NCBI GenBank assembly: GCA_964394085.1
Contig: CAYMWF010000024.1
Span: forward strand, 20,749 to 52,748
Origin: an uncultured Gemmatimonadota bacterium
GTDB lineage: Bacteria; GCA-2686955; CAYMWF01
Direction of reading: 5' to 3'
DNA: 32,000 nt
Shown here: one piece after another, positions 1 through 32,000 of the stretch
How positions within the stretch are numbered: the stretch's first letter is position 1
Layout: every line of letters starts with the position of its first letter
The notes under the pieces: model-generated
The model's input: only the letters and a program-made list of their open reading frames with translations
The model's database searches: none
Told to the model about the DNA's origin: nothing
Program-made: the position numbers and the translations under genes

Positions 1-256
1 CATTCTTCCGGTAAATTTCCTCTTTGCCGCCCTGTGGAAAAGGGCTGAGTTTCTATTGTCATCAGATAAATCGATAAATCAAACTGGAAATATCGATAGA
101 TTAAGTCGTTTATTGTGGGATATCCGATGTGCCGCGGGATAAAATCACGAGTTTTTCGGGCTCTTCCTTTCTCCTGCGGCTTTCTGCTTACTATGTTTAT
201 TGAGAGGTCGGAATCGAGAACCTCGCGGAAAGGCCCTAAGACTCAGGAGGAAAACG

Positions 257-508
257 ATGAAACGGAAAACGTCCACGGCAATATCCTTCGCCGCCACGCT
301 GTTCATCATTTTTACCATCGTTATCGCCTTCGGGACGAAATCGGCGGGGATGCAGCAGGTGCAGGATCGGAATCCCGCCGACCTCAAAGCGAAAACAATG
401 CTTGATGATTCGGCCAGGGAGGTCGTCTGGGGAAATCCGGCAGGTGCGGACAGGTGCGGTTGCCGGGCGGGTTACCATCTCTGGCTCACCCCCTGCCCGG
501 TTCACTAG
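257..508 (+). CDS. small hypothetical protein with N-terminal membrane-anchor/signal-like segment (83 aa)
   Basis: ATG at 257 is preceded by AGGAGG at 245-250 (6-nt spacer). MKRK is followed by the hydrophobic stretch AISFAATLFIIFTIVIAFG. It is in frame with track ORF 200..508, whose TTG start seems less likely. No family recognised. Confidence 0.4.
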   Translation: MKRKTSTAISFAATLFIIFTIVIAFGTKSAGMQQVQDRNPADLKAKTMLDDSAREVVWGNPAGADRCGCRAGYHLWLTPCPVH

Positions 509-537
509 CACGCGGCGGAAAGCCCATCCGGCGTTGC

Positions 538-584
538 GTGGGGAGCTTCGATACCAGTAATCGAAAAAACGGCACGCTCCCCAC
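538..584. terminator. imperfect stem-loop between convergent genes (possible bidirectional terminator)
   Basis: GTGGGGAGC (538-546) is the reverse complement of GCTCCCCAC (576-584). An inner pair TTCGAT (547-552) / ATCGAA (560-565) encloses a 7-nt loop. It lies between the stop at 508 (+) and the stop at 646 (-). There is no clear U-tract. Confidence 0.3.
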
Positions 585-645
585 CCGCCGGAATTTCATT
601 TACCCCGGCGTATCCAGGAAGGAACATCCCCGGTCAAGGGCGTCC

Positions 646-3048
646 TTACGGGTTTCCGCCGCCGACGAGCCCCTTTTCAACCAGGAATGAAGCGATTTCC
701 TTCGCGATAATATCGTATCCGTCATCGTTCATGTGAACGCCGTCAATCATGAAGTCGAGTTTTCGTTCTGTCGGGAAGGCTTCTTCGAGGGATAAGAAGT
801 AAACTCCTTCTCCGTTGTAATCCTGTGCGGTTTTCTTGAACTCGTTGAAATAAGGTCGGCGGTTGAGGCAGATTTCAGGCACGAGCACAACATCAACACC
901 TGCCTGGATACAAAGTTCTGCCAACTTTGCCGGTCCGGAGTATTTTGTTTCGACCCGCTTCGCCGGGAAGGGTGTTTCGGTATTCTTTCCAATCCTTCTG
1001 CTGAACTCGTATTGAACATAACCGGCGAATCTATGTGCCGATGCAACTACGATATTCCAGGTGCGCAAGTTCGCCATGGCCAGGTAAAGCTTGACCGTGA
1101 TCCCGTTCCGGATACCCGGTCTGAGTTGGAGCGCCGCCCAGAGCTCGTTGTCGCTGCCAAGGTAAGATTCGTTTTCCAGGAGCGTGTCGAGCTTTCGGTA
1201 GAAAGTTTCAAGGTTCGGGTCGTCGCCGTTATTACCGAAATAGACGATTAACACGTCGGGTTGAAGCAGTATGAGATGCCTTTCGAAATAGCGGAACAAT
1301 GTGTAAAAACGTGCTCCGCCCAGGCCTCCGTTGATTACATCGGTTTCGATGTCGTGCAGTTCGTTCAGGAGCGTTTCGAGCCTGGCGGGAAAGGAGGTCT
1401 TTTCAGGATCTGTCGCTCCGGCTCCCTCGGTGCTGGAGCTTCCGAGGCAGATTATCTTTCTGTAGCCGGGCGGCTTCCGGATTGTCCGGTTACGCGGATC
1501 GAGCTCCTCCCTGATTGCCTTCAAACCGCCTTTCACGAATTCAGCCTCGGCAATCGGGTCCAGAGTGTCCAGTACAAGTGATTCAAGACCGTACTCCCGG
1601 TCCAGAAAAGGGTTCGTCCTTATACCTGATTCAACGGCTGCAACAAAACAGACCAGGGCGATTGCACCAACCGGGATGCGCAGAAACTTTTTAAACCGTG
1701 TTGAACGTATCAAGTGCAGAAAAACCAGAGTCGTAAGCGCCAGCGAGACGGCAGCCGGAAACCAGCCCCGCCCCGCCGGCGTACCGGTAAGAATACCGCC
1801 GGCTGTCAGAGCGGCGGCGGTGACAGGAAGTAATCTGCCGAAGCGATGACCGGCCGCTCCGGCTAAAAGGAACGATGCCGGAAGAGGAGCGAGGGTGAGA
1901 GCCGTGAGGCTATAAGATAGAGATACCTTGGACAGGTTTGTCCAGATAAGGACGGTGGCCACAACCCCGAGAAGATAATAGAGACCTGCATATATCAACC
2001 CACCCTGTTCGTAAGCCGGCTTGTCGCCTCTTGCATCAACTGTCAAAATCCCCATGATTCTAATCGATGTTATCGACGTAAACGCCAGCAACGCTGTTAT
2101 GCGGGGCAGAACAAATATGCCCGCCAGGCAGAGAAGAACCGCACACTGGACAGGCAGAACAACCAGAAACACTTCATTCAGCGAGGCGACTTTCGGAGCA
2201 GTGAACCTGAAAAAGAGGAGGGTGACGGCGTCCACCAGGAAAGCCGCCGCAAAGAATACGGCCAGGGCGAGCACGGCGAAACTCCGGGAGCAGGGAGCCG
2301 GAGCATGGAGAAGACGCATATTCAACAACGAAGCTTCACCCCCGAATCCGCCGCCCGACACAATCGTATCACCCTCTCCGGTTCCGCCGGCGCGTATTTC
2401 AGCAAGGTGCACATGTCCGCTGTGACGCAGAATTCCATCGGTCGAGCCGTGGTCGATCGTGATACTCCATACGGGGCGCCACTCCTCTTCCGCAGGTATA
2501 CTGCAAACGAATCGTCGTTCATTAACAAGCGCTTCGACCTTGTCGCCGGTGCATGTGAGCTCGATCCGGAGATTCTTACCGGTGCCGGGCGATTCGAAGC
2601 CGCCTATTCTGGTGTCGGCACCTCCGGGCGATTCCACGAAGAGACCGTTCATGGAATTGTCGGTCCTGTTGAAACCGAATCGTAATTTCGCTTTTTCGGA
2701 CTTTGCGAAATAGATATCGAAACCATTGTTATCATGGATTCCAAGGCTGGTTCGAACAGTGAATGGCGGCGGTGCTGCCGGGGGGGATTTCAGGGAAAAA
2801 TAATCACCGGGCAAGAGGATCAGGGCGCCGTCGGATTCACGAAAACTGGCGTCCTGGATTCTGGAGAAATCCTCGTTGCCCGGAACGACCACCTGGTAGA
2901 ATGTATTCGAATGGCCGACTATGTGCAGCACCCTGAAGAAGGAGATCATCAGTACAGCGTTTACGATAAACAGTACCAGGTGGAGAAGTCGAAGGTCGGC
3001 GAATTCCAGCCTTGATCCGCTTAACTTCCTGGAAAGGGAGAGAAACAA
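646..3048 (-). CDS. polytopic membrane protein with C-terminal SGNH/GDSL-family hydrolase domain
   Basis: 800-aa ORF. The C-terminal ~270 aa carry all four SGNH blocks: I ICLGSSSTEG, II INGGLGGAR, III VYFGNNGDD, V DGVHMNDDGY (D-x-x-H). The N-terminal TM anchor is LLHLVLFIVNAVLMISFF. A ~200-aa non-membrane domain follows, then about 7-8 hydrophobic helices (aa ~255-480). Confidence 0.8.
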   Translation of the reverse strand: MFLSLSRKLSGSRLEFADLRLLHLVLFIVNAVLMISFFRVLHIVGHSNTFYQVVVPGNEDFSRIQDASFRESDGALILLPGDYFSLKSPPAAPPPFTVRTSLGIHDNNGFDIYFAKSEKAKLRFGFNRTDNSMNGLFVESPGGADTRIGGFESPGTGKNLRIELTCTGDKVEALVNERRFVCSIPAEEEWRPVWSITIDHGSTDGILRHSGHVHLAEIRAGGTGEGDTIVSGGGFGGEASLLNMRLLHAPAPCSRSFAVLALAVFFAAAFLVDAVTLLFFRFTAPKVASLNEVFLVVLPVQCAVLLCLAGIFVLPRITALLAFTSITSIRIMGILTVDARGDKPAYEQGGLIYAGLYYLLGVVATVLIWTNLSKVSLSYSLTALTLAPLPASFLLAGAAGHRFGRLLPVTAAALTAGGILTGTPAGRGWFPAAVSLALTTLVFLHLIRSTRFKKFLRIPVGAIALVCFVAAVESGIRTNPFLDREYGLESLVLDTLDPIAEAEFVKGGLKAIREELDPRNRTIRKPPGYRKIICLGSSSTEGAGATDPEKTSFPARLETLLNELHDIETDVINGGLGGARFYTLFRYFERHLILLQPDVLIVYFGNNGDDPNLETFYRKLDTLLENESYLGSDNELWAALQLRPGIRNGITVKLYLAMANLRTWNIVVASAHRFAGYVQYEFSRRIGKNTETPFPAKRVETKYSGPAKLAELCIQAGVDVVLVPEICLNRRPYFNEFKKTAQDYNGEGVYFLSLEEAFPTERKLDFMIDGVHMNDDGYDIIAKEIASFLVEKGLVGGGNP

Positions 3049-3182
3049 CCGGCGCCTCGCCTTATTCTGTTGACAGTAGAAGCAGGGGCGGCTTCACCCG
3101 TTACTGCTTGAATCCTGGAAAACCGTCGCTGCACATATCCCGGGGGGTGTATTATGACAGTCAGGACTTCGGTGTTACGAAC

Positions 3183-4031
3183 TCAATGGAGTAGAAGTTT
3201 GCTCCCGTTTTCGTCTTCATCTTCATCTTCCATCACTTCCGCTCTCATCAAATCGGTGGCCATACTGACTGCCCTCAATGCGGTATCGACGATCTCTTCG
3301 TCGTCGGAATCGATATATCCCTCGAGAAGGTCTGTAGCCTCAAAGGGGCGGATACAGGCCGCCGCCTCGAGAGCCGCCAGGAGCACGCGTTTGCCGGTCT
3401 CTTCCGAGATCAGGAGGTTCATGACATGGGACCAGGCCTCGTCAATCTCCCAGGTTCCCGCAGCGTAAACGGCTTCGGCATGAATTGCCTCGTCTTCGTT
3501 ATTCAGTTCTTCCAGAATATAATCGTCGAAACCGGCGATCCAGCGCATCGAAAATACCGCGGTAAGTTTCCAGAGCTCGTCTCCGCTTGTATACGCTTCC
3601 TGAACCGCTTCGATATGCCAGTCTTCGGGGGCGCGAATAGATGCTTCAAGGGTCATTCGCCTGACATTTTTGGGGATATCCGTATCGAGACAGATCTGTC
3701 GGAGCGATTCTTTAATATGACGGAACTTCTTTTCGGTAACAGGAACATCATCCGGTTCTTCGAACTCTTCAATATCGGCCAGCTCCAGGACCGGTCCGAG
3801 CGAAATCGCCGCGATCCCGCGCAGATCCTCCGGTTCTTCGGCATTTAACAGAATTGACAGAAGGACGTCGGCCAGATCATCGTTGATAACGGTTAAATCA
3901 CCGGCCATCTCCGCAGCGAGAAGACGATCAGGTGTATCCATCCGGTTATCCGACATGATTCTCATAAGGAATATACCGGTATTGTCCGGCCATTCCCAGG
4001 GCGGGGTTTTCTGCAGTAATTTTAGATCCAT
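3183..4031 (-). CDS. highly acidic HEAT-like helical-repeat protein
   Basis: 282-aa ORF with AAGGA about 7 nt upstream of the ATG on the minus strand. My hand count gives ~66 Asp+Glu versus ~23 Lys+Arg, and the C-terminus reads MEDEDEDENG. Helical-repeat signatures recur: DRLLAAEMAGDL, LRGIAAISLGPV, VRRMTLEASI, IHAEAVYAAGTW, RVLLAALEAAAC. Confidence 0.65.
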   Translation of the reverse strand: MDLKLLQKTPPWEWPDNTGIFLMRIMSDNRMDTPDRLLAAEMAGDLTVINDDLADVLLSILLNAEEPEDLRGIAAISLGPVLELADIEEFEEPDDVPVTEKKFRHIKESLRQICLDTDIPKNVRRMTLEASIRAPEDWHIEAVQEAYTSGDELWKLTAVFSMRWIAGFDDYILEELNNEDEAIHAEAVYAAGTWEIDEAWSHVMNLLISEETGKRVLLAALEAAACIRPFEATDLLEGYIDSDDEEIVDTALRAVSMATDLMRAEVMEDEDEDENGSKLLLH

Positions 4032-4090
4032 CGGTTTTCCTTTTCGGTACTCATAAAAACAGAGTGATCGGTAACTGGTGTCTGCTGATT

Positions 4091-5371
4091 CTACCTGCCG
4101 GGTCTTCGTGTTCCAGTCTTTTTCAGTTCAGCGGTCTCAACCGTCCTCTGCCGTTTGAGGATTTCCCTCAGCCGTTTGATGATACTGGTCGCACTCATCA
4201 CTCGTTGATATACGTAAAGCCGGCCGGGCAGATCTTTATCGAGAACTTCTTCGCTCACGCGGAGGCGTCTACTGACCGCGAAGATTATCTGAAAAGGCAG
4301 GCCTGCTTCGACCAGCTCCACCCGCCGCCAGACGGCTTCCCGGCTCCAGTAGCCCAAAACTTCGAGGAAAATCCTGATACCGGATTCTTCATGGGTGAAG
4401 ACGAGATCCGGCACGCACAATCCGACGCCCGGCAGATCCAGCAAGTCATTTGCAACACGGGCTTTCCAGGGCGATTCGATACCCTTGAAACGTTCCAGAA
4501 GCTGCTCCACCTCGTCCGGAAGGCGAACCTTGCAATCCTGGAGAACACTCTCCGGTTTCCCTTCCAGATGGAATACGAAAGGTTTCCGTTCCCGGCCCCA
4601 CTTGATGTCGGCATCGAGTTCCCACCGCCCTCCGCTCTCTTCCAGCGCCGGAAGCATCAGTGCAAGCTGCAGACCGTACCTGGTCACCGCCTTGAAAAGG
4701 CTGAAAGGGCCGTCGATCTCAATTCTGTAACGATCTTCCTGTTTGTCATAGTCGATAGTGTGCAAGAGCCTTCGGAATTTGAGCTTCTGGAAGAACATCC
4801 TGTACCCGGCCGGATCGGCGCACCGGATCTTGACGACAACCTTGACGGCACGTAAAAGAACAGCCTGTTTCTGGGATCTTACGTATAGATCGACCAGCGC
4901 AGGTGCGCTTATCGTGTCGAATTTCGTGCATTTATGGTTCTCTTTAAGATCCGCGTAAAGAAGACCGTCGACCTCGCCGGGCGGAATCCCCCGGACCGCA
5001 GCCACCTCCTCGATTACCGCCGCGGCATCGAAGATTGCGGAATCCTCGAGCGTCTTCCGGGCCTCGGTTGCGGCGGTGAAAAGCGCTTTTCTCAAAGCCC
5101 GCGGTTCCACATCGGTTCGTGCTTCGAAGGTGCACCTGTCCTCCACGAGTTTCCGCACCCCTTTAATCATCTTGAAGTCGGAGGTCGCCCGCCGGAGAGG
5201 CTCGCTCAACGCCGACCTGAATTCTCCCTGCGTTCGTCCGACATTTTCCCCGGCCAGGGTTATATATTCTTCGGCGTATCGGAGAAGGAGCTTCTTTTTG
5301 GCGGGATTCAGCCGAGGCACGTGGAGACGCCCGTTCCGCCTGATCACCCTTACGAGATCAACGGTAAGCAA
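4091..5371 (-). CDS. DUF790/Bax1-like nuclease (XPB partner)
   Basis: 426-aa ORF whose start (5371) overlaps the upstream helicase stop (5358) by 14 nt. The N-terminus MLTVDLVRVIRRNGRLHVPRL and the C-terminal nuclease-like core CVPDLVF...IFLEVLGYWS resemble the DUF790/Bax1 family as I remember it. Not searched. Confidence 0.7.
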   Translation of the reverse strand: MLTVDLVRVIRRNGRLHVPRLNPAKKKLLLRYAEEYITLAGENVGRTQGEFRSALSEPLRRATSDFKMIKGVRKLVEDRCTFEARTDVEPRALRKALFTAATEARKTLEDSAIFDAAAVIEEVAAVRGIPPGEVDGLLYADLKENHKCTKFDTISAPALVDLYVRSQKQAVLLRAVKVVVKIRCADPAGYRMFFQKLKFRRLLHTIDYDKQEDRYRIEIDGPFSLFKAVTRYGLQLALMLPALEESGGRWELDADIKWGRERKPFVFHLEGKPESVLQDCKVRLPDEVEQLLERFKGIESPWKARVANDLLDLPGVGLCVPDLVFTHEESGIRIFLEVLGYWSREAVWRRVELVEAGLPFQIIFAVSRRLRVSEEVLDKDLPGRLYVYQRVMSATSIIKRLREILKRQRTVETAELKKTGTRRPGR

Positions 5372-6746
5372 CGTGAGCCCTCCTGCGTCTGCTCGTGAAC
5401 ATTTCGGAAGTGTCGTTGGCTACGATCTCGTAAAGAACCGCCTGTTTTTCTCCTTTTTTCCGCAGGATTCGTCCGAGCCGCTGCACATGCTCCCTGATCG
5501 AGCCGCTTCCGGAGATTATGATGCCGACATTCGCTTCCGGGATGTCGACCCCCTCGTTCAAAACCTTGGATGCCGCCAGGACGTTATATGTTCCTTTCGA
5601 AAAGCCGTCGAGAATCTCAGCGCGTTCCGTCACTCTGGTCTGATGGGTGATTACGGGCACCAGGAACCGGCGCGACAATTCGTAAGCCGGCTTATTGCGC
5701 TCGGTGAACAGCAGCACTCGATCGTGCCGGTGCCTGTGCAGAAGGTGGTCGATATATTTCAGCTTCGAAGGAGCCGAGAAAGCAAGATGTTTCTGCTTCT
5801 GATAGGCTTCCATGGCCCTTCTTCCTTCGATGCCGCTTCCCGAGCGTTTGAGGAACTGCTTCCAGCCGTCGGGCGTGTGCATCCGTATCCCGTGGCGAGC
5901 TATAAAAGCGAGATAGATGCCCCGTGCTTTTTCATACTCGCTGCGTTCCTCTTCGCTCAACTCGACCAGTAGCCGTTCGATCGTATAGTCTGCGAGATAT
6001 TCACCGGCGAGATCACCTATTTCGCATGCGTACGCGGTCGGACCGATAAGATGCGAAAAGTCGACATGTTTTCCGTCCGCGCGTTCAGGAGTGGCCGACA
6101 ATCCCAGCCTGTAGGGCGCCAGGCATGAGCTCGCCGCAAGAGAAAATGAATCACCCGGCAAATGATGACATTCGTCGAAAATAATCATTCCGAAACGAGC
6201 GCCCAGGTGCTCCATGTGCAGATATGCGGAATCGTAGGTGGTGGCGGTGAGCGGTTCGATCGTGAACTCTCCTCCGCCGACGACGCCCACATCGCAGCGG
6301 AAGCTGGTGCGCAGCAGATCGTACCACTGGGTTACGAGGTTGAGAGTAGGCGCAACCACCAGCGTGCTTTTCCGCACTGCATCGATCGCCATCAACCCGA
6401 CGTAGCTTTTACCCGCGCCGGTGGGAAGAACCACCAGGCCGCGCCCTCCCGAGTCATACCAGGCTTCGAAGGCTTCCTGCTGGAACGGCCTCGGAACACG
6501 TTTGACCTTGAGAGAGGTTTTCAGGTCATCGAAACGGCGGGCGTCATCCGTGAAGGAGACCCCGTGAAGCCCGAGAGATTCCACTATTGCGGCATAAGCG
6601 AGTGCCGGGGCGCGGTGGCATCTTGTCCGGTGATCCCATAGAACTCCATCCGGAAAGGGGAAAGGGGGCTCTTTGCCGAAACCTCTTATCTCCACGGTGC
6701 CGGCTGTGAAACACAGCTTTATATCAGGAGACAGACGGGTCATCAT
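5358..6746 (-). CDS. xpb: XPB/ERCC3-type superfamily 2 DNA helicase
   Basis: Motif I LPTGAGKS, Ia VVAPT, II IIFDECHH, III LSAT. Motif III is followed directly by PERADG (nt 6075-6098), the position of the XPB RED motif. Late motifs are VLNEGVDIPEANV and QRLGRILR. A ~90-aa N-terminal extension resembles the XPB damage-recognition domain. The gene is coupled to a DUF790 gene. Confidence 0.85.
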   Translation of the reverse strand: MMTRLSPDIKLCFTAGTVEIRGFGKEPPFPFPDGVLWDHRTRCHRAPALAYAAIVESLGLHGVSFTDDARRFDDLKTSLKVKRVPRPFQQEAFEAWYDSGGRGLVVLPTGAGKSYVGLMAIDAVRKSTLVVAPTLNLVTQWYDLLRTSFRCDVGVVGGGEFTIEPLTATTYDSAYLHMEHLGARFGMIIFDECHHLPGDSFSLAASSCLAPYRLGLSATPERADGKHVDFSHLIGPTAYACEIGDLAGEYLADYTIERLLVELSEEERSEYEKARGIYLAFIARHGIRMHTPDGWKQFLKRSGSGIEGRRAMEAYQKQKHLAFSAPSKLKYIDHLLHRHRHDRVLLFTERNKPAYELSRRFLVPVITHQTRVTERAEILDGFSKGTYNVLAASKVLNEGVDIPEANVGIIISGSGSIREHVQRLGRILRKKGEKQAVLYEIVANDTSEMFTSRRRRAHVAYR

Positions 6747-6775
6747 CCATCTTTCCGAAACTGGTGTTCCGGTAA

Positions 6776-8155
6776 TTATTCGACCGGTACGGCCAGGCTC
6801 GCAAGGGTGGCCACCACGACCTGCGTTGTCATCCAGGCAAGGTCGGGGCTGTTGAAGCTCTGGCCGACAGTGTCGAACCTTGTGTGGATAAAGGGGCTGG
6901 ACTGATTGGTATCTTCAAAGAACCATACAGCCTTGAAACCCCGGGCCCAGAAAGATGCGTGGTCGCTCGAGCCGCCGCTTATTCCGGAGGACTCCACCGT
7001 AGGCAGCTCGGGAACGAAGTAGCCGGCGGCGTCGACGGCAGCTTCGTACAGGTCGTACGAGTTGTCATTCGTGATGATGTCGAGGTCGAAAACATCACCG
7101 TTCTGATAATACCCGTCCATGTCGATATTGATGACGCCCCGTAGATCCACGCCGTGCCTATTGGCCCAGCCCGCATACGCGGAACTGCCGAAAAGCCCTA
7201 TCTCCTCACCGGAAAAAGCCACGAAAACTATCGTACTTTCGAAGGAGTACTGGCTCAAAACCCTTGCGGCTTCAAGAACCGTAACCGTTCCGGAGGCGTT
7301 GTCGTCGGCGCCGGGCGCTTTTTTCGTGATCATCATGAACGTGATCGAATCGTAATGACCGCCGACAAGGTATACCTGGTCCGGATAGAGTGTTCCCGGC
7401 AGAACGGCGACGACATTCGGCGAGCTCAAGCCGCCGAGAACAGGCTGTGTATACAGGCTGTCGAAACCGGTAGCTTCCAGGTATTTGAAAATCCCCTGCC
7501 CTGCAATATCGCCTTCTTTCCTGAAGCAGATCCGGTTGTCCAGCGCGGTCGACAGTACCTCCACGCCGGATTCGATATTCGAAATTTCCACCTTGTCGAC
7601 CATTTCCTCGATGAGTTCGATCTGTCCGGGTGTAAGGTCGTCGATTCCGGCGGTTACCGGCGACGCCGCAAGCTCAGAAGATGGAAGCTCGATGGATAAT
7701 GTCGGGTCGAGCCAGGTGAGACCGTGACCGCCGCCCTGCAGCCAGAGCGCTTCTTTCAACGTACCCGTGTATAAAAGCCAGCCCTCGAACCTGTGCAGGA
7801 CCCGGCCCTCTACGGCAACCGCCCGGTTATATCCCGGTCGTCCGGTGTCAACCTCCGGAATGAGATAGTAGTCATCTTCAGGGATGTAATCACCGCACTT
7901 TATGCAGGATATTCCTGAACCTTCAAGGAATTGCACAGACCGGCGGTCGATTGTGGCGAGAGCATGGTTCCCCCGGTGGTAGAACACCGTACATCCCGCA
8001 TCGCCCGCGTCAGTCAGGAATTCAGGGGTCATTCCCTCTATCTCGAAGAATATGATCTCCGGCTGTTGTTCCTGTGCATCTAATGCTCCGGTTGCCCCCA
8101 TAAGGACGGCAGCGATTAAGAAACAGCTCAAACTGATAAAAAGTGGAAGTTTCAT
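6776..8155 (-). CDS. secreted M28-family zinc aminopeptidase
   Basis: Signal peptide MKLPLFISLSCFLIAAVLMGATGALDA. M28 metal-ligand and catalytic motifs: GGHYDS, PGADDNASGT, FSGEEIGLFGS, NIDMDG, SSDHASF. Confidence 0.9.
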   Translation of the reverse strand: MKLPLFISLSCFLIAAVLMGATGALDAQEQQPEIIFFEIEGMTPEFLTDAGDAGCTVFYHRGNHALATIDRRSVQFLEGSGISCIKCGDYIPEDDYYLIPEVDTGRPGYNRAVAVEGRVLHRFEGWLLYTGTLKEALWLQGGGHGLTWLDPTLSIELPSSELAASPVTAGIDDLTPGQIELIEEMVDKVEISNIESGVEVLSTALDNRICFRKEGDIAGQGIFKYLEATGFDSLYTQPVLGGLSSPNVVAVLPGTLYPDQVYLVGGHYDSITFMMITKKAPGADDNASGTVTVLEAARVLSQYSFESTIVFVAFSGEEIGLFGSSAYAGWANRHGVDLRGVINIDMDGYYQNGDVFDLDIITNDNSYDLYEAAVDAAGYFVPELPTVESSGISGGSSDHASFWARGFKAVWFFEDTNQSSPFIHTRFDTVGQSFNSPDLAWMTTQVVVATLASLAVPVE

Positions 8156-8248
8156 GGCCGACTCCTTTCGTATAGTAAAAAACTAACCTTTCCCGATAGC
8201 GGATTCAAGCAGACAATTGCGGATTCGGCACGGTAAAGGTCGTTTTGT

Positions 8249-9703
8249 TTAAAAATGGGGGCGGTCGGACAGATATAGGAAGGCCGTGCAGGATGGAGGT
8301 GTTTCGAGGTCCCCGCCTGTTATTACCTCAGGTTCGTCGATCCCGGGATCCCACGATCTGGTATGGACCAGGTCACTGGAGCATCCGAACTGCCAGAAAT
8401 TCCCGCGGAAATCGGCGGAGTGGTTGGTGCGCCCCTCGAAAACCCCCGCTCCGACGCGCACTTCGTACCCGCCGGAGCAGGCATTCCCGAATGTAGATTC
8501 CGTGATCACAAGATGGTTCCAGTCCACGGATTCAATAGCCTGGGGGCAGTATTTTGTGACAGCCGTATTTCCGATGAACGAACAGCAGGTCGCGGACACC
8601 GGGCGCGAATCGTTTTCCTCCTTGTGCATGAGAAGCATCGCACCGCCTGTCGACGCGATATTACCGGTGAATGAACATCCCTCGAAATCGATGTGGCCGT
8701 TCGTATGAATGCAAACCGCGCCGCCCCCCAGGTATGAATCGATATTCACCGCATTTCCTTCGAATTCGCAGTCCTCAATCAATGCGACGGATTCATGGGC
8801 GATAAAGAGTGCCCCTCCCAGCTTCCGGGCGCTGTTGAAGCTGAAGCACGAGCTCTCGAGAACAAGGTCCGTTCCGTACGAAGTATGAATCGCACCTCCC
8901 CTCTCCGCTTCGTTCTCTTCGAATGTGCAGGCGATAAATCTTGCAGACGAGCCGAGGAGGCGCGCAGCTCCCCCTCCTCTTTCTCCGGCGGCGTTATCGA
9001 TGAAGCGGCACCCGTTGAAGTATACAGGAATTTCATAACTTTCAGCCACGGCTGCGGCTCCGCCCACGTGAAATGATCTGTTCTGACTGAACTCGCATCG
9101 AACCACGCAGACCGGTTTACGCGGGCGATAGAAGTAAACCGCGCCGCCCATGATCCGTTCATTGGGCAGCTGACCGGGATCGACGACTATCTCTTCACCT
9201 TTATCATAGCGGGCTTCATTCAGAACGAACCGGACGTCACGAAGATATGGAGAAGCCATCTCTGTTGAAATCGCTGAGTCTCCCGCGTGACGAATTTCGC
9301 AGCAGGAAATCAGTGAACCTGACAGGTAACGTCCATATTGATCAATGCTTGCGTCGCTTGCGGATTTGGCGAACCTGATGCCCCCCCAGTCTCCCACCTC
9401 CCCGTCGCGTCCCTCTATAATCACGGTGGAATCGGTATCCCCCGCAACTATCAACGTGCCTCTGACATCCAGGCGGCAACCCGGCTCTTCTCCCCGCAAC
9501 CCGGGATCGACGCGACCGAACAAAACCACGGTACCGGGTTTGATCGTCAGTGACGCATCCCGCTCGATGATCACATCTTCCGTGAAAATATATGGAGAAT
9601 CCGCCGTGCTCCAATATTCATCAGATGAAATTCGATATGCGCCTGAAACGGCCGTCGGCACGGTCAGGACCGCAAAGAATGCTGCGATTATTGCACGACC
9701 CAT
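8249..9703 (-). CDS. secreted parallel beta-helix protein with Pmp-type (GGA[ILV]/FxxN) repeats
   Basis: Signal peptide MGRAIIAAFFAVLTVPTAVSGA. Seven alternating motif pairs are present. FxxN motifs: CEFSQN, CRFIDN, CTFEEN, SCFSFN, CEFEGN, CSFTGN, CSFIGN. GGA motifs: GGAVYF, GGAAAV, GGGAARL, GGAIHT, GGALFI, GGGAVCI, GGAMLL. No C-terminal beta-barrel-sized region. Confidence 0.8.
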   Translation of the reverse strand: MGRAIIAAFFAVLTVPTAVSGAYRISSDEYWSTADSPYIFTEDVIIERDASLTIKPGTVVLFGRVDPGLRGEEPGCRLDVRGTLIVAGDTDSTVIIEGRDGEVGDWGGIRFAKSASDASIDQYGRYLSGSLISCCEIRHAGDSAISTEMASPYLRDVRFVLNEARYDKGEEIVVDPGQLPNERIMGGAVYFYRPRKPVCVVRCEFSQNRSFHVGGAAAVAESYEIPVYFNGCRFIDNAAGERGGGAARLLGSSARFIACTFEENEAERGGAIHTSYGTDLVLESSCFSFNSARKLGGALFIAHESVALIEDCEFEGNAVNIDSYLGGGAVCIHTNGHIDFEGCSFTGNIASTGGAMLLMHKEENDSRPVSATCCSFIGNTAVTKYCPQAIESVDWNHLVITESTFGNACSGGYEVRVGAGVFEGRTNHSADFRGNFWQFGCSSDLVHTRSWDPGIDEPEVITGGDLETPPSCTAFLYLSDRPHF

Positions 9704-9953
9704 CTGAATCCTCCCATCTTATCCGGATGTTCTTTCCGCCGGCTGCGTCATCAACCCGCCTTCATCCCGGATAGTAGGAAGAACCGGAGATATCTGGGGA
9801 AAGGTAAATTATTGAAGCATTTTGAATGTTGGTGGAAGAAGTTTATAATAAAGGGACAAAGCTGGCGGGTCGGGAAGAATGTGCCCCCCGGGGCATCGCA
9901 CCCCATTATCGGAGGATTATTCTATAATCGCCGGAATCCATGGATAAAAAAAT

Positions 9954-12524
9954 ATGAAAATCGACAGTAAAAAACGGAAACGCCAATCGAAACAAACCGG
10001 TCTTCTGGAAGAAGACGCGAGACAAAAAGCGCTGAAATCTCGATACAGGCGTGTTGTGAAAGAACTGGAAAGCTTTGAAGAAGGTTTCAACACCTTGTTC
10101 GAAGCCTCGAGCGAGATCTATTTTCTTTATGATCTGAAGGGCAACATCATAAACGGCAACACGGTCGCCATGGAGACCGTAGGTTATGACAAAGAGGAGC
10201 TCATCGGTAAAAATCTTTTTAAAATCGGGCTTCTTGCACCTTCACAACTACCCAAAGCGAGAGCAAACATGGCCCGGAATGTTCGCGGCCAGCCGACGGG
10301 ACCTGAAATTTTCGAGCTGAAAAAGAAGGACGGCGGGAAGCTTCTGCTGGAAATTCATTCGATTCCGCTCAAATTGAGAGGTGAATCGTTCGTCCTGGGA
10401 ATCGGCACGGACGTAACCGCACAAAAGCTGTCGGAAGAAAAGCTGAGGGAATCGGAAGAAAAGCTCAGAATCATTATCGACAATGTAAGTGACGTGATCT
10501 TCCAGCTTTCTCCTGCGGGATATATCCAGTTTTTAAGCCCGAATGTAGAAGATTTGTATGGATACAAAGTAGAAGAGCTCGAGGGACGGCACCTCACCAA
10601 AACTACTCCGGCGGCTGAAATTCCCAAATCGCTCAAAGCGTTGGCTTCAGTCATTTCGGGGAAGAAGATTAAAAATCTCGAAATAAACCAGGTGGATGCC
10701 TACGGGAAGATAATTCCGATGGAGATCAATGCCGCTCCCGTCAGGCGGGACGGCAAAGTTATCGCGGCCCAGGGTGTTATGAGGAATATCACCGAGAGGA
10801 AAGCTGCGGAGGAGCGGGAGGTGAAATATGCCGCCAACCTGGTTCAGTTATCCGAAACAGCCATTCAACTCGTCCAGCTTTCTCCGGATAAGGATGTTTT
10901 TCGTCAAATTGCATTACAGTTGAGACGGTTTGAAGATATTCTGGTCACAATCATCAATGAATATGACGACCAGACCGACACCCTGGTATGCCGTGCATTC
11001 TGCGGACCGGACGAAAAGGTCGGAAAGGTGTCTCAACTTCTGGGAATGGATCCGGTCGGTTCGTCATATCCGATACCTGATGAAGATACGAGAAATAAAT
11101 TGCTGAGCGGCGCTCTGAAAAAGATCCCCGGCGGGATCTACGAAATCGCTTTCGGTGAAATACCGAGGCATACATGTGAGAAGGTTGAAAAGCATCTGGA
11201 TATAGGTGACGTATACGGGATGGGCCTTGTAGACAAGAGCAGGCTTTTCGGAAGCGCCATCGTTTTTCTGAAGAAAGATGCAGCAATCGACACGCGTATC
11301 ATCGCAACGTTCGGTAACCAGGCATCGGTCGTCCTACAGAAAAGCAAGGTGGAAAAGGGCAGGTCTATTCTCGAAGAGCAACTGCGTCAGTCCCAGAAGA
11401 TGGAAGCCATAGGGCAGCTTGCAGGAGGAGTCGCCCACGATTTCAATAACCTTCTGTCAACGATCCTGGGTTATACCGAACTTGCCATGATGAGCACGGA
11501 TGAATCGGAGATAGCCTACCGGAACATGGACAAGGTTCTGAAGTCGACTATGCGCGCCGCTGCGTTGACCCGGCAGCTTCTATTGTTCAGTCGCAGGCAG
11601 CCCATGGAGTTCAGCTCCGTCGACATCAGCAGGACGGTTGAGAATCTCCGTGAAATGCTCAGCCGTCTTCTGGGAGAAGACATTGTCATAAAAACAGAGA
11701 GAGAAGCCAGCTCCTGGATAATTCAGGCCGACGAGGGCAATATAGAACAGATTCTCGTAAATCTTGCCGTTAATGCAAGGGACGCCATGAAAGATGGCGG
11801 AACGCTGACGATTACAACCGAAAACAAGACCCTTGATGAAAAAATGTGCTTATACATACCTGAAGCGCGTCCCGGCCGGTACGTGTGTCTGACGGTCGAG
11901 GATACGGGCCACGGCATGGATGAAAATGTCCGCCAACGGATTTTCGAGCCGTTCTTCAGCACAAAGGGGGTGGGGAAGGGGACCGGGCTCGGTCTTTCTG
12001 TCGCTTACGGTATAGTAAAGGAGCATGACGGCTGGATAAATGTATTCAGTAGACAGAAACAGGGGACTACATTCAGGATTTATCTTCCGGCAGCGCCGGG
12101 AAAAGCGCAAATCACGGCTGAAGAACCGGTTTCTCTCGACGGGCTTCACGGCAACGGCGAACGTATCCTTCTGGTCGAAGATGAGGATACCGTCAGGGAA
12201 TTAGCCGCCGAGATCCTGAGCGAACAAGGATATGAAGTCGTTTGCGCGGCTACGGCCGAGGAAGCGCTGGAATTCTATGATAATCATGAGAGCGGCTTCG
12301 ACCTTATCTTCACCGATGTCGTGCTGCCGGGACGATCCGCGCTTTCACTGATCGAGGAACTCCTGAAACGGGATCCGGATATCAGGGCCCTGTTCAGCAG
12401 CGGTTATACCGACGACAAATCCCGATGGCCGTCGATACGCGAGCGCGGGCACCATTTCATTCAGAAGCCGTACTCGATGTCGGATTTGCTCGAGACGGTG
12501 AAACTGAGTCTTCAGAAAGCATAA
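9954..12524 (+). CDS. hybrid sensor histidine kinase (PAS-PAS-GAF-like-HisKA-HATPase-receiver)
   Basis: H-box [18 protein letters not shown]-box LVNLAVNARDAM, G1 VEDTGHGMD, F FEPFFSTK, G2 GTGLGLS. C-terminal receiver: ILLVEDEDTV ... DLIFTDVVLPG ... KPY. N-terminal PAS-like segments each end in TERK or TAQK. Confidence 0.9.
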   Translation: MKIDSKKRKRQSKQTGLLEEDARQKALKSRYRRVVKELESFEEGFNTLFEASSEIYFLYDLKGNIINGNTVAMETVGYDKEELIGKNLFKIGLLAPSQLPKARANMARNVRGQPTGPEIFELKKKDGGKLLLEIHSIPLKLRGESFVLGIGTDVTAQKLSEEKLRESEEKLRIIIDNVSDVIFQLSPAGYIQFLSPNVEDLYGYKVEELEGRHLTKTTPAAEIPKSLKALASVISGKKIKNLEINQVDAYGKIIPMEINAAPVRRDGKVIAAQGVMRNITERKAAEEREVKYAANLVQLSETAIQLVQLSPDKDVFRQIALQLRRFEDILVTIINEYDDQTDTLVCRAFCGPDEKVGKVSQLLGMDPVGSSYPIPDEDTRNKLLSGALKKIPGGIYEIAFGEIPRHTCEKVEKHLDIGDVYGMGLVDKSRLFGSAIVFLKKDAAIDTRIIATFGNQASVVLQKSKVEKGRSILEEQLRQSQKMEAIGQLAGGVAHDFNNLLSTILGYTELAMMSTDESEIAYRNMDKVLKSTMRAAALTRQLLLFSRRQPMEFSSVDISRTVENLREMLSRLLGEDIVIKTEREASSWIIQADEGNIEQILVNLAVNARDAMKDGGTLTITTENKTLDEKMCLYIPEARPGRYVCLTVEDTGHGMDENVRQRIFEPFFSTKGVGKGTGLGLSVAYGIVKEHDGWINVFSRQKQGTTFRIYLPAAPGKAQITAEEPVSLDGLHGNGERILLVEDEDTVRELAAEILSEQGYEVVCAATAEEALEFYDNHESGFDLIFTDVVLPGRSALSLIEELLKRDPDIRALFSSGYTDDKSRWPSIRERGHHFIQKPYSMSDLLETVKLSLQKA

Positions 12525-12538
12525 AGACGGCACGACAC

Positions 12539-12567
12539 TTGTAATTTTCAATTCAGAATATTATACA
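12539..12567 (+). promoter_or_regulatory. candidate sigma70-like promoter for the 12620-17423 unit
   Basis: TTGTAA (12539-12544), a 17-nt spacer, then TATACA (12562-12567). It sits about 50 nt upstream of the GGAGGAGG RBS (12607-12614) and the ATG at 12620. The promoter consensus of this organism is unknown. Confidence 0.25.
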
Positions 12568-12619
12568 ACATAATCTAGTTACTGTATCAGGTCTGGATAC
12601 TTCTCTGGAGGAGGATTTT

Positions 12620-13222
12620 ATGTTCGGACGAATATTCAACAATATGAACGCAGGTTTGGTGATTATTATTTTCCTGGTTTTCGCACCCTCATATGCAGAC
12701 GATGTTACCGACTCGATCGACGAAGGAATAAAATACTATAAAGCGGGCGAGTTTTCGGATGCGGTTTTGAGTCTGAACTACGCTGTGCAGCTCATCCAGC
12801 AGAAGAAGGGCGCGAGTATGGAAAGTCTGCTTCCGGAACCTCTGAAGGGATGGAAGGCCGAGGAGGCGACCACCGAGACGGCTGCGGCGTCTATGATGGG
12901 GGGGATGGTCACCGCCGAGCGCCGGTATACGAAGGGTTCCAGTTCCGTTTCGATTCAGATCATCACCGATTCCCCCGTTCTTCAAGGGTTGCTGATGATG
13001 TTCGCCAATCCCATGTTCGCTTCATCCGACGGCGGTAAACTTGAAAGAATCAAAAAGCAGAAAGCCATAGTCAAGTATGATGAAGCGAGTAAAGAAGGTG
13101 AAATTCAAATCGTAGTAGCCAATCGATTCTTTGTTCAAATCGACGGAAACGGCGCAACAAAGGACGATCTGATTAAATTCGCGGAAGCGATCGATTACAA
13201 AAAGATCGAATCACAACCGTAG
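12620..13222 (+). CDS. secreted hypothetical protein (200 aa)
   Basis: Strong RBS GGAGGAGG 5 nt upstream. Signal peptide NAGLVIIIFLVFAPSYADD. The rest looks soluble. No family recognised. Confidence 0.7.
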   Translation: MFGRIFNNMNAGLVIIIFLVFAPSYADDVTDSIDEGIKYYKAGEFSDAVLSLNYAVQLIQQKKGASMESLLPEPLKGWKAEEATTETAAASMMGGMVTAERRYTKGSSSVSIQIITDSPVLQGLLMMFANPMFASSDGGKLERIKKQKAIVKYDEASKEGEIQIVVANRFFVQIDGNGATKDDLIKFAEAIDYKKIESQP

Positions 13223-13325
13223 TTGTTGCGGAGTTTTCCGGCAGTTTCTGGCGGTTTCATCCTTTCCGGGTTCCGGTTCATGCCCGGATCGGCCGGATCG
13301 TTCATGGAAAAGAACGGGGAATTCG

Positions 13326-15203
13326 TTGAGTCGCGGAATATCCCAGGACAAGACAATAATTGCGTGGGAGCGAATCGTTTCCATAATCGAAAGAGCCCTT
13401 GCCGCAGGGGATGAAGCAGCGGATGGTGAAGATGATACCATCCGCGTTCCGCTCGGACGATTCCTTCTCTCCCAGATGTTCCACCGGGTTAAACCCGCCC
13501 TGTCCAAGGGCTGGCTGGAGCGGGATCCGGTGCACCTGGTGATGTTCGGAGCCACCAACAGCGGCAAATCGACCGTATTGAACCTGCTCCTCGGAAAGAT
13601 CTCCGCCCCGACGGATTCGAAGGCCAGATCCACCCAGCATTCCACGGCCTTTCGCAGCTCCTCCATGGGAAATCGCTTCGTCGATGATTTTCCGACGCGC
13701 TTCCCGAATTACCATCGTTATCTCAACGAGTATCCCGAAAAACAGTCCGACGGGGAGTTGAGGACCGGCGGATACAGACCTTGTTTCGTCATCTATGATC
13801 CTGATGAATCTCCGGGCCGATCCCTGGCGGCTCCGGTAGCGGAATCGGCGGTATTCTGGGACACCCCCGACTTCTCTACCGAAGAGGCCCAGATATACAT
13901 GTCTGCGGTGCTCGATACAGCGGCGATGGGCGACATCGTTATTTTGACGGTCACCAGAGAGAACTACGCCGATCACAGGGGCCTCCTGCTGCTCGACATG
14001 ATCCGTAAGACCGGCGTGCCGGTTCTGGTAATTGCAAACAAGCTTGAGGATGACACCAGCCTTCTCGACGATATAAAGGGCAAGCTGTATTCCGGAAAAC
14101 CGGAAAAATCCGGGAGGCGAAAAAAGGAATTTGAAATTTATCCGCTGCCGTACGTAAGGGGTTCGGACGACGATGAGCGGACACGTCTTCTTTCCGAGCA
14201 TGCGGGTGCTTCCGTTCTGAGGGAAGCTTCCGCCGAATATATTGCATCCGGTCCCAGGCTGAAGAAGCGGGTGCTGAAAGGATGTTCGGAGTTCATCGAA
14301 CAGTCTCTGGATGACGTGCTCAAGCCCCTGAGGACGGAGATCGATCTCGAAGAATCCTGGGCTGCGGCCGTTGATAAGATTACCGAAGCGGAATTCTATT
14401 CACGGTACTGGAGCGATTACCTGGGAAGAGAAGACTACGAGCAGTACGGCGATTTCAACCTGGCGGTCATCAAGTGGCTGGATCTGCTCGAGATTCCGGG
14501 TATCGGCAGGTTCGTATCGAGGGCGGCGGGCGTGGCTCGCTTGCCTTTCAGGTGGGTGAAAAAAGGGATCAGGAAAATCCTGACCGATGATGACCAGCCT
14601 GTCAAAACGAAAGAGGAGGAAGTGGTTTATGACTCTTACCAGCGATGGATACGGGCCCTGATCGCCGAAGCCCAGCGAAGGGGAGAAAGGTTCGATAATA
14701 CAGCCCAGGTAAAACTCGAACAGAAACTCGGCAGCGACATATTCAGAAGTGAGCTCGAGGAAAATTTCAGCCGGGCATATGTCAGTCACCGCAAAACCAT
14801 GAAAGTGCTCATCGAACAGGTTGCATACAGCCTGGCGGAATATGTCGAAAAACGTCCTTCGGTAAGAAAAGCGCTTCAAGGCTCCAAATTCCTGCTCGAT
14901 TCCGTCGCAACGATCGGCGTGGTGGCGACGGGCGGTCTCGACTGGACCGACCTGGTCGTTGCTCCGATGGTTGCCCCGGTGGTCCGCCTGGTCCTGGAAT
15001 TGGCCGGCCAGGGCTTCATGGAAATCCAGAAGCGGGCTTTGAAGGAGAATCAGTTCCGGTCGATGCGAAAAGCTTTCAATGATTACATGGTGGAACCCGT
15101 CAAGACAGGGCTGGAGGTCTCGGTCACTCGCGATGAATTCGAATCGGTAACCGGAGATTTCGCCGTTCTGAAAAAAGCCCTTGCTGAAATCAGCCGGGCC
15201 TGA
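13326..15203 (+). CDS. large dynamin-like P-loop GTPase, paralog A
   Basis: G1 GATNSGKS (13548-13571). G3-position WDTPDF (DTPD at 13860-13871). G4-like ANKLED. About 350 aa of helical sequence follow, with a late hydrophobic segment VATIGVVATGGLDWTDLVVAPMVAPVV. The start is uncertain: TTG at 13326 with GGGGA upstream, and the first in-frame ATG at 13476. Confidence 0.75.
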   Translation: MSRGISQDKTIIAWERIVSIIERALAAGDEAADGEDDTIRVPLGRFLLSQMFHRVKPALSKGWLERDPVHLVMFGATNSGKSTVLNLLLGKISAPTDSKARSTQHSTAFRSSSMGNRFVDDFPTRFPNYHRYLNEYPEKQSDGELRTGGYRPCFVIYDPDESPGRSLAAPVAESAVFWDTPDFSTEEAQIYMSAVLDTAAMGDIVILTVTRENYADHRGLLLLDMIRKTGVPVLVIANKLEDDTSLLDDIKGKLYSGKPEKSGRRKKEFEIYPLPYVRGSDDDERTRLLSEHAGASVLREASAEYIASGPRLKKRVLKGCSEFIEQSLDDVLKPLRTEIDLEESWAAAVDKITEAEFYSRYWSDYLGREDYEQYGDFNLAVIKWLDLLEIPGIGRFVSRAAGVARLPFRWVKKGIRKILTDDDQPVKTKEEEVVYDSYQRWIRALIAEAQRRGERFDNTAQVKLEQKLGSDIFRSELEENFSRAYVSHRKTMKVLIEQVAYSLAEYVEKRPSVRKALQGSKFLLDSVATIGVVATGGLDWTDLVVAPMVAPVVRLVLELAGQGFMEIQKRALKENQFRSMRKAFNDYMVEPVKTGLEVSVTRDEFESVTGDFAVLKKALAEISRA

Positions 15204-15219
15204 ACCGGAGTAGGCTCAA

Positions 15220-17067
15220 ATGCGGAACAGTCAGGACAGCCGGATTGAAAACGCTCTCCGAACGCTGGAAACCGGAATCGTCGATCCCAGGGCGCTCAAT
15301 ATTCAACCCGCACAGGAGATGCGGCTTCGACGGGCGATCGAGAGGGTCGGAGCGCAGCTTGCCGGAGCGGGAGAACCGGTGCTTACCGTGGCGCTTGCGG
15401 GATGTACGGGTTCAGGCAAGAGCACATTGATCAATGCCCTTGCCGGCGCCCCCATCGCCGGTGTTTCCGAGCACAGGCCATGCACGACGGGGATCAATGT
15501 CTATCATCACGAAGCCGTTCCCGGGGAAGAGCTCTTCAAAGAGCTGGCGGAAACCGCAGAATTCGTTCCGCATGCCAGGCCCGAGCTCAGGTTCAAAGTT
15601 ATCGTCGATACTCCCGATCTGGATTCCTTTGCGACCGGCAACCGGAAGATTACCCGCGCCCTTCTCAAGACGGCGGGTCTCGTAATCTACATTTTCAGTC
15701 CTGAACGGTACCTTGAAGAACGCGCCTGGTCGGTCATCCGCGAGGAAAAACGTTTCAGCCGCTCACTGGCTGTCCTGAACAAGTCGGATACGGTCTCTCC
15801 TGATGTTCTCGAGAAGATTTCGGGTGATATCCGCGACAGGTTTTTTGAAATGGGACTGCCGGATGTCAGGCTCCTCCGGCTCAGCGCCGCTTCCAATACG
15901 CCGGGGATGATCGACGCTCCGGCGGCCGGGTCGACAAAAGAGCCAATCGACGAATTCGCTTCCCTCAGGGCGTTTCTCGAGTTCGAACTGAGATCGGGAG
16001 AGGTTTTCCAGATGCTTCGGCGGCAGCGGATCAACGTTGTCGAGGTCCTCCGCGAAAAAGTGGCGGAGGTCGTCAGACCCGGTGAAATCAGAACCGCGAT
16101 CGAGCGGTTGAGCGCCGCCGTTGAAGATCACGGGGAAAAAGCCGCTGATGAACTTGCAGGGATATTGAAAAACCGAATATCGGCGATCACTTCACAGCTC
16201 GAACCTTTAATCATTATTCGCAAACACCAGCGGTTCTGGGGGCCGTTCCGTGTTTGGCTCGCTGTTTCGGATTTTCTGTCCTACCGGTTGCCTCAACTGG
16301 TGAGAGGCATCAGGTTCGCGGGAACGCGTGGAGAAGGTTCGATAGTCGAGAAAGCGCTCAGGCTCGATTATTCAGACCGGGTTGATGATCTGTTATCCGC
16401 CGGCGCTCTCGAATTGCAGAATGTCTGCTACGAAGAGAATCTACCCCTGGAACGCTGGCGGACGATTACCGAAAAGGACAGCGGGAGCGCTTTACTGCTG
16501 ACGATTGCAAACGATGTCGAAGCGAAATTCGAAGGAATATCGGAAGACGCGTCGACGGGCGGCGCAGTGGCTGCATGGCTGATCAGTCTGATCGCATTCC
16601 TTTTTCCCGTGGGGCTCGCGGTGTTCGGCACTTATATCCTTGTCGGCGATATTCTGAATGCAAGATTTTCAGGTTTCGGCGTTCTCCAGACATTTATTGT
16701 TCTAACGCTTCTCGGGTATCTCCATCTTCATGTTCTCACCGCGCTTTTTTTCCGCTCCGGCAGGCCGGCTTCATCCAGGCGGATCGGTGAATCAGTCTTG
16801 AGAAAAACGGTCAAGGATATTTTTAAACGATGGCTTGCCTCTTACCGGGCCGACATCGATGCGGATATCAGGAGATTCGAAGAGCCCCTGAAGGTCCTGG
16901 CCGAGCAGGCCGCCGAAATTCCGGCGGTCGGCGATCCCGCACGGAGCGAAACCTCTCATTCCGATCTTTCCGAACCGGTTGAAAAAGCGGCAACCGGGCA
17001 ATCCGGCGAGGTGATTCCGCCGGCGGAAAGCCTGAAGCGGACCGTCGAGCAGATGGAGTCTGAATGA
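15220..17067 (+). CDS. large dynamin-like P-loop GTPase with C-terminal transmembrane hairpins, paralog B
   Basis: GGAG RBS in the 16-nt gap after paralog A. G1 GCTGSGKS (15400-15423). G2-like PCTTG. G3-position VDTPDL (DTPD at 15607-15618). G4 LNKSD. TM segments AVAAWLISLIAFLFPVGLAVFGTYILVG and VLQTFIVLTLLGYLHLHVLTALFF at aa ~447-520, followed by a helical tail. Confidence 0.8.
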   Translation: MRNSQDSRIENALRTLETGIVDPRALNIQPAQEMRLRRAIERVGAQLAGAGEPVLTVALAGCTGSGKSTLINALAGAPIAGVSEHRPCTTGINVYHHEAVPGEELFKELAETAEFVPHARPELRFKVIVDTPDLDSFATGNRKITRALLKTAGLVIYIFSPERYLEERAWSVIREEKRFSRSLAVLNKSDTVSPDVLEKISGDIRDRFFEMGLPDVRLLRLSAASNTPGMIDAPAAGSTKEPIDEFASLRAFLEFELRSGEVFQMLRRQRINVVEVLREKVAEVVRPGEIRTAIERLSAAVEDHGEKAADELAGILKNRISAITSQLEPLIIIRKHQRFWGPFRVWLAVSDFLSYRLPQLVRGIRFAGTRGEGSIVEKALRLDYSDRVDDLLSAGALELQNVCYEENLPLERWRTITEKDSGSALLLTIANDVEAKFEGISEDASTGGAVAAWLISLIAFLFPVGLAVFGTYILVGDILNARFSGFGVLQTFIVLTLLGYLHLHVLTALFFRSGRPASSRRIGESVLRKTVKDIFKRWLASYRADIDADIRRFEEPLKVLAEQAAEIPAVGDPARSETSHSDLSEPVEKAATGQSGEVIPPAESLKRTVEQMESE

Positions 17068-17423
17068 GCCGTTCTGAATCGAAATTCGAACATCGCCGGT
17101 TGCGGCGCGAGAGAAAGACCGTGGCCGCCATGCAGCGGATCTATTGCCGGGCCAACCACGGGACGGCAAGAGGATTATGCGCCGAATGCGATGAATTGAA
17201 GGCGTACTCCGAAGCCCGTCTTGCGGCGTGCCCGTACGGATGGGAAAAACCTCCCTGCTCGGAATGCACGATCCACTGCTACAAACCGGAGAGAAGGGAA
17301 CAGATCCGTGCGGTTATGCGATACGCAGGCCCTCGAATGTTTTTCCGGCATCCGATCCTGGCTGTCCATCACCTGCTGAATAAACGGAAGACAAATCGCG
17401 TGTCGGATACAGCAAAGGTGTAA
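17064..17423 (+). CDS. ygbA: nitrous-oxide-stimulated-promoter (YgbA-like) family Cys-rich protein
   Basis: Its ATG (17064-17066) overlaps the TGA of the preceding gene (17065-17067). The sequence YCRANH...LCAECDELKAYSEARLAACPYGWEKPPCSECTIHCYKPERREQIRAVMRYAGPRMFFRHP matches the YgbA family signature as I remember it. Confidence 0.8.
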   Translation: MSRSESKFEHRRLRRERKTVAAMQRIYCRANHGTARGLCAECDELKAYSEARLAACPYGWEKPPCSECTIHCYKPERREQIRAVMRYAGPRMFFRHPILAVHHLLNKRKTNRVSDTAKV

Positions 17424-17468
17424 GGGCACGGGTCAAAATAAATCGGTGATTTATTTTGACCCGTACCC
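17424..17468. terminator. long perfect hairpin (17-bp stem, 3-nt loop), likely terminator of the GTPase unit
   Basis: ACGGGTCAAAATAAATC (17428-17444) is the exact reverse complement of GATTTATTTTGACCCGT (17448-17464), with loop GGT. The stem extends to GGGC/ACCC with one mismatch. It begins 1 nt after the ygbA-like stop. There is no downstream U-tract. Confidence 0.55.
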
Positions 17469-17628
17469 TAAATCGATACACGGCTGCCCCTGTTTTGGCT
17501 TGTCTGCTCCGTCAACTCCGGTATAGTGACCGAAGAGTGACGGAGCGGTGAGGTTCGGATATCCGGTGAACTTCCGGTGCCTTACGGCTGAAACTCGGGA
17601 GCGATGCGGGTCAACAAGGAGAAGTAGA

Positions 17629-19293
17629 ATGTGTGAAGTGTATCCGGGTCGAAAACGAAAACAGGCGGCTGCTTTCGGCAAAATCGCCGCGGTACTTCTT
17701 TTGCTCTGCGTTTTTACATTTCCGGCTTCATCCGGAGAATATCCTGAATTGAAGCGGGCTTCGGAAATGATGGAAACCGTGTTAAGCATGGAAGGGGATA
17801 TTTTTGCGCCGAATTCGTTCGGGAAAGCGCAGAAATATTATGACAAGGCGAGTTCGGCCGCGGAAAAAGGCAAGGCCAGACAGACTGTCGAAAACGCTGA
17901 AAAATCCCTGGAGCAACTGGAGAACGCGGTCAAGGCTACCGAACTGGCGAAGATCACTTTAGAAACGTACCTGGAGCCGAGGGCAAAAGCGATTGCGGCG
18001 GATGCTCCCGAAATTGTATCGCACGCATTCAATAAGGCGGAGGCGCAGCTGAAGAAAGCAACGGCCAAGCTCGAGTCGGGCGACATGAGGGCGGCCCTGG
18101 ACGAGGCCGCGAAATCAACTCCTTTATACGATTCGTCCGAGTTGTCCGCCATCAAGATTACCGTCATGTCAGAAGCGGATAAGCTCATCCAGGAAGCGAT
18201 CAAGGATGAAGCCGAGAAGTTTGCATTGATTACCCTCAACAAGGCGCGCTCTTCCCGCACCCTTACAAACGCCATCCTCGACAAGGATCGGTACGACAGG
18301 GAAAACGCCGAGAACGAAATCGCCGCAGCCGAGTACGAGGCCCGCCACGCGTCCAATATCGCCCAGACCGTCCGTTCGCTCAACAGGAACGACCAGGACT
18401 GGGAGAAACTGATACTGGTCGAAGAAGACCGTCTCAACAAGGTCGGAAAGCTGTTCGGCGCGGAGCGTCTCAATTTCGAAAAAGGTTCCGAGGCGGCCGT
18501 AGACAGCCTGGTGGCCCTGATCGGCCGGCTCCAGGGCGATAAAGCCGGATTTATAAAAATGAATGCGATCCTCGCTAAAAAGCTCGGTCTTATTTCCGAC
18601 AGGCCGGACGAAACGTCTTACGGAGATCCGGTCGCCCTGGCGGGTGAAATCGATGAAGAAGTCTCCCGTCTTCTGGAAGAAAGAAAAATCCTTGCAGGAT
18701 TTTTCGGGTCGTTTCAGACTTCGCTGGCCCGTCTCGGCCTTGAAATTTCCGGCGACAGCCTGCCCGAACTTTCCAAATCGATAGAAGAAGGTTTGACGTT
18801 CGTTTTTACCCAGATAGACAGTCTGAAAATGTCGTTCGAAAAGATCTCCTCCGAACTGGAAACACGCAAAGAAAGAGAAGACAAATTCTGGACGGCCAAA
18901 ACGATGCTCCGCCCATCTGAAGGTGAAGTCCTCTTCAATACCGCGAACGAGATTGTAGTCAGGCTCCTGGGGCTCTCATTCGACCCCGGCAGGAGCGAAC
19001 TGAAAGACCGGCACGCGCTGCTCCTGAGAAAAGCGGGGGATATTATCAGGATGTTTCCCGGTTCGAATATCAGCGTGGAGGGGCATACCGATTCACGGGG
19101 CGATCGAACCACCAACCTGCGACTTTCCAGGAAGCGGGCGGAAGCTGTGAAGGTATACCTGCAGCAGGGTCTCATGCTGCCGGACGAACGGATATCGGCT
19201 ACCGGCTTCGGCTCGGACAAACCGATTGCCTCGAACAGCACCTCGGAGGGCCGCGCAAGGAACCGGAGGATCGATATAACAATCAAATATTGA
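17629..19293 (+). CDS. OmpA-family protein with long helical (DUF4398-like repeat) N-terminal region
   Basis: I prefer the ATG at 17629 (AGGAG at 17617-17621, 7-nt spacer) over the track start at 17548. Signal peptide AAFGKIAAVLLLLCVFTFPASSG. Three helical repeats: FGKAQKYYDKASSA, FNKAEAQLKKATAK, LNKARSSRTLTNA. C-terminal OmpA domain: VEGHTDSRGDRTTNLRLSRKRAEAV ... NRRIDITI. Confidence 0.85.
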   Translation: MCEVYPGRKRKQAAAFGKIAAVLLLLCVFTFPASSGEYPELKRASEMMETVLSMEGDIFAPNSFGKAQKYYDKASSAAEKGKARQTVENAEKSLEQLENAVKATELAKITLETYLEPRAKAIAADAPEIVSHAFNKAEAQLKKATAKLESGDMRAALDEAAKSTPLYDSSELSAIKITVMSEADKLIQEAIKDEAEKFALITLNKARSSRTLTNAILDKDRYDRENAENEIAAAEYEARHASNIAQTVRSLNRNDQDWEKLILVEEDRLNKVGKLFGAERLNFEKGSEAAVDSLVALIGRLQGDKAGFIKMNAILAKKLGLISDRPDETSYGDPVALAGEIDEEVSRLLEERKILAGFFGSFQTSLARLGLEISGDSLPELSKSIEEGLTFVFTQIDSLKMSFEKISSELETRKEREDKFWTAKTMLRPSEGEVLFNTANEIVVRLLGLSFDPGRSELKDRHALLLRKAGDIIRMFPGSNISVEGHTDSRGDRTTNLRLSRKRAEAVKVYLQQGLMLPDERISATGFGSDKPIASNSTSEGRARNRRIDITIKY

Positions 19294-19324
19294 CCCGGCC
19301 GCCGGGAACCGCCTGCCGGACCGG

Positions 19325-21160
19325 TCAGGGTGCATCCAGCACCTCGCGCACTTTCCGTAGAAGTTTCTTGATATCGAACGGTTTTTCGATGAGGGCCGTG
19401 TCTTCGTCAAGCACACCTCGATGGGCGATAATGTCATCGGTGTAGCCGGACATGTAAAGGACCCTGATATCCGGCTTTATCGAAACGACCCGCTCGTACA
19501 ATTCCTTCCCGTTCATCTCCGGCATCTCCACATCCGTCAGAAGCAGATGGATCTCCTCAGCATACTTTTTGAACATCCGGTAGGCGTCACTCCCGCTTTC
19601 AGCCTCCAGGACGCGATATCCGTTGTTTTCGAGCATCTTTCTGGTCAAAGTGCGAACCATCTCCTGGTCTTCGGCCAGAAGCACCGTCTCCTTGCCGGGG
19701 ACTACCGTTTTTTTATCGGGTTCGACGATCTCTTCGACTTCTCCCCGAACCCTGGGCAGATAAATCCTGACGCTCGTACCCTCGCCGGGTTCGGAATCGG
19801 CATGGATGAATCCGCCATGCTGCTTTATGATTCCATAAACCGTGGATAATCCCAGGCCGGTTCCCTTACCCATTTCTTTGGTCGTAAAGAACGGTTCGAA
19901 GATGTTGTCGAGTACTTCCTTTTCCATACCGTATCCGTCGTCGCTTACCGCCAGCATCACGAATTCGCCGGGTACGGCACCTATGTGGTTTCTGCAAAAC
20001 TCTTCGTCAATCGAAACGTTCGCGGTTTCGATGGTTAAATTACCGCCGTTCGGCATGGCGTCCCGTGCGTTTATTACCAGGTTGATAAGAATCTGGTCCA
20101 GCTGTCCCGGATCTACCTTGGTCCGCCATAAGTCTTCTGCAGATACGAGGCGTAATTCAATATCTTCCTCGATGAGTCGCAAAAGAATCTTCTGCGATCG
20201 ATTCATCCTCTGGTTGATATCGACTATCCTGGGTTCGATAGTCTGCTTGCGGGAGAAGGCGAGAAGCTGGGATGTCAGTTGAGAGCAGCTTTCCGCCGCC
20301 TTCAGGATTGCTTTCACATCGCGGGCCCTGGGGTCGTCGGGAGCCAGCGATGATTCGATCAGTTCGGAATAGCCCCTGATAGCGGTCAGCATGTTGTTGA
20401 AGTCGTGGGCCACGCCCCCGGCCAGTCGGCCTATCGCCTCCATCTGCTGCGTCTGGCGGAGTTGCGCCTCCAGCCTGGATTTCTCTTTCTCCGCTTTCTT
20501 GCGGTCGGCGTTCTCAGCCAGCAGCCGTTCGTTGGCCGCCGTCAATTCGGCGGTGCGCTCTTTCACCCGCTCTTCCAGCCTGTCGTGAGCATCCTGAAGC
20601 GCTTTCTCCATCCTTTTTCGCGCTTTCTCTTTCCTTTCAGCCAGCAATCTGGCGTGCAGCACCGGTGCTATGGCATCGGCGAGGATTTGACCCAATCGAA
20701 GGTCGTCCCGGGTATAGGCGGTTTTCTTGTTGGCCACCTGAAACAATCCGATAACATCTCCCATGTGGACGATCGGAACCGTAATATTCCTGGTGATGTC
20801 GATATGCCCTTCCGGAACGAGGGCGGAATGTTCATTGGAATAAAGTATTTTCTTTTCCCGTATGGCCCGGGGCCAGATACTGTCGCCCCATGTTTCTCTG
20901 GGAAATACTATATTCTTCTCCGGAATCTGACACCGGTTCCAGATATGACGGGTCATAGAAGGGACTACGAGCGCTCCCTTTTCGTCGATGTAACCGAATA
21001 CTCCGAACTCGCTTGCCATACTTTCCAGAAGAACGGTCAGGACTTCTCCATACATCTCATCGCCGGAGATCGTAAGGAAAATCTTGTCTATCCGATACCG
21101 ATAATTCAGCTCTCGTTCCGAGAAACCCGGTGTCTTCCCGGCGGGTTGTTTATCATACAT
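19325..21160 (-). CDS. hybrid sensor histidine kinase (GAF-coiled coil-HisKA-HATPase-receiver)
   Basis: H-box [18 protein letters not shown]-box [13 protein letters not shown]1 [19 protein letters not shown]2 GTGLGLS. Receiver: [10 protein letters not shown] ... [14 protein letters not shown] ... KPF. The N-terminal ~170 aa look GAF-like. Confidence 0.9.
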
Positions 21161-21517
21161 TTATTTGTATTCCTCGTACGCTCCTCATTCCATCCTCAAT
21201 ATAGATGACGTAATATGATAATAAATTCACACAGGCATAAAAAGAAGAAATATAAGAATTTTCAACCCGGAAAAATAACATAGGAAATACGCAGACTTAA
21301 TACGTGGAAGCAAGGTGGCTGCAATCAGCCGGATAGTTGGACGATTAACAAATATATACGACAGACGACTACGTAGAAAACACGCAGTAAAGTTCTATGT
21401 TGTTATATCAACCCATATTGGATACATTCAGCGCATGTCATTCATTAACAGAACAAGAAACGCTCTGTAAAACCAACCACGTAGAAGCAGCCGAATTCCC
21501 GGTAAGAAGGAATTGTT
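21161..21517. promoter_or_regulatory. AT-rich divergent intergenic region with repeated ACGTRGAAR motif
   Basis: Visibly AT-rich compared with the flanking sequence. Three copies of the motif: TACGTGGAAGCA (21301-21312), TACGTAGAAAAC (21370-21381), CACGTAGAAGCA (21478-21489). ACGCAG occurs next to copies 1 and 2 (21289-21294 and 21382-21387). The region lies between divergently transcribed kinase and PAS-LuxR genes. Confidence 0.3.
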
Positions 21518-22732
21518 TTGCCGCGACCCGAAAGAAAAACTGAAGTTCTTGAGAGAGTAGGAAAAATAGGGTTCTTATCCTTTGATCTTGAATCGGAAAA
21601 AGTCGAGTGGTCGCCGGGGCTGTATTCTATTTTCGGAATTCCAGGCACCGAGCCTGCGCCGAGCATGCAAAGGTTTTTCGAATATGTTCAACCGGGCGAC
21701 CGCGAATCTATCGAATCGGCTTTTCGAAAAGCTGTTGAAGAATACGTTCCTTTCAGCATCTGGATCTCGGCTAAAAATATGGATGCCGCTAACCTGACCC
21801 TTTCCTGCAAAGGGGATTTTGAAAACGATGAAACAGGCCGTCCGGTCAGTCTCGTCTCCGTGGTTCATGACATGACGGATTACGGAGACAAGATTGCTTC
21901 ACTGGAGGAAACCGAAATAAAATACCGGACGCTGGTCGAGCACTCTCCGGATGCGGTCGCGCTGCACTGTGAAGGGAAAATTGTCTATGTCAATCGCGCC
22001 GGGCTGCTGCTCGCGGGTGTTGATGACGAACGGATGCTGCTGGGGAAGACCATCGAATCATTCATCCCCGAGGATTCAATGGAAGATGTCAGGGAACGCC
22101 GGCGTCAAGTCGAGAGCGGCAATGTCGTCCCGTTCGTCGAAAGGAAGGTGATCAGGCCCGACGGGAAGATTCTGGATATTGAAGCTGCGCAAATTCCATA
22201 CAATTACAGAGGTAAACCTGGCGGACAGGTGGTTATCAGGGACATCAGCGAGAGAAAAAAGATAGAACGGCGGCTGCTGGACAACGAAAAATTGTTGAAG
22301 CGGCAGTACAGGATGCTGGAAGAGAAGAACATCGCACTGAGAGAGCTGATGACCCAGATAGTGCTTGAAAAAGAAAACATGGAAATGCGCGTAAACTCGA
22401 ATGTCGATACGCTGGTTCTCCCGCTGCTGGCAAGACTGAAAGAAAAGGGGTCGCCGGTCACCAAAGATGATCTTTACCTGCTGGAAGAAAATCTGAAAAA
22501 AATCACTGAAGAATTCGGGATGAAGATTTCGGGAAGGATGCTCGGTTTGACGCGTCGCGAGATCGAAATATGTAATCTGATCAGGAGCTCAATGAGCACG
22601 AAGCAGGTAGCCGATTTTCTGAACATTGCACCCAGGACGGTTGAAACCCATCGAAACAACATCCGCAAGAAGTTCGGGATACGCAAAAACGTCGTCAACC
22701 TGACGACATTTCTCAATTCCCTCGATAAATAG
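21518..22732 (+). CDS. PAS-domain LuxR-family transcriptional regulator
   Basis: C-terminal LuxR HTH: LTRREIEICNLIRSSMSTKQVADFLNIAPRTVETHRNNIRKKFGI. Two PAS-like segments upstream (VEWSPGLYSIFG...; YRTLVEHSPDAVALH...VIRDISERK). TTG start with AAGAAGGAA 5-6 nt upstream. No receiver domain. Confidence 0.8.
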   Translation: MPRPERKTEVLERVGKIGFLSFDLESEKVEWSPGLYSIFGIPGTEPAPSMQRFFEYVQPGDRESIESAFRKAVEEYVPFSIWISAKNMDAANLTLSCKGDFENDETGRPVSLVSVVHDMTDYGDKIASLEETEIKYRTLVEHSPDAVALHCEGKIVYVNRAGLLLAGVDDERMLLGKTIESFIPEDSMEDVRERRRQVESGNVVPFVERKVIRPDGKILDIEAAQIPYNYRGKPGGQVVIRDISERKKIERRLLDNEKLLKRQYRMLEEKNIALRELMTQIVLEKENMEMRVNSNVDTLVLPLLARLKEKGSPVTKDDLYLLEENLKKITEEFGMKISGRMLGLTRREIEICNLIRSSMSTKQVADFLNIAPRTVETHRNNIRKKFGIRKNVVNLTTFLNSLDK

Positions 22733-22889
22733 AGCAGTCGCCCCGATTACAGGCTGTACCTCGCCCAATGTTCGATTAATGCCACTTTCTGAATAAGGAA
22801 TTTACTTTCAAACCGCCGGTTTGTATATTGGCTTCGTTGATAGCGTTCTCCCGGAGCGTGAACGATTCCAAATTTATTGCGAGGTCGAA

Positions 22890-25166
22890 ATGAAGATTCT
22901 AGTTATTTTCCATACCGCTCTGTTCCTCTGCTTCTTAACACTTATTCAGGTTGCCGATGCCGGTACGTCCTGCTCGGTATCGGGGGTGGTTACCGACCAG
23001 GGCGGCAATCCCCTCCCTCATTCCGATGTAATCGTCTCGGGAACTTCCCGCGGAGCTTCGGCGGCTCCCGACGGAAGATTTTTCATCCGCGGCCTGGAGC
23101 CGGGCCGGTACGAAATCGCGGCTTCGCGGGTGGGATTCAAGCGGGTGGCGAAACGGATCGATTTGAAGGTCGGCCGGGAAGCGGAGCTGACTTTCGCTCT
23201 CCCCGCCGAACCGTTGCTGCTGGAGGAACTCGTGGTCACCGCGAAGTTCGAGCGGGCCTATCCTTCGCCGCTGCTGGTGGAAAAAAGAGCTCCGGCAACA
23301 TCAATAGTCGATTCCGGCGAGCTGTTGAAGAGTATCCCCGGTGTATCGACCGTAAAGAAGGGGGCGACGGGCCAGGATCCGGTGCTGAGAGGATTCAGGC
23401 AGGACCAGGTCCTCGTTCTTCTCGACGGGGCCGCGAGGACCACCTGCGCATGCCCCAACAGGATGGATCCCCCTACAAGCCATATCCAGGTCGAAGACAT
23501 CGAAAAGATCGAGTTGTTCAAGGGGCCGTTCACCGTGAGATACGGCGAGACGCCGGGCGGTTTGATCAATATCGTCTTAAAGAGACCCGACGTATCGGGC
23601 TCGCTGTTCAAGGGACGTGTAGATTTCGGCTACGAGCCGGACCATGACGGCATCATGGGGCGCTTGTCGGCCACCACGGCGTTCGATGACCGGTTCGCCG
23701 TCTTTCTGGGGGGAGGATACAGGGAGGAAGGCGACTACAGGGACGGAGACGACAACGTGGTCAGAGCGGGGGCGAAAGTCAGTGATTATTCCCTGAAAGG
23801 GAGGTTCGATCCCACGTCGCGGCTGAGGTTCCAGGCGACGCTCAGGAGCTCCGACACGAGGGACGTGCCGTATCCCGCGCTCATGATGGACATGGACAAA
23901 GACATCTTCAAACTCTATTCACTGGATATTTCGTCGCTCCCCCCCGGCGGGCCGGTCGAAAGCCTGGGCGGCACGGTGTACATGACTACGCTCGACCACG
24001 GCATGTCCAACAACGAATCGAAAACCAACTACAGCAAGGTGCACGCCGTCGCGGATATCGAAGCGAGCACTTTCGGAGGCAGGTGCGAGGCCAGGCTCAA
24101 ACCCGCGGCATCCGGCGCTGTCTGGACCGGATTCGATTTTTTATCGATCTGGAAAAATGGAACGAGATTCAAGGATTTCGTATCACCGCAGAAGACGGAC
24201 GCGACCGACAAAATATGGCCCGACGCGACTCAGAACCGTATCGGCCTGTTCGCTGAATCGAGGCTTCCTCTCTCAGAGGATGTTTCGGTGCTCGCCGGCT
24301 TGAGGGCGGGTTGGGCTCTTTACGAAGCAGCGGAGGCCGATTCTTCATTTTTGGCCTATTCGAGCGGCTCCCTCGAGAGCACGAATTTCCTCCCCGCGGG
24401 CGATATCTCGCTGCTGTGGCGGGCAACTCCGGGCTGGGAGATAGGTCTTTCCGCCGGCGCGGGGAGCCGTGCGCCATCGCTGACCGAAAAATATATAAAC
24501 AGGTTCCAGATCGGCCTGGACAGCTACGAATATCTGGGTGACCCGGGAATAGAACCCGAGATAAATTACCAGACCGAGCTCAGCGCCGCTTTCAGCAGGG
24601 AATCTCTCGAGATCGGCTGTTCGGCCTATATCGGTTACCTGTACAATGCCATAACGGGTTTCGTAGACACACTGAGTTCCGATCCCGATCCGGTAGTCGT
24701 GAAAAGATTCGGGAATCTCGACAAGGCGAGACACGCGGGCGGCGAATTATCCGCAGCCTACCGGTTCGATATCGGATATTACATGTCGAGCTCGCTGTCG
24801 TATACGAGGGGAACGAACCTTGTCGATGACGAACCGCTTCCCGAAATGCCTCCGCTGGAAGCAAATGTGGTTCTCGGATACGAACATTGGCGAAAGCGGG
24901 TGAGAATCGAGCTGGACGGGCGGTTCGCGGCCCGGCAGAACAGGGTGTCATCCCTTTACGGCGAAGAAGAAACGCCCGGATTTTCGGTTTTCGGCGGCGA
25001 GATCGAACTGCGCCTGTTGGATCACTTCAGGGTCATCGCCGGTATCGACAACATTTTCGATGAACAGTACTACGAACACTTGAGCAGGCGCGAAAAGATA
25101 GCCGACGGTGAACCGATTCCGGAAGAGGGCAGGAATGTCTATACCAGGATATCATTCTCCTGGTGA
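22890..25166 (+). CDS. TonB-dependent outer-membrane receptor with N-terminal carboxypeptidase-regulatory-like domain
   Basis: I prefer the ATG at 22890 (GAGGT at 22881-22885) over the track start at 22821. Signal peptide MKILVIFHTALFLCFLTLIQVADA. CarboxypepD_reg-like SVSGVVTDQGGNPL...GRYEIAASRVGF. Plug region LEELVVTAKF ... DPVLRGF ... VLVLLDG. C-terminal ...RNVYTRISFSW, ending in an aromatic residue. Confidence 0.9.
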   Translation: MKILVIFHTALFLCFLTLIQVADAGTSCSVSGVVTDQGGNPLPHSDVIVSGTSRGASAAPDGRFFIRGLEPGRYEIAASRVGFKRVAKRIDLKVGREAELTFALPAEPLLLEELVVTAKFERAYPSPLLVEKRAPATSIVDSGELLKSIPGVSTVKKGATGQDPVLRGFRQDQVLVLLDGAARTTCACPNRMDPPTSHIQVEDIEKIELFKGPFTVRYGETPGGLINIVLKRPDVSGSLFKGRVDFGYEPDHDGIMGRLSATTAFDDRFAVFLGGGYREEGDYRDGDDNVVRAGAKVSDYSLKGRFDPTSRLRFQATLRSSDTRDVPYPALMMDMDKDIFKLYSLDISSLPPGGPVESLGGTVYMTTLDHGMSNNESKTNYSKVHAVADIEASTFGGRCEARLKPAASGAVWTGFDFLSIWKNGTRFKDFVSPQKTDATDKIWPDATQNRIGLFAESRLPLSEDVSVLAGLRAGWALYEAAEADSSFLAYSSGSLESTNFLPAGDISLLWRATPGWEIGLSAGAGSRAPSLTEKYINRFQIGLDSYEYLGDPGIEPEINYQTELSAAFSRESLEIGCSAYIGYLYNAITGFVDTLSSDPDPVVVKRFGNLDKARHAGGELSAAYRFDIGYYMSSSLSYTRGTNLVDDEPLPEMPPLEANVVLGYEHWRKRVRIELDGRFAARQNRVSSLYGEEETPGFSVFGGEIELRLLDHFRVIAGIDNIFDEQYYEHLSRREKIADGEPIPEEGRNVYTRISFSW

Positions 25167-25223
25167 TGTCCAGCCTGTTTGATCCGAATTGCAATCCTCG
25201 AAAAACCCGGGGGATGAGGCGGC

Positions 25224-26111
25224 ATGGATAATCCGTACAAGGATTCATTGAAAGGGCTCGAGATTCCCGATCCCGTGGAGGCTTTTTTCTCCTGGTGCAG
25301 GGAGCGGGAGCGGATCAGGACCAGGCGCGAGTCGGGAGCACCGCCCCCGTGGACCGAAGATCCTGTTTTTCAAAAAGGGCGGTTTCTGAACGTGTTCAGG
25401 GAGGACGACAGGGGAACCAGAGCCGTTCTCCGGTTCGTCTCGCCTGTCGGAGATCTGGTTTCCCCGTTGATTCACGCGATTTTTTTCGCCCGGTGGTGCA
25501 ATCGCTCCGCCACTCTGGATAAGCTTCACCCGGATCTGCTGTCCGATCCCGAACTCCTGCGAAAAACGCTTCTTCACGAAGTGGGTCAGCCATGGTTTTC
25601 AGACGTTTACCCGGTCGAACCGGTTCGGTGGGATGGCCGGACCTTCGACCGCCTGGAAACCTGCACGCACCTGTTCGGGAAATGTCTCGCTTTTCTGGAG
25701 AGCTCCATACGGGAGTCAGGGGGAAACGTGATTACCGCAACGGACGCGATCAACGAAGAATTCAGGATGGCGAATGATTTTCCGATCTTCATGGCGCTGG
25801 TCGATATTGCCTGGTTCCACCCGGACCTGATCCATCCGGAAAGCCCCGTCCCCACGGGCATCGGAGCCGTTCCTTTCCTGGATCTTCTGCAGCGTCACCT
25901 CGAAACGCCCGATCACCAGGCCGCGGCTGAAAAGATGATGGAGCTCCAGCCGGCTTGCTGGCCGGAAGCGCGCCGGCGGTTCACTCCCCTCGATATCGAA
26001 TATATCTCCTGCGAGTGCCGTAAGTATTTCAGTTATAAAAACGGCACGAAACAGTTCACCGGGAAGAACCTTTTCACTCCCTGCGAAACTTCTTTCTCCC
26101 ATAAAGGGTAA
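25224..26111 (+). CDS. all-alpha protein resembling the aGPT-Pplase / 5-hmdU DNA kinase helical-domain family (putative DNA base hypermodification protein)
   Basis: GAGG RBS upstream. The N-terminal FFSWCRERERIRTRRESGAPPPWTEDPVFQKGRFLNVFREDDRGTRAV matches the family signature (W..ER..I...R..G.P.PWT.DP....F.N.FRE.DR.T). The C-terminal LDIEYISCECRKY also matches. Both are recalled from memory and not searched. The CDS itself is well supported; the function is tentative. Confidence 0.5.
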   Translation: MDNPYKDSLKGLEIPDPVEAFFSWCRERERIRTRRESGAPPPWTEDPVFQKGRFLNVFREDDRGTRAVLRFVSPVGDLVSPLIHAIFFARWCNRSATLDKLHPDLLSDPELLRKTLLHEVGQPWFSDVYPVEPVRWDGRTFDRLETCTHLFGKCLAFLESSIRESGGNVITATDAINEEFRMANDFPIFMALVDIAWFHPDLIHPESPVPTGIGAVPFLDLLQRHLETPDHQAAAEKMMELQPACWPEARRRFTPLDIEYISCECRKYFSYKNGTKQFTGKNLFTPCETSFSHKG

Positions 26112-26115
26112 GGCG

Positions 26116-26370
26116 ATGCGCATGTCTGATCAAAAACAGGACGGCCGGGAACGTAACCTGGGTGAGCAGCCGCTCGCGAGGATCATGGATGCGAACGGCC
26201 TGGTCCCCCGCGATCTCGTGACGGCATCGACCGAGCAGATTACCCACAAGATGGTGGCCCGCGCGCGAAAAGGCAGGAGGTTGACACCCAACGTTCAGAA
26301 CAAGATTCTCACCGCTCTGAACAAGGCGAGCGGAAAACGATACACTCTGGATGATATTTTCACATACTGA
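26116..26370 (+). CDS. small basic protein, possible DNA-binding (HTH-like)
   Basis: Starts 4 nt after the preceding stop, with GGGTAAGG upstream. 84 aa. The segment DLVTASTEQITHKMVARARKGRRLTPNVQNKILTALN looks like helix-turn-helix. No family firmly recognised. Confidence 0.5.
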   Translation: MRMSDQKQDGRERNLGEQPLARIMDANGLVPRDLVTASTEQITHKMVARARKGRRLTPNVQNKILTALNKASGKRYTLDDIFTY

Positions 26371-26384
26371 GCCGGTCCTTCGAT

Positions 26385-26425
26385 CCGGTTCAGGTTTTGA
26401 CCGTCCGAGAACCGGTTCTTTTTCT
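26385..26425 (+). terminator. rho-independent terminator candidate after the 25224-26370 cassette
   Basis: CCGGTTC (26385-26391) pairs with GAACCGG (26409-26415) around a 17-nt loop. A T-rich tract TTCTTTTTCT (26416-26425) follows directly. It lies 15 nt after the stop at 26370. Confidence 0.45.
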
Positions 26426-26481
26426 ATCAGGCTCCACTGAGAATCCGGAACACGTTTAAACAGCCGGAGGGGAGGGAAGGT

Positions 26482-27516
26482 TTGCAGAAACCGGGAACGA
26501 CCGAGGATATTTTCAGCCTTCTCGATTCTTCCCTGGCGTCGGTTGCGGTCGGGGCCGCCCTGGAAACCGGGCTTTTCAAGCTGCTTTCGGAAAAATCGCT
26601 GGATGTCGCCGGCGTGGCGGATAACCTCGGTATCCCCTTGAACCGCTGCTCCTACTGGCTGCAGTATCTCGAAAGCCTGGGTTTACTGAGAACGATTTCC
26701 GGCCGCTATTCTCCGACCGCAGTCACGCGGAAGAAGATCCTCGAAACCTACAGTACGGAAACCTGGGCCTATCTCGCCCGCGAAGCCCGCGAAAGGTTCG
26801 GAATGGCGCAGGAGCTGGCCCTGCGGATCATCGAACCGGAAAAGCTTCCGTCTTCACGGGAGCCCGCCCCGCCCGACTACTTCAGACAGATGCTTGAATC
26901 TCCCCGGAAAGCCCGCGAATTCACCCGGATGCTCTGCGAGATCCATGAGCCCCTGGCCGAGGAGGTTGCCCTTCATCTCGATATGGAAGGTGTAAAAACC
27001 CTTCTCGACCTCGGCGGCGGTTCAGGAGTCATCTCTTTTTCGCTGCTGCGCCGCCATCCCGGGTTGACGGCCGCAGTGGCGGATATTCCGAACGTATGCG
27101 CGGCGGGAAGGGAGATTGCAGCCGAAAAAGGTATGGAAGATCGCATCTCCTACCTCGAGCGCGACTTTATCCTCGACGACCTTCCGGGCGGGTTCGACAT
27201 GGTTTTGAAATGCGATGTGGGTCACAATACCGAAACACTGTTCCGGAAATTGAGGAAGACGCTCAACCCGGGAGGCCGCCTGGTGGTGGTCGGCAAGTTC
27301 GCCGTCGCCGAAAAAAGGGCTCACCCCACCCGTATACACTGGGCGTTCCTCAGTTCACTCGAAAGCGAAAAAATGAGCCTTTTGACACCCGCCGATATCC
27401 GGTCCCGCCTGGAAGGCGCAGGTTTTGAATACCTGTCCCTCGATCTGTTGCCGTCGAGAACGGAGGAGCGGTGGTCGGAAGGCTGGGAACTCATCGAAGC
27501 CCGGAAGTATCCGTAG
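26482..27516 (+). CDS. class I SAM-dependent O-methyltransferase with N-terminal winged-helix dimerisation domain
   Basis: SAM motif I LLDLGGGSGVISFSLL, and post-I GGRLVVVG. The N-terminal LETGLFKLLSEKSLDVAGVADNLGIPLNRCSYWLQYLESLGLL is typical of small-molecule O-MTs. TTG start directly after GGAGGGGAGGGAAGG. Confidence 0.8.
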   Translation: MQKPGTTEDIFSLLDSSLASVAVGAALETGLFKLLSEKSLDVAGVADNLGIPLNRCSYWLQYLESLGLLRTISGRYSPTAVTRKKILETYSTETWAYLAREARERFGMAQELALRIIEPEKLPSSREPAPPDYFRQMLESPRKAREFTRMLCEIHEPLAEEVALHLDMEGVKTLLDLGGGSGVISFSLLRRHPGLTAAVADIPNVCAAGREIAAEKGMEDRISYLERDFILDDLPGGFDMVLKCDVGHNTETLFRKLRKTLNPGGRLVVVGKFAVAEKRAHPTRIHWAFLSSLESEKMSLLTPADIRSRLEGAGFEYLSLDLLPSRTEERWSEGWELIEARKYP

Positions 27517-27571
27517 AAGCGAATTTCCGACGCGGTCGCCCGCGGCTTCGGTTCAAGAGTCAGGAAGCAGC

Positions 27572-28444
27572 ATGCTCGAGTTGAAAATCCGCAATCTGGA
27601 TAAAACTTATGCCAACGGTGTTCAGGCTGTAAAGAATGTCTCGCTCGATATCCCGACCGGCCTGTTCGGTCTTCTCGGACCTAACGGCGCCGGTAAAACC
27701 ACCCTCATGAAAATAATCGCCACGCTGCTCGAACCCGACGGGGGCGAAATCAGGGTCGGGGGCATCGACGTTCTGAACCAGAAGCTCGAATTGAAGAGGA
27801 TACTGGGATACCTCCCGCAGGAATTCGGCTTCTATGCGAAAGACAGCGCTTACGCGCTGCTCGATCATTTCACCCTGCTCAAGGGGGTGAGGGACGGGAA
27901 GGCGCGCCGAAGGAAGGTGGAGGAGCTGCTGAAGAGGGTGAACCTCTGGAACGAGCGGAAGCAGAAGCTCGGCACCTTCTCCGGCGGGATGAAACAGCGT
28001 TTCGGCATCGCCCAGGCGCTGGTCGGGAACCCGAAACTGATCATCGTCGATGAGCCGACCGCGGGGCTGGACCCTGCCGAGCGGAACCGGTTTCACAATC
28101 TCCTGAGCGAGATCGGCGAAAATATCATCGTAATCCTGTCGACGCACATCGTCGACGATGTCAGCGATCTATGCACCAACATGGCTATTATGGATAACGG
28201 TGAGATCATTCTCCACGAAGAGACTTCCGCGGCGATTTCGGCGTTGAAGCAAAAAATCTGGGAGAGGCCGGTTCCCAAGTCCGAGCTGCCTGAATTCGAA
28301 AGCCGGTACCGGCTCCTCTCCACCCGGCTCTTCGGAGGTGAAACATTCATCCGAATCCGGAGCGACGAAAATCCGGGCAACGGTTTCAAATCCGTGGAAA
28401 CATCCCTGGAAGATGTATATTTCCACCACTTGAAACGAACTTGA
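27572..28444 (+). CDS. ABC transporter ATP-binding protein
   Basis: I prefer the ATG at 27572 (AGGAAG at 27562-27567), because the track start at 27425 would overlap the methyltransferase. Walker A GPNGAGKTT, Q-loop LPQE, signature FSGGMKQR, Walker B LIIVDEPTAGLD, H-loop STHIV. Confidence 0.9.
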   Translation: MLELKIRNLDKTYANGVQAVKNVSLDIPTGLFGLLGPNGAGKTTLMKIIATLLEPDGGEIRVGGIDVLNQKLELKRILGYLPQEFGFYAKDSAYALLDHFTLLKGVRDGKARRRKVEELLKRVNLWNERKQKLGTFSGGMKQRFGIAQALVGNPKLIIVDEPTAGLDPAERNRFHNLLSEIGENIIVILSTHIVDDVSDLCTNMAIMDNGEIILHEETSAAISALKQKIWERPVPKSELPEFESRYRLLSTRLFGGETFIRIRSDENPGNGFKSVETSLEDVYFHHLKRT

Positions 28445-28458
28445 AAACGGGCGAAGGT

Positions 28459-31400
28459 ATGTTCTGGATAATCTTCCGGAAAGAATTCAAAAGGCTGCTG
28501 TTCAGCCTGCCTTTTCTCATTTTCTGGTGTCTCTTCGTTCTCATAACCTACATGACCGTTTCAAATATGAACCCGGGCACCATAATCATGGGCATCTCTT
28601 ACGGCAAGGAGATGCACAACGCACCCCTGGTCATCGCCCGCATCTTCTCCATCCTGACGGTTACGGGCCTGCTCTTTTCCCTGATCCTGATCGGCAGATC
28701 CGTGAACAGGGATTTCGACGCCCGGATCCACGATTTCTTCTTCACCATCCCGATGAGCAGGCTCGATTACCTGGGCGGGCGGTTCTGCGGGGGCCTGGCC
28801 GCCAACCTCGCTCTTTTCACGGCCGTTATTGCCGGGGTGATTCTCGGATGTCTCCCGCTGGAAGCGAAGTACTGCGCACCATTCAGTTTTTCTGCGTTCC
28901 TGCTGCCGATTCTTATCCTGGTTCTCCCGAACCTGCTCCTGATCGGGGGTATCTTCTTTTCGCTGGCGGTATTGAGCCGGAAGATGATCCTGACGTACGT
29001 CAGCGGCGTTCTCTTCTTGATGATTTACGTGTTCGTCCTCGGAGGTTTCGCCCGCAGCGAGAGCGATCTCCTGAGGATCCTGGGAGATCCTTTCGGGGTG
29101 ATGACTCTGACCGAGCTGACGAAATTCTGGACGGTTGCGGAGATCAATACGAACCGGATGCCGCTCGCCGGCCTCCTTTTCGTCAACAGGATAATCTGGC
29201 TCGGCGTGGCTTCGGGCTTTCTTCTATTCGCTTTCAGAAGGTTCGAATTCGTAACCGACCTCGAAACCCGGAAAAGAAAAAGCTCCACACCCGGCGAGGC
29301 GGTCCCGGAATCGAGAAGGGTAAGGTCGCTGGGTGATATCGAAGATTCGATACTCGAATACTCTTTCACCGCGCAGCTCGCCAAGATGTTCAGGAACGTC
29401 TCCATCGAATTCAGGAGGATTGTGTTCCATCCCGCCTTCCTGATTCTTACCTTCATGGCTATTACCGAGATACTTGCCAACTTCATCGGAAACATCGGCC
29501 AGACCGGCAATAACGAGTACCCGCTTACGGCCTGGTACCTGAGCCATGCCGACCATGTCTGGGCGTACATGATACCGGTGACCATTCTTTTCGGGGGATT
29601 GATCGTCTGGAGGGAGCGGGACAACGGCTCGAGCGGGTTCTTCGATACGGTTCCGGTGCCGGACTGGTTGAGCTGCCTCTCCAAGCTCCTGACTCTGATG
29701 AGCATACAGACATTCTACGTGGTTCTCGTCATCCTCGCCGGAATATGCACCCAGGTCTTCTATTTCGGCTTTTTCGACATCCAGCCGGATCTGTACATCA
29801 AGAAGATGTTCGGCATCGAGCTGATCAAATACTGGCACATGGCGATCCTGGTGCTGTTCATACAGAACCTGGTGCCGAACAGGTACCTGGGGTTCTTCCT
29901 GTGCGCCCTCTATTATGTCGCCGATCTCCTGATTTTCGGTGTTTTCAAGTATGAAAACATCCTCATGAGATACGGCGCCGTACCAAAGTATATATTCACG
30001 AACATGAACGGATACGGGCCGTACGCCGAAACCATATTCTGGTATACCGTCCACTGGGCGATGTTAGGACTGATACTGGTTTATATCTCGTCGATGCTGT
30101 GGCGGCGCAGCGATGAAACCCACCTGAAATACAGGATCAGGGGCGCTATCAAGAATCTCAGCAGTCATCGCGCGGCTTCCCTGCTGGTGTTAACGATTCT
30201 TTTTGTCGTATCCGGGGGATTCATCGGGTACAACAAGTATTTCCTGAACGATTATCTTTCGAAAAGAAGCGGACGGGCCCAGAGAGCCGCGTACGAGACG
30301 AAGTACGGAAAATTTGCGCATTTCCCCGGACCGAGCATCACGGGCGTCGATTTGAAAATCGATTTTTTTCCCGGAGAGAGAGAAATCGATATCAGGGGCT
30401 CTTACATACTGAAGAACAAGACCGCCGGGGTGATCGATACGATTTTCATCAGCCTGTCCGAGCGGGAGCTGGCCCGGATAAACAGGCTGGAGTTCACTCC
30501 GCGGGCGGACCTGACCTTCAAGGGGAAGGAATACGGTTTCAGGTGCTTCGAGCCTGAAAACCCTCTTTTGCCCGGCGAAGAAATCAAGCTTGAATTCGAT
30601 TTCGAAGTCGCTCCCAGGGGATTCTCCGAGAACAACCCGGTAGTCGAGGCGGCGAGGAACGGCAGCTCCCTTCTGCTGTCGGCGGGCACTCCGAAATTTT
30701 TCCCCGCGATAGGCTACTGCGAGCATGTCGAGCTCACAAAGAAACATGAGCGGAAGAAGCTGGGACTCCCTGAAAAAGCACTGAATCCGACCCTCGAGGA
30801 GTCGGACCCTTCGGAATGCTTCTGGCCTTCGGACCGGGCCCGTTTGAACGTCGTTCTCGGAACATGCGAAAGCCAGGTGGCTGTATCCAACGGCAGGCTT
30901 CTCGACCGATGGACCGAAAACGGGCGGAACTACTTCCATTACGGCTCGGATATACCGATGGCGAACGAGTTCGTGTTCGTTTCGGCGGAATATGAAATCG
31001 CCCGAGAAGAGTACAAGGGAATAAATATCGAAGTCTATTATGACAAGAAGCACGGATACAACATCCGGAGGATTATCGAAGGAGTCAAGGCTTCGCTCGA
31101 TTACAGCGTTTCGAACTACTGCCCCTTTCCGTACAAGGATGTAAAGATCGTCGAGATAACCGATTACATGTCGGGCGGCCTCGCGAGGTCTCAGCCGACC
31201 ATCTTCTCCTGGCGCGAAGACGGAGGGTTCCTGAGCCAGATCGACAATACCGAAGACGTGGACATGGTTTTCGGAATATGCACCCACGAGATGGCCCACC
31301 AGTGGTGGGGTTACATCGTGATGCCCGCCAGGTCGGAAGGCGCCTTCATGCTCACCGAAACCATGGCCCAATACGTCGAGATCATGTGCCTGGAAGATGA

Positions 31401-32000
31401 ATACGGCCGAAAGATGGCGGACAAGGAGCGGCGCCGTGAAATGAAAGAGTATCTCAAGAGACGGAAGAGCGATCGGGAGGGAGAGCGCCCCCTGATGAGG
31501 GCGAGCGAGAAGCAGCATTATATCAATTATCCGAAGAGCACCATCGTGATGTACGCCCTTCAGGATTATCTCGGTGAAGACCGGGTCAGCCTTGCCCTGC
31601 GGGGGATAACCGACGATTTCGGTCACCGGGAAGACTTGTTCGCCCGTTCTTCGGACGTGGTGCGGGCTTTCGAGAATATCGCCCCCGACAGCCTGCGGTA
31701 CCTTGTTTCCGACCTGTTCGAATATATCACCCTGTACGAAAACAGGGCGGACGAGGCGACCTTCGAAAGAGAAAAAAACGGCAAATACAAGGTCTTTCTA
31801 TCGGTATCCTCGAAGAAATTCCACGCGGACAGCCTCGGCGTCCAGGTGGAAGTGCCGCTGAATGACTATATCGAAGTAGGGGTTCTGGGAGAAGATGAGG
31901 AAGAACTCTACATGCGGAAGCGCAGATTCACGAAAGAAAAAATGGAATTCGAAATAGAGGTAGAAAAGCGACCGGTGAAAGCCGGCATCGATCCCCGTCT
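28459..32000 (+). CDS. ABC-2-type permease fused to M1-family zinc metallopeptidase (3' end outside the window)
   Basis: This ORF is not in the supplied track. My manual translation from ATG 28459 (GAAGG RBS, 14 nt after the ATPase stop) found no stop codon through 31998 (about 1180 codons). About 12 hydrophobic helices span aa 1-585 (e.g. LVIARIFSILTVTGLLFSLILIG, FSAFLLPILILVLPNLLLIGGIFF, LLTLMSIQTFYVVLVILAGI). An M1 domain follows, with HEMAHQWWG (HEMAH at 31285-31299) and a downstream LTETMAQY glutamate. Confidence 0.85.
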   Translation, partial: MFWIIFRKEFKRLLFSLPFLIFWCLFVLITYMTVSNMNPGTIIMGISYGKEMHNAPLVIARIFSILTVTGLLFSLILIGRSVNRDFDARIHDFFFTIPMSRLDYLGGRFCGGLAANLALFTAVIAGVILGCLPLEAKYCAPFSFSAFLLPILILVLPNLLLIGGIFFSLAVLSRKMILTYVSGVLFLMIYVFVLGGFARSESDLLRILGDPFGVMTLTELTKFWTVAEINTNRMPLAGLLFVNRIIWLGVASGFLLFAFRRFEFVTDLETRKRKSSTPGEAVPESRRVRSLGDIEDSILEYSFTAQLAKMFRNVSIEFRRIVFHPAFLILTFMAITEILANFIGNIGQTGNNEYPLTAWYLSHADHVWAYMIPVTILFGGLIVWRERDNGSSGFFDTVPVPDWLSCLSKLLTLMSIQTFYVVLVILAGICTQVFYFGFFDIQPDLYIKKMFGIELIKYWHMAILVLFIQNLVPNRYLGFFLCALYYVADLLIFGVFKYENILMRYGAVPKYIFTNMNGYGPYAETIFWYTVHWAMLGLILVYISSMLWRRSDETHLKYRIRGAIKNLSSHRAASLLVLTILFVVSGGFIGYNKYFLNDYLSKRSGRAQRAAYETKYGKFAHFPGPSITGVDLKIDFFPGEREIDIRGSYILKNKTAGVIDTIFISLSERELARINRLEFTPRADLTFKGKEYGFRCFEPENPLLPGEEIKLEFDFEVAPRGFSENNPVVEAARNGSSLLLSAGTPKFFPAIGYCEHVELTKKHERKKLGLPEKALNPTLEESDPSECFWPSDRARLNVVLGTCESQVAVSNGRLLDRWTENGRNYFHYGSDIPMANEFVFVSAEYEIAREEYKGINIEVYYDKKHGYNIRRIIEGVKASLDYSVSNYCPFPYKDVKIVEITDYMSGGLARSQPTIFSWREDGGFLSQIDNTEDVDMVFGICTHEMAHQWWGYIVMPARSEGAFMLTETMAQYVEIMCLEDEYGRKMADKERRREMKEYLKRRKSDREGERPLMRASEKQHYINYPKSTIVMYALQDYLGEDRVSLALRGITDDFGHREDLFARSSDVVRAFENIAPDSLRYLVSDLFEYITLYENRADEATFEREKNGKYKVFLSVSSKKFHADSLGVQVEVPLNDYIEVGVLGEDEEELYMRKRRFTKEKMEFEIEVEKRPVKAGIDPR

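What the first reader, a model, noticed from the sequence alone, without database searches (positions are those of the whole stretch)
12539..17468. Promoter-to-hairpin four-gene unit: secreted protein, two paralogous membrane-anchored dynamin-like GTPases, and a Cys-rich YgbA-like protein
Seen in sequence: four same-strand genes are separated by gaps of 103 nt and 16 nt and then a 4-nt ATGA overlap. A sigma70-like box and a strong RBS precede them, and a 17-bp perfect hairpin closes the unit 1 nt after the last stop. The two central proteins (625 and 615 aa) share one layout: an N-terminal P-loop GTPase domain, about 350 aa of helical sequence, a late hydrophobic or TM segment, and a helical tail. 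Established knowledge: this is the layout of bacterial dynamin-like proteins, which are typically encoded as tandem pairs (DynA, IniA/IniC, Campylobacter DLP1/DLP2, LeoABC). The LeoA/LeoBC pair was reported as the Eleos anti-phage system (Millman et al. 2022). Inference: this may be a heterotypic membrane-remodelling or defence module. Two accessory genes I do not know to be described with such pairs (a periplasmic 200-aa protein and a YgbA-like metal-binding protein) are attached to it.
Basis: partly seen in the sequence, partly recalled or inferred. Interest (0 to 1): 0.7.

Follow-up and report, generated by a model that had tools for sequence, protein, structure and literature searches.

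The report
Tandem bacterial dynamin-like GTPase pair
Two adjacent genes encode a pair of bacterial dynamin-like membrane GTPases, one anchored by a two-helix membrane hairpin and one soluble; this is a known kind of machine from an unstudied branch, and the two "accessory" genes beside it are not conserved partners.

Summary
The genes, the gaps (103 nt, 16 nt, a 4-nt ATGA overlap), the strong RBS and the 17-bp hairpin are all as described. The promoter-like box is no better than chance.

AlphaFold models of both central proteins (pLDDT 82-83) match BDLP, the Campylobacter DLP1/2 pair, IniA and the mitofusins best. They are therefore dynamin-like proteins, not Era/EngA-type GTPases. Profile comparison shows they are distant paralogs.

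Only protein B (615 aa) has a conserved two-helix membrane hairpin. Protein A (625 aa) has none. This matches the "anchored plus soluble partner" division of labour described for Streptomyces DynB/DynA.

The A-B pair is kept adjacent in 8 of 10 lineages examined, including a cultured Singulisphaera, usually with a 4-nt overlap. The YgbA-like gene follows B only in the window and one 68%-identical relative. The 200-aa secreted protein is linked only here and stands alone in other genomes. The conserved unit is therefore two genes, not four.

Membership of Eleos (LeoA/LeoBC) fails, and the flanks are not a defence island.

One unusual feature: both proteins, and about 100 of 106 wider relatives, carry DxPD in place of the near-universal G3 motif DxxG.

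Verdict: a real, uncharacterised member of a known kind, of moderate interest.

The parts
13326..15203 (+). Gene A: 625-aa dynamin-like GTPase, predicted soluble or peripheral partner. It has N-terminal neck helices, a G domain at about aa 69-290, a helical trunk, a weak hydrophobic 'paddle' at aa 511-560 and C-terminal return helices. Its motifs are P-loop G-x-T-N-x-GKST, G3 WDxPDFS and G4 NKL[E/x], which lacks the conserved Asp.
   Evidence: ORF. MMR_HSR1 scores 32 bits; Dynamin_N scores 19 bits, below its cutoff. AF2 pLDDT 82. Foldseek top hits are BDLP 2j69 (E = 5.7e-9), Drp1, IniA and Cj-DLP2. Motif columns. No conserved TM segment. The TTG start is supported by the conserved N-terminal helix in homologs.
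15220..17067 (+). Gene B: 615-aa dynamin-like GTPase, membrane-anchored. It has N-terminal helices, a G domain at aa 55-226, a helical trunk, a TM hairpin at aa 447-479 and 485-512 (nt 16558-16755), a long return helix at aa 522-565 and a disordered tail. Its motifs are G1 GxxGxGKST, G2 RP[CT]T, G3 DTPDLD and G4 NKxD.
   Evidence: ORF. Dynamin_N scores 32.3 bits against a cutoff of 27, over the P-loop region only; MMR_HSR1 scores 31.6 bits. AF2 pLDDT 83. Foldseek top hits are BDLP 2j68 (E = 2.6e-11), Cj-DLP1/2, IniA and mitofusins. The profile hits Cj-DLP1 5owv_A at E = 6.8e-6, with DTPD aligned to DTPG. The TM hairpin is present in 26/26 family members. Motif columns.
17064..17423 (+). YgbA-like Cys-rich protein (119 aa, 7 Cys). 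It overlaps the stop codon of B by 4 nt (ATGA). It is a lineage-specific passenger or partner, not part of the conserved pair.
   Evidence: PF11756 YgbA_NO scores 145 bits. NF007714 scores 123 bits against a cutoff of 88. The overlap is read from the sequence. It is present after B only in the window and in L005/L006. It is absent after B in L011-L014, L025, L027 and L029.
17423..17469 (+). Strong stem-loop directly after the YgbA stop codon. It is a probable 3'-end element (terminator or RNA stabiliser), but it has no U-tract.
   Evidence: Arms of 22 nt, 95% complementary, with 17 perfect pairs; -31.8 kcal/mol; z = -7.3. Not reported by the terminator scan. Absent from L005.
12620..13222 (+). 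200-aa secreted protein with a signal peptide ending SYA|DD. It is an adjacent same-strand gene and may be co-transcribed here, but it is not a conserved partner of the pair.
   Evidence: No match in Pfam, NCBIfam, PADLOC, PHROGs or the PDB. N-terminal hydrophobic segment. More than 600 homologs, about 60% identical and 200-201 aa long. It stands alone in Thiogranum longum and in a deltaproteobacterial MAG. It is absent upstream of A in every other locus.
12545..12614 (+). AT-rich promoter-like region (TTTTCA-18-CATAAT) and a strong RBS, GGAGGAGG (12607-12614), upstream of the 200-aa gene.
   Evidence: the hit count is not above the shuffle expectation. Sequence.

Best explanation
Genes A (13326-15203) and B (15220-17067) encode a heterotypic pair of bacterial dynamin-like proteins (DLPs).

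Shown here:
- Both have an N-terminal GTPase domain followed by a BDLP/mitofusin-type helical neck and trunk.
- They are distant paralogs.
- B carries a conserved two-helix transmembrane hairpin where the BDLP paddle or the mitofusin TM region sits. A carries none.
- The two genes stay adjacent and tightly coupled across Planctomycetota, Tectomicrobia and the window's own lineage.

Inferred, by analogy with Cj-DLP1/2, B. subtilis DynA, Streptomyces DynA/DynB and the mitofusins:
- B is permanently inserted in the cytoplasmic membrane and recruits soluble A into a hetero-oligomer.
- Nucleotide-dependent G-domain contacts and hinge movements of the helical bundles then tether, bend or fuse/repair membrane.

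In this lineage only, the pair is translationally coupled to a YgbA-type Cys-rich protein, and the transcript probably ends at the 17423-17469 stem-loop. That suggests, but does not show, co-expression under a redox or nitrosative stress regime. The upstream 200-aa secreted protein is an unrelated neighbour.
For: - Fold: the top PDB hits for both models are BDLP, Cj-DLP1/2, IniA, MFN1/2, Fzo1, EHD and Drp1. E-values reach 2.6e-11 over about 650-740 aligned columns. The models have pLDDT 82-83.
- Sequence: the B profile hits Cj-DLP1 at E = 6.8e-6. Dynamin_N is above its cutoff for B.
- Paralogy: hhalign gives 97.8% probability.
- TM hairpin: present in 26/26 B-family members and in 95/106 wider representatives.
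- Pairing: A lies directly upstream of B in the window, L005, L012, L013, L014, L025, L026 and L029, mostly with a 4-nt overlap. A further 19 A/B hits share contig lengths.
- In L027, two flotillin-type Band_7 genes sit between A and B.
- Literature: most bacterial DLPs are tandem pairs that act as hetero-oligomers, with one membrane-binding partner and one weakly binding partner (PMC6104087, PMC6162298, PMC4159319). DynB has two TM segments and DynA is its partner (PMC8748795).
Against: - No biochemical or expression data exist for this family.
- TM-scores to solved DLPs are low (0.2-0.36), as expected for flexible multi-domain proteins, so the domain-by-domain equivalence is inferred.
- Both proteins replace the DxxG glycine with Asp (DxPD), and A lacks the G4 Asp. 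Canonical GTP binding or hydrolysis is therefore not assured.
- B occurs without A in L011.
- The A-B interaction was not modelled.
Confidence: 0.72

Rival explanations
1. The four genes form one functional module: a DLP pair with a periplasmic 200-aa protein and a YgbA-type metalloprotein as dedicated accessories.
For: All four genes are on the same strand with short gaps. B and YgbA overlap by 4 nt, and this overlap is kept in the 68%-identical relative. A single strong hairpin follows the last gene.
Against: - The 200-aa gene is absent from the closest relative and from all other loci. Its family (>600 members) stands alone in other genomes.
- YgbA follows B in only 2 of 9 informative lineages.
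- Those two genomes are collinear over unrelated flanking genes as well (DUF790, XPB helicase, beta-helix protein, OmpA-like). The shared order may therefore reflect recent common ancestry rather than selection.
Confidence: 0.1
2. The pair is an anti-phage defence system of the Eleos (LeoA/LeoBC) type, or works like B. subtilis DynA in sealing phage-damaged membranes.
For: - Weak PADLOC LeoA hits: 50.5 bits for B and 35.2 bits for A.
- DLPs are documented in phage defence (bioRxiv 10.1101/2022.12.12.520048; PMC12998192).
Against: - The LeoA hits cover only the N-terminal G region. LeoBC scores 18 and 14 bits. The NCBIfam LeoA/HP0731 subfamily model scores 14 bits against a cutoff of 325.
- The immediate neighbours are histidine kinases, an OmpA-like protein and a TonB receptor. 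No defence models hit adjacent genes.
- The flanks differ in every lineage and are housekeeping-like.
- No credible phage or plasmid copies were found.
Confidence: 0.08
3. The same dynamin-like machine is present, but its cellular job is stabilising the divisome, as with Streptomyces DynA/DynB, rather than membrane repair or fusion.
For: - The architecture is the same: a soluble DLP followed by a DLP with two TM helices (PMC8748795).
- Actinobacterial tandem relatives share the DxPD motif and the TM hairpin in the second gene.
Against: - Identity to the actinobacterial proteins is only 26-33% and confined to the G domain.
- No division genes are adjacent in any locus.
- Many carriers are Planctomycetota. 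I recall that several of these lack a canonical FtsZ, which would argue against an FtsZ-ring role there; this was not checked here.
Confidence: 0.12
4. The proteins are not membrane remodellers. They are degenerate or regulatory NTPases (for example IRG/GIMAP-like scaffolds or Era/EngA-type assembly factors) that merely keep a helical tail.
For: - MMR_HSR1 is the best Pfam hit for A. There are weak P-loop hits to Era, Der and IRG proteins.
- The G3 motif is non-canonical and A lacks the G4 Asp.
Against: - All equivalog models score 10-fold below their cutoffs.
- The full-length fold matches are to dynamin-superfamily proteins, not to Era or EngA.
- A conserved TM hairpin and tandem pairing are DLP hallmarks.
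Confidence: 0.08

Closest known systems
Streptomyces DynA/DynB (Schlimpert et al. 2017, as summarised in PMC8748795 and PMC6104087)
   Same: A tandem operon with a soluble DLP first and a DLP with two transmembrane segments second, and the two interact. Actinobacterial tandem relatives found here (L007-L009, L028) show the same order, the same TM hairpin and the DxPD motif.
   Different: Identity is only 26-33% over the G domain, and that is to actinobacterial relatives rather than to DynA/DynB themselves. Orthology is untested. No divisome context was found. The carriers here are Planctomycetota, Tectomicrobia and an unnamed sediment lineage.
Campylobacter jejuni DLP1/DLP2 (PDB 5OWV/5OXF; PMC6104087)
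   Same: A side-by-side heterotypic pair. Only one partner is the main membrane binder. It is the best sequence-profile hit for B (E = 6.8e-6) and among the top fold hits for both proteins.
   Different: Cj-DLP1 binds membrane through a paddle, not a TM hairpin. Its G3 motif is the canonical DTPG. Identity is 12-15%.
Nostoc punctiforme BDLP1 (PDB 2J68/2J69)
   Same: It is the top Foldseek hit for both models, with nearly full-length alignments. The plan is the same: G domain, neck, trunk and tip.
   Different: It has a transient paddle rather than a TM anchor and a canonical G3 motif. Identity is 12-15%.
Mitofusin/Fzo1
   Same: A G domain with helical bundles and a hairpin of two TM helices late in the sequence gives permanent membrane attachment. 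MFN1 5gnt gives TMt 0.55 with B.
   Different: These are eukaryotic, act on the mitochondrial outer membrane, and have no separate soluble paralog encoded in tandem.
LeoA/LeoBC (Eleos anti-phage system; PMC4159319, bioRxiv 10.1101/2022.12.12.520048)
   Same: A tandem DLP pair with weak HMM similarity in the G domain.
   Different: It fails the curated LeoA model (14 bits against 325). The LeoC/LeoBC anchor is N-terminal to the G domain, whereas here the hairpin is at the trunk tip. The window has no defence-island context.
E. coli/Salmonella YgbA (NsrR-regulated; PMC2884951, PMC5320621)
   Same: The 119-aa protein is a clear YgbA_NO family member.
   Different: To my knowledge, enterobacterial ygbA is not linked to DLP genes. 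The biochemical function of the family is unknown.

Membership tests
Dynamin superfamily / bacterial dynamin-like proteins | N-terminal large GTPase domain recognised by the Dynamin_N model at Pfam's cutoff | tested here: inconclusive
   B scores 32.3 bits against a cutoff of 27, but over only 41 residues around the P-loop. A scores 19.3 bits, below the cutoff.
Dynamin superfamily / bacterial dynamin-like proteins | Helical neck and trunk (BSE/stalk) built from N- and C-terminal helices, with overall fold similarity to solved DLPs | tested here: met
   The top Foldseek PDB hits for both models are BDLP, Cj-DLP1/2, IniA, MFN, Fzo1, EHD and Drp1. E-values range from 2.6e-11 to 1e-6 at probability 1.00. 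The secondary structure is all-helical after the G domain.
Dynamin superfamily / bacterial dynamin-like proteins | Canonical G1-G4 motifs, including G3 DxxG | tested here: not met
   G1 is present in both. G2 Thr/Ser is present. G4 NKxD is present in B (26/26) but is NKL[E/x] in A. G3 is DxPD in both (D133 in 26/26; D182 in 24/24) and aligns to the DTPG of Cj-DLP1.
Dynamin superfamily / bacterial dynamin-like proteins | Membrane-binding element at the trunk tip | tested here: met
   B has two hydrophobic helices at aa 447-479 and 485-512, conserved in 26/26 members. For A the result is inconclusive: one moderately hydrophobic stretch that is not conserved.
Dynamin superfamily / bacterial dynamin-like proteins | Tandem heterotypic gene pair | tested here: met
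   A is directly upstream of B in 8 of 10 lineages.
Dynamin superfamily / bacterial dynamin-like proteins | Assembly-stimulated GTP hydrolysis and membrane remodelling | not testable with these tools
   Requires biochemistry.
Eleos (LeoA/LeoBC) | Match to the LeoA family model at its curated threshold | tested here: not met
   NF041922 DLP_LeoA_gen scores 14 bits against a cutoff of 325. PADLOC LeoA scores 50.5 and 35.2 bits, covering the N-terminal third only.
Eleos (LeoA/LeoBC) | A LeoBC-type partner | tested here: not met
   PADLOC LeoBC scores 18.2 and 13.6 bits over P-loop regions only.
Eleos (LeoA/LeoBC) | Anti-phage activity | not testable with these tools
   Requires phage challenge.
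Streptomyces DynA/DynB type | A soluble DLP followed by a DLP with two TM segments in one operon | tested here: met
   with the description in PMC8748795.
Streptomyces DynA/DynB type | Sequence orthology to DynA/DynB | not testable with these tools
   The Streptomyces sequences and the 2017 paper were not available. Only actinobacterial tandem relatives at 26-33% identity were seen.
Era/EngA/MnmE-type (TRAFAC, translation-related) GTPases | Match to an equivalog model at its cutoff | tested here: not met
   Era scores 28 bits against 237, Der 27 against 307 and MnmE 17-20 against 380. All hits are P-loop-only.
YgbA_NO (PF11756) | Match above the Pfam and NCBIfam cutoffs | tested here: met
   Pfam scores 145 bits against 25. 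NF007714 scores 123.1 bits against 88.

The most novel reading that the evidence does not exclude
A and B belong to a large, undescribed clade of heterotypic, TM-hairpin-anchored bacterial dynamins. In this clade both partners have replaced the near-universal switch-II glycine (DxxG) with aspartate (DxPD). One partner also carries a cation-type P-loop asparagine (GxxNxGKS) and has lost the guanine-specifying G4 Asp. This would imply a nucleotide cycle that differs from every characterised dynamin. In this sediment lineage the machine has additionally been wired, by translational coupling, to a YgbA-type Cys-rich stress protein.
Probability: 0.3. Interest if true: 0.55.

Novelty: new member of a known kind. 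Interest (0 to 1): 0.35.

Why it matters
Bacterial dynamin-like pairs are still poorly understood, and only a handful have been studied (BDLP1, DynA, DynA/DynB, IniA/IniC, LeoABC, Cj-DLP1/2).

This family matters for four reasons.
- It is widespread. The B-profile search found 212 representative clusters at E < 1e-30 and about 2,400 at E < 1e-10.
- It is mis-annotated in public data as Era, EngB, EcfA2 or "hypothetical".
- It occurs in cultured Planctomycetota, organisms known for unusual membrane architecture.
- It combines a mitofusin-like permanent anchor with a soluble partner and a non-canonical G3 motif.

It is therefore a tractable system for asking how a heterotypic DLP pair divides labour, and whether the DxxG glycine is dispensable.

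The negative result also matters. Neither the YgbA-like gene nor the 200-aa secreted protein should be annotated as a DLP accessory, and the locus should not be called Eleos.

Tried and rejected
They returned only 4 and 8 loci, mostly distant or fragmentary. Synteny therefore rests on 12 exact-protein look-ups plus shared contig lengths.
- The Schlimpert 2017 DynA/DynB paper is not held, so orthology to DynA/DynB could not be tested.
- The regions upstream of A in the window and in L005 do not align. The 103-nt gap between the 200-aa gene and A folds no better than shuffles (z = -0.83).
- There are no Rfam families or tRNAs in the window.
- PHROGs gave nothing meaningful.
- tblastn against plasmids found only a mislabelled Nonomuraea chromosome. 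tblastn against phages found only an UNVERIFIED high-GC faecal scaffold with tandem GTPase-like ORFs, which I do not count as phage evidence.
- YgbA and the 200-aa protein have no solved relatives.
- I considered and rejected Era/EngA-type GTPases, Eleos membership and a four-gene operon as a conserved module.


Full report
**1. Observation**

The six-frame ORF list shows four same-strand ORFs.

| Coordinates | Length | Note |
|---|---|---|
| 12620-13222 | 200 aa | secreted protein |
| 13326-15203 | 625 aa | protein A, TTG start |
| 15220-17067 | 615 aa | protein B |
| 17064-17423 | 119 aa | YgbA-like |

- The gaps are 103 nt and 16 nt, followed by an ATGA overlap.
- GGAGGAGG precedes the first ATG. 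GGAG motifs precede B and the last gene.
- TTG at 13326 is the first start codon in A's open frame. The conserved, confidently modelled N-terminal helix begins within the first few residues, which supports this start.
- The promoter-like match at 12545-12574 is one of four in 6 kb, against 3.2 +/- 1.6 expected in shuffles. It is not evidence by itself.
- The terminal inverted repeat is real and strong. Its arms span 17423-17444 and 17448-17469 and are 95% complementary, with 17 consecutive perfect pairs. It folds at -31.8 kcal/mol, z = -7.3, and is unique in the window.
- The hairpin lacks a U-tract and is absent from the closest relative.

**2. What the four proteins are**

- **The last protein** is an unambiguous YgbA_NO member. 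Pfam scores 145 bits against a cutoff of 25, and NF007714 scores 123 against 88.
- **The first protein** matches nothing in Pfam, NCBIfam, PADLOC, PHROGs or the PDB. It has an N-terminal signal-like segment.
- **A and B by sequence** hit only generic GTPase models. MMR_HSR1 scores about 32 bits for each. Dynamin_N scores 32.3 bits for B, just above its cutoff and over the P-loop only, and 19.3 bits for A, below the cutoff. The Era, Der, MnmE and YlqF equivalog models all score about tenfold below their cutoffs.
- **A and B by structure.** I built alignments of 26 B homologs and 24 A homologs. The AlphaFold models have mean pLDDT 83.1 and 82.0.
  - Each model shows two N-terminal helices, a G domain, about 300 residues of long helices, a hydrophobic element and a long return helix.
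  - Foldseek against the PDB ranks dynamin-superfamily proteins first for both. For B the top hits are BDLP 2j68 and 2j69 (E = 2.6e-11 and 5.3e-11), Cj-DLP1/2 5oxf/5owv, IniA 6j72, and then mitofusins, Fzo1, EHD and Drp1.
  - For A the top hits are BDLP (E = 5.7e-9), Drp1, IniA, Cj-DLP2, MxB, MFN1 and Fzo1.
  - TM-scores are low (0.2-0.36; 0.55 on the mini-MFN1 target). This is usual for flexible, elongated, multi-domain proteins, but it means the domain equivalence is inferred rather than shown.
- **Sequence link to a solved DLP.** The B profile also reaches Cj-DLP1 by sequence (E = 6.8e-6).
- **Conclusion.** Both proteins are dynamin-like.

**3. Relationship between A and B**

- BLASTP finds only the P-loop.
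- Profile-profile comparison gives 97.8% probability (E = 1.3e-12) over 273 columns. These cover the N-terminal helices, the G domain and the first trunk helix. A and B are therefore ancient paralogs.
- They differ in membrane attachment. B has two strongly hydrophobic helices at aa 447-479 and 485-512, and these are present in all 26 aligned family members. A has a single moderately hydrophobic stretch at aa 541-561, which does not reach TM-like hydrophobicity in most of its family.
- The description "two membrane-anchored" proteins should therefore read "one anchored, one soluble or peripheral".

**4. Synteny**

The window matches metagenome contigs of 45-93 kb that carry the same gene order. 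The table below summarises the loci examined.

| Locus | B identity | Arrangement |
|---|---|---|
| L005/L006 | 68% | A-B-YgbA (same 4-nt overlap)-OmpA-like; no 200-aa gene, no histidine kinase |
| L012, L013, L014, L025, L026 | 37-48% | A directly upstream of B, mostly a 4-nt overlap |
| L029 (Singulisphaera sp. GP187, cultured) | about 40% | A directly upstream of B, 4-nt overlap |
| L027 | 48% | A, then two Band_7 (flotillin-type) genes and a 179-aa gene, then B |
| L011 | 47% | B alone |

- L005/L006 is also collinear with the window over unrelated flanks (DUF790, XPB-type helicase, beta-helix protein). Shared order at this distance is therefore weak evidence of function.
- None of the more distant loci has YgbA, the OmpA-like gene or the 200-aa gene, and their flanks all differ.
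One of these pairs carries adjacent Isosphaeraceae locus tags, KatS3mg108_3843 and _3844.
- The 200-aa protein belongs to a family of more than 600 homologs that are about 60% identical and uniformly 200-201 aa long. It stands alone, with no GTPases nearby, in Thiogranum longum and in a deltaproteobacterial MAG.
- **Conclusion.** The conserved unit is the A-B pair. YgbA is a lineage-specific addition, tightly coupled here. The 200-aa gene is an unrelated neighbour.

**5. Family-level peculiarity**

Column counts give the following motifs.

| Motif | B family | A family |
|---|---|---|
| G1 | GxxGxGKS[T] | G-x-T-N-x-GKST (Asn in 22/24) |
| G2 | RP[CT]T | AR[FY]SQHP |
| G3 | DTPDLD (Asp133 in 26/26) | WDxPDFS (Asp182 in 24/24) |
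| G4 | NKxD (26/26) | NKL[E/x] (canonical Asp in 1/24) |

- The HMMER alignment to Cj-DLP1 places the family's DTPD on DTPG. Both partners therefore replace the glycine of DxxG with Asp.
- The exhaustive B-profile search found 4,899 representative clusters at E < 1e-3, 2,398 at E < 1e-10 and 212 at E < 1e-30.
- Of 106 full-length proteins among the top 150 hits, about 100 have DxPD and 95 have a TM-like segment at the expected distance from the P-loop.
- Actinobacterial loci show tandem pairs in which the first gene has DAPD and little or no TM segment, and the second has DLPD and a TM hairpin. These come from Mycobacterium, Timonella and Oryzihumus. Nonomuraea also has two adjacent B-like matches, but its motifs and TM segments were not examined.
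- From my own knowledge of GTPases, the G3 glycine is nearly invariant, and the P-loop Asn is typical of monovalent-cation-dependent GTPases such as MnmE and FeoB. What the substitution does here is unknown.

**6. Mechanism**

Shown:
- the fold;
- the paralogy;
- a TM hairpin in B only;
- conserved, translationally tight pairing.

Inferred from the DLP literature:
- Most bacterial DLPs are tandem pairs that act as hetero-oligomers (PMC6104087, PMC4159319).
- There is a division of labour between a membrane-binding partner and a weakly binding partner (PMC6162298).
- Streptomyces DynB is anchored by two TM segments and partners with DynA (PMC8748795).
- On that basis, B most likely sits permanently in the cytoplasmic membrane and recruits A. 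Nucleotide-driven G-domain and hinge rearrangements then tether, bend or fuse membrane.

The flotillin genes inserted between A and B in L027 fit a membrane-organisation role. I also recall reported genetic links between dynamin and flotillin in B. subtilis, but I did not check that here.

The cellular purpose (repair, division or vesiculation) is not determined.

The YgbA coupling hints at expression under nitrosative or redox stress, because ygbA is NsrR-regulated in enterobacteria (PMC2884951, PMC5320621). This is conjecture.

**7. Rivals**

- **Eleos or defence.** Membership fails. NF041922 scores 14 bits against 325, and the PADLOC LeoA and LeoBC hits are partial. The immediate neighbours are histidine kinases, an OmpA-like protein and a TonB receptor. 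The nearest defence-model hit is a partial PbeA match on an XPB-like helicase 6.6 kb upstream.
- **Four-gene module.** Refuted for the 200-aa gene and weak for YgbA (section 4).
- **Divisome role like DynAB.** The architecture is compatible, but orthology and context are untested.
- **Non-remodelling NTPase.** Not excluded by the odd motifs, but disfavoured by the fold and the TM hairpin.

**8. Novelty and score**

This is a genuine but uncharacterised member of a known kind: a heterotypic bacterial dynamin-like pair with one TM-anchored partner.

The DxPD motif and the size and mis-annotation of the family add some interest. JGI labels members as "EcfA2", "Era" or "EngB".

The four-gene story that motivated the original score does not survive. 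Interest: 0.35.

Noticed in passing
window 12620-13222; L015 6001-6603; L016 6001-6606: The 200-aa signal-peptide protein belongs to a very uniform family of 200-201 aa proteins, about 55-66% identical, with more than 600 homologs. Members occur in Thermodesulfobacteriota, Desulfobacteraceae, Psychromonas and Thiogranum. The family has no match in Pfam, NCBIfam, PHROGs or the PDB. It is encoded as a stand-alone gene in different contexts.
   Followed up: partly
window 13860-13871 (A, aa 179-182) and 15607-15618 (B, aa 130-133): Both DLPs carry DxPD where the near-universal G3 motif is DxxG. The Asp is invariant in both families and present in about 100 of 106 wider relatives. A also has a GxxNxGKS P-loop and lacks the G4 Asp. 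The functional meaning is unexplained.
   Followed up: partly
L027 1175-5007: In one metagenomic relative, two Band_7/SPFH (flotillin-type) genes (554 and 510 aa) and a 179-aa gene are inserted between the A and B genes, all on the same strand.
   Followed up: partly
window 17500-17527 and 17629-19293; L005 12206-12240 and 12278-13942: The downstream gene encodes a 554-aa protein with a signal peptide, a long helical region and a C-terminal OmpA domain. Upstream of it, a promoter-like TTG...-TAT... element and the string CTGTTTTGGCTTG are shared between the window and the 68% relative. This suggests the gene is its own transcription unit.
   Followed up: partly
window 4091-6746 (- strand): A DUF790 (Bax1-like) protein and an XPB-type helicase are encoded as an overlapping pair. 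The helicase gives a partial 172-bit match to the PADLOC PbeA model. The pair is conserved in the 68% relative.
   Followed up: no
window 25224-26111 (+): A 295-aa protein matches PF18723, the helical domain of 5-hmdU DNA kinase (70 bits). It is followed by an 84-aa ORF, an O-methyltransferase and an ABC-type ATPase that hits PADLOC mad3 (97 bits).
   Followed up: no
L014 10038-11084; L025 7974-8963: A URO-D family gene lies next to the A-B pair in two relatives. In L025 it overlaps the end of B by 4 nt. L025 also has NrfA-like and NrfH-like cytochrome genes nearby.
   Followed up: no
L030 (MT837334.1) 3345-6441: A scaffold labelled 'UNVERIFIED: Bacteriophage sp.' from human faeces carries two tandem GTPase-like ORFs (490 and 522 aa) about 30% identical to the G domain of B. 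The sequence is high in GC and is probably bacterial rather than phage.
   Followed up: partly
(homolog tables): Public annotations of this DLP family are inconsistent and mostly wrong. Labels include 'energy-coupling factor transporter ATP-binding protein EcfA2', 'GTPase Era', 'EngB', '50S ribosome-binding GTPase' and 'hypothetical protein'.
   Followed up: no
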